Assembly: GCA_011109175.1 (NCBI GenBank)
Contig: RDEW01000009.1
Location: forward strand, 981,652-1,045,651
Origin: Dicyema japonicum
Lineage: Eukaryota > Animalia > Dicyemida
Direction of reading: 5' to 3'
Length of the DNA: 64,000 nucleotides
The notes below the pieces were generated by a model that did no database searches, was not told the origin of the DNA, and saw only the letters and a program-made list of their open reading frames with translations. How positions within the stretch are numbered: the first letter of the stretch is position 1; every line of letters begins with the position of its first letter. Of this stretch, positions 1-64,000 are shown in pieces. Position numbers and translations under genes: made by a program.

Positions 1-1240
1 AATTATAACAGCTACCATAACAAACGCAGATTTGATTTACTCCAAATTTCGTTAACGTCGACTCACATTATTTAGAACCCCAGGATCAGCGATAAAGAAA
101 GACAAAAAAACGTCACGGTTAGGTAATCCAAGTTCCCTCAATCAATCGAGGCATCCAACGTCTATGGTCTCCCATTGTTCCCACTATGTTATATTGTTCT
201 CACTATGTTATGAAATAACTTTCAGAGAATCATAGTTAACAAAATTAACACACTTAATATTCCTGGTAAAGTCGTTGTGAATAATTATCAGATAAAAAAG
301 GTGTTCTTAGTGTACACATGTTCTTCGTGAACAAGGGTACGCTTATTATTTTGAAAAAATCTGTCTTATACTATATTATTATGCCATTATTACGATTTCC
401 ACATGCACATGCACATTCTCCTAATTATAATTCTTATTATTGACTTCTAATAGTATTTATCTACGACCAGTAGTTTCATCAGTTCGGCAGGGTACTCTTC
501 CTTCGTTCCCATCCGTAATGGACTGTGTTGTAACTCTTTTCAAGAATATGTTTCTTCTGAGATCTTTTTGATTCCATACTATCATCCCGAAGGGGAAGTA
601 CTGGAGGAGTTGATTTGTCTAGCTGAACATCGCATAGACCTTTTATCTCAATCTGTGGTCGCCTGCTTCATCTATCCAGTTGAATTCTTGTGAATCCGCT
701 GCTTTCTGGAACTATTTCTGATTTTGGTCGCAAATTACCATTTTTGTAAATGTAAAGGCGATGGGGAAAAAGTAGCAGAATTCATATTATACAGTCAGTA
801 AAGTTTTCCACAGGAATGATTTCTTGTCAATATTGTGAATTTATCCGCCGATTTGTGACCATTAATGCTGGATGTAGTAGTTAAGGAGTTTTGAAGTAGG
901 AGGTCCCTTTTTTAAATTGGATCTTTCCAACACAGAAGAGATTAATTCATCAGAAGAGATTTACTGTGACTTCGGATACCTAATTGAGTGGATATTTGTC
1001 CTCCTTCAGTTCATCGAAAAATTTGCAATTTTGTCCAGACTTGGAGATCCTCAGGACTGGCGTTGGTTCTGTGGACGTCTTGGAATTTCCATCGTTCGTT
1101 GAAATCCTCACTATCTATTGATAGTTTGTCTCTGAGTTGTTCTTTTGTCATACAAATAAATTCTTATTTGATTTACTTAAACTAATAAGTAATTTTAGAC
1201 ATAATTTGATGATCATTTCCACAACTATATTGTTTTTCAA

Positions 1241-1450
1241 CGGATGGGCAGTGTAATAAGTTCCGGACCAAAATTCAGCTGGTTACAGAGTCGAATCTCG
1301 CTGCTGTCCATTTGGTGAAGGTTCCACATATCTATGATACCTCTGGGTTGAAAGTGACGCTGTCATCATCGACTTATCACTGCCGAACGGGATTGTCTTG
1401 TGGCACTTACATAAACAAAAACGAAAGGAACAAAAAAATCGAGAACATTT
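1241..1450 (+). mobile_element. tRNA-derived SINE family 1, diverged copy
   Basis: Shares the body gtcgaatctcgctgctgtcca...gaaggttccac...gtgacgctgtcatc...ggattgtc with the copies at 18534-18768 (-) and 50791-51020 (+). Confidence 0.6.
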
Positions 1451-2290
1451 TCGATGTCTTGGATTTTTAGCATAACTGCTCCTACTTTTTAAATAAAATG
1501 TAAGTTCTGCCTATGTAAGGGAAACATCACTACTCTCTTCTCTGAAAGGGATGTTATATTAACCCCTTCTTACAAAAGAACAAGTTCCCTTTATTGTTTT
1601 TAAACAGAGATTTTTTTCAACAAATGTTAGATCACGTGTAACACTGTAACTCTAATTACAATACTAATCACATTAAGTATCCAGTATGTCTTGTCTAGTT
1701 ATTCCACAAATTTATGTGAATTTTTTCTATATTATTTTTAGTTTCCCTATTTACCATTCGATAACTGAATTCTAGAGATGACCGAAAATCCAACAATGAA
1801 TAAGGAGATTGGGTGAGCTTATAAAACGATATGGGTAACTGTTACTATAGCGACAAGATCGATACCGAATTTTCTAGTCATTTTTAGCACGACCGNTAGA
1901 TCATATCCATCTCACACACCTGAGTAACACGTGTGTCTTACCGAGCCAAAATAATTGTCCAAAATCTCGACAAATCTGTGAAGCAGATCCAAAGTCATCA
2001 TTGCGTTGTCTTCAGAATCAACGAGGGCGCAGAAATATACACTTGCATATCTCTAGTAGATATTGTAAGGATTACCTTCGGAAAACGATTGTATATTCGC
2101 CGAATTCTATGAAATTCCAGTCTGGATCGACTTCCAATGTGAGTCTAACGACTTCTTTTATGAGCCGTTGTTTCTCAGAGTGAGAATACGAAAAAAAACA
2201 CTTTTGGAGACGGATATGTCCCTGACGATTAAATAGCACAACAAGACGCATCCTGCATTTTTTAAATTATTATTTTTTTAATTAAATAAA

Positions 2291-2878
2291 TTAATCTCAG
2301 ATACACAGAGAAAAAAATTAAAGTAAACAACTATAAAGTGCATCCAGTTCCCACTTCTACAGATAGAGTCCATCCGGAATCAGCATGAAGGGTAAAAGCC
2401 GTCCATTACTTGCAGTTGTGGAAACCCCTTAAGTGAAGTGGGAGAGGGAAAATTATCTTTTTTCGTTCCAGCCTGGCATTGACCGCCACAAGACAGGTGA
2501 GTCACATGAAGCCACTCTAATAGGAAGAGAAAGGAGGAACAGACAAAACAAAAAGAAAACTTCAACCAATTAGCCACGTATCACCANAGAAAAAAATTAA
2601 AGTAAACAACTATAAAGTGTATCCAGTTTCCACTTCTACAGATAGAGTCCATCCGGAATCAGCATGAAGGGTAAAAGGCGTCCATTACTTGCAGTTGTGG
2701 AAGCCCCTCAAGTGAAGTGGGGGAGGGAAAATTATCTTTTTTCGTGGCAGCCTGGCACTGACCACCAAAAGACAGGTAAATCACATGAAGCCATTCTAAT
2801 AGGAAGAGAAAGGAGGAACAGACAAAACAAAAAGAAAACTTCAACCAATTAGCCAGGTATCACCACATGGCGCCATTT
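2291..2878. repeat. Two tandem ~285-bp copies of interspersed repeat family B, joined at an N (2587)
   Basis: Near-identical units (agaaaaaaattaaagtaaacaactataaag...ttcaaccaattagcca). Reverse-complement homologues lie at 9024-9335 and 50041-50243. Confidence 0.85.
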
Positions 2879-3337
2879 GATTAGTATATTTAAAATATTC
2901 AAATTCTTGTAATTTTAATATAGATTTTTATATTATAAAAATAATCCAGATTAAAAAAATAAAATTATGCAGATTTTCAAAAAACTCTGCTGAATTATTT
3001 AAATATTGTTTCATGAACTTAGCATCATGGATGTGTCTAGAAAGTAGAGGATTTCTATATGAGAGACACCACAACGTGAAGGACATTATTACCAGAAACA
3101 ATACATGGTAGTTCACCCATCTTCAAGTTNAGTAAAATTTGTGTCTAATTTTAGGATACTGAATAAACTGAAATCCTACTCAAGACGTGAATCTACTGCG
3201 GTCTGACGGGGATTCAAAAGAGTGGTAGTTTATGATTTTACTTGATATTTCCGTACTCAGATTTGCATTTAATATTTCCGTACACAGATTTTTAACCTAT
3301 TTTTAATTATTTAATGCCTTTGGCGATAATTAATAAA

Positions 3338-5631
3338 ATGCTGCTTATTTTGCTGATTTCAAATATACAATCTCGTATAGCCCAGAATTTTATTGATAAT
3401 CTTTGTTGGATAAATTCAGAACAGTATTAATGACGTTTTGTTAGTAATTTAACTAATTTAAAGGTATTAAATTACTAGTTATGATTTTTTCATTGAATAC
3501 AATTTAATTCTTTTGTTTCTAAATCAGGTAAAAATTTAACAAATTCATTATATAAGGTTTTAACAAAACTGATGAAGATTTTGTTTTAACAATTATGCAA
3601 AAAACAACTGAAAAATCAAATAATCCAAGAAAAATAGAATTACTAGAAAATCTAACAAAAGAAAAACGAAAATGATTTCATGAATAAATTTTCTGCTATA
3701 ATTGGTTTAATTTTAAAATTACATCAAGAAACTATACGAGAAGTTACATTAATGCCTTCACCAACGCCTACAACAACGCCTACAACAACGCCTACATCAA
3801 CAACTACACCAACATCTACACCAACATCAACTCACCAACACCTTCACCAACATCAACACCAACACTCACACAACTACACCACAACATACCACAACACACC
3901 GACAACTACACCAACACTTTCACCAACAACTACACAAACATCTAAACCAACATCAACACCAACAACTCCACCAACATCAACACCAACAACTACACCAACA
4001 CCTTCACCAACAACTACACCAAAAAGTGAATTAAATGAGGACTATTTTGAAGTTAGTATTTTAATAATTTTAAGATTATTAGACAACTCAATAATGAGTC
4101 ATTATCTTTAAAAATTAATGAGAAATTATCAATTATCGAAAGATAAACCAACAAAACATTCAAAGAAACTCTCGGGGATATTACTTGGATCGATCAAATG
4201 GATTTAAAATCAGGATCTACTATTTCCACCGATTCAATTGTAGTTAATATACATCATAATGAAACAAAGGGAGACGGTATGGCAGGATAACTATCTTTAG
4301 CTCGTATTTTAGTTATTAAAAATAATGAAACAATTATCGATGGTAAAGAAACCAAACAAATCGATAGAGTGGTGTCAATAATTTTTAATAATGAAAATAA
4401 TAACACCGAGAGTAAAATCACTAAAGTGACTATTTTTTTCCAAGATATTATTCAGAAAATGCGGTATAACTATGTATGTGTTTATTGGAATAACGGATTA
4501 TGGGATAATGAAACTATGAAAACGGAAATTAGTTCAAATGACAGTGTAACATGCACTACTGAACATCTTACTAGCTTTTCAGTCTTATTCGTAATTTTTC
4601 ATATAAATTTAGAATTCCAGAAAAGGTCAATTAAATTCTAAAAAGACAGCAACCTCATATATCACCATTATTGGATTATCTATATCAGAAATTTCAATCA
4701 TTATTTCATTTATTATTTTCTTTAGTCAATTCAAGTTATATTTACTTAGTTTAGACTTTTAATTAAATCTCAGATTCAGTTGACGTTGATTAACCTTGAA
4801 ATATCAATTTTCATAACAAATACTGTTTTTATATTCGGAATTTTCTCAGGATTTGAAAAATCTTTTATTCAATGTGTCACTGTTGGAGCACTATTACATT
4901 ATGGGCTACTAACTCAGTTTTTCTGGATGCTTTCCCAGACTATAATTCATTATATAAAATTCATCAAAGTTATTGGCATGAACATAAATAATTTGATTTT
5001 AAAGATTCTTACAATTAACTGGGGTTACTCTTTCTCATAATTTGCAGGAATACCTCTGTTAGTAGTTATTATCATATGTGCAGTTTCAAAAATGCGTATT
5101 ATTCGGATAACAAGTAAATGTTGATTCAATATTTAAGATATATGTTGCATGGAACTGCATTCTACTTGAGCCTGTTAGTTCCATGTGCAGTTATTTTTTT
5201 AATTATCACAATTTTATACTTTTACATTTTCTACAAATTCATTTATTACAAAATAAAACTAAAATCAATCAATTAAAAAAATCAACAAATTCAATATTAA
5301 TTTTCTTATTCTTTCTATCGGGTTTATATTTTTTATTTTTGCAGGAATTAACTGGTTCTTGGCCTTTTTCCTTGAATTTGATGAATTTAAAATAATCGAA
5401 TACATCTTCTGTATTTTAGTGTGTCCACAGGGCTTAATTATTCTAATATTGAATATTCACAATAAACGCAAAATGTCTAGCAGATTCCGACCGCACTATG
5501 GTAAGAAATACACGAGCAAAAAAACAACAACTACACTGTCAAGTTCCCCAATGACTACACCAATGCCCACACTCACGTTTATAGAATTAGTTATTGTAAG
5601 ACGATTTTGTAGGTATTTTAACAATAATTGA
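3338..5631 (+). CDS. Adhesion GPCR: signal peptide, Thr/Pro mucin stalk, GAIN/GPS, 7TM; frameshifted in this assembly
   Basis: MLLILLISNIQS start and a PTTTP tract at 3755-4022. GPS motif CVYWNNGLWD...CTTEHLTSFSVL at ~4470-4590. Downstream hydrophobic helices include CVTVGALLHYGLLTQFFWML and YIFCILVCPQGLIILIL. Short introns are present (e.g. gtaatttttcatataaatttag). Confidence 0.85.
3755..4022 (+). repeat. Low-complexity ACA/CCA repeat encoding the Thr/Pro mucin-like stalk
   Basis: Repeated acaccaacatca/acaactacacca units. Confidence 0.9.
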
Positions 5632-5658
5632 CTTTTACAATCATTATATTAACTTGCT

Positions 5659-7110
5659 TTAAAACGTGTTAACCTTTGTAGAGTTGTGCATGTACATTTC
5701 AGCATGAAAGAATAAAGCGAGGTTTCTTAAGAAGAGTACTCCTCTGCTACCTCTCAACTTTAAAATTGGCATGCCGTGGGGACATCTCAGATAGAGAATA
5801 AGAATTACAATGTCGTCGGCATAAGTCAGAATAATATCATTTTCGGCGTCCGGTGTGGAGGGATCCTTCATGAATAGTAATAATGACAAAGGGGATCCTT
5901 AAGAACATCATTAGATAGAAGCCGAAAAATAGATCTTGAATGGACATTGCAGACGCGTCCCCTACGACCACTAACGAAATTAGCTAACCAGATCTTTAAC
6001 TTTCCAGGGATCTTTGATGGTAAATTTTCCTAGGAAGAATCCTCCTTGACACAGAGTCAAAAGCTTTGTGGACGTCTATGGAGCAAAGTACAATTTTCAT
6101 GTTTCCCGACCTGTACGAGAAACCATATCGTATAAAGCTAGTCAATGCAGATAAGTGCGTCGAAATAGACCTCTCCTTTTTAAAACCATGTTGAAATGAC
6201 GAGTCCGGGAAGATATTTTTGATTTTCGCAAGAACCAGCCTCTCCAGAATTTTCGACACCGAACACAATAACGCGACCGGCCTGTGTGAAGCTGGGTCCT
6301 TCTTCACTTTACTGGGTTCAAAATTGGACGTAGGTGGGAAGCTTCCATAAGGCTTGAATATAATTTTTGTTAATAGAGTGGTTGAATATCCTCGTTAATG
6401 AAGCGATTCCATAATCATCAAGATTCTTTTGGAGGATCATTGAGATCTTATTAGGTCTGTTAAAATAAGTTGTTTTAATTGTTATCAATTCATTTCTCAT
6501 CTCTTTTTCAGTAAAGTACATCATATCAGGTTCCTTTTTTCGGTTTAATGAGATATAAAGGGGGTATATCCGACTTTTAAGGTCCTTGTGATGATATTTC
6601 ACGTAATATTTTGAAATTATTCAAATCCTTTTGCTTTGATCCACCTCAGATGATCCTTCATCCTCTCTTGAGACGTCAGCATTGGATCTATTTCCATTTA
6701 GAGAAGAGTGCACATGCTTCTATCTTTATTTTTGCTTTAATCTACCTGTTTTTTAATTCACTATTCAAAATGCTCATTCTAAGCTTATCATCAATAATTA
6801 ATTAGGAAATTTTTTGAGTTCTTTTCTTGATTGATGCTGACCTGCCATATTCCCTGGCCTAGTTAAGGTGGTGTTTGGGTACAGATAGTGATTCCGCATC
6901 CAAGATAGTGCGGTTTACATAAGCAACTACTTTGTCTATGGAAGTAATGCCATCCAGATACTGCAGTAGATTGTCAGTAAGTGTACGGTAAGGTCTCCAG
7001 TCTGCACGTTTGTAGTTGAATTTTCTGGGAAACTCCTAGTTAAAGTATCTCTGTTGATCTCAGAAGAATGGCATTGTGGTCGCTTCTTAAGTTGTAAGCC
7101 ATTTATTTCT
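5659..7110 (-). mobile_element. Degraded APE-type LINE ORF2 (endonuclease end plus RT)
   Basis: SDHNAIL-like EN end at ~7090. RT motifs HRPVALLCSVSKILERLV, FQHGFKKERS, SIDVHKAFDSV, QGSPLS and TYADD, all with stops or frameshifts. Confidence 0.85.
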
Positions 7111-7896
7111 TATGCATAACAACGAGTCATTAATTTCTTATGCATTCGATATGAATTCGATTCTAAATATGTTGCTAATATAAAACTTGTGGAAAGGATG
7201 ATCCGTAGGTTCGACGGCATTTCGATTTTGAATAATCTATGGATAAAAAAAAACAATTTTTAACGTTTTAAAATCTGATGAATATTGGTCTTTTAGACTT
7301 GTTCGTAAGATTCTTAAAATTTTTAAATACTGATTTTTTAAAATTTTTTGGAAAAAAATTTATTAACAAAAATAATCAAGCCTTTGCCAATGGATTGCGA
7401 TTACGTTTCTACTTAATACGCCAATCCTGAATCGTTGTCTAAAACAGAACGATTCCCGGAGTTCTCTTTTCGGTTCACTAGTCTGAAAGATCCTAATGCC
7501 ATCCAGGGGCTCCCGACATTTTTATGGTTACTGGTGTGAATCGTTATCGGTCTCTAATGGGCGAGTAATTCTTGATCTTGGCCAATTCTGTTGCATTGGC
7601 CGCAGATCCAGGATTCTGAGCAGATCTCAGAAGGAGCGAAGTCGAGAAGGTATCCACACAAGTTAAATAACAGAGCTATGATGTTCCGTGTAAATAAGAA
7701 AAGTATCATTCCATCTGGCCTCTGTCATTCCAGAACTCGCGTTCTAAGAATTATTAACTGGTATGCTAATAATTCTTTAATATTGTAAAATTTTAAGATT
7801 TTTTAATAAAAACCTCATCTCTAACATCTGAGTGATCAGAGAACTTATATGGGAAGCCAAACAGAGCATATTCTAACGTACTGAGTAGCGTGCGTC

Positions 7897-8115
7897 ATCC
7901 ATCGTATGGTAAAAGAATATCCAAACGAGCTTAGGGATATTGAGTTGTGCTACAAAAAGGAAAATGAGCGAAGGTATTTTTCAAATTTATGTATAGGTTT
8001 AATTTTCTGATGGAAAAAGATCGGTCTTAATGTCAAGACTTAAAAATATTTTTTTTTATTATTTGAAATAAATTCTTTGTTAAATCTAGCAATTATCTAG
8101 TTACCATGGAAACAC
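7897..8115 (+). repeat. ~220-bp near-identical inverted copy of 17944-18167 (end of LINE ORF1 plus flank)
   Basis: atccatcgtatggtaaaagaatatccaaacgagc...ttaccatggaaacac is the reverse complement of 17944-18167. Confidence 0.85.
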
Positions 8116-8296
8116 GTAAAAAACAGGTTGACAATAGGCATCAAGCCACCCATATAACTGTTCTTACTTAAATAAAGTGTATCTCATGTCTGAGAGGAGC
8201 TAAGCTAATATGGCCATTGTTAATGTGGAGTATTTTTTTGAAGAAACCAAATTATTACCCATTAAAACACCAGAATTAATCATTGAATACATCATT

Positions 8297-8970
8297 TTAA
8301 TCTGCTGGCTTCATTTGTCCTTAAAATAACCATTAATTTAACCATCCTCATTAGCGAGCACAAAACTTCCTTCAAATAATAATTAATTAAACCATTTGGA
8401 AATAGCAGCATTGTGGGTCCTTAAAATAACCATAAATTTAACCATCTATAAAAGAGACCAGATAAGTTCCTTTAAATAATAATTAATTAGACCATTTGGA
8501 AATTGTTGGCACTTTATTCTTTAAAATAATAATTAATTAAACCACGTGAATGTGTTGAAGATGTTCGCTTCGTTGGTTCTTAAATAATCATAGATTTAAC
8601 CATTTGAATATGGCGGTATTGTTAGTCCTTAAATAATCACTAATTAAACCACGTGAATATGAATCAAAATATTCTTAATTACCTCACTGGAAACAGGGTC
8701 AATTAAGCGTCCTCAAATATAATTTTAGATATAACCATTTGATAATATTTTCCTTACCACCTCCAATTCAACGTTTAAAATAGATTCTTAAAATAATCAT
8801 TAATCGAACCATTTATATATGGTCGTGTCGTTGGTTTTTTAAATAATTATTTATAAACTTTTTGTAGTCATTTCAGACTCAACCTCATCCTCTGTTTGTC
8901 CGAAACCAAAAGTTATTAATATTTTACTTGTGTATTTGGTTAAAAATAAAATACAGCAAACGATTGTCAT
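8297..8970 (-). CDS. Micro-exon gene: 11 exons, 10 introns of 22-24 nt, ~148-aa putatively secreted protein with 9-aa Gly-turn repeats
   Basis: Exons 8970-8859, 8836-8810, 8786-8736, 8711-8650, 8627-8601, 8578-8543, 8518-8493, 8469-8443, 8419-8393, 8369-8343, 8319-8297. Intron consensus GTTWAATTAATKRTTATTTWAAG; all introns phase 1. Spliced C-terminus ...IKCQQFPNGTYLVSFIDGPTMLLFPNGSFVLANEDGQMKPAD*. Three 1-nt fixes are needed for a fully open frame. Confidence 0.72.
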
Positions 8971-9023
8971 TTGAATGACCAAAATCATTTGATTATATAT
9001 ATAAAAAAATCTGATTCCGCCAA

Positions 9024-9335
9024 TGTGGCGCCATGTTTTGATATGTGGCGACTTGATTTAAGATTTCAGTTTGTTTGTCTATTATTCCTCTTCCCTTTCC
9101 TACTAGAGTGCCGTCATGTGATCCACCTGTCCCAGGCTGGCACAAAAATGATCCCCCACTCCATTGGAGAGGTTTCCACAACTGCAAGGAATGTAGGTCT
9201 ATTACCTTTTATGCTGGTTCCGGATGATGGACTCGTGTGATGTTGAAGGACTCAGTTTCTGTAAGAGTGGAAACTGGATACACTTAATTAGTTGTTTACC
9301 GTGTCTTCTTTCTGGTATATCCGGGGTTAATAAAG
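9024..9335. repeat. Interspersed repeat family B copy
   Basis: Core cccccactccattggagaggtttccacaactgc...tccggatg...gtggaaactggatacac is the reverse complement of the 2291-2878 units. Confidence 0.8.
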
Positions 9336-11094
9336 AGTTAGAATTCCCTTGTGAAACATATAGAGAAATTAGATCCTTTAAATTTTATCGGTCAACAGCG
9401 GAAATAAGACTTGGATGTATTCAAGGGTTATACGACTAGAGGTGTGGGCTGATGGTAATATAGAAAGTCGTGAATAGCTTATTGATTGACAATAAAAGTA
9501 GAAATGACTAGCGAATTGAATACGTGAGCAAAGTACACTAAAATTACCTTTAAAAATTTGTTATACGAATCTATTCTGAAGACAATTCCGTCACAATTTC
9601 TAATGATATTAAACACAAAATATAAGGGACAGATCGGAAGCAATTAAAGGAAAAATATAGATATTGTGTATCAGAAGTTGGAAAAGTAAAAAATTTGATC
9701 TAATAAAATAAAAAGTTGACCTAAATGAAAGGTTAATTTAACTTGTACAACACAAAATTAGATAATATTTTACATTTTCAGATTGGAAATAATCTCTGGA
9801 ATTCCATTAACAATGATTGCTCAAACAGAGAAGTTACTACTTCAGTTGATTCCGTAATTGCTAATTTTAAAATAACATTCTTTAGATATTGCAAAAATTT
9901 GTGATTCAATTTCCTTCAAAATATTTGTTAATAGATAATATTCTTGGCTTGTGTCTATTTTTATGGAGTAGTGGATTATTCCTGTAATAAAGATTCCCTT
10001 CTAGAGCATAGTGATAATCTGTGTTAAATATTTAGTAGTTACTATCTAACCAGCTACAATGGGATAACCAATTTCTTTAAATAATTTATTTTTGACCACA
10101 AGTGCCTTGATAGATGATATTAATTTATCCACCTCAGGATAATAAAATTTATAAAGGAAAACATGTAAAAAATAACGCACGTACCATTAATTTTATTTAG
10201 TTGGTGTTAAGGACAACCGGAAGGGTTATTCTTAATTGAGACTACAAATTCATTGTAGACTCAAAGGCGTTCCTGCTCAGATAATTTTGTTGTCATCCTG
10301 ATCTACTTCATTCTGCGGATAGCCGTTTCTGTTTTTCAATGTCAGCTTCATCCCCGAGTAACGAACCTAGTGCTTTCAGTTTTTTATATTTATTAAAATA
10401 GTAGACGTAAAAATAGGAGAATGGAGAAAAAAAATTTCAAAATAAGTCGATATTAGACATTGTTTTGGTTGAGGTGTTACAAATGTCTTTGTCATGTTTG
10501 ACATCTACCAACTCGTTCTCTCTCAGCACCATAAGTGGCAGATTCGTGACAAAGAAGCAATACAGAGACTAATTGAAGTGTCAAAATAATTTCAACAAAG
10601 TGTGAAAAAATATTACCAATGAAACTGGAGTGTGTAAAAACCTCTCCTATGAGTTTTTATGGAATCGAAAAAAGGAAATAAATATTCAAATGACCATTTT
10701 CATTGTTGTTGTTCTTCAAATGACAAATCAATTCCTTTGATGGGCGAGAAATTTTAAAAATCACTGATTTCAACTATTGAAGGTTAATGTGTATAAAATC
10801 TGACATACACGAACAAAAGACACACTAAATTAATAATTTATATAAAGTGATCCCTCAATAATCCCAACGAAAAAAATTCGATGACTTTTGAATTGTTAAG
10901 AAATTATTTATTACAGATAAAATAAAAGAGACTGAGGCTGTTAGATGATCCCGGCCTCCTTAAGAAGCCGCCTCATCCTTTCTCGGTGCTCCTCCCGAGA
11001 GTCGAGACATTTCCTGTTTGGATAAATAACTTTTTAGAAGTCTTGAGGATTTTTGTAGGGTTCTCGTTACTAACTCGATATTAATTTATCCATC

Positions 11095-11240
11095 TGGCGT
11101 GTGAGACCACTGGACGATGAGAACACCATTTAACCTATGGTACCTGGACGACGTGACCGTCTGAGGTAATTGGAAACAGTGGTGGCGGAAGTCGAGTACG
11201 CCATATCTGCACTTGGGTTTAAACCGAACCCGTAAAATGT
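11095..11240 (+). mobile_element. CRE-like (RLE-type) retrotransposon RT fragment
   Basis: PFNLWYLDDVTV...LETVVAE...LGLN.NP.KC, typical of the CRE-clade RT around the YLDD motif. Confidence 0.5.
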
Positions 11241-12135
11241 AAAATTATAAACTTTGCTCGCGGAAAGAAAGACTTCTGCCATGCAGTGGCCGCAATTTCT
11301 ACTTATCTCCGCAATGTCTCGGTCACCTAACTCGAATATACAATTTTTATTGGCTCTCCTCTATACTGCAATAATGCTTCAGCTCTCCTGGAGGAAAAAA
11401 TACATAACTCCAACATTTCACATCAAATATATAAACCCAAGACTCCCACATGTCTTTATTCTTCTCAGGAATTTTCACCTTCCTTATGAATTACCACGAT
11501 ATTTTTTCTCATACGGACAGCCCCATGTTTCGCAGACATGAACTTTCTGAGAGCCACCGACGAGAAGCTGAGGACAGCCGTTGAAGAAACTCTCAGCATT
11601 TATTTGATAAAACTGGCTGGATTCAATGCAAACTACTCTTTGCTACGGAGGAATCGGAATACACTCACCATTAGAACTCGCCCTCCCGGCCTTCCTTTCT
11701 TCGACATATGCTTCCAGTGGTCTCACATTTTAGATCCTACGCTACATTAATCATCGGACCCTGATCCAGTGGTATGCCGCACGTGTGGAAATATAACAAT
11801 TTTGTTTCTACGATAGTTGCCTATAATAATGTCGTTTTTCAACATCTAACAATGCTAATGATTATTTTTAAATATTCATTATTTTAATCGACGCGAATCT
11901 CAATTTCTTATTGAATTTTTATTTTTCAGTGGAAAAAAGTCATAGCAATATTCTGTTTTTAACTATTTTTGTTTTTATTACGCTCCAACATTAATTATTA
12001 ACATTCATTTACATTAATACATTTCCAATTTGTTTCATACATACTAGATTATGTATGCTAGATTGACGAGTAACAAAGTCCGAATTTAAAAGAAAAGACC
12101 GTCCATTTAAAATCAGACCATGTAGAACGAGGACC

Positions 12136-12800
12136 TCAAGATAGTAGAGGATATATAATGGTCTCAAAAACGTAAATATTCCAATCAATTATAAACACTA
12201 TTATGAGATATAATCGATTTGGTATTCCACCCATGTCAGAAGCAACAACACAAATTACAAGAACTTCTCCATCTTTACTCGTACGAAACGTTGCCAAACA
12301 GCCTCGGACAACTGGAAAAGAAGTATATAAATATTTAAAAATGTTAGGCACGATTGCATATCTACGAACAATAACAAAGCCAATTACATGGATGTCTGTA
12401 TAAACTCACCACAAAATATGTAGAAGGGTAAATTTATGCTGACACGTTTGATGCCGGCATGGAATAAGGGACACTGCCAATGTGGAAAAGAGAAAACCTT
12501 GAATCCAGGCATCAAAGCCAACTAAATGATACCAACTTCTGGAAATTCTCAGACTCCCAGCGATCCCATCGTCTTCTGGAAGTGTCTTTTCGAATTTCTG
12601 AAGAGAAACTCGATGAAGTGTCCTTTCAGGATTCCCCACAAGTATAACTTTTTCCCAAATGGATTTCCTAGTTGTTCGCAGAAACCCAAGAATCTCCGGC
12701 CATTGTTCTGGTCGATTCTTCCGAGAGTACCTTTCATATAAGAAAAGAAGACGCATGGTTTTCCACTGAAGTGAGTTAATTGCAGTTCAGACGACACCCT
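12136..12800 (-). CDS. Uncharacterised protein fragment with a WYHLVGFDA motif (left-arm copy)
   Basis: ORF 12406-12756 contains SWYHLVGFDAWIQGFLFSTL. The motif is shared with 24827-24853 mainly through synonymous changes. Confidence 0.35.
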
Positions 12801-12999
12801 TCTTGACCCTATTATCTCCTGATTATCATTGGGGTGTCAAAATGAATCCCATCCCCCATTTCAGCCTAACCCTCATGCCGCTAAACATCGAGGGAGTAAA
12901 ATGAAGATATTTGAAGTCCGTCGATTTCTATCCATACTCAATAATCATCATTTGTCTTCAGCCTTACCAGTTCTTCCCCTTCTCCCAACTTTCTTGGTT

Positions 13000-14080
13000 A
13001 TGACGTCATCCGACAATACCGCCGTCCGGTAGCGGAGTAGAACTCATAACTTTTGTCAAGAAAGTGATCATCTACAGCGTGAACACCAAAATTGACAGCA
13101 TACTCTCGCCCATCTCCCCACGGATAGACATTGAAGTAGTCACGATTACGAATATGTACAACTCCTTCCAGTTTTAGCCCGAAGTACTTCAACCTCAACT
13201 GGCAGATCTCCGTAAAACACCCGGCTTAGTTCAACAAGCAACTGGCAAATCTGGATGACCTAGTAATTTTATAAACACGAGAACACTGTACAGATCCAAA
13301 GATAGTATTACATCCCCCGAATTAACACTCGCTTCTGGTAGTATCGCCCCTCTCGTCAGTTGGCTTTTGGTTTTTGACTTAAAGAGTGACCCCAACCCTA
13401 CACTTATAGTGATAAAAGGAAAAGCTTTCACAAAAAAGAGACAGCCCAGGTTAGACTATAAGAATGTCGATTGGATGAAATTCACCCACTTCGTTGACTA
13501 TAACCTGGTCGGATACAAAATGAAAACTTTTAGGTCCACTAATAGCTCAGTCTCCCATTTCAACTGAATAAAAACGTTTATGAGAAACCCACCTACTACT
13601 TTGGGGTGATGATAGATTTAAAACAGTTAAATTAATAAGACAAAATCAAGAGTCTTCAAACCAACACATGAGATCAGGGAAAGACCCTTGATAATGTCTT
13701 CAAACTGAGGCCACAACAGTTGGAGATATAAATATCCTGATTGCTGTGGGAAGTTGATAGTAGCGGATTCTTGAAACCATGGATCGGGTCTTTGTATATT
13801 GATGAAGATAAATTCCCTCGTGAGCTTATAAAACGAATCAGTAGTAGAATCAGCCTTTTCAACAATTGTGCTGGTAAGCGCGAGTGACCACAATCCTATT
13901 TTATTGACGATCAGGAGGGAAGTATTTTGTGAAAAAAAGTCGATCTACAAATACAATTTCGCAAACTGGAACCTTTTCCGGATTATTACTGAATACCGTT
14001 TGGCTGAGGTAAATCTGGAAGATTATCACATAAATGACGGCGTATCACATTATTTATTTAACACCCAAGACCACGATAAA
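13000..14080 (+). mobile_element. Degraded LINE APE-endonuclease fragments (mirrored at ~15680-16730 on -)
   Basis: TSPELTLAS...DLKSDPNPTLI...RLDYKNVDWMKF and SASDHNPILLTI...KYNFANWNLF, both EN C-terminal SDH-type motifs. Confidence 0.75.
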
Positions 14081-14333
14081 ACCAAAACTAACTATCACGT
14101 GATCCCGATGCGCTCCGCCAAAATCCTCATTCTTTCCCGGTGCTCCTCCCTCGTATCCACAAAGCTCGTACAGGGCGGATTACTGTATTTGCAGGGCCAC
14201 CTTCCCGCATGCCAGAGCTTTGTTTAATAAGGGCCTCCAAAGTAGTCGGTCCGGTTCTGTGTGTCCCACAAGATCACCGTTCCGTAATTCTGAAAGCCTT
14301 TTTGAACGTCCCCAATCTTCTTAATGTTCTCCC

Positions 14334-15070
14334 TTCTTTGAGAAAAGGAGTTGTTGACCTGACATTTCTCTGTTTCATCTTCGCCCAGATCGTTTGGAAC
14401 GTCAATGAACTGAGTTGTTAATTACACCAGGGGACTGGTAGCTTTAACCACAACTTCTGAGACTGCACTCGGAATATAAGCGATGTAAGAGTCATCACCA
14501 GCTGTGGCACTCTTAGACAGACTATAATGTATGTCTTTCTTTTGCACCTTTTATGTTTATTTGAATAATAACAGGGGAATGTTGACTTTGAGTTTATTTC
14601 TGTATTGCCAAAACTCAATAATAGTGGATTCCCATTTATATATTTGTTAAATGGCAACTGTTGTCTCACGTATACAAAAAGGTTAAATAACAACATTATG
14701 ACCAAATAGTAATATTATTCCAACGGTGGAGGTTCACAGGAATCATCAATAATTGGGGGGTTCTTTCTTTATATTTGGTTTCAAAGTAATGCTCACAACA
14801 TCATTGAGAGAGACTGATTGAGACTTGTAAGTTGTCCTGTGTTTATAATTCCTAAATGATATATTCTCCTTTACTTTGAATTGTTAATATTATTTGAGAC
14901 ACGTGGTTTTGATAACATAGTATTATTGTTGATCTGATCTTCAATTACACAATTACCTTCGGCATAGTAATTGTCAAATGTCCTGTTATCTTAGAACGTT
15001 GACAAATTGACATTGATGGTGAGATCTCCTCCTCAAGACATAATTGAAAGATCTCGATAATTTAAGTGAG
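14334..15070 (-). pseudogene. LRRC6: Duplicated 3' end of LRRC6 (last three exons, introns retained) plus ~380 bp of 3' flank
   Basis: Reverse complement of 21602-22335, near-identical. Still reads [31 protein letters not shown]...EPPPLE*. Confidence 0.9.
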
Positions 15071-15074
15071 CGAC

Positions 15075-15680
15075 TCAACGCCTGAATAATGAAGAACCGA
15101 CTCACGATAAATTCCAGAAAGTCGGTCACGTCTATGTTTACTTCGGACAAAAGGTTGGGGAAGATGACTGCCAAGTTAAAATTGGACAACATTGAAATCC
15201 CCTTCACTAAATGTCAGAAGATCCTGGGCGTGACACTGGATACACACCTATGTTTGTCACCACACGTGGCAAACATTGTTCTGAAGTGCGAGAAGAGGAT
15301 CAATGTATTAAAATGTTTATCTGGAATATGGAAGACAGGTACCCACCCAGTCTTGATGAACATTTACAAGCAATACATCGAACCATGCTTCTCGCGAACA
15401 TTAAGAAGATTGGGGACGTTCAAAAAAAGGCTTTCAGAATTACGGAACGGTGATCTTGTGGGAGACACAGAACCGGACCGACTACTTTGGAGGCCCTTAT
15501 TAAACAAAACTCTGGCATGCGGGAAGGTGGCCCTGCAAATACAGTAATCCGCCCTGTATGAGCTTTTGTGGATACGAGGGAGGAGCACCGGGAAAGAATG
15601 AGGATTTTGGCGGAGCGCATCGGGATCACGTGATAGTTAGTTTTGGTTTTACCGTGGTCTTGGGTGTTAAATAAATAATG
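15075..15680 (+). mobile_element. 5'-truncated LINE ORF2 3' end (RT thumb and C-terminus)
   Basis: KNRLTINSRKSV...KCQKILGVTLDTHLCLSPHV...YKQYIEPC, ending in gtgttaaataaataa. Confidence 0.85.
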
Positions 15681-17905
15681 TGATACGCCGTCATTTATGT
15701 GATAATCTTCCAGATTTACCTCAGCCAAACGGTATTCAGTAATAATCCGGAAAAGGTTCCAGTTTGCGAAATTGTATTTGTAGATCGACTTTTTTATCAC
15801 AAAATACTTCCCTCCTGATCGTCAATAAAATAGGATTGTGGTCACTCGCGCTTACCAGCACAATTGTTGAAAAGGCTGATTCTACTACTGATTCGTTTTA
15901 TAAGCTCACGAGGGAATTTATCTTCATCAATATACAAAGACCCGATCCATGGTTTCAAGAATCCGCTACTATCAACTTCCCACAGCAATCAGGATATTTA
16001 TATCTCCAACCGTTGTGGCCTCAGTTTGAAAACATTATCAAGGGTCTTTCCCTGATCTCATGTGTTGGTTTGAAGACTCTTGATTTTGTCTTATTAATTT
16101 AACTGTTTTAAATCTATCATCACCCCCAAAGTAGTAGGTGGGTTTCTCATAAACGTTTTTATTCAGTTGAAATGGGAGACTGAGCTATTAGTGGACCTAA
16201 AAGTTTTCATTTTGTATCCGACCAGGTTATAGTCAACGAAGTGGGGGAATTTCATCCAATCGACATTCTTATAGACCAACCTGGGCTGTCTCTTTTTTGT
16301 GAAAGCTTTTCCTTTTACCACTATAAGTGTAGGGTTGGGGTCACTCTTTAAGTCATAAACCAAAGACCAACTGACGAGAGGGGCGATACTACCACAAGCG
16401 AGTGTTAATTCGGGGATGTAATACTATTTTTGGATCTGTACAGTGTTTTCGTGTTTATAAAATTACTAGGTCATCCAGATTTGCCAGTTGCTTGTTGAAC
16501 TAAGCCGGGTGTTTTACGGAGATCTAGCAGTTGAGGTTGAAGTCCTTAGGGCTAAAACTAGAAGGGTTGTACACATTCGTAATCGTGACTACTTCAATGT
16601 CTATCCGTGGGGAGATGGGGGAGAGTATGCTGTCAATTTTGGTGTTCACGCTGTAGATGATCACTTTCTTGACAAAAGTTATGAGTTCTACTCCGCTACC
16701 GGACGGCGGTATTGTAGGATGACGTCATAACCAAGAAAGTTGGGAGAAGGGGAAGAACTGGTAAGGCTGAAGACAAATGATGATTATTGAGTATTGATAG
16801 AAATCGACGGACTTCAAATATCTTCCTTTTACTCCCTCGATGTTTCGGCAGTTGATGAGGGTTAGGCTGAAATGGGGGATGGGATTTATTTTGACACCCC
16901 AATGATAATCAGGAGATAATAGGGTCAAGAAGGGTGTCGTCTGAACTGCAATTAACTCACTTAAGTGGAAAACCATGCGTCTTCTTTTCTTATATGAAAG
17001 GTACTCTCGAAGAATCGACCAGAACAATGGCCGGAGATTCTGGGTTTCTGCGAACAACTAGGAAATCCATTTGGGAAAAAGTTATATTGTGGGGAATCCT
17101 GAAAGGACACTTCATCGAGTTTCTCTTCAGAAATTCGAAAAGACACTTCCAGAAGACGATGGGATCGCTGGGAGTCTGAGAATTTCCAGAAGTTGGTATC
17201 ATTTAGTTGGCTTTGATGCTGGGTTCAAGGTTTTCTCTTTTCCACATTGGCAGTGTCCCTTAGTCCATGCCGGCATCATACGTGTCAGCATAAATTTACC
17301 CTTCTACATATTTTGTGGTGAGTTTATACAGACATCCATGTAATTGGCTTTGTTATTGTTCGTAGATATGCAATCGTGCCTAACATTTTTAAATATTTAT
17401 ATACTTCTTTTCCAGTTGTCCGAGGCTGTTTGGCGACGTTTCGCACGAGTAAAGATGGAGAACGTCTTGTAATTTGTGTTGTTGCTTCTGACATGGGTGG
17501 AATACCAAATCGATTATATCTCATAATAGTGTTTATAATTGATTGGAATATTTACGTTTTTGAGACCATTATATATCCTCTACTATCTTGAGGTTCTCGT
17601 TCTACATGGTCTGATTTTAAATGGACGCTCTTTTCTTTTAAATTCGGACTTTGTTACTCGTCAATCTAGCATACATAATCTAGTATGTATGAAACAAATT
17701 GGAAATGTATTAATGTAAATGAATGTTAATAATTAATGTTGGAGCGTAATAAAAACAAAAATAGTTAAAAACAGAATATTGCTATGACTTTTTTCCACTG
17801 AAAAATAAAAATTCAATAAGAAATTGAGATTCGCGTCGATTAAAATAATGAATATATAAAAATAATCATTAGCATTGTTAGATGTTGAAAAACGACATTA
17901 TTATA
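15397..17905. repeat. Right arm of the long inverted repeat, ending at an N (17906)
   Basis: Reverse complement of 11823-14329 with scattered SNPs and 1-nt indels. Confidence 0.92.
16930..17591 (+). CDS. Uncharacterised protein fragment with a WYHLVGFDA motif (right-arm copy)
   Basis: ORF 17071-17343 contains SWYHLVGFDAGFKVF; ORF 17376-17591 ends in a hydrophobic stretch. Confidence 0.35.
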
Positions 17906-18125
17906 NCAATACGGACAAGGTTTCGCAGTCCATGAACATCTTGTGTTTCCATGGTAACTAGATAATTGCTTGATTTAACAAAGAATTTATTTCAAATAAT
18001 AAAAAAAAATATTTTTTAAGTCTTGACATTAAGACCGATCTTTTTCCATCAGAAAATTAAACCTATACATAAATTTGAAAAATACCTTCGGCTCATTTTC
18101 CTTTTTGTAGCACAACTCAATATCC

Positions 18126-18530
18126 CTAAGCTCGTTTGGATATTCTTTTACCATACGATGGATACCTCACTAGCCATTCCAGAGAGGGCGCTTGCCTTCT
18201 CCCCTGTAGTACCTTCTCCGTAACTTTTTGATACAGATGGCATCTTGAATGGCTCGCCCTGTGTCCCTCCTTGTCACAGTTCACGCACTTAAGAAACCTG
18301 ACTTTTGATTGGCAGACCTTCCTCGAATTTAGACTTCCCACAATTCAGGAACTTTTCTTTATAAGTGCATCGAGCTGGTGTGGCCGAGTCCGTGGCAGCT
18401 TATGCAGAAGCCAGACAAGCCAGACTGGATTGTCGATGTTCGCTCTACAGCCACACCGAACCTAGTAACCAATGCGTACTTTCTTGAGGCAGATCCTCTC
18501 TGCCTATGCTCCAAAGCGAAGCCACACCTT
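18126..18530 (-). mobile_element. LINE ORF1 (gag-like) fragment with CCHC zinc knuckles
   Basis: FCISCHGLGHTSSM and KCVNCDKEGHRASHSRC. Confidence 0.7.
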
Positions 18531-18533
18531 CAA

Positions 18534-18768
18534 TAACTAATCGATGAGGAAGAACCAAGGAATGCTATTCATTTCTTTTTTATTTTTTTGTGTGTGAGTC
18601 CATTTGTGGACGATCCAGGTTCTGTATTGAGATGTTCACTGATGACGACGTCACGTTTAAAGTCGAAGCAGCGTAGATGCGTGGAACCTTCAGTCGGAAT
18701 GTACAGCAACGAGATTCGAACTGAGTCCATCAGGCACTTTGTCAGACACTCATTAGTCTGTGCCACCC
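18534..18768 (-). mobile_element. tRNA-derived SINE family 1
   Basis: Minus strand reads gggtggcacagac...cagttcgaatctcgttgctg...gaaggttccacgcatctacg...ttccttggttcttcc...gattagtta. Confidence 0.75.
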
Positions 18769-18819
18769 AGTTTCTTTATCAGCCAAGTAAAATTAATATT
18801 TGAATATTATATATAAAAT

Positions 18820-19330
18820 TAATATTTGGACCTAGTAACTGCGAGGATCCAAAAGAAAATTGGAATTCTCAAGGCACTCTTCACTCACTCTCCTGCATCT
18901 CTCCGCCCATCGTTAGAGCGTCTATACAAACAATTTGTTCTACCTAGTATCGAGTACGCCTGTGATGCATGGATTGCCTGCTTATCAATATCGGACAGAG
19001 CAAGCTGGAGGTTTTACAAAATCGATTTCTCAGGATTCTATTGAGATCGTCGAAAAAGACGTACACCTCGTTCTGAGGAGAATATTAAACGTCCCCCAAT
19101 CATGGAATACCTTACGGAACGTCACCGGGACTTTCTCAAGATGTCAAAGTCCCCTGACTATCCCCTCGGACCGCACATCATACTATATATGGACGTTTCC
19201 ACTGTTCACCCTCGTCTCGCCTGCCTGAGATATGAAAAGAAACCTTCCTTGCTGTGGAGATTAATCCAGGACTCCAGAACTAACCGTATGAAAAGGACTG
19301 GTGTGGACACCCGGATCAATTAATAACTTT
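18820..19330 (+). mobile_element. LINE ORF2 C-terminal fragment
   Basis: KKIGILKALF...RLYKQFVLPSIEYACDAW. Confidence 0.75.
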
Positions 19331-19439
19331 TATCCTCTTTCTCGTGATTTCGGGTTAAATTATCAGGATAGTGGTTGTTTTATTCAAACTGAAGGTAGGC
19401 TCTAAGATCTCTGAATATGTGAGCTTAACAACTGATTTA

Positions 19440-19640
19440 TTTTCAGAAAGACTCTAACTGTATAGGTAATCTGACTGTTTACAGTCCTCACGCAATAACG
19501 CCGTTGATGCCTCTGTTCTCGTACTTTTACCAGCGCTCCTCAAACAGGAGAGAGCGTGGAGACCTTTACCGTTGACCTTCCTACCATATCGACAGCGGTG
19601 GGTTACGCAATCTCCTTTCCGGCTACGACTAAGCAAATTG
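19440..19640 (-). mobile_element. CRE-like retrotransposon C-terminal zinc-knuckle/RLE fragment
   Basis: CRYGRKVNGKGLHALSCLRSAGKSTR matches the CxCG..VD..GLHxLSC..SAGR..RH pattern. Confidence 0.6.
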
Positions 19641-19729
19641 TTTACTCAAAAATATTTCACCTATCATTTCGGCATTCATATAAACTGATTTGTCTTAAGA
19701 GCTTGATACCACACAGTGTCAAGGGATTT

Positions 19730-20400
19730 GGTTAAATAACATGCAGAAAAATCCAAAGTCTCGTGCCTTGGGTATCTGAGTTAAGGTAAAAAACAGTTTC
19801 CACATGCCCCGGTGTTCCTTCTCGTACACGCACATGACCGCACTGGACTGCTAACTGAATTAACGGGGTACATCTCGCATCCAGGAGTCCAGTCGCATAA
19901 GAGTTTCCAGAGGTATCGATATTCGCCACTCCAAATCTCCCTCTTCGACATTTCCTCAATCTTTATCATGTTCTTCCCAGATATGGAAGGATCTCACGAG
20001 GTGCATGTATATAGGATATAAAGTTCGATGTATTGTCTGTACACGTTCCTCATAACCAGATGAATGCCGATCTTCCAGATTTCATTTAATACATTGAACT
20101 AATTTTAACACTTCGTAGGAATCTTTTAAGCAAAGATGCATATCACGTGTCACACCCAAGATTCTTTAACATCTGTTGAAGGACGTCGACCTTGTTTAAC
20201 TTCAAGCTGACTGACTTGATTTAAAATATTTTGTCCGAGGTAAAAGGATTGACTTTTCTACACTCATCAATGGATTACCGCCATCATGATGATGTTGGTG
20301 GGTCGCAGAAAGTCGACACATATTGCATCCCAAACTAACAGTTTCCCCTCTTTGAAGAGAATGACTTTGTCTCTCCTGTCCCAGACAGTGGGTTCTAGTA
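19730..20400 (-). mobile_element. Degraded LINE RT/C-terminal fragment
   Basis: THQHHHDG/ADD region, ILGVTRDMHLCL and YKQYIE-like segment; same family as 15075-15680 and 46680-47130. Confidence 0.7.
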
Positions 20401-20503
20401 TGGACTCCAGTATCTTATTTAACCAGATTATTTATATTTATTTAAATTGTGTTTAACTAAAATTATTATTTAAAATATTAAAAATATTGTTAAGCAACAA
20501 TAA

Positions 20504-21956
20504 ATGAGAAGTAATATGGAAGTGTAATAAATTAGTAAGTGAAGACTTAATTCGTAAACGTGCAGAGCATAATGATAAGGAAATATACACATTGGAAGAA
20601 GTCTCCCTTCATCAATTTGATATTGAAAAGTAAATGTTCAAATAATAACTAGAATCGAAAATATAGACAGGTGGTGTAAAAAGTTAAAAATTTTATATTT
20701 ACAAAACAACTTAATCTCCAAAATTGGTATATTAATTTATTAAATCAAGAAAATGTGGGGAGACTGAAACAACTCGAGTATTTGAACTTGGCCTTAAACA
20801 ACATTGAGAAAATTGAAAACCTACAAAGTCGTTAATTTAAACATTTAAGACTGTGAGGCACTTAATAAGCTGGATTTGACTGTAAACTTTATTGGAGACC
20901 TTAAAAGTATAGAAAATCTCAGTAAACTTGAAGACTTTGAAGAATTGTATAATTTATTATAATAAAGATTCCTCATGGGGAATCCATGCTCTGATTATGA
21001 GGGGTATAGAAGCTATGTAATAGGGACTCTGGGTAAACTTAAGGTTTGAGATATTTTAACAAAGTGCTTGGATGGAACACAAATAGAGAGGTCTGAACGA
21101 ATAATGGCTGTACAGGTAAATATTTTGAGTAAAGTAGAATTATGAGAATACAACAAAGCTAATAGAAGAGCAACAGCAACAATATTTAATAAAAAGAGTT
21201 ATATTTCCCATTTTAATAGGAATTACAAAAAATGAAGGAGGCCTGCACTATGCCTAATGAGAAGGAAGAATTCACTCCCGAGTCACGAATTAGGATACAC
21301 AGACAAATTCAAATTGACAAAGAAAAACCGACTAAGAAAAGCTATAATAACGAAAATAAATTACAAAGTCGATCACTTTTTATGCCTGATGGTAGACCAA
21401 TGAATATTAATGAACCAAAGTTAAACCACGTGTTTTATTTGAGGATCAATTTTAATATGAGTAATGACGACGACTGTATTGTGGTAGAAATTCAAGTTTA
21501 CAAGTGAATATTTGCTAATTAGTCAGATATTTGGACAGTTCGTTGATACAAGTAGATACTCAGCCGACATATTTACGAGTACTTGTAAAGGGAAAGGTAC
21601 CCTCACTTAAATTATCGAGATCTTTCAATTATGTCTTGAGGAGGAGATCTCACCATCAATGTCAATTTGTCAACGTTCTAAGATAACAGGACATTTGACA
21701 ATTACTATGCCGAAGGTAATTGTGTAATTGAAGATCAGATCAACAATAATATTCTGATATCAAAACCACGTGTCTCAAATAATATTAACAATTCAAAGTA
21801 AAAGAGAATATATCATTTAGGAATTATAAACACAGGACAACTTACAAGTCTCAATCAGTCTCTCTCAATGATGTTGTGAGCATTACTTTGAAACCAAATG
21901 TAAAGAAAGAACCTCCAATTATTGATGATTCCTGTGAACCTCCACCGTTGGAATAA
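20504..21956 (+). CDS. LRRC6: Dynein axonemal assembly factor 11 (LRRC6/tilB), intact, 14 exons
   Basis: Splices by hand through 13 GT-AG introns of 21-25 nt into an open frame: [114 protein letters not shown]. Confidence 0.97.
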
Positions 21957-22619
21957 TATTACTATTTGGTCATAATGTTGTTATTTAACCTTTTTGTATA
22001 CGTGAGGCAATAGTTGCCATTTAACAAATATATAAATGGGAATCCACTATTATTGAGTTTTGGCAATAACAAAAATAAACTCAAAGTCAACATTCCCCTG
22101 TTATTATTCAAATAAACATAAAAGGTGCGAAAAGAAAGACAAACATTATAGCCTGTCTGGGAGTGCCACAGCTGGTGATGACTCTTACATCGCTTATATT
22201 CCGAATGCAGTCTCAGAAGTTGTGGTTAAAGCTACCAGTCCCCTGGTGTAATTAACAACTCAGTTCATTGACTTTCCAAACGATCTGGGCGAAAATGAAA
22301 CAGAGAAATGTCAGGTCAACAACTCCTTTTCTTAGAGGAGAGAGATCTTGGTGGGATAATTAATTAGTATGTGGCCGCGTAGTCAAATGGGTGATGCCAC
22401 ACTCGTGGTATGATTTAATAATATGGTTTTAATTATTAATTAGATTTTAAAAATAAATTTAAATATAATAACATATTTTAGAGGTGTTAATGTATCCAAA
22501 GCAACGTGGCCCAGAACAGCATGGAGACGCCTAATGAAGCAGATTTTTGAAACGTGTGGCACAAACGGGACCTTGGTTAATATAACGTTCTTTGGTTCTG
22601 TGAAAGTGCTTTTTAATAA

Positions 22620-23760
22620 TAATGTGGCCTAGACGGAATTCCTTTTATTCTGTTGAAACACTTGGGCCCAGCATCAATAAATGCATTGACAATCATCTAC
22701 AACACATCGCTAGATATAAATACCATACCGACTTTATGGAAACTATCAAAAAATCGTACAATATTGAAACCGGGAAGATCGAAGAACAGTCTCCTTTATA
22801 TGTGTATTGTCGAGAATCCTGGAGAAACTGGTCCTAAAACTTATTCACCCCTTCTCTCTCCCACAACCTACATTCCAACATGACTTCAAGAAAGGATTAT
22901 CAACAACCTCCTTCCTAACAACACAATGAAGTTCATAACTGAAGGACACAAGAACAAGCCAAAACAAGAAAAATCGGTCATATGTACAATCGACATTCAA
23001 AAAGCATTCGACTCTGTCCCAAGGAAAATCCTCAAACAAAAATATTTTGACAAAAATTGATACACCACTAAAGTTATGGATAGCAAATTTCTTAAGTGGA
23101 CGCCGAGGGAAAGTGTCCGTCGGAAACAAGAGTTCCAGATCGGATTATTACCCAATGGTGTACCCCAGGGATCTCCTTTGTCACCAATCCTTTTAATTTA
23201 TTTCTGAATGATCTCCCCGTACCTATGAATAATAATGACATGCTACTTTCCTATGCCGATGACATAGTTGTTGCATGTAGGACGTAAATCGAAAATGCTA
23301 AAGAAAGACTACAAGGAACACTAAATAACATATATGGATGGCTATTCGAAAATCGATTAAATGCATGTTCCGAAAAGTCAGCAGTCACTCTATTCACTAA
23401 GAATAGAAAGATGGGAATGCAAACAATTGATTTCACGTTAAATGGAGTGCCTATACCACAAAAGAAATCGCAGAAGAAACTGGGAGTAACTTTTGATACT
23501 TTCCTCTGCTTCTCAGCCCATGTGGAATCTATCATTTCAATCTGTGCAAAGAAGATAAACTTTGTAAAGGCCTTCCTTTGTAACTGTGGATTAATTTATC
23601 CACCATGTGTCAGGACCCTCTACAGGCAGTACATCGAGTTAACAATAAGCTATTCACGTGCTGTGTGGGGATTTAACCTTGCGGCAACGAACCTAATAAA
23701 AATTCATGAGATCCAGTCAAAGCAAATTACTGGTAAAATATACGGATAAAGAAATTGCCC
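22620..23760 (+). mobile_element. Degraded LINE ORF2 RT
   Basis: KHLGPASINALTIIYN, IDIQKAFDSV, PQGSPLSPILFN, SYADD and KKLGVTFD. Confidence 0.88.
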
Positions 23761-24129
23761 CAGAACACTGATCTATCATAGAGGAAACTGGAGCAATTTC
23801 AGAAGAAGAGGGAAAAAAGACCCCCGTCCGTATAGAAATGTGTGGGGTCACGGTCCAATTATTGAGAGATGCGGGATCACTTGAATATTAGTTAGTGGTA
23901 AGACGGTGTTTGTTTGGCTTAAATAATAATAAGGTACTTAAAGAATAAAACTGTTACAATCATTAAAAACGTGGATAGAGTTATGAATCGAATCGGTTGG
24001 ATGTTACACAAAGATCTCTGTCCCTCCACTGGATCATATAGCACTATTTAATCGGATCTACTAACCGCTATTGATAGTGCTTTACGTGGATTTAAATAAT
24101 TGCTGATCAATTGATATCGTCATTGTTGG

Positions 24130-24562
24130 ATGATGCACGGAAACCCACCTCCTAAACCGCCCAGTAAAAGGGTTCCTCTAGGATCTTCTAATCGGAGAGT
24201 AAGACCTCGACCAACTGTGCCCAGTTTACCACCTCCACTCCCATCCAAGCTTATTCCAAGTTATAATTTCTTGTGGATTTGCAGAATCACCTCAAAATGA
24301 GAGATCTGCATCAATCAACCTGGTCTCTAAACCTCCAATTTCTCCACGTAGCCTTGTAAAGACATTCGACCATGTCCCTAGTGCTCAAATTCCTCAACAT
24401 AACCTCAAAAAACTAGTAGGGACCACGACAGGTACCGTAAATGACAAAAATCACAGATCTGACCATACTGAAATTCCACCCGATGACCATCCCCCACCCA
24501 AATTCACCCATGCCTATGCTCGGTACTGTAAAATGATTAACAACGAACGTGTCTATGAATAA
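24130..24562 (+). CDS. Proline-rich hypothetical protein (one 25-nt intron; 5' end uncertain)
   Basis: MMHGNPPPKPPSKRVP...PPPLPSKLIP|gttataatttcttgtggatttgcag|KSPQNER...NNERVYE* stays in frame across the intron. Confidence 0.5.
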
Positions 24563-24634
24563 AACTTTATTAGTAAATATATGTTATATTTTTCTATTTT
24601 CTCATTTTTTTCGCCATTCTCCTTTCAGAATCAG

Positions 24635-25050
24635 TCACCTCTTCTTTAGTCATTAAAAGATTGTTCTCGACTTTCTTGCCCATTCTCCCAATCGCTCTGG
24701 AGGTTTCGAAGTGATTGGGACGATCGGAACGAGGACCGAGTATTTCTCTGATATTTTGTTTTTTTGTGTAGATTATATATTCTCCGATATTGTTTTTAAG
24801 AAATCCAAAAAAAAACTAAGAAATGAGGCGTCAAAGCCAACTAAGTGATCCCAAACTCCTATAGTCAATTTAGTATAATCTAGATATGACTTTCTTTCTC
24901 GATGGAAATGGATCATCTCCAAACATCGGTACGCCAATGTCCCGGTTATAATCCACCAAACTTAAAATCAACAAATCAAACAGATAATGTTGGTCACTAG
25001 CAGCCAATTTATCTCGATCATATCCTGTCATCTCCAGTGGAAGACTATTT
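24635..25050 (-). CDS. Putative membrane protein (3' part) with a WDHLVGFDA motif
   Basis: INWLLVTNII|21-nt intron|FWWIITGTLAYRCLEMIHFHRERKSYLDYTKLTIGVWDHLVGFDASFLSFFFGFLKNN...KEKR*. Confidence 0.45.
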
Positions 25051-25423
25051 CTCAGTATCTATGCTTCATTATTTTATGAAAATAAAATTTCGACTTCCAT
25101 GATCCCCAAGTTTTTTGGATAATCATCGATATGTTAATATAGTATCATCCACCTCCAGGGAATTATGTTGATGTCTGTGGAATTTGCTCACAATAGTATG
25201 TTTGTACTTTTGCTGCTATGCTTACTTTAGTACAGGGTTTTCAAGATTAAGCCACAAGTGCGTCACATCAATCCGAACAATTTTAACATCAAGGCTAGAA
25301 TTGATCACATTTACTTGCCACGTGACCACTTGGCTCTTCATATCTTCACAGTTATCGCTAACTTTGTATTTTGCTAATGTCGTAGAATCTTAAAAATGAA
25401 AATAGACTAAAGTTATCATTAAC

Positions 25424-25756
25424 ATGTACAACAATGGTTTTCAAGTCAAACATATTTCTAACAATTTTGATGTCCAGCAAAAACAGTCTATCATAGATGA
25501 ATTAAAAAAATATGGGAAAATTTCTAACAAACATACAGGAGGTGCAAAAAACATCAAAATAAAATACAAAATATCTAATTTCATAAGAGAAAGAGTGAAT
25601 GAAGAATGCGATATTTCAAAATGGAAAAAAGTAAAGGATCCAAAACCTAAGAATAATGAAACTCTTTTATTGGCAATTGAAATGAGTCTTCAAGCAATTG
25701 GAAGTGGTGACTGTGAATCGTTCTATATGAAAATGGTTATGAAATCAGTAAATTAA
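25424..25756 (+). mobile_element. Possible Tc1/IS630-like transposase remnant (N-terminal HTH)
   Basis: YNNGFQVKHISNNFDV..SIIDELKKYGKISNKHTGG.KNIKI...FIRERVNEECDI. No DDE core or TIRs found. Confidence 0.4.
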
Positions 25757-25869
25757 TTCTTTTCTTAAAATTATGGTTTTGGTTTTTTTTGAAAATTTCC
25801 CGGATTGATGTGATGAATTCTCAAAGTGATGTGAGTGTTCTCACTTAGACTTGAAAACCCTGTATTGTG

Positions 25870-27250
25870 AAATTATTTCAATTAACTAGCAAGTAGTTCA
25901 CATCCTCTATTTGCTACAATTTTCGTTGGGTAATATTTTACATAATCCAGTTTATGTACGTCGGTCGAGAGGGTGGTGCCCACATCATAGACAAGTCAGG
26001 TTTACCCGGATGTCCTTCGGAACAAAGGATTCTGATTTGTCGATTCGAAGGGTGGCCGGCGTAGAAACAAAACCGATTGTCTGTTTCAGTCAACCCCTTG
26101 GTTGGAAGGGATGGGTAGCATTCGGCTGTCATAATAATTTTTATTTTGTTTAGAGATTTGCATAGAGTGACAGGGATGTCTGGGCTGTAGGTTTTGGAGA
26201 AGAATTGCAGAGCTTTCATTTCCAAATAATCTCCAATGGGAAAGATATTTTATTCCCAGTGAAGATGATCAATGGATTTCAGACATCCAGTAATTGTTCT
26301 AAGGGCGGTGTTTTGGATTTTTGCAGTTTGTCGATATAATTGATGGAGGCATAAGTTGAACAACAAGGACTTGCATAGTTAATCGTGGTTCGAATGAATT
26401 GTTTATGTGCATTGTTCCCCCACATTTTTCGAGAAAGTAAGTAGTTTGTCGAATTTGACTCCAAGTATGTGGAAATTTAGTTGTTGGCGTTTGGATGTGA
26501 ATACAGAGACAGTGTATTTCAAAATAGATGGATGATTTGCTTCAAGCAACTCATCAAGAAAGTAGGTATGAAATGGTAATTTTCCTGAGTAATTTGTACT
26601 TTCGGATTTTCCCGTCCTCTGTCTCCAGATGAGTGTGTCTTTGTCAGAGATTCACCCCAGAAAAGGTCTCAACATATGTGGCCTCCCAGACAAGTGATTT
26701 ACCGCATCCATAAATACCGCATCCATAAAGAACAAAGGAGAGTAGGGGCCGTCAGGAGATCCTGGCCTCCTTGAGCAGCCGCCTCATCTTTTATCGGTGT
26801 TCTTCCTGAGTGCCGACACATTTTCGGTGTGGACGAATGACTTTTTGGAGGTTTTAGTGGTTTTGGCAGAGCTCCCGTATTCCTCACGAGTTCCTCGAAC
26901 AGGGTTGGTTTTAATATCGAGGAGGAAGATCGTTGTAGGGTCTTTGTTACTGTCTCTTGGAAGGAGCTTATTTTATCTAGGTTGTTGTGGGATATGTTGT
27001 TACCCCATGCCGCGCATCAGTAGCTGATTGACGGAAGTATATATTGGTAGTAGAGATGACTGTTGGGAGGAACCATCTCTTGTAGTATCCAAGTAGCGTT
27101 TTTACAAAGTTCAATTTTCGCTGGGAAGAGGAGATTATGTTGCGCACATATTTGCTGAAGATCATTAGTGGGTCATACGTGACCCACAGTATTTTGGTTA
27201 AATTTGTGGAGGGGATTGTTATTCCAGATATGGTCAATGAAGGTGCCGAG
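25870..27250 (-). mobile_element. Degraded LINE ORF2 fragments
   Basis: TIPSTNLTKILWVTYDPLMIFSKYV and FIRTTINYASPCC...IDKLQKS. Confidence 0.7.
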
Positions 27251-27262
27251 TTGTCAATCTTC

Positions 27263-27880
27263 TATTATTATTATTATTATTTAAGCACTTCACAAGAGCC
27301 ATACTAATTATAGCCCCGCATGTGCAGCAAAAGAAACAAGGTTAGATGTCATCCTTTTCCATGCTCCCCTGTTCCTAGCCAAGGCTCTCATGCTGTCCAG
27401 GTCGTCGGCATTTGTTAGATTTTTTTTTATACTGACCAGGTCTTTTTGTAAGACTATTGGCAGTGTTGTTCTTGGTCTTCCCCGATAGCGGCCTTCTTGA
27501 CTAACATAGTATGTTTCCATAGATATGTTCGGTGGGGAAGTTAATTCCATCCTCAGCACGTGTCCGAAGAGCCTCCATCGGGATTCCAGTACTTCTAAGC
27601 TGATAGGTCTAGTGCTGCATCTCTTATATAAAGCATTCCTAGATATTCTCGTAGGCCAAGTAGTTCCTGTTATTTTTCTCAGCTGACCTCTGTGGAACGA
27701 GTCTAGTTTTTTCATATCCGCTGATGAGGTCGCCCAAGTTCCAGCGTTATATATAAAATCATGGAGCACGACTTTTCAGTAAAAATCATGGAGCACGACT
27801 TTTCAGGACTTGTGTGTAGTTGGTCTTAGTAAGCCAACAGTTCAGGTTGTCCAGTAATTCTTGTAAGCGGGTACCCTCTG
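27263..27880 (-). mobile_element. Young RTE-clade LINE 3' end with (TAA)n tail
   Basis: Open 153-aa ORF YNAGTW..KLDSFHRGQLRKITG..RWRLFGHVLRM..RGRPRTT..ARNRGAWK, then a short 3' UTR and a taataataa tail at 27263-27282. Confidence 0.88.
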
Positions 27881-29262
27881 TGTGGATGCACAAATTATAA
27901 GATATTAAATAAAAATTATTTAAGTACAATAATTTTTATTTAATTAAATAAAATAATTAAATGACAGTGATTTGACAGAGACAACTTGAAAATAATTAGC
28001 AATATTAAGAATTAAATTAATTAAGAATAATATTGAACGATGAATCTATGGATACTGGGGACAATTGGTCAAGAAATCATAGCAAACTCAATTTATGTTT
28101 AATAGACGATTCATATGAATTGGGCAAAATCTGGGGGAATACCTTATGCCACTGAATTTTTTGGAAAACCTCTCCTTTCCATACGATTTTAAGCGTCAAT
28201 TAGTCTGCAGAGAATTGTTTCTTAGGAAATCGTTAGATAAAGACGATATTCAGCGTTCAACCGACAGTTAGTAAAGATCTTGGCTAGCTCTTGCCATAAG
28301 GTTTGTGTTGGACATTTCACGTGCTTCATGCATGGAATCACATTACTATTCATAATCGTTGAGCTTCTGACGGATGATCTTTCAAGTTTGTTTAATTTAA
28401 GGATAAACCTCATTTGAACCTGGATCTTACCTTTATTTGACGCCTCCTTGTCGGAACTTAGGGTTTCGATATCCCCCGAGTCAGTCACTTCAATCATGAT
28501 CACGAAAATAAAGATGACAGGGCTTTCCACGCGTCACCACTTCAACATCCCATCACTCAACCAACTGGTAAAGTAATCTCATCGATAAACTCTTAATTCC
28601 CCACACGTTCGATCTTGGATTATCAAATTGGTGCCCAATCACATCTATTAAGTACAAATTATGAAATTTTACACAAAATTAATTACAAAAACCGCAATTC
28701 TGCTATTTCCTTTTCTAAACAATTTGAGTGATTTAACTGTTAAATGTTCAAGCAATTACCGAAAATCTAATGAATCGTTGCTATCCATAACTTCCTTAGA
28801 ACCTATTCTATACGTGGCAGATGATCCTTCAGGTCAAAAGAGTTCCTAACCCTGATCCCACGTGCGTCTGACGCTTCCTTGTTCAGAACTTAAGGTTTCC
28901 GACTATCCTGAGTCCGTCATTTCGTGAGGAAAACAAGGGCTCTCGCCCATCATGAAACTAACCAAAAATTTTTGCGATGCAGACCACCACGTCAATCCCC
29001 AAGACAGTAGTTAGACCACGTGGTAAATTCTATCTTGAACTTGATTATTTATTTCTTCTGGAGACTTCAAAACCACAAATAAATATTGATTGAGTTCTTG
29101 AAACAAGTCGACAATAAAAGCCCTCTCCGAGCAAGCTACGAGCCCTAAGTTGGGAGTTTCCTATCAAAGATCATAAATTTGGAAATAAGGTTTAATCAAA
29201 TTAGAGGTCGTTATGACACAAACCGCACAAGCTATTTAAGAGAATTTTGCGTACAATACACA

Positions 29263-31693
29263 ATGCTGCACTTTCTGCTGCTGTTTATTGCAGACACTCA
29301 TGGTAGACGATTTGGCGCATTTTCAGGATATTCCAACATCGGGGGACTGAAGTACTACGAGCCTGTTTTGTACGATACTACAGAAACGGAACTCGGATAC
29401 CGCCGATTACTGGGGGATCGACAAACTTATTTAAATTTAAATCTTTACATGTTCAATAGGTTGGTGGTTGGGGTAATCATACAGAACATATAAGTGGAAG
29501 TCAAGTTGATGACTTATCACTTGGAAGTGTCAATGAATAATTCAAAGTTCACTGAAAGTCCCCTTTACTACAGGGAAGAGTAATAGGTTAGCTTCCTCGT
29601 TGTCAGATTTCGTAGGAGAGTCTGTTTCTTTCGTCACTGGTCACGTGGATGGAGGACATTTCAGAGGCAAGGTTACTACTGGAAGTCATAAATTTGAAAT
29701 ATTTCCCGCTCATTACTTCAAAGAGTTAAATTCCGACTCAAATATCCATACAATTGGATTTCGGCTATCTTCTGAGAATGGAAGTGATCTTAAAAATCTG
29801 TAAGAGTACACTGTGATGATTTGTAGGTCAATCTTACGTTGTGGTCACGGAGATCTAGTAAATGTGGGGACCAATCATTCCCACAAGTCAAAGTCAAAGC
29901 GTTCAGTGGTTTCTGGTCCAATGATGTGTGACATTAAAGTCTACGTTGATTATGAGTTTTATCAACGTGTTATGGCATTGGTTGATGGGGGATATTAGTA
30001 TAATAGAGAGGGACGGAGGCTCAGGCTGTGATCTTTATATTAAATGAGGTTAAACTACTGTTATCGGAGACCTCCCATATTTATCAAACTACAGAGTTCA
30101 CAGATGGGAGTAATGTTTATGATAACGTCATGATTGTCCCCATTATGATATTAGTCCTCATATTTTATGATCAAATAGATCGACACCAAGAATAATTGGG
30201 GGATATCAAGTATTGGGAGTGTCGATGTTTCTCAACATCTCAACAGCTTCACCTCAGAGTTCGCTTCAGACAATAAGGACGAATGTGCCCGACTGTTAAT
30301 AACGGGGATATCCCACCAAGATGTGATCGGACTGGCCAATGTGGGTCAAGGTCCCCCATTTTGCATACTTAAGATGGGACCGACTCAGGGATATGCGGGA
30401 GACTGAACACAATGTTCATCTCCGTACATTCAAACTCAAACACTTTCATCTCCCTTCAGGAATCAACAGTTCTTCTTGCCCACGAAATTGGCCATCTTTT
30501 ATCGTCGGAGGTATGTCGGTCGTATTAGTTTAGCACGACCCCCCTGGGACAGACTGTTTGCCGGGAGAAAGCAGTAAAAATGGGAATTATATAATGACTG
30601 CATATGCCTCCTCAGTCAAGAAATACAACACGGACAAGTTCTCCCAATGTTCCATTAAGCAGATGGGGTCCTTCATCTCTTATAAAAGAAGTTGCTTCAA
30701 AGGTCCACTTTATGAACATTAATAGACAAATATGTCCCTATTTGTGGGGATGGGATCCTCGATAAGGGCGAACATTGCGAACCTCAGTCAGGGAATGATC
30801 CCTGCTGCGACAAAAACTGTAAATTCAAAGATACTACATACACGTGCAGGTAATAAAACGTTATAATTGAGTGCCCTTCATGGACCTTGTTGTTTCAACT
30901 GCAAAATGGCTACTGCAGCCGATAACCACGAGTGTAAGAAAGAAACCCAATGTTCCACGACATCCATGTGTATTATTCGACCTTAACCCCCAGGTGACGG
31001 GGCGAGTTATGAATGTCCTTCCTCCAAAGGGAGAAATGAAAACAAGGTCTGTAATATCACCAGTGAGAGAGAAAACCGATTTTTCTTGTGCAATAATGGG
31101 GTATATCAGGGCTTATTCTGTAGGCCTGCAATGGGTCCATCTGTGGACTCGACAGTGGTGGACTCAGTGCTTACCACACACCGACGATGCGATTCAGAAT
31201 TGTCTAATGGGCTGTGAAAATAGGGCCCATCCGACGTCATGCGTACTCTCAAACGATATGGGCAAATTACCCCCAAAGGTGGTCAGTTTCTTGATCGACA
31301 AAAATCTTAAATCGCTGACAACCCCGATTTGTATAAGCGAATTTGTATTCCGTAGACAGTCAGTGCTTCAAGAACATGAAGCAGACGGCATCTGACAGAT
31401 CATTCTGTGACGCCAAGCACATATGCCGTGATAAAATCGCCGATACGTCAATAGACTCAATAATACGGAAAATATTGAATAGCAACCTGTTTACGACTAT
31501 ATACAACAATCTGAAAGTAACCTTTATAATTATTAAGAAAAATGTGTGGATAATTGCTGTAGTCGTTGTCGCCTTTATCATCCTTTCGTTCGTTTTGGTT
31601 CTTGTTTGTGCTCCACCGATAAAAGGAGACAACGTGCATGTCTGTAGAAGATTCACAATCCACACATCTAAATACAACAAAGTTCTGGCTTGA
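29263..31693 (+). CDS. ADAM10: ADAM10/Kuzbanian-like metalloprotease-disintegrin
   Basis: Signal MLHFLLLFIADTH; prodomain VTGHVDGGHFRGKV; furin site KSKR. Catalytic GLANV..GICGRLNT..LAHEIGHLLSSE|HD..NGNYIM..KFSQCS. Disintegrin ICGDGILDKGEHCE..DPCCD; TM WIIAVVVVAFIILSFVLVLV. Some 1-nt frameshifts. Confidence 0.9.
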
Positions 31694-31849
31694 ATTTATT
31701 GTTAGAGTATAAGAGAACCATCCCCAATACCTCTTAATTAACTATAACCTTTAACTGCTGTTTAAATATTCTACTTAACCACTTTGATAGTTTATGGTGT
31801 TATTTCACTACCATTCACCAGTAAGGTTGGCAACGAAAAAGTGATGATA

Positions 31850-33650
31850 GGCCTATTCTGCCTTTACTCTTATGACTCCGTTCTTCCATAAGTTCTATAG
31901 AATGAGTGGGGCCAAGTCAGAGAATATCTTCAAGAAGGGGAATAGGTAGGACAGGGGTGCGATCTAAGAGTCAGAGAGCTAGTTCAAAAATCTAGAGCGA
32001 ATCTGGAAGAGGAACAGGGTGCTATCTTTCCAAGAAAAACTTCAGACTGGTTAACAGGTAGGACAGTTCCTCAAGCATCGATATGATAGTGGATAGCTTT
32101 CGATCTGATTTTAGATATGGCTGGGTGGGAATTAAATAAGAGGAAAATGCTGCCTTCTATCATTGGCCTCATCATCCTCGCTAAGTGATTTCCATGATCT
32201 AGCCCAGTCTCTGTATGCTGGGAGTTAAAAAAGATGTCTACGTATGATAAATGCTGTGCCCTTAAAAATAGTTAATCGTGTCACATATACTTAGAGTTTT
32301 GGTAGCTAAATTTGAACTCTTGGATCTTCTTTAGGTCGTTTTGCCATATATGCTCTCCATGTGGTGGAGCTGATGGTTGGATAGATGTATGAGAAGTGCC
32401 TTTGCGAATATAAACGATAATGAATAACTGCGACAAAATAGTAAAATTACACATTCGAATGCTACAAATGACTTTTTAATAGTTAACAGTAACATTCTAC
32501 CTCAACAAGATCTAGGAACGAGGCTCGTGTGTTGATGGTCCTCACGAAACACATGTGTATGAAATACATCCCCGATGTACTGCTTGTGCACGATGGCTTC
32601 CTATCTTCCACAATCTTAAGTAATCCCAGCACATACAGTCATAACTAATTAATCCAAAGAAGGAACACAAGGAAGAACGTCTGCTATGCCGACCAAATCC
32701 ATCCTCCATTACAGACTTTCGCTTCCGAAGAGAGCTGGAGAAGTAGGTTCGCCCTCTTCATTTTCGTCGCACGTCCTACCATCGCGGACATCGCTTCATT
32801 CTTAGGCGGAATAGTTTTCATAATGGATTCGAAACCACGACCTTGAGATCCGATGTGATCAGACATTACGTTCAGCCAGAAGGCCCAGCACAGGAGTTGG
32901 TCAGGAGAATACATTTATCTTGTCAGAAATAATATATTATTTATTTATAAATAATAATATTAACAATAGTTTGGCATTATTAATCCCACTGTATGTCAAG
33001 GAGCATATTGGTTGATCATTTAGCCACTCGGTGCGGATCCATGCTCTGCCACGACTATGTGTGGAGGCATAACGAGGTAGTAAGGAGTCTTCATCTTCTA
33101 CTATGCAATAAGTATGGTATTCGCCACACCAGAAAGTCGCGGACTCATAAGATACAATCTATAGTGAAGAACACCAGGGTCCAAATCAAGGTAGACAGTG
33201 TTATCCGAACCTCGGCGTTATTCAAGCACAATAAACCGGACATTATGGTACATGATAAGGAGTCTGGCCAAGTCCTTATCATAGAAGTTGGCATTACGTC
33301 TCAAGACCGTTTGCTGACTGTGGAGGTGGAGAAAAAAGGAAGTAATACTTGGTTGCAAGGTCCTCGTTATTCCAATAGTAATGACGTGGGAAGGAATTGC
33401 TACAAAGTACCACAGGGGTTATCTAAAACAGTTAGCGGTAGATAGGAAGCTCCAGGCCAATCTACAATTAACTGTATAAAAGCGGACCCTAGAGAACCTG
33501 ACACTGGAGTATAGGAGGCAGAGCCCAAAGATGCCATATGGCCAGAGGGTTCAATTGGACAAGGTGCTCTCGGAGTTGTTTCAGCAACCAGATTCGAACC
33601 TTACTGAAAAGGCCGGCGAACAGACAGGCGAGGAAGGTTGTTGATTATTA
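31850..33650 (+). mobile_element. R4/Dong-like RLE-type retrotransposon remnant, interrupted by later insertions
   Basis: DHLATRCGSMLCHDYVWRHNEVVRSLH...NKPDIMVHDKESGQVLIIEVGIT...EKK (zinc knuckle, RHN, PD-(D/E)xK). Confidence 0.8.
32642..32886 (-). mobile_element. tRNA-derived SINE family 2
   Basis: A-box-like tggctgaacg and B-box-like ggtttcgaatcc. Unrelated body, but the 3' tail ttccttgtgttccttctttggattaattagtta resembles family 1. Confidence 0.6.
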
Positions 33651-33804
33651 AATATTAACTTTTTTATTGTTGGTTAAATAAAGTGGGTAAAATAATTTGG
33701 TTATAGAATTATTTACAATAAAAATGTATATTTAAAAAATAAAAAACTAAATTTTAGTGTGGAGAACCTAACTTTATCTCATCAAGAAATAATTATAAAA
33801 TCAA

Positions 33805-35055
33805 ATGAAACTGTTATATTTCGCAATATCATTAGCAGCCATCAGCGCTTACACGTATAGCTCGTAAATATTATAGAATAAAATTAAAAAAAGGTTATTT
33901 GTCTAAGAGCAAACGATTTTCGAGGATGATTCTACTGGAGTAACAAAATAGTAATCGGTGACTACAACCAAGTAAGGTTAAATGACTATAGAGATTCAAT
34001 ATTACGGGAAGATATACATTGGGACCCCAAGGAAACTATTCACAGTCTTGTTCGACACGGGATCCTCAAATCTGTGGATTTATTCCAACCTGTGCAACTG
34101 CTCTAATGGTACATTAAATCAATTCAGTGGGAGTTAAAAAATTCAGCAGCAACCAATCATCGACTTATCGACCGAACGGAACCTCCATTAAGATCCGCTA
34201 CATAATGGGATCAGTCTCGGGGTACATCGGGGAGGACGACTTTTTGGTTACTTTTATTGTGACCCCAAAGATTGCTGGAATCACAGTTAAAGGCCTCAAC
34301 TTTGGGGAGATCACGAATAGATCACGAAACTTCAAATATGCCAATTTTGATGGAATTTTCGGAATGGGGTACCCTAACCTTGCAGTCGATCGGTTGATCC
34401 CCCCAATTCAAGCTATGAAGAACCAAAAACTTATAAAACGATCAATTTTCTCGTTTTACTTGTCACAGTACTTAACCACCTCTAATCTGTAGAAATTCGG
34501 AAGAGGATGGGGAACTCACTATTGGGTTCATTGACAGGTCTCGTTACGTTGGGGGGATTACGTGGATTCCTGTCATCGAGAAGTTCTACTGGAAGATATA
34601 CAGCGACAGGTTAGTGGTTCGTAGTAGTATAGGATAATTTTCCGAGATTCAATTTGGAGAAGACTGAGGTGATCATTGACTCGGGACATCACTGATGGTT
34701 GTCCCGCCTGATTTCCTCAAACGGATTTACTTATATGTGAATGCTACAATAGAGAATACATTTGTGGGAATAGTGGGGGTTATTTTAGGGATTCGTAGAT
34801 TGCAGTCAAATGAATTCGTTTGACCCCCTGATATTCGTATTTCAAGGAAGAGAGTTTATAATGATGCCTAAGGATTACATTCTAGTCGCCGACAAGGCTT
34901 ACTACCCTGTACTCGAGCCTGGGGAGAAAATTTGTTTCATGGGATTTCAACCCTCCCTGGAAGACTACTTCATTCTGGGGGATAACTTTATAAGGAAGTT
35001 CTACAGTGTCTTTGATTTTGAGACTGACTCTGTGGGCCTGGCTTATGCAGTTTAA
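33805..35055 (+). CDS. Cathepsin D/E-like A1 aspartic protease
   Basis: Signal [16 protein letters not shown]; [20 protein letters not shown]; [10 protein letters not shown]; second catalytic IDSG (34678, followed by a 1-nt homopolymer deletion); [15 protein letters not shown]...VGLA. Confidence 0.93.
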
Positions 35056-36578
35056 CCCTCATGTTGACCTTTATTGATATTTAATTTATTTTGATTATCT
35101 CGATAAAAAACCAACAAACTGATTATTTTAAAAGAACATAGCGATCGGTCGGTGAAGTTGAAATCCCAGAAAATTGATGACTTACAAGAAGCTGATTTAA
35201 GTTATCCTTGTTCCCTCAGAATATAGTTTGCCATGACATGTGAGATATCTGTGCAGATCAGGAAGGCCAATAAATCCAGAGGTCGCTGTTAACTAATGAA
35301 AATCTGCTTGACTGAGGTAATCGATGAAACTGGAACCTAAGGCACGTGATGAACAATGGTAATCGATGATTCAACAAATTCGTGGGAAATGCCATTCTGT
35401 AATCGAAAAAATAGCCTCAAAGGAGTAACTAAGTTCCTTAGAGTTCGCTCAGCAAAGCTAGTTTCCGAGAAGGGTCAAAGCTATAGAGTAAGCATGGCTT
35501 AAAACCTACTGCCTCATGATGAACAGTACTCGCAGTATTCTCATCTTCCAGGTGGATAAAAAGACCATCTCCCAAGCCGGAATTATATAATTGTCCGAAA
35601 AGGATCTGTCCCCAACTCAATATCCACAACTTCCAACGAATGACGTATGGATTATTGTCATCCCAATGGTATTTCTTGTGGGAACTGGAAAGTATCCCTT
35701 CTGAAATCAATGGTATTCGTCCCCTTCCTATTAAATGGGATATTAGTCTTATAGCTGCACTATTTTATAATTTTGGTGGTTGTTGTTACGCACATAATCA
35801 GTACATCCCCCAAGACTCAATGTAAGCCGCGGAAATCCTGGAATATATAAAAGAATTTAAAAATTCATTGGATATTGTCGTACCCTTCCTGAATAAGGTG
35901 GCGATCTTTTAGACCATCAGGACTCTACGGGAAAGTGGAGGATCTCGGAAGTGACCTGACTCGGTGTACTTCCAATCATTGAAATCGTCATTAAATAAAA
36001 GGCAGAGGATTGTGTAGAGAAAATGGAAACTACTGGAAGAACATCTCGGATCAGAGGTAAATAGCGCGTGCAAGCTTAGTCGAAATAATTGAGCTTTCTT
36101 TTTTTATATCCTCTACAAAATCGATCACGGGGACAACTGCAAGTGGATTAGTGGAGTTGACAGATATCCCAAAGTCAGAGGGTAAATAACGTTTCTAAGA
36201 GGAGGAAGGTCTAGGCGAGAACATCAATTTGACTATTTCACTCAAATACAATCCAAACTCCCTGAATGAGTAGGTCAAATGTTGCGTGAATAAATGGTTA
36301 CCATGACAACCGTTACTCCCTCAGCTTCTGTAGTCCAAAATAGAGATAAAATCTACAAATGATAGAACCCACTAATAGTAAACTGAAATAGATAGAATTA
36401 ATCTCCATTCACTACACCCTTCTTTATAATAGGTTATGCATAGTAACCATTTATGGCCACGACACTATAGATGATGACACGTGCTACACTAGTCTTAAAT
36501 AACTTCTGAATGACAAGTTAACGATATGATTCACTTTTATGTTAATATATGACAGATAACTAACCAAAGCCGATCAAA

Positions 36579-36987
36579 TAAGAATATCAATGATTTCAAG
36601 TCATAAGTAAACTAGTATGGATATCAATAATGCCAAGTCACACACGTACCCTAAGTAAAGCAGGTGGAGTATCAATGATGTCAAGTATCCCATGTGTCAT
36701 AAGTAAGATTATAAATGATATCAAGCCACCCACGTGTCCTGAGTAGCCCAGGTAAGAGTATCAACAATGCCAAGTAAGCCACGTACCCTAAATAAGGCAG
36801 GTAAGAGTATCAATGATGTCATTCACTAACATGTACTGAGTAAGGCAGGTAAGAGTATCAATGATGTCAAGTAACCCACTTGTCATAAGTAAGGCAGGTA
36901 AGAGTATCAGTGATGTCAAGTAACCCACTTGTCATAAGTAAGGCAGGTAAGAGCATCGGTAATGTCAAGTAACCCACTTGTCTTTAG
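36579..36987. repeat. 49-bp minisatellite, ~9 copies, most homogeneous at the 3' end
   Basis: Unit aaggcaggtaagagtatcaatgatgtcaagtaacccacttgtcataagt (starts at 36842, 36891, 36940). Confidence 0.9.
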
Positions 36988-37446
36988 AAACTCAAATAAG
37001 AAAGTCAGTAAATAAATAAAATCAATTGATTCAAAATTGCTAGTATAACCACAATTATTAGAATTGCGGTTAAATTTAATAGTCAGTGTCCTCTAGATAC
37101 ACCAGTTCAACAAAAACAGAGTTTTAGAACAAGTATAGATCTTAAATTTGACTTGATCGACTTTTGATGTAAAATGCAAAATATGCATAATTTAAGCAAA
37201 ACAGAACCAATACAAACAACCAACCAATAAATAATTCTAAGATAATGAGACGTACGTAATTTACTGGGAAAATATCAGGAAAGTAGGATTACTTAATGAC
37301 AGAAAAGGGGATAATTAGGGATTTGGAGACAATTTAGTGGTAATTTTATTATATTAAAATAAAAAAAATTAAATTATTTTTTTTATTTTATAATTTTTGG
37401 TTAACTAGTAAATTATAATAAAATATTATAAAACTGACTTTTATGA

Positions 37447-39230
37447 ATGAAAGTTGGGAAATTCTTTCTAAAGGAGAAAGAGTTTAGCAAGTTTCGAACA
37501 AATCGATGTGGGGATTTCCTCCAGCAGAATTGCAGTCGCCACAAGCCATTTGTTTGTCCTAAATGGCACTTTGAAAACCAATATCGGAGGATGAATATTC
37601 AGCATGAAGACGGGACTTTCAATTATTGTGCGGAGTTCTACTGCCCACACTACAATGAAATAAAGGGCGAATGTCCCCACGGAGAATCGTTGGGAGTGGT
37701 ATAATTTTAGTTGCCCATTTCTCCACAGAAATGTTGACGATTCCGAACGCTTGTTTCATCCAAGATTCTACAAAACCGCTATATGTTCCTCTGGAGTTGA
37801 CGACAGTGGGATTTGCACAAAAAATGGGGTCAACTGCCCATACTCACATTCCCAGGAAGAGCTCAAAGCTCCAGTTTTTGACATCCGGGAGTTCGTCATG
37901 GACAATTACATAGACTGCACCACCAACGATTTCTCTCCCCTCTCCCTGGACGACTGGTCTAAGCTTATGGCGGAGAAAACGCCTTACAGTACCCCCATTT
38001 TGTTGAATAGACGCCGAGTATATTTCCGTGACCTACAAAACAGAGGCGTGTCGAAAACCAGCACGTTTATGCAGACAGGGCTTCGCATGTCCTTACTACC
38101 ACAATTCCAAGGACAGACGGAGAAGTCCTGAGAAATTCAAATACGAGTAATCCGAAGTTGTCTATTTAAGTGCGTCGGCGTGTTCATTCGTCAAGTTCGG
38201 TCAGGAGTGGATGGACCCTAAATTGTGTAAGAATGGGGATCTTTGCTTCACTGTCATACGAGGACTGAACAGCAGTTTCACCCACGTGTTTGTTTTATTT
38301 TTGGGATTTTAGGTGTACAAGACTTCCAAATGCTCCGATCTGACTGCCCGTCGGTATTGCCCCCGACGACAGTTCTGCGCTTCGCCCACTCCGTTGGTTT
38401 GCCGTTCCGTGATTTTAGCCGAGAAGAACAAACACTTTGAGGCAATCCCTGAACCTACCATCTCTTTGCCAAGAAAGGAACCGCCAAATTCTTACGATGA
38501 ATCTCGTCCTTGGTGGGTAAATAAGGTCAATTTTTCTCCCTCTGCTTACTCCACCACCAGTGTACAAGTTGGGTACTAATCTGATCCTTTTAGTGTTTAA
38601 ATCTGATCCCCCAAAGTCTTCACTGTGAGCCTCATAAATTACAGAACGACTCCGGGTATTCCTGTGGTAATCCGAATCACGCCATCCGCCCAAATTCATT
38701 CAGCATACAGTTAAATCTCAATGTATGTTGTTTATGTCAACTTAGCGGTCTTATTCCTGCACAAGCGTGGATTCGTTCTCCACGAGGAGCTTAGTTAGGG
38801 ATCCGAAGAAAACGGGCTCGGACACACCCATTTCAAAAATGACCCGTCAGACAGATTTTTCCACAAAAATTGACTGTCTTTCCAACGTACTTTGCTTTTT
38901 GAGGTGTAGGCCTTGGAAGGCTGGAAGAAAGACTCCGACGTCGCCAAACGAAGGATCGAGGCCGCCGAGGGGCAAATAAGATCTGTAATCAAGGTCACTA
39001 ATTGTTAGATTTCTCAGAGAATCTACGCTAGTAATGACCACGAATTGGCTGAGGTTAACAATATTTGAAGAATTTAAGAAATATATCAAGGACTCCTTCA
39101 ATCTAGACAAAAAGTCTGTTTCTGAGCTGATGTGTCTTTTGGATGGACTCAAGGCCCAGCTTAGAGTTTATGAAATTGTATTACCTTGCTTATTTCTCCT
39201 AGAAAGTACGCTTCGAGTCATAATTAGTCG
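37447..39230 (+). CDS. UNK: Unkempt-family CCCH zinc-finger RNA-binding protein (frameshifted; 3' end uncertain)
   Basis: KFRTNRC..QQNCSRHKPFVCPKWHFENQYRR...DGTFNYC..YNEIKGECPHGE; FHPRFYKTAIC..CTKNGVNCPYSH; CHTRTEQQFHP; YKTSKCSDL..YCPR. Confidence 0.93.
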
Positions 39231-40873
39231 AAATATATTTATTTTGATATTCCAAGTTGTTTTAGTCTACCACAAATTGGTTTTTTGTTTTTGTCATTGT
39301 GGTTAAATCAAATTATGGCTATTATATGCTTAGTAGATTAATACTCAGTCTTCAGGTCGCTGGGTAATTTATCTGACTGTTATTCCCTCAAGATAGGGGT
39401 ATCTATCGTCTCTGATATTTATGTAGAAACTAATAGGCTCAGAAAGGTCGTATTGGCTGAATAGATCATTCATCTCTTACTTGGCCCACTTAGTCAACGT
39501 GGTGACATTACATTAATGATACTCTCACTTGCCTTGACAAAGAAGGATTTTATGAAAATCTTGAGGAGATCCGTCATTTCTCCTCTAGAAAAACCTGGTG
39601 TCTTCTCACATATCTTTCTCACTACTGTCGTTATTGTGAGAAACCAGGAACCCATTTGGAAATCTTTCATGTGGTAGTTACAGATCAGCCCCGAAGAAGG
39701 ACACTCTGATTGAGTTCCTTGGCAGAGCTTCGCAGATTCACGGTATTGGACTATTTGTGCGAATAAGCTGGGATCAGCTAATTGGCTGTCCTCTTGCAGA
39801 TAAGAGTCATCTCCTATGATCTGTCACGTGCTACACCATCAAAAAATAACTCCGTATCATCATGCTGTTCAAGCATCAGAATACCATTATTTCGCATTTT
39901 GCTGGAATCATTAGACGCTGATGCCTATTAGGAGACTATTCCTACATTTAAGACATCAATGTAACAAACCATATTCAAAATTCGTCGATAAACAGTAAAA
40001 TTATATATAACCAGCAAATTTAGTGTTAATATCGAAAACGACAAAATGGATGACTAACTTTGGATCACATAGCAACACTCTAGTAAAACAAGAGGGGAAA
40101 CATATAAAAGAAAGACCTTCAATCAAGTAGCTACTGGTGGTAGTGAACTATAGCTATCAAATTGGTATGACATCCTAACTCCTCAGTAACCAGGTTAAAG
40201 GAGTAAGGCTATTCTTAAACACAAAGAGACAATCAACTTAAAAGACTATACTAACGTGTAAATTGCAGTATTCGTATAGCCAACTGCAATGAGGCCGACA
40301 TCACTTAGAATATTGGTAGTAAATTCTAATAAACAGTCTTAGGGAATTACGGTACTGTAAAACGAATTATGAAAGCTTATAATGACTACCTAATCCTAAG
40401 CTTGAATAACATGAGTGGAAGTATTGGTTCAATAAAAAGTGGATACCAAGATAGCAAAAACCAACTTAAAACTGGTCAAGTACCCCTATCCTTGAATTTT
40501 ACCTCATTATAAATAACATTCAACATAAAATAGCTTATTTGTGAATATCTGTGGTTTGTATGTAAAAATTAGAAATTTGAGCGTTTAGGTAAATTTCACA
40601 ATCACGTAATCCCAAGATGAGGTAATTTTGTTATATAGACAGCATAATTTAGAGTTCATTTAAAATAAAAAAATGGGAAAGATAAGAATAGGGAGATTAG
40701 AATCGGCGAACGTATTTGATCGAAATATGATTTTAATTTTTCTGAGATTGTGACGATAAAATAAAGTTTTTGATTATATTTTATTTAAATAAATAAAATA
40801 AAATAAAAATAATTTAAAAAATAAATTTAAATAAATAAAATTTTTTGTGCTGACCTTAAACTTATCAATTTTT

Positions 40874-41800
40874 ATGAGTCCACGTCGTTTACCCCGACAA
40901 ACCAGATCTGATGCTCCTCCAGCTCAAATCCCTACAGGATATCGATACGCACGACCACAGAGGCTCGAGATGGAGATACCATCTCCGTACAACCCACTAC
41001 GTTTATCCCCTACTTATTAAAGTCCCCAACCAAATCCCAGGAATCTGCAACACCTTCACTCTTCCGTACTGCCTCCAACCAGGATATTTACGTAATAATT
41101 ATCTTTATCCTTTAGCGATTCCAAATATCGTTCCCCCAAACATTGCATTTTGTCCTCAGGCCCCCTTTCCTTACAACTTTTCCTTTCCAGGCATTCAGCC
41201 TCAGATTTTTGTGCCTCAAAAACAGCAGAAAATTCAAGCAGTGGCCCAACCTCCCCATCAACTTATGTCCCATCATGGAATCTCCCAACCAATTTTTCTC
41301 CAAGAATACCCTCACGAGGTGCAACCAGTTCATTCGGTTCTTGCTTCTATGGATTCCGAAAAACTGGTACCTCAGCTTACCATGGAGCCCGAAGAGCCTC
41401 AGACTCAACCTATTTGCGCTGTCCCCGAGGTTGAAGCACCAAGCGAATCAGCAGTTCAGATGATGTCTTCTGTGAATTCCCCAGATACGTGCCTGATCTC
41501 CGACATCACGGAGAGTGAGGAAACTGTGGAGGAACAGAAACGTCCCTGGGAGAAAATTGGGTACCACTACCTCAAGAAGGATTGGTATAACCGCCCTTCT
41601 TCAATAAATAAGGTTCCCAAGTCTCACCCAATGGAGATAAAGGACCACTACTTGAAGCTAAAGATTCACACAAAGTTTCTGGTTGTATGGTCCCTTATTT
41701 AGAAATCCATCTTTCGGAAGAAGATTCCCATCCTGCAGATGACGAAAGATATGCTGGTCGAAAGCAATCTTTACAGTGACTCTCTATATATGGTTATTGA
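40874..41800 (+). CDS. Pro/Gln-rich hypothetical protein
   Basis: 263-aa ORF 40911-41702 followed by 21-24 nt intron-like segments. No family recognised. Confidence 0.55.
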
Positions 41801-44800
41801 GGTTGATGGTGATGGTAGTTTAGGGGTCTCTGAATAAACTTATTGGATGTTGTGACGATCTTTGTAAAGTGGAGATTTCGGTGAACAAAATTCTGAGACA
41901 TCAGAAGATTTTGCATCATATTATTCTGAGTGTGGAAAATGATGAATTTACTTATATTCGCTGATTTTTTATTCTATTTTGTGTAAATTAATATTTTTTG
42001 ATTTGTTTGTCTTGGGGTTTATACATGAAGCATTGAGTGCTTAATCCGTTGTCCCCTTCTCGACCAGTCTGCAATCCGGAATACTGGGTTCTTCACTCTC
42101 TACGGCGTCCCTAATCGTTTATCTGTGGTAGAAGGTGAAACTCGTAAATACTGAAAGAAACTCCCATCTCTTCAACTAAAGAGGATCGTCGTGGCTACAG
42201 AAAAGCAGAAGGACCATGAAGGAATATTGTCATAACCTCGAATTTGATGTGGAATACTGGAATCACTCAATTGGTTGATTTAACTCCTTCTTTCTTGATG
42301 TTCCTTTTTTCGGTGTTACATAACGGTTAGGTAACAGTCATTTGTAGTGAGGTATGGTGGATCAGGTTCACATCCACAAAGCTTTTTTTTGAGAGTACTG
42401 TTAAGCCAAATTACAACCTCGTAATCCACCATACACGTGTGAGTTAAATAGGATTTTCTTCCTAGGTTTGTATTGATTCGCTCACTTGAAAGAATTTTGT
42501 GTTTTTTATTTGGCCAATGAGAGGGGGTTAAGTGGTGTCAATTTTTGTGAAGCATGGGAATCTTAGGTTCACGGCCACCTATCTTTCTTGAACGGATGAT
42601 AGCTTTTTCGTAAGGTTTAACTCTAAAAAGCGCTAAGGGAAGCTATCATCACTTAGTTGGCATTGACTCCTTTCTTGGTGATATTGGGGTTTTTTAAATA
42701 AAATTAGTAAACAGTTCTCGTCATTGAGAGTGTATTCCCTCCTACATTTGTATTAAAATGGGCTTATCATTCATCCGCGATACCTTCCAGTTTACACAAG
42801 ATCACCGTTATCACTATTGCTCTTCAACATGCTCCTCAGTTACCTCCCATCCTTAACCACCAAAAACACAATTCTTTTATCGTATGCGGATGATCTAGTA
42901 ATAGAGGGAAACATCGAAGAATCGAGGAGACGACATGGTCCGTGCAAGATCTACCAAACCTGATGGGTCTTTGGTTCCTGAAGAACCGTCTGAATATATC
43001 ACAAGTAAGTCACATGTATCACCAAGAAAGTCACATAGTTACCTCAGAACGAACGGACAACGTGTATGACTCCCCGCTTTCTATAGATACCGAGTCATGT
43101 GGCAATGTAATTTTACTTGCTAAAGATAGGCCACAACGAGTAGGAGAGCGTGGAGTAGCTTAGAAGCCATGGCGTATGTGAGTTTTTAACATTTTTGTAA
43201 TAAAAAACCTGTAGATTCTATATATTTTTGATTTCCCATGAATCGTAACTGAAATACAATTTTTGAATCTGTGCAGCTGTTTTATTGTGAATAATCTTGT
43301 TTTTGATTTTGGCATCCTTTATCGAAGAATTAAGATCGACATTTTTAAACTATCCCCCGATTTGTAGAGATTTAAAACTCAAACTTCATTAGCAAATATC
43401 ATGTATTAGTGTACTCACATGTATCTCCGAGTTTGTCTTATCAAAACAAAAACTTTGTCAACCCTATAATAAGCAGAAGACAAACATCAAAATAACTTCG
43501 GTTAAGTTGGCATATATTTTATAAACTATTCGGCAATCGTATGGGAAAGGAAGATGATGTCGATACCCTCAACAAATCTTGTAAGGTTCACCTCATGCAA
43601 GGGAAATTAGATTATACAAAGCCTTAGTGACCGTATTGATGAGAGTCGGTAGATGGGATGAGAAAATCAGATATTTTAACACTGGCACACGTGGAATACT
43701 GCTAGAAATGATAAACCTGTTAGTTTGATATGTTTCTGGACGAATAATTCAATAAATGTTTTTGCAGGTGTGCCACATCAATTCCACATCATATCCCAGG
43801 GTATTTTCTGACAACAAGTCTTCTTGGTCGAACACGGCATTACAGTAACAATTTATTTATTTACAAACCCACATACCAACAAGAAAGGTTAAACCCACTG
43901 ATTGGGATATCCCAGTCTTCCATATCTCCTTGAATGTTTCGCCAGTGACCCAAATGCCGTCCGGATGTGCCTCCAGTGTGTCTGCAGAGGAATTCTATCG
44001 GGAAGTACATTTTATGGTCGATCGGAATTCTTCTACACCTTTCCCTGAATAGATTTCCTAGCTCCTAAAGAAACATAAGAAATCCTGGCCATTTCTCAGC
44101 GTCGCCTCCTGTTTTACATGTCTCTAAAAATCTCAGAAAAGCTAAACTTGCTTTCGGCAGTGTAAGGATCGTGATTTGGTCAGAGAAAAGAAAGTATAAA
44201 TTGTCTACAGAAAATTTATTACAAAAACTTTGAATTATGCAGTTCTAGACTGAAGAACTTGTCTGTCTTTTAAAACTACTTAAAAATTAAAAAATCTATA
44301 ACTATGTCCCAAAAATCCAAAATTGTTCTTAAAGTACCCCAACGGATCACCTCAATTGGTAGTCCAAAATATTCTAATTAGTGATCGACGCCTCCCTGCA
44401 CAAGACCGGACATGCAAAGTCACATTTAATGATCACGAATAAAAGACAGTAATGAGGTCAAACAGTTAAGTGATCTCAGTTCCCATTCAAACAATCAAAT
44501 GCCTAATCCAGTGTGACTACCTTACTAAAGAGCCTTCTCTCATTCTTGGAGATGTACCCAATTGGAGATTTATGATTGCAAGTCGGCATTTATTTTTTGT
44601 TTTTATGACATTAAGTTAACTTCATTAAAACGTTAAGTGATTTTGAACAGTAATATATCCGATTTGTAAAAGAATTGATTTATTTTATAAGACGAGCAGA
44701 CGAATCGCCGACAAAACGAGCAGTAAAGGATTCCGATTCCATAAGCAAAGTATTCCATCGGTATTGGCGATTAAGGGTTGGGTCGCAGGAGTAAATGCTT

Positions 44801-46679
44801 GTCAAAATAATATGGTAAATGTTTATAGATAGCATGTGCAGTCCTTCTGAAGAATAGAGAGATCAAGCGAACTGACATTATTCAACTAGCTCGTTTACTA
44901 TCACCTTCTCTCTTGATATTTCTTGGGGTTATGTAAACAAAATGAAATACATGGTACTTACGCATTAACACGTGGAGCCTAAGACACAATTTTAAGTGTC
45001 AGTCTCTACAATCCTACTCTATTGTTACTCAGTAATCTCACAGAGACAATGTCTTCGGCTGTTTTCAACCTTGATGTAGCATTTTTAGGTCATTATTTAA
45101 AAAAAAAATTTCAGAGTTTATCTAGGACTTCCGTGGAAGTAACTCTTTTAAAAGCATAATGGCTTTCTATGGCTATATTTACGCGTGAGGAAATGTCATT
45201 ATCAAAACATGTGGCAGTTACCAAGGAGAATCTATATTTCTAAAGTTATTACGATTATAGTTATATTTGACTGATAGTATAGAGGGACGTTTTTGTTATA
45301 CAAGTCCTGCCGTAACTAGGACTCTTCTTAGTGTCCTCTTCCAACTATACTGATATGTTGGATATAAGCATATCGTCGGCAAATGATAGCAGTCTGACTT
45401 GGACAGTTAGGTATAAGGATAGTTCCCATGATAATTCTAAACAGTAAAATGCTGAAGATAAACTGTTGTGAGACTTTTACCTTCATCTCTACTCCATTTG
45501 CGCCAAAGTTAGTATGCTGCTAGGGAGCAGCATGAATTGAAGATAATTTGTTTGATTACTCTTTTCTTCGTCTTCCCTTTTGGCTCCAGGAAACTATAAT
45601 TATTAGCGTGCGTCATGTGGTTCACCACATCTGGTGACGCCAGATATAATCCTAAATTGTATCCAAAAAGAACCATTAATCAACAACCAACCTCGTAATT
45701 CACGAATAGAACGCTAACGAAAAATCCAGGCATATCAAATTCAGATAGCACGTGGAATTTATGTTCTACTTATGAACTAGGATGGTCAACAATTACCCAT
45801 ACCCAGGTGAAAGGCAAATTGTTGATCCCTTAAAATCTTCTATTTAGTTGAATGCAGTCTCAATCTTGAATTAAACACGTTCCTGATGAATTCATATTAA
45901 AAATCAGGAATTTCTTTTAACATTCTTTTTTTGATAGTGATTTATTTTTGCAATTCTTTTTTAAACTATTTTCACTTTTGAGAGTGAGATCTCCAGTAGT
46001 CCATAGTAAGTCACCAGGAGGTACAGTTTATCCCAATAGCGGCCTCCCTTATACATCTCCAAAAATTTTGAGTTGGGCATCAAAGGCAAAATGCTCCCCG
46101 TCTTAGAGATGGTAGGAAGATCTCTTTAACAACTTTGTCGTGCCGGTGGAATCTGGGTGAAGATAATAAACTTTTGTGAAATATCCCTCCTTCACATTTG
46201 AACCCAGGATAGTCAGATCTGATGTCAATAGACAATTTGTTCAACCAAGAAGGTCTGATATTCTAGTTAAGGTGATTTTAAGCGTCAGTTTAGAATTAGA
46301 GAATGATTACATGAGTTGTGAGCATGTCACTGAGGTGAAGATTGAAAAGAGGGAGAGGGCTGATCCAAGAAGGGCATCATATGAAAAATTGCTGAAAAGA
46401 GACATGTGGAAATGTAAACAGGTTTGACCAGTCTCTCACATAAAATTTGTAAGCCAAGGTATAGAGACATAATTAATAGATAGATTTAATCTATTTTTAA
46501 AAGATCATAGTAATATGCGATTGTTAGCCACGATAGTTTTTTCAGAAGAAAAGGAATTGCTAAGTCCGTTACTATTTAATTTGAGTCAGGAATGAAGCCA
46601 TCAAGAATGTTATTAACTGTTTTATTTTTTGTTGCATTGATTTTTATTAGTTAGCATATATCTTTTTTATTTTGTAATC

Positions 46680-47130
46680 CAAGACCACGGTAAAATCAAC
46701 TATCACGTGATTCTGATACGTCCCAACATCGACCTCACTTAGCCTCCCACGTGCCCGCGCATAATGATTCTACTGATTTTACGAGGCCGCATTCCCGTAA
46801 TCTGGAGTCAAGTCTAATAGGGAACTCCTAGGGCATCGGTCCGGTTCAGTGATCTCCACAAATCCAACTCTCCTTTCCACTGAAAACCCTTTTTTGCATT
46901 TCCTCAATCTTCATCATATTTGTCCAAAAAATGTATGGTCCCCACGAGGCCAATTCATATGAGAAACAAGGCTCGATGTACTGTCAGTAGACGTTCATAA
47001 AGACCGTGTGAGCCCCGATCTTCCATATTCCCGATAAACTTTTTAATACGTTCAGTTTCTTTTCGCAAGAAAATTTTAACGTGTGGTGATAATCAAAGAA
47101 GCACATCAAGTGTCATAACCAAAATTTTTT
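46680..47130 (-). mobile_element. Degraded LINE 3' end (same family as 15075-15680)
   Basis: ccacggtaaaatcaactatcacgtgatt matches the family 3' end; KILVMTLDVLL..SPHV. Confidence 0.7.
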
Positions 47131-47231
47131 ACATATTTCGAAAAGGATGGCGACCTTGTTTGACTTAAAGGTAAAAATTTATTTATATAAAATAAAATAA
47201 ATATTATTTAAAATTTAAATAATAATATTTG

Positions 47232-48154
47232 ATGTATCGTGCAAATAAGTACAGAAGTAGATTTTTAACTGCAAATGACAATGTCTTCTCATTTAACGCC
47301 TGGGATAACATTACATTAGATGATTCCTTCATTTCCAACGCTAAGGAAATTATATCCAAACAAGAATCCACCATTCAAAACCCTCCAAACCATGTTAGTG
47401 ACCAATCTGAATGTTGGGACTCGTTCTACGACAAACACAATTCAAACTTTTTCAAAGTAAGAAATTGGCTCCATAAGGAAATTCCCTCGTTACATTCAGA
47501 TAATCCCCCCAAACGCATCTTCGAGGTAACCATCATGTTAATATTATAGGTTGGATGTGGGACAGGTAGTGTTGTGTTTCCCCTTCTGGACAGTCTATCC
47601 AAGTAATTATTATGTTAATGTAGTACCTCCCATATATTCTGCTGTGATTTATCTCCCATTGCAGTTGATATCCTTAAGAAGAACAAATCATTTATCCCTG
47701 ACCAGTGTACTCCATTCCAATTTGATCTGACCAGTCTTCTCCCTTCCCCTTCCCAGAGGACTCTATAGATTTGCTGACTTGTATATTTGTGCTCTCAGCC
47801 ATTCCCCCGGACAAGTAGACTAATGATCTCACTTAGATTAAAAGAGGTGGTGGATAGACTGGTAAAGTGCGTAAGGTCTGGTGGTGAAATATATTTCCGT
47901 GATTACGGAATGTATGATATGACTCAACTGAGATTTAAGGTGGTTATATTATAATGTAGAACTGTGTTAATGAGGGATTGTATAAGAGAGGGGATGGAAC
48001 ACTTGTTCATTATTTCAGAAGGGAAGAGGTGGAGGATCTATTTGGTGGTCTTATTATGAGTGAATGTTTTGAGGATAAAAGACTAATCATCAACAGGAAA
48101 AGACAACTTAGAATGTACAGAGTCTGGATTCAGGCTAGATTTATTAAACCTTAA
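47232..48154 (+). CDS. METTL2: METTL2/Trm140-like tRNA m3C methyltransferase
   Basis: NVFSFNAWDN; WDSFYDKHNSNFFKVRNWL; IFE|VGCGTGS; CCDLS; FVLSAIPPDK; GGEIYFRDYGMYDMTQLRFK; RGDGTLVHYF; NRKRQLRMYRVWIQARFIKP*. Confidence 0.93.
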
Positions 48155-50040
48155 TTTATATTTTAATATGTTTTTACAAATTATGTTATATTTTCATATT
48201 AGTACAATTAGTAAACTTGAGGGTATCCAGTTCCCACTTTCAGAGAAAACAGTCGTTACAAAGTCACTCCTACAGTAGAGTAGGGTGAATGAATGATGCC
48301 ACTCTATTTGAAAATGGAAGGAGAAACAGAAGTCTTTAAGATGGCATCACTCGGCCAATATATAGAGTGCATTGCCTGTTACGATGTGTATGGAAATGAT
48401 TCAGTTATCCATCCCTCTTCTCGGTTGTCCATATTTTTGCCACCAACGATCAAATGAAAGAAATAAGATTTGTTTAACGCTTGAAATTTCGTACTTTAAC
48501 GAATACCTCATTTTTTCTATAAAAGTTTTTTGTTTTCGCTTGGGTCGAACTTGACTGAGTGTGCTCTTACAAGAAAATGGTTGTCAAAGTTATGTCAGAA
48601 AGGAAGTTAGAAAGGATATTATATTTGTTTTATTGATACTCGCAAGGACAAAAGTTTGTTTAAATAGTCAATGAGGCATACTTTCAGATATATTCTATCT
48701 TGAATTTGTCCTCGACATTTTCGCTTCTGGGCTGGATCTGAGTTTTCCTTCTGCCATTTTAACCTTAAAAATTTAACTTTATTTTCTTAGTATTTTTTTC
48801 ATTAAAATTTTTTAAATAATGAATTTTTAAATAATGATTGTAATTAACACAACAATCCATCGAAAGTGGTCCTCGCCGATATTATCGACGTCGCGTTGCC
48901 TCTCACGGTTGCAACGAAGATCAGCCTGGGAAGCCACCTAGTCTCACGTTTTTATCAGCATTAAAAATATTTTAAACATTTAAAGAATTTAACGAAGCTG
49001 TTAGATGCATCTGCATTTATGTAGAATGTATGGCATTAATAAATCTTAAACCTATAAAAACACACTCAGTTCGATCAATTGTTACGACGCAGAGGGTGGA
49101 AATCCGAGTTAACTTTCCAATTGGAAAAGTGGGCAACTCATAAAGTCAGAGAAAGTCGAAGTGAAGTGAATGGCTGTTGAGACCTCGTAAGAGAAGGAGG
49201 ATACGTTAGTTTTGTCTAATCATATTTAACATTATTTATTTATACGATTACACAAATTATAATTGAAAAACTATTTATTACAAATATCATGCAACTTCAA
49301 TGTTTTTGGCTAAAATTACGCTTATATTTCAATAAACAATTAAACAACGTGAAGGATTTTCAGCGGATGGAGAAAATGGCTGGAAATTTGGCAGCGGAAC
49401 ATATTGTTGTGGGAAGACTGAATCTTTAGTCATGTTGATAATTTCGATATACCATTGGATAGCCTTTGTAGTTTTTTATTTTGTCATCATTTCCAAATCA
49501 ATAGACGTTAATTCAATATAAGCATATTCAATCGTACAAACTGAACTTTATAATATTCATAGTGTTAACCAGGAATTATAGTGAGGTAATTGAATATAAA
49601 CCATAAACTTAGAATATTTTTTTTTCAAAAGTTATATGTCGCGAGCGCTGAGTGATGACAGGTGATTTGACAGAGACTCAAATGCACGTGGGATTATTCT
49701 CATTTTTAGTTCTCTTGTTGACGCTTAATTTTTTCAAATGTCTTCCGGATCAATCACTTGATCATTCACAAGAGAAGGTTTGAAAGATGAGGACATCTCG
49801 TAAAATAGAGATACGTCAGCCATTTATATTAGTTAACCTGATTATTTGGTTTGTAATCATCAATTTTCCTCTATCGGCTCTAAAGAACTTTGAAAATGCT
49901 TTAAAATCGAGTGTAAATCACAATTTTCGCAAAAAACATAGAGATTTATATTTTATTATAATTTTTAAAAATAAGCAAAACATTTAGAAACCTGATATGG
50001 ATTTTCGTTTTAACTGGACTAACTAATCAAATTTAATTTA

Positions 50041-50243
50041 TCCACCTGTCTAGGTGGCGCCCAATGCCAGGCCGGACGAAAAAGGATCATTTGCTATCCC
50101 CCACTCCAATGGAGGGGTTTCCACAACTGCAACTATGGACGTTTTTTACTTTTTATCCTGATTCCGGATGGACTCTGTTTCTGTAAAAGTGGAAACTAGT
50201 TGTTTACTTTAACTTCTTTCTCGGTGTAGCCGGGGTTAATAAA
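50041..50243. repeat. Interspersed repeat family B, 5'-truncated copy
   Basis: ccccactccaatggaggggtttccacaactgc...tccggatggactc...gtggaaact...gtgtagccggggttaa. Confidence 0.8.
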
Positions 50244-50790
50244 TAAATTTAACACAGTGGCTAACCTAATTAATATTGCCGCCAATTTTTGGTTATTTAA
50301 ATATTTTTTGTTGTCCATAAATTTTGATTAAACTAGATTAATATGCAAAGCATGACAGTCAAATAGACAAAAATTAATATTTGCAAAGAAAATGAAAACG
50401 TTACATAATAATTATAACACTCTAGGTCTATTGACAGTAATAATACTTACAAATTTGTAAAACTGATTTAAGAACTCGAAATTCAATGCAAACTATTATA
50501 CAAGGAAAGCGTTTCTGGAATAATTCGCTGTGTGGTCATTCCTATTCTAAGTATTTGTATTTAGAATTTTCTAGAAGACTTACTTGCTTACAAACTCTAT
50601 GATTTAGTATGCAGATTCATAGTGGTTTGACGATGGCTCGTTGATTTAGAACATGGGGGAAGCCAATAAAAGGCTCTTAATTCAATTGGTGCCCAGTCTG
50701 GTACCCATGTTAATGGTTCTGATCATTTCGTCAGATAAACTGACTGCTTTAGACGTATTCTTATAATTAAAGGTTCATATTCTAAATTCT

Positions 50791-51020
50791 GGGTGGCTTA
50801 GTGGTTAGGTGTCGGGCTTAAGTGGCTTAGGCTACGGGTTCGAATCTCTCTGCTGTTCACCTGGTGGAAGGTTCCACGCATCTACGATGCAGAAATGGTT
50901 TGACGAGTGACGCCGTCATCAGTGAATACTCACTGCGGAACTGGATTGTCTAGAAAGGACTCTCACACAAGTAAAAGAAAAAAAGAAGTGAAGATCATTC
51001 CTTGGTTCTACGATTAGTTA
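50791..51020 (+). mobile_element. tRNA-derived SINE family 1, best-preserved copy
   Basis: A-box TGGCTTAGTGG and B-box GGTTCGAATC, conserved body, 3' ttccttggttctacgattagtta. Confidence 0.8.
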
Positions 51021-52299
51021 AAATTAACTGTTCTTTACTTAAATAAAGTGTGTGTCTGCCTATGCGGAGCTATAAATACTATGGCTCTCGTGAAAAGGCT
51101 TTATTATTATTATTTCTAAATTCTGTGAAGACTATGATATCTCTGTGTCCCAAACAGCTATTTGAGATGTTGAATCACGTCAAACAAACTGATGAACTTA
51201 GAATAATCTCCACGACAATGTTCTCACTTTTGGCGGTTTTTTTATTCAAATATAAAAGATTTTGTACATCAGTTGGAAATTACTTCGTGGACTTGTCTTG
51301 TTGAGATTGATCAGGCTACTCCACTTTTGTACTTTATTATTATATTTTTAGATTCATCTTTTGTGTAGAATTCCTGCTTGTTTGCCCGACATATCTGATT
51401 GTCTCCTCCCCGAAGTTAAAGTATTGTCGGGGTTTCCGAAAATAAGTCATGGGTTTACTTTATCGTTTGCTCGCTTAGATGACCTTACCTCTGTTTTGGC
51501 ATTAGAATCCTTGAATACAGTCGCCTCCATGCGCTTAGATTAGCGATTGGTTGTAAAGGGGCATTCACATTTTTTCGGTGAAACTTCCTAGAATTTTGAT
51601 CATTTTATACTTTGTGATAGGAATAATGGTATTGTTGCAATTATATGATAGACTGTTGACCTAATGTTTAGTCACGGTGATGATGCTATTCTGATTAGAA
51701 TAAACTAACTCGATTGAAGTCCGTGTGTTTTGGATAATCTTTGGAGATTGGATTAGAACAAAAGGATTTGACATTGAGAAATGTAAGAAACATCTCAAAC
51801 TAACAAATTTATCATTTTTGTTACTATTCCACAATTTCTAAAATATGTGATTTTCTACTGACTCCTTGATCGATAATCCGATATTCCTTCTCATAAGTTA
51901 ACGGTAAAATTTTACAAGACTTATTTGAAGGTATTGGACATTATCTTGGGTCTTGTCGAAAAAACTGTAGAAAAATTTCAGAATTATGCCATCTTTGAGG
52001 TTTTTCACTTGCATTTATTGTAGAGCTGAAAATAGTTTTTATTTTAATAATGATTAGTTTTTTTTGTATTAAAAATTATATAAATTTGCCATAGCCCAAA
52101 AAGGTGTAACTTTTAAATTCAATAAATCTACTTTCAAGTCAACATTTTGTATTAATTAACTCAAAAAAATTTCTTTGTCAGGAAAGAGATCACAGATAGC
52201 GTGGAAGTTAATTTGACAACATAACCCACTGAATATTTTTGTTTTCAATCCGCCTGAACATTGGAGTAGTCATGATTATGAATATATACACTTTTCCTC

Positions 52300-53900
52300 C
52301 TATTCCTACCCGAAGGACCTCATATTCCTTGGCAGTAAAAACTTGTTACTAAAGCACCCTGGTAGATGCAATTGGCAAATATTAGAGAACACTCTTACTA
52401 CCAAATCTGAATGACCTAATAATTTTAAAGCTGATGTATAGAAGAACATATACAGAGTTAAAGATAGTATTACATCTCTCGACTTATACATGCTTGAGGC
52501 AGTGTTGCCTCTCTCTCAGTTGGCATGTAGTTTACGCCTTAAAGAGCGACTGCAACCTAAAAGGAAGAGCATTTACAAATAAGAGACTAAGAGATGAGTA
52601 CAAGAATGTAAATTGAAGAAATCCACAGCCTTTATTGACTATAAGCCTTTTAATTTATCAATAATGCTTTCCACTTTAACAAATAATAAGTCATATAGAA
52701 AAAACAGGACTCATGGTGATAGATAAAAAACATCTAAATTAAAATAGAGACCAACACAAGTGTACAAAACTAAGAGGTCAGGGAGAGAGCTCGAGCAAAT
52801 GATGTCAATAAGAAGCGGAAAGAAGCTTGGCAAATATTCACGACCTTCCTGGACAATCCGAGCACTATCTCACTGATGTGGAATACTCAGACGCAATACC
52901 AATCAGGTAGGTAGCGATATGATGGTCAAGAACAGTGGTCCTCAATTTTTTATTGCCGGACCGATAAGCGTTAGACAATTTCACTGTTGTCTAAAAATTG
53001 GCGGATGTGTCGTCGATCCGAAAACCTGGAATACCCTAGACCTCCATTCAATATACAAACAATATCACTTTTATGTATTGTTCAAAAATTATTAAAACTC
53101 GTTCTGGTGATTCGATCATACCGGCGACACTCTTGAAGGACGAATTCAAAAAAGTTTCCTCACTAAAGTCACCTCACACGCCTATGAAAAATTCATTTCT
53201 GAAGGTTAAAATTCTAATCAAGACATCAAAATTTGTAGTATGCTCGATTGACATACAAAATGCGTTTTAGTTAGAACGAAAAAATACTAGCAAAGATCTT
53301 CGACTCATATATCCCAAGCAACCTTAGAGATGGATTGCAAATTCTTCAGAAAGAGTCGTATCAAGTTCTGATATGTCTATTACTAAATTCCTCCCAAAAA
53401 TCTCCTGCAAAGATGCCCTTGTCGCCGATCAACATATTCTTGACCGTTTCGTCACCATATCCAGATAAGAAAATTTTTGACAATGACCTACACTGATGAC
53501 ATATTTATTGCTTTTAAAAACAGTGTATGAAGACAGCTGCTGTACGTTTATTTCCGCTGAAAAGTCATACGTAAATTACCTCAAACATGAGATGTATGAA
53601 TTCTGGACTTCCCTGGCTATAAATGAAAAACAAATTCCATATTCTATTTTGGACAGTATAGAAACTCAGTTTAACGCTAGGTTACCTATACCGTCAATAT
53701 GTCGAGTTAACTATTCGCTACGGATTCGCCGAATGGACAACGAAATCAGAAAGAACACATCTACAAAGAATCAAGGATTTCCAGTCCTTACTACTTGAAC
53801 TCTAAAAAACTGGGCACAGTTCATCTCACGCGAATCTCTGCCTGACAACGAGAACACATGGAGTGCGTGGGATCTAAGGATCATCACCGTAATAAAATGA
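52300..53900 (+). mobile_element. Highly degraded LINE ORF2 (EN and RT fragments)
   Basis: SDCNLKGRAFTNKRL..YKNVN (as in 13367-13567), VVCSIDIQNAF, YADD-like tacactgatgac. Confidence 0.65.
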
Positions 53901-54384
53901 AGTGTTCACTGAGAGTGGCAAAATCATCTAATAGCCACACTTCCTCTTAATTTAATGATGATTTCCTAGTTTCAAATAATAACAACGTACTACTCTCTCG
54001 GAAGATAATAAAGGATTGGAAGTAAACACTAATTAATATATTAGGAATTATTCTTCCATCTACGTCATAACAATTTGTATTCTCCCAATTTACTAATTTG
54101 TATACACATTACCTTTGTTTAACTTTAGAATGAAGATGTAAAATACAAATGAAAAGCTAGATATGGATGTCTTTCTTTAGAGTCTATTGGTATTCTTCAT
54201 GAGCGATTTTGTTTTCAACTGTGTTTCCTGGTACTTTGTAGAAAAACCGTAACCACCTCATTGTGTTTATTTTATTCCTTTAGAACCCTGGGATCATCAA
54301 GAAAGATAAACAAAATATACTCCAAGTTCCTTTACTAGTATAGTGAGTTGAACATTGGATTTTGATCTCCACCCAACAAAGATA

Positions 54385-54903
54385 CAGTAAACTCTCCCAA
54401 ATTTGCCATTTTTAGTTCCAGCATTTTTTGCGGAAAATTTGGGAATTGGCAAATTTCAGAATTTAATCAATGAATTTATGATAGTTATTGGGAAACTTCT
54501 CATCGATGAAAATTTGGTTTTATTACGATAAAATTATTTAAAAAGTGAACTACTAAATTTATAAAAAAAATTCAATTCCCATTTGCTTCTTTGCATTTTT
54601 TCAGAGTAATTTACATAAATTCTTCGATTTCAATCGGATCGTAAACATCCGTATTAGATAATATTTCTTATGTTCACATTTACTATGGTGTACTTGTTCG
54701 TTACTGAATCTTGCATATCGACCACTAGAAACACAACGGGCATGCTACGCGAATAAAGTTTTAGTGTTTTAATTTTCAGTAATTTTTTTAAAAAACTTTA
54801 AAAATTATGGCAAATTTCGGAATTGGCAAATTTCCACTAAAATTATAATATTTTTTTAAAAAATGGCAAATCTGAGAATTGGCAAATTTAAGAGAGTTTA
54901 CTG
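54385..54903. mobile_element. 519-bp MITE (pogo/Tc1-mariner type) with TA target-site duplication
   Basis: ta|CAGTAAACTCTCccAAATTTGCCA ... TGGCAAATTTaaGAGAGTTTACTG|ta, with an internal repeated GAATTGGCAAATTT. Confidence 0.85.
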
Positions 54904-55099
54904 TATATGATAATTTTTTTAGTTATAAATTAAATATTTAATTTTTATTATCCTACGAATATTTTTTAATAGTAAATATTTAAAATTTTATAATTATTAT
55001 TAAGTTGTTAGAGGCCGAAAATTCCATATTGCTACCAACATTGCTCAGAATTAAGTGTTTTTATGTCTTTGTCTCACGTGAATTCTGTGAAGTAACTGT

Positions 55100-55780
55100 T
55101 CAGATGGTGTTCATCTCACTTTTGAATTCCCTATTGCTCCCATAATCTTCGTAAACCCAATATGAAGTATAACTCACTTTGTATTGCTTATTATGATTTT
55201 CTAATCAATGACGTCAACGAGCGTACAGCTTATGTAGCTATTGCCATATAGCATGAGATTCCGGGCCATTCTTCGTACCCGGTTTGATATGTCAAACTTA
55301 TCTCCATAGATAAAATAGTTACCGTCACCAAATAATTGATTACAAGATAAGTTTCTTGTCTCACTTCCACGTTTTCCCATAAAATTATATTTGGAGTTTT
55401 TTAACTCCAATTTTTGCATTTAGATCACAAGAAAATAACATCAGTGCCGACGATTCTTATTCGTTCAATAAAAGTCATCTCAGGATTTTTCATCACTTTC
55501 CCACAATTTGTTGCACGCACATTTATATTGTCATTTTGGAGGGACAGTTGCTGTTAAGTCGTATTGGAATTACATCAATCTTGTCACTCACATGACATAT
55601 ATGGTGGATATTCCGTAATAATATCAATCGATATTTCCATAGGTCTCGTCGAGACTGCAGACACCCAATGGAAACGTTATATCTCTCCAGGTCTTTCTCG
55701 AACAGACATTTGGTGTACATTTACCGTTGGATATGGAGAGCTTTATCCTCTTATATTTTCTACTTTCTATAGAGTCGTGT
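55100..55780 (-). mobile_element. RTE-type APE endonuclease fragment
   Basis: KDLERYNVSIGCLQ and FLCDLNAKIG...MGKRG..RN, i.e. the APE CLQE and GDFNA motifs. Confidence 0.65.
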
Positions 55781-57499
55781 GTTCAAAGCGTAAACTTTTG
55801 TGTTCATTTGAGTCAGGAAGGGAAAGTGCTTAATAAGATCGTTTTAGTAAAAATTATTGTGGAAAGTATCAGCAACCATATAATTCCTTACAATTACAAA
55901 ATTAGTTCCTGTTTTATTAAAAAAATATTATAAAACTGAAATCAACAACCAGTCATCATTAAAAGCATTCAAAACGATAGGAAGAGTATAAGTGAACAAT
56001 CTCAAGTTATCATTTTGTTCGTTCTCTTCATTGGAATTCCCCCAGTCTATCACGAAACCATAATTCAAACTGTTTTACACATTGACGGCAGTTTAGGCTT
56101 ATCCACGTAAATTAAATGACTTTTATTGGTTGGAATCTAGGAAAAGTGGAGATAGAGATGAATCCTTGTCGAAGTACTCTTTGAGAGGACCTCACAGTTC
56201 AGAAACTAAGACAAATAGTGTTGAAAATACTTAGAGTTCACTAATTTTTCGGAAATCTCAGCTTCCGATAATTTTAGAAGCATAAATCTTATGCACATAC
56301 GAGCATCTTCAATGCAGTTTCCAAAAAACTATATCAATTTGGCAGAGATCCTCAACAAGACCAGCTTCCTCAAAAAATTGGAAAATTCTGAAACTTGAAG
56401 CCAGTAATTTATGAAATGGAAGAAATAAGAGATATTTTCATTTTGATGTAATTTCATACAGTTCAATATAAGGCAGTGGAATATGACCATATAAATACAA
56501 AATATGCTTGTATGAGTCCGGATAGTATAGGAATTCTTACTACATTATTTGAAAACGCATTTTTTGTTGGACCAATTAACACCATCTTTCTTTCACAAAC
56601 CATTTGGGACACAAAGTTTATTATTTTTAATTTTAATTATTTTTTATATTATAAAATTTACAACTTTTTTAAGTAAACCTATTTATTTATGATCAAATGT
56701 CGCATTGCATCATGTGGTGGTTAATAGGTTGATAATTTATTTTTCATTTTCTTCGCTGTCTGTGATGGCTTCATTGGATACATCTTACTCAAGAGAGGCA
56801 AAATTCCAGGCCAGAATTCAAATGGATCCAACTGTTCATTCCATTTCGTCCCTGGCGACGAGTTCTGGAATCGCCCTCAGCTCTCCGGACAACGTACTCT
56901 GGATCACTGTTCTCGGGTTGGTTCTGTTGGAACGCGTCTGGATCAATGAATTAGTTATTTTAGTTTTACCCTTGGTATTTGGAATATTATTACTTATTAA
57001 CCCCAGGCTTACAATATTTGGTAAGCACAACACAAACAGTCACAACTAATTAATCCAAGGAAGGAGCCCAAGGGAGAGTGTGCCGACCAATTTTCCTCTA
57101 AATAAAATATAGTCAAGAAAACCGGCATTAAAGTAAATATCCAAAGCGGACGCTAAATGTTAATATGGCGTCGGGTGGTTCGTGACTTTCAGTGTGAGAG
57201 ATATCAAAAAGAATCATCTACCGGTCGACTCGTTTATCTGGATGGATAACCTCGACTCGAATTGCTATTCTGGATACTCATACTTTCTGGAGACATAGAA
57301 TCGAACCCAGGAGCAGAATTTAATTTTATTATGCAACTCAATGCTAACAGTATAAAATCGCGTCGGTAGATGGAATGAGAAAATCAGATATTTTCACATA
57401 GCACCTGTGAAATAGTAATAAAAATGATAGACCTGTTAATTTGAAATGTTTATTAGATGAAAGATTCGATAAAAAGATGTTTTTAGAAAATTTTTGAGT

Positions 57500-58900
57500 T
57501 TATAGAAAATTCACCGGGATATTTTCTGAGTCGGTTAGAAAAGTCATGGGATACTTCTTACCATTCTTAGCAGTTATGGACTCAAGACTAATGCCCGTAA
57601 ATCTGAAATTTGTAATCTGGGACTCTCGCCAGATGAATTATTTAAATAATGCAGGATTTCTTTTTTCCGATACTACTATTACCTATGCGAACACCTTATG
57701 GTATTGGCTCACTCATTTTCACGAGAATTATCTATCATATTCTTAATAATAAACTATTGGAGATTTGTGGAACCACCGCTAAATTGCAGGAACTTGATCC
57801 ACATACTGCGTTTTTCTCCTAAAGAATTATCTTTTTCTTCCAAGATTAATGTTTATGGACGTTCTTCTCTTTGCTACCTCTTTCCGGAAAGCCTGAAGAA
57901 TTTCAACATTCAAAGTCTATTGAAGAAATTACTAATTTAAATTTGATAGCATTTAATTGATGCAAGCATTCTTGCACCTCAGATTTGGAGGAATCGTCCT
58001 AACTTTTGCTGTGGACGTTTCTTTTATCCTTCCTGTCATCTTTATCAAGCAACTCATTTCTTATTTGGAATATTCTTCCAGATTATTCCAAATCCGCTCT
58101 GGAGTAACAAAATTGCTGATTGGTTGAAGAGTAGTCGGTGACTTTTAAAGAAACCCGTCTGGATACATAGCGACTGGACCAACATTTTTTACAAGAATAC
58201 TTAATCGATTCTTATGGAAATGGGCGACTTGAACTGTCGGGCTTACACAGTGGTGCTTGGTTAACGCGTTCCCATTATCGTCAATTGGTTCCCTTCTGAA
58301 ACAGGACGCCGTCCGGAATGGGATATCATTACGTTTCGGGATCGCCTTGTCCCAACATCATCCATGCCGTTCTGGATCTGTCGCCGACTGAAAAAGACTT
58401 CACCTGCTCTCTTGTCTCAGCAGCACCATGCTGCCATCAACGGGGTTTGAAGAGCTCTCTAGGAGACTGATTCCAGTCATCTCTGGAACCGGTGAAGATG
58501 AAAAGTGCCCGGACGGAGTAACTGTCTTCCCCTTCTCTCGGGAAATGCTTGATTTGAATGGGGCCTGTACCGACACCTTTTTTCTGTCAAGACTTGCTGG
58601 TTTCGCGTTGAAAGCTGGGAAGGCTGCACGACTTTCGAAAATTTTAAGATAAAAAATACGACAGCGTCTCCATCTGATTCCATGTACAGCCCGTTGTGTT
58701 GAGACGCGCGGAGTCTTCGGCCCAAGATGGTCTGTTTTCTAAGATCGATGTCTCAATGATATCGAAAGTGAGTAATGATCGTCGGGAAACCGAATGGCTG
58801 TTTCAAAGGATTTCTCTGGCAGCTGTCGGGGAAACAGCCATTCCATCATATCAGCTGGATTATTTTGTTTTTAGTGTCATAGATGACGGACCAATTTATT
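57500..58900 (-). CDS. Hypothetical protein, fragmented
   Basis: GC-richer segment with long protein-like open stretches (IFYLKIFESRAAFPAFNAKPASLDRKK; QAFRKEVAKRRTSININLGRK). No family recognised. Confidence 0.35.
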
Positions 58901-58929
58901 CTAATAGAAAGAAGAACAGAGCTTGATAT

Positions 58930-59340
58930 CGGTGAGGTGATCTAAGATACTGCTTGGTGCTTTCGTGTTTTTGGAATGGTCATTTATGACTGTCAGATCC
59001 CATCTAACTACAGTAAATTTCCCCTTGCATTGGCGGGTTTGTCTGTCAGCCAAAGGGAATGCTTGCGATAAGATTCATAAAGATCAGAGCGTCATTTAAC
59101 TCTCAAAACTGACAAATCACCTTGAGTATTTTGGGCATGACCCAGGAGGTAAATAAATATTCACTAAGAACAGTTTTCTTCTTGTAGAACCGATAGATAT
59201 CCCAATAATCTCAGTTATTTCGTAATTTCCTAGGAGTTTTTATTTCTAGTGAAATGTCTTTTTGTTAAAGTGAGATGTTTTCCATAAGTGCTCTAAGTTC
59301 CATTATTTGTCATTTAATCCCGTTCACGTTCAGTTGAATA
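58930..59340 (-). mobile_element. Degraded LINE APE endonuclease N-terminus
   Basis: VIQLNVNGI and NIYLPPG. Confidence 0.65.
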
Positions 59341-60667
59341 ACGTGACGATTTATCAGACTGTGACATACTTTATTACAATTTTCGATCAAATTGAATCAT
59401 TTTTTTGATTTTTTATGAAACCTTATTTTTTCATAATAGAGGCTATAAAATTCTGGCGCGATTTAGCTAAAGATTTTATAGATAAGTCTGAAGGCACAAA
59501 CATAAATTTAAAAATGTTGATAAACAATTAAATATCTGTGAAATATTCTTCACAGCCTGAGAAATCAAGAATCATCTCAATAAGATAAAAATGCGGCCAT
59601 TAGGTGATCTCGATCTCTCCCAATGACTACCTCATCTTCACTTGTTGTTCCTCTCGAGATCCCGCATTTTCTGTAATCTTGCGTTACAGGTTGATAAATA
59701 TTGTTTCCTAACAATCCTTCACGGAAAACTTTTATCAAATTCGATATACTTATTGTTGGAGATCAATTATCAATTTTTGAGGATACTAAAAAGTTAATTT
59801 GTTAAGTGTCTTTATATGTTCAGCTCTTCCAGAACATTCTTGATGGAGTAACTCCATAGCGATATGAAACCTCAAGTCATCCAGTTTTTTAATTCATTCT
59901 GAGGAGTATTTGAGAGTGACGTCGGCAGCCAGGAGTTCCCAAACTCTTGGATACCCAAATGAACCATTTTGATATTGTACTTTATTCTTCGAGTCTCTTT
60001 TTTCTTAGAATTGCTGTTACGATTATTTTACAATCAATCTCTTCTACCTTTTCTGGATTCTGAGATATCCCATGTTAAACAGTCCCTACATGACTAAATC
60101 AGGCTCTAGGTAAATTCATCGCCGGAAAATTCAAGAGAGCAGGTGGGCAGAAGATAGAAAGAATCAAAAAGATTAATTGTCCAAAAAGTGTTAAAATGAG
60201 ATTTTTAATTTTTAATCCACGATATGGATCACGTTGTCAGGTCTATTGGTTAAAGTGGCCACTTTATTCAAATGCGAAAGAGTTCTCTTAATGTGAATCT
60301 TAACTGTGGAGTTGGCCAGGTCAACTGCGTCGTTCAATAAGGACTCGTTGTCTCATGGATGTGATCTGTTTGACGAGATTGAAATTCGCTGAGAAGACAA
60401 CAAATACATGCGCAGAGTTTAAGCCAAATGTAACTAACTATCTTGGGGACATGCTCACGTGGTTTCTATCGCGATTTAATCTCCGAAATCACATTTTAAA
60501 GAAAAAATATAAAAATTTCGACCACTTCTATCTAGGAACCCGCTCACGTGCTCCCTTTAATTTACCGGTTACTCTAAATCAGCTAGTATTGGGGACAAGT
60601 TATCAAAAAATAACACAATAATTAATATATTAAAGCAACAAAAATTTAATCGAAAAATCAATCATAT

Positions 60668-63237
60668 TTATAGTTGCACATACAATCACAACCAACAACA
60701 GGACAGACATTCCTCAGTCTAACAAATATAAGAGGGAGACCACCTGAACCAGTCCTGAATATGCTTAAGGTGTCCTCCATGATGACACCTAATACAGCAC
60801 ACATAACTGTTGTCGATAATCTTATTCACAAGTTCTGTAATGTAATATATGTTTTACTTCGATCAATAGAATAAGTATTCATCCGACACGTGCAGGCACA
60901 GCAGTCCACTTGAAGGTTCAAACAATAATTACAGGCACCTTTCTTATATTACTACTACTCACAACCGTGTTACGCCTGGAATCAGGGTGAGAAGTGTGGG
61001 AATAGTTGGTGTCTCGCTTGAAGGAATTGAAAGACAGACTTCTGTGGCAGTAAATGCACATATTATCAAATTCCCACGTTTAGAGTGGAAACTTCCGCGA
61101 ATTGAGGAATATATCAAACTTAGCTCTGAAATATAACAACGTACACACCTCATATTCCACATTAAAAGAGAGTTTAGCAAACCTCGGTATTTTTCTATAT
61201 ACTTTGGCATAAATTTATGGTTCAGGACTTCCCCTCCCAGTTGTAGCCCCATGAAGATACTGGTCTGATAATCTCCAGTGGTCTCAGCATATTTTTGCAA
61301 CAAATCCCCGGTTTTCGAAAATATCCCAAAAATATCACCAGAGGATACCGATTCATCCACAAATCTCTCAAGATGATACGAAAGCTAAAAAACAACAAAA
61401 AACAACTTTTTCGTCAGACACAAATCTCAGAGCAAAGAAAACCCGCCATTGAATTTCCAGAGCCGAGTTATGGATAATCTCGTTAAAAGACTCTTCAGTA
61501 TTGGTCATCAAGTTGTGATACAACATCAATATAGGGTATTTTTCAAAATGAATAGAATAAATAGCCTTCTCTTTATGGTAATAAGCTAGAGGTCCCTCCA
61601 AATCACCGTCATTTCCATGTATTCGGGCAAGATCCAACAAAAGGTCAGTAAAATGTGAAAAATCAAGGTCAAACAATGCCATCATGATGTTTGAGATATC
61701 ACAACGATTAAATGACTAAATACCTGCAATAATTGAGGAAATAAAACACGCCATCCTGAAATCCTAACATGCACGTGTCTAGATGCTCAGATCTTGCCAT
61801 GTCATCATACATGTTAATGTCGTAGAGACATCTCGTTGTGGATTTGTCAACATTCGGCCATTCAAGCTTCAACGGCGCACGCAACATGCATTTCATCAGC
61901 ACTATAGGGGTAATATTCAGGAATACCATATTCTAAGTACCTCCAAACTAATAATAAGTCATAGTTGGGGGCTTCTTCTCTTTCCAAGATGCTAATGGTT
62001 GAGGACTATGTTTAAAACACAAAAATACGAAATTTATGCCATAATTCTCATCTAATCTGATACTAGCAGAATAATGGCTCTTTAATTTAGACCACGTGTG
62101 CAGGGACGAGTCCATTTGGCCATGTATTGGAGGTGGCTGCAAGAAATGGTGGAAATTGTAGTCATGTTCTGTTTGGTATAAAAACGTGTTGGAAAGGAAA
62201 GGTGAATACGAAAAATCTGATATTCCGTGGTCGGATATCATAATTGTGTCTCGGTTTGACCAATTACAAATGTTCAACTCAAAAATCCTTGATTTCTCGA
62301 CGACACCAATCACGGAATTTTTCAATGGAGACCAAAACACGGAGAACTTTCCATCAAACGGAATTTTATGTAGCTACACAATCAGTAATGACACGTGCCT
62401 GTTTTCACACTTCCGTAAGTCATATATGAGTAGCGACCCATTGGAAATGGCAGAAAACACATGGTCACGTGAGGACTGAAGTTCAATGACTGGGCACATT
62501 TGACCTGAGTAAGGTTGATGGTGGATGGTCTCCGCATGTCAATCAAATGAAGAGACCGAGGATGACTGTAAAGAACATTTTTTTTATATTTCTGAGGACC
62601 AATTGACAGAATTTTATCGGAGGTGTCTCAATTACAACCCAAAGTACATTTCTGGTAAAACGGAAAAAGAGTTAAGTTTTTCGAATAAATCTGGTCGAAC
62701 TCCCAGAAGGAAAGAACCGATGAGATAAAAGGTTCCGGCGGGTCCGCCACACTAATGAGCTAATGTAAGCAAAGAATGTACCCATGGAGAGGAGTAATCT
62801 GAGTTCCAGCTAAGTAAACGATTATTCATAGGTTCGCCCCTAAAATAAGTTGACAATAAACCCAAATTGAGAAAAAAGTGAACTCCTTCCCATATGATAG
62901 ACTAAAGGTTAGGTCACATAATTACTTGACTAGGTAGGCTTCATTTTTAGAGTTGTTGAAGGCTATCATGTCGTCATAGATGCTCAATTTGAGAAAAGCT
63001 GGATCCTTATAATTATCGATTCAAGCTTAACTTTGACAACACAGTGAGGATTGAAGATCCGAACAGGCCGTGAATGATCTTTCGCGAGGAAATCTCCGAC
63101 TAGCATGAACATGTTGGCAAACATTCTCCATTTGATATTTTTGAGTGTAGAATTTCTTTATACTCAAAGATCTGGATCTCCTCTTCGCACATGAAAAACT
63201 TCTTTGGGGAATTTAGAGGCCAATAAAAATAGTTCAT
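60668..63237 (-). CDS. MIOS: GATOR2 complex protein MIOS (WD40 plus C-terminal zinc finger)
   Basis: N-terminal YFYWPLNSPKKFFMCEEEIQIF; FWSPLKNSVIG; LLQKYAETTGDYQT..KYIEKYRGLL; C-terminal CIRCHHGGHLKHIQDWFR|LRNVCPVVGCDCMQL*. Confidence 0.88.
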
Positions 63238-64000
63238 TCTTTTTTCGAATATAAAATTAGAAAAAAAATAAAATAATAATTTAAATTTAAATTTCATTAT
63301 TACTCGTAGAGAAGTGATATGAAGACTTTGAGTTTCTGAAAATTTCGATCAATATCACTCCTGTCAAGTGGCGTGACCTTCAATGGTAATTTTAAAAACT
63401 TTCCACTTTAATCATTTCTAGGCACTAATACAAGATCCAAGAGATTCCGGAGATGGGGGACTATGGGAGACAGCCCACGTTTGTCAAATAATCGAAGCTC
63501 GCGATAGGCCCTCCGCATTTGTCTAGTAATTTAAATTCTTGTTGGTTCCATCAGAATTTGAATTAATGACTTATTTTTATGAAATCCTTGAAAATCTTTG
63601 TAATGAAGAGAAAATTTAATAACTAATAAATTAATCCACTTCCCACACTCGTAAAGTCCGAGAGACTTTCCAAATCACACATGTCCATTCAGAATCGAAA
63701 AGCTGTTGGTATCTCTCCTGCATAGCCCTTTACCCCATTCTCCATGATGTTGATAGGAAATATAGAGTCGACTCAGGTTGTATCTTACACTAAAAGCTTC
63801 TTCTCTTTAGACTGAAAGACTGTAATTTCCTTCTCATACTTTGTCAGAGAGCTTCAGCACGGAGGAATCGGTACTAATTAGGGCTCGGGAATTAAGGAAT
63901 ATTACTTACTGTTTTTTGAAATTCGAACATTAAATAAACCAGAAAATCTGTGATCGATTGTTTGGCACGGTGTAGTATTATTCTCGTCTTTATATCTCAA

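Follow-up and report, generated by a model that had tools for sequence, protein, structure and literature searches.

The array at 8297-8970 in the window, i.e., the whole 64,000-nt stretch of Dicyema japonicum DNA that was analysed, is probably a real, small protein-coding gene on the minus strand, in which predicted splicing would remove a series of introns of 22-24 nt. On the plus strand, the array appears as an AT-rich unit of about 23 nt that recurs with a 50-nt period and alternates with unique spacers. Tandem Repeats Finder gave periods of 50 and 100 nt, and a repeat search placed the copies in register. On the minus strand, the same interval exhibits ten AT-rich units of 22-24 nt, each of which starts with GT, and all the introns are in phase 1. 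We read the array as a coding gene because a single frame is open once the units are removed, because the exon lengths are multiples of three, because the apparent lesions are repaired in public reads, and because paralogous exons are also open. The earlier note had proposed a hidden minus-strand gene at this locus; its exon lengths and peptides were reproduced in an independent intron/exon table, again with a single open frame.

Exon 1 (8859-8970; this and all the following parts of the gene are on the minus strand) has 112 nt, starts at ATG 8970 with MTIVCCILFL..., continues with an acidic stretch and ends in phase 1. A second in-frame ATG is found at 8988. The N-terminus is hydrophobic, with a Kyte-Doolittle mean of 2.2-3.1 over residues 1-18 counted from ATG 8988, and has no charged n-region. 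Just upstream of the start codons, TATATATAA at 9003-8995 is a possible TATA box, and transcription would start near 8975-8990. Inside exon 1, GTAAAATATTAATAACTTTTG (8926-8906) could be a further intron, of 21 nt and of the GT...TG type, the removal of which would preserve the frame. Exon 1 (43 residues) gave no Pfam match, and a phmmer search against 1.84 billion protein representatives returned only a chance match of 20 residues, which is a weak negative. Exact look-ups of the exon 1 open reading frame from either ATG returned no record, which is equally a weak negative.

Intron 1 (8837-8858, 22 nt) runs from GT to AA in the window and precedes exon 2 (8810-8836, 27 nt), which reads (K)PTTRPYIN. 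After intron 2 (8787-8809, 23 nt, GT...AG), exon 3 (8736-8786, 51 nt) encodes (E)SILNVELEVVRKILSN and is followed by intron 3 (8712-8735, 24 nt, GT...AG), the most diverged copy. Exon 4 (8650-8711) comprises 62 nt in the window, i.e., it is 1 nt short of a multiple of three, as had been noted earlier. Intron 4 (8628-8649, 22 nt, GT...AG), exon 5 (8601-8627, 27 nt, (G)LTIPPYSN) and intron 5 (8579-8600, 22 nt, GT...AG) lead to exon 6 (8543-8578, 36 nt), which reads (E)PTKRTSSTHSR; its read depth is 5-7 times the local level, which indicates that part of exon 6 is multi-copy. Exons 4 and 6 both end with CACGTG (8650-8655 and 8543-8548), directly before the donor GT. Intron 6 (8520-8542, 23 nt) is the second intron that ends with AA in the window. 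With these intron borders, exon 7 (8493-8519) comprises 27 nt and reads (G)IKCQQFPN; the 26 nt that had been given for this exon does not hold, and the 27 nt that had been considered for it does. The remaining parts are regular: intron 7 (8470-8492), exon 8 (8443-8469, (G)TYLVSFID), intron 8 (8420-8442), exon 9 (8393-8419, (G)PTMLLFPN), intron 9 (8370-8392), exon 10 (8343-8369, (G)SFVLANED) and intron 10 (8320-8342), where each exon has 27 nt and each intron has 23 nt and reads GT...AG. Exon 11 (8297-8319, 23 nt) comprises the last coding part, (G)QMKPAD, and the stop codon TAA at 8299-8297. Thus, eight of the ten acceptors are AG in the window and two are AA (8837 and 8520).

When the ten units are removed, the predicted frame contains no stop from ATG 8970 to TAA 8297, versus 15 and 10 stops in the other two frames. 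In shuffled versions of exons 2-10, the spliced frame was open in a fraction of only 0.0002 of 20,000 trials (about 2 in 10,000). The independent exon lengths (27, 51 and 36 nt, as well as 63 nt in the public reads) are multiples of three, and the internal exons are all symmetric (phase 1-1). The exons are richer in G+C than the introns (35% vs 14.5%). They had been described as mutually paralogous, and two classes can indeed be recognised by their endings: exons 2, 5, 7 and 9 end with F/Y-P/S-N, whereas exons 8 and 10 end with D. The motif CCAACR is read as Pro-Thr in exon 2, in exon 6 and in exon 7 of the public reads. According to the intron/exon table, three Asn-x-Ser/Thr sites are present, solely across the junctions between exons 2 and 3, 7 and 8, and 9 and 10; such junction-made sites might weakly suit an exported glycoprotein.

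The introns resemble each other to different degrees. Introns 8 and 10 are 96% identical, and intron 9 is 91% identical to introns 6 and 7, while introns 1-3 are the most diverged copies (65-75% identity) and keep the GT and the length of 22-24 nt. A degenerate 23-nt intron motif gave seven matches with at most three mismatches, all on the minus strand at 8320-8809, for a chance expectation of 0.01, and it does not occur elsewhere in the 64-kb window. The whole window was also scanned for runs of tiny AT-rich introns between open, symmetric exons, and the array was the only long chain of this kind. Counting AT-rich 19-29-mers of the GT...AG type, with TG...GA as a control, was a crude census and gave no information. 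Against the gene model stands the extreme load on the spliceosome that ten 27-nt exons between 23-nt introns would represent.

Introns of this size are not foreign to the organism. Among 51 animal genomes, only those of myxobolid myxozoans and of Dicyema japonicum have such tiny introns (PMC13644364). The window itself contains a pepsin-like aspartyl protease gene at 33982-35055 (+) with two 25-nt GT...AG introns (34109-34133 and 34468-34492). The Pfam Asp profile runs on across both 25-nt gaps (profile positions 1-35, 43-148 and 148-190), which proves the presence of tiny introns in the window. The introns of the array match these control introns in size and fit the length typical of D. japonicum, about 20-27 nt. 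In the second active-site motif of the pepsin-like gene, the frame appears to shift by one base at a G run (34683-34685); the shift is either a homopolymer error of the assembly or the mark of a broken gene.

Public sequence data provided an independent test of the gene model. Logan contigs from four runs of one public sample (X1-X4) were placed on 8000-9300. These runs behave like DNA: introns, exons and non-genic flanks are covered to an even depth (about 25-40 in X1-X3, about 450-560 in X4), the contigs continue beyond the gene into the repeats that flank it, the depths of two alleles at 8220-8315 add up to the local depth, and no 22-24-nt skips are found in the contigs of the four runs. 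Since they behave as DNA, these contigs say nothing on splicing. The entire gene is located in a single-copy island (8176-9055) between high-copy repeats at 8000-8175 and 9056-9300, according to the depth table.

In all four runs, the contigs depart from the window at precisely those three places that had been flagged as lesions, namely 8520, 8837 and the 62-nt exon. At 8520 and 8837, a T>C change on the plus strand gives AG acceptors on the minus strand, so that introns 6 and 1 read GT...AG and all ten introns are GT...AG in the contigs. In exon 4, one additional base at 8664/8665 gives 63 nt, and the repaired exon ends with ...SYSR-G, in a similar way to exon 6 (...THSR-G). The window and the contigs exhibit about 13 differences in 880 nt, and we roughly estimate at 1e-6 the probability that the three required repairs would occur by chance. 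Exon 7 contains two compensating 1-nt indels in the contigs (8516 and 8498) and reads (G)NKVPTISN, and exon 10 carries an N>Y replacement at 8352. The indel differences between contigs and window, including those of exon 7, are differences in homopolymer length. The D. japonicum assembly is a merged one with a PacBio/Falcon component, which such differences fit (PMC6736024). The suggestion that the three lesions are errors is therefore supported by the AG at 8520 and 8837 and by the 63-nt exon 4. The lesions may instead belong to a real minor allele, because minor alleles are lost from Logan contigs and X1 does show the window allele at 8220-8315.

The contigs also exhibit one extra 51-nt intron+exon unit between exons 7 and 8 (joint 8503>8467, with 14 new letters). 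The count of ten introns is thus correct for the window, and the public contigs have one unit more. The intron of the extra unit is identical to intron 7, which is therefore present in two identical copies in the contigs. The exon has 28 nt with the usual acceptor, in which case the frame would shift and the protein would end in exon 10. An internal CCAG acceptor in this exon would instead give an in-frame exon of 18 nt, (E)PTFPN. The contig with the extra unit holds an exact repeat of 32 nt, which is unexpected from a 31-mer assembler. As read, the 28-nt exon counts against a fully intact gene.

These observations bear on the possibility that the micro-exon gene family is real but that the copy at this locus is decaying, or is a null allele, and no longer makes the full protein. 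We consider this unlikely. The two AA acceptors and the 62-nt exon of the window allele would be expected of a decaying copy, but none of the three is found in the contigs of any of the four runs; two of them, like the exon 7 differences, are differences in homopolymer length, which the PacBio/Falcon part of the merged assembly would be expected to produce (PMC6736024). Moreover, the conserved pepsin-like gene of the same window also has an apparent 1-nt frameshift at a G run. The allele found in the reads has a frame-shifting 28-nt exon of its own, which speaks for decay when the usual acceptor is used, although the internal CCAG acceptor would restore the frame. Decay is further favoured by the possible existence of the window allele as a minor allele dropped from the contigs, as X1 indicates, and by the fact that no product was found among the protein representatives searched with exon 1.

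Three other contig joints, which come from elsewhere in the genome, exhibit the same introns around different spacers. Each of these spacers has exactly 27 nt and is open in phase 1, and they read PTTPAYSY, SIIRSFRI and TTMPTHSR. Compared with exon 2, the PTTPAYSY exon has three consecutive synonymous third-base changes, which keep Pro-Thr-Thr, followed by replacements. The depth rises locally at 8528-8571 and at 8792-8835, which is consistent with several paralogous copies. As the three paralogous exons are open in the same phase, the array belongs to a small gene family.

Exons and introns of the array diverge at very different rates. Between two 100-nt double units, 21 of the 54 exon sites differ versus 3 of the 46 intron sites (Fisher p = 1.3e-4), i.e., exon divergence is about six times that of the introns between them. 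Across the five regular units, almost no variation is found in the intron columns or at the exon edges (the first two bases and the last three to eleven), whereas the central 15 or so exon bases, corresponding to about five codons, differ in most copies. The exon differences are in excess at codon position 2, with the limitation that the compared pairs are not independent. The introns of D. japonicum generally conserve just GTa...AG (PMC13644364), which means that the likeness among the introns of the array is not a generic splice signal. Diversifying selection on the exons, exchange of introns between units, and an unusual constraint on the packed introns remain as explanations for this pattern of fast exons and similar introns.

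Based on these observations, we propose the following model for the gene and its product. The ten or eleven micro-introns would be removed singly, as intron-defined units, which is suggested by their anatomy. In the transcript, the 112-nt exon with the hydrophobic start would precede nine micro-exons (ten in the public reads), which are symmetric, in phase 1 and mostly of 27 nt. The earlier proposal of expansion through tandem duplication of intron+exon units is supported; the duplicated units would be of 50 nt and, most recently, double units of 100 nt. During this growth, the introns and the exon edges would have remained similar, with fast divergence of the central five or so codons of each exon. 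The predicted product has about 150 residues and would consist of G/E-x5-(F/Y)-(P/S)-N nonapeptides and three longer segments. The segments would begin with a split Gly, Glu or Lys codon and mostly end with Asn, Arg or Asp. This product is probably exported; its transcription, splicing and secretion are predictions from the DNA. Beyond a small, presumably exported repeat protein of a fast-evolving family, we assign no function to it.

How the exons vary is a more speculative matter. Tentatively and with low confidence, we suggest that the near-identical micro-introns and the conserved exon edges serve as homology linkers, through which slippage or unequal exchange would add, remove or reshuffle 27-nt cassettes in the DNA. 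Selection would diversify the five central codons of each cassette, possibly together with exon skipping, in an exported protein of the parasite. Such a turnover at the DNA level is hinted at by the difference of one unit between the assembly and the reads, and by the same introns being joined to other 27-nt exons.

Alternatively, variants may be made at the RNA level, with exon skipping giving many in-frame isoforms of a secreted protein of the host interface. Because the internal exons are in phase 1-1 and are multiples of three, any skip would be in frame, the exons diverge fast, and the micro-exon genes (MEGs) of schistosomes work in this way (bioRxiv 10.1101/2023.06.21.545858). A single skip would, however, need an intron of 73 nt, and the retention of a 22- or 23-nt intron would break the frame. 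Where introns have only about 23 nt, it is the intron that is recognised as a unit, and systems of this kind mostly retain introns rather than skip exons. For these reasons, we regard a variant generator based on exon skipping as quite unlikely.

A non-coding reading, in which the units merely resemble introns and form a minisatellite or an array of AT-rich binding sites, is very unlikely. A tandem repeat of 50 and 100 nt is not out of place in a repeat-rich genome, and the GT and AG ends, being inherited by duplication, are not independent of each other. However, the open frame of exons 2-10 is improbable by chance (p = 2e-4), exons of differing length are all multiples of three, and the reads repair the coding lesions. 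The diverged introns 1-3, at 65-75% identity, still exhibit GT and a length of 22-24 nt. In addition, divergence should be spread evenly over the unit of a plain satellite, whereas the variation is here concentrated in the spacers. The same window contains a negative control for this comparison: at 36703-36982 (+), a 49-nt tandem repeat of 5.7 copies, the units of which begin with GTAAG...CAAG, was a candidate for a second micro-exon gene. Since each frame of either strand contains 4-10 stops, this repeat was classed as a plain minisatellite instead.

A CRISPR array, which the alternation of conserved 23-nt repeats and unique 27-nt spacers brings to mind, is refuted by the animal-genome context (a GPS motif, the pepsin-like gene and an Unkempt zinc finger in the window, and conserved genes with tiny spliceosomal introns), by the absence of any RNA family match, by repeats that are not palindromic, by spacer lengths that include 36, 51 and 62 nt, and by spacers that read as one open reading frame once the repeats are removed. 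The hidden gene is the preferred reading of the locus.

The other features of the window are those of a repeat-rich animal genome. The D. japonicum assembly has 36.7% G+C and 49% repeats, with many LINEs (PMC6736024). The window also averages 36.7% G+C, and LINE fragments are present in it. Remnants of LINE/reverse-transcriptase-like open reading frames are found at 5996-6602 (-), 13868-16102, 23411-23749 and 27308-27769, and some are duplicated in inverted orientation, with the same peptide at 13868-14227 (+) and 15420-15800 (-). High-copy elements flank the array at 9056-9300 and 8000-8175. A 279-nt unit is tandemly duplicated at 2282-2839 and exhibits a 75-nt inverted match with 9152-9226. 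The summed contig depth of these three high-copy elements (9056-9300, 2282-2839 and 8000-8175) exceeds the single-copy level by a factor of a hundred to several thousand. They look SINE-like, and an Rfam scan of the entire window returned no family. Two other animal genes were recognised on the plus strand. An adhesion-GPCR-like gene at 3680-5631 comprises a Thr/Pro-rich, mucin-like open reading frame with a 12/24/36-nt repeat at 3754-4022, followed downstream by a GPS motif (Pfam PF01825, E = 4e-9, 4369-4638) and hydrophobic segments. An Unkempt-like CCCH zinc-finger exon is present at 37751-38128 (Pfam PF25427, E = 3e-13).

If the array is spliced as read, ten or eleven introns leave a pre-mRNA of about 0.67 kb, i.e., one every 50 nt, and the exons are shorter than the footprint usually assumed for the spliceosome. 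Under the same condition, the gene would be a natural test case for intron definition when exon and intron are both tiny. Open reading frame tracks do not reveal micro-exon genes with tiny introns, and such genes are readily masked as satellites. A class of small exported proteins may therefore be absent from the 5,012 genes published for the D. japonicum genome.

Parts of this architecture are known from other systems. In the genes of snake-venom PLA2 and of conotoxins, accelerated exon evolution is accompanied by conserved introns, and the exons diverge several-fold faster than the adjoining introns, as in the array. Nevertheless, whole paralogous genes are compared in those systems, whereas the units compared here are inside one gene, where homogenisation of the introns is possible. 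The neuronal microexons of vertebrates and insects, of 3-27 nt, belong to the same size class and also preserve the frame; in contrast to the exons of the array, they are isolated, regulated exons between long introns and do not form arrays. The exons of fibrillar collagen genes, of 54 or 45 bp, are each one repeat block that starts with Gly. As in the array, the exon is the repeat unit, exons were duplicated in tandem, and a Gly is found at every exon boundary. However, collagen exons start with an intact Gly codon (phase 0) and are separated by long introns that do not resemble one another, and they encode Gly-X-Y repeats instead of the nonapeptide found here.

The closest comparison, which had already been proposed, is with the MEGs of Schistosoma. 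In the literature library that was searched, no paper covers dicyemids together with micro-exons. MEGs are described as specific to Schistosomatidae, with a coding sequence that mostly comprises micro-exons of 6-81 nt in multiples of three and with introns of 0.1-5 kb (bioRxiv 10.1101/2023.06.21.545858). The comparison holds for the architecture: most of the coding sequence lies in symmetric, multiple-of-three micro-exons, preceded by a longer 5' exon with a hydrophobic leader and followed by a short 3' exon. Both are gene-finder-resistant, have fast-evolving exons and occur in a parasite. The internal exons fit the size range and the multiple-of-three lengths of MEG micro-exons, with the extra exon of the reads having 28 nt. 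The comparison does not hold for the introns, which have 22-24 nt in the array versus 0.1-5 kb in MEGs. Moreover, the array, unlike MEGs, consists of tandemly duplicated exons and introns, and its introns are near-identical. On these grounds, we judge that the locus at 8297-8970 is not a member of the MEG family and that its likeness to MEGs is architectural. If the array is spliced as read, it would show that fast-evolving micro-exon genes arose outside schistosomes, in another parasite lineage and with the opposite intron architecture.
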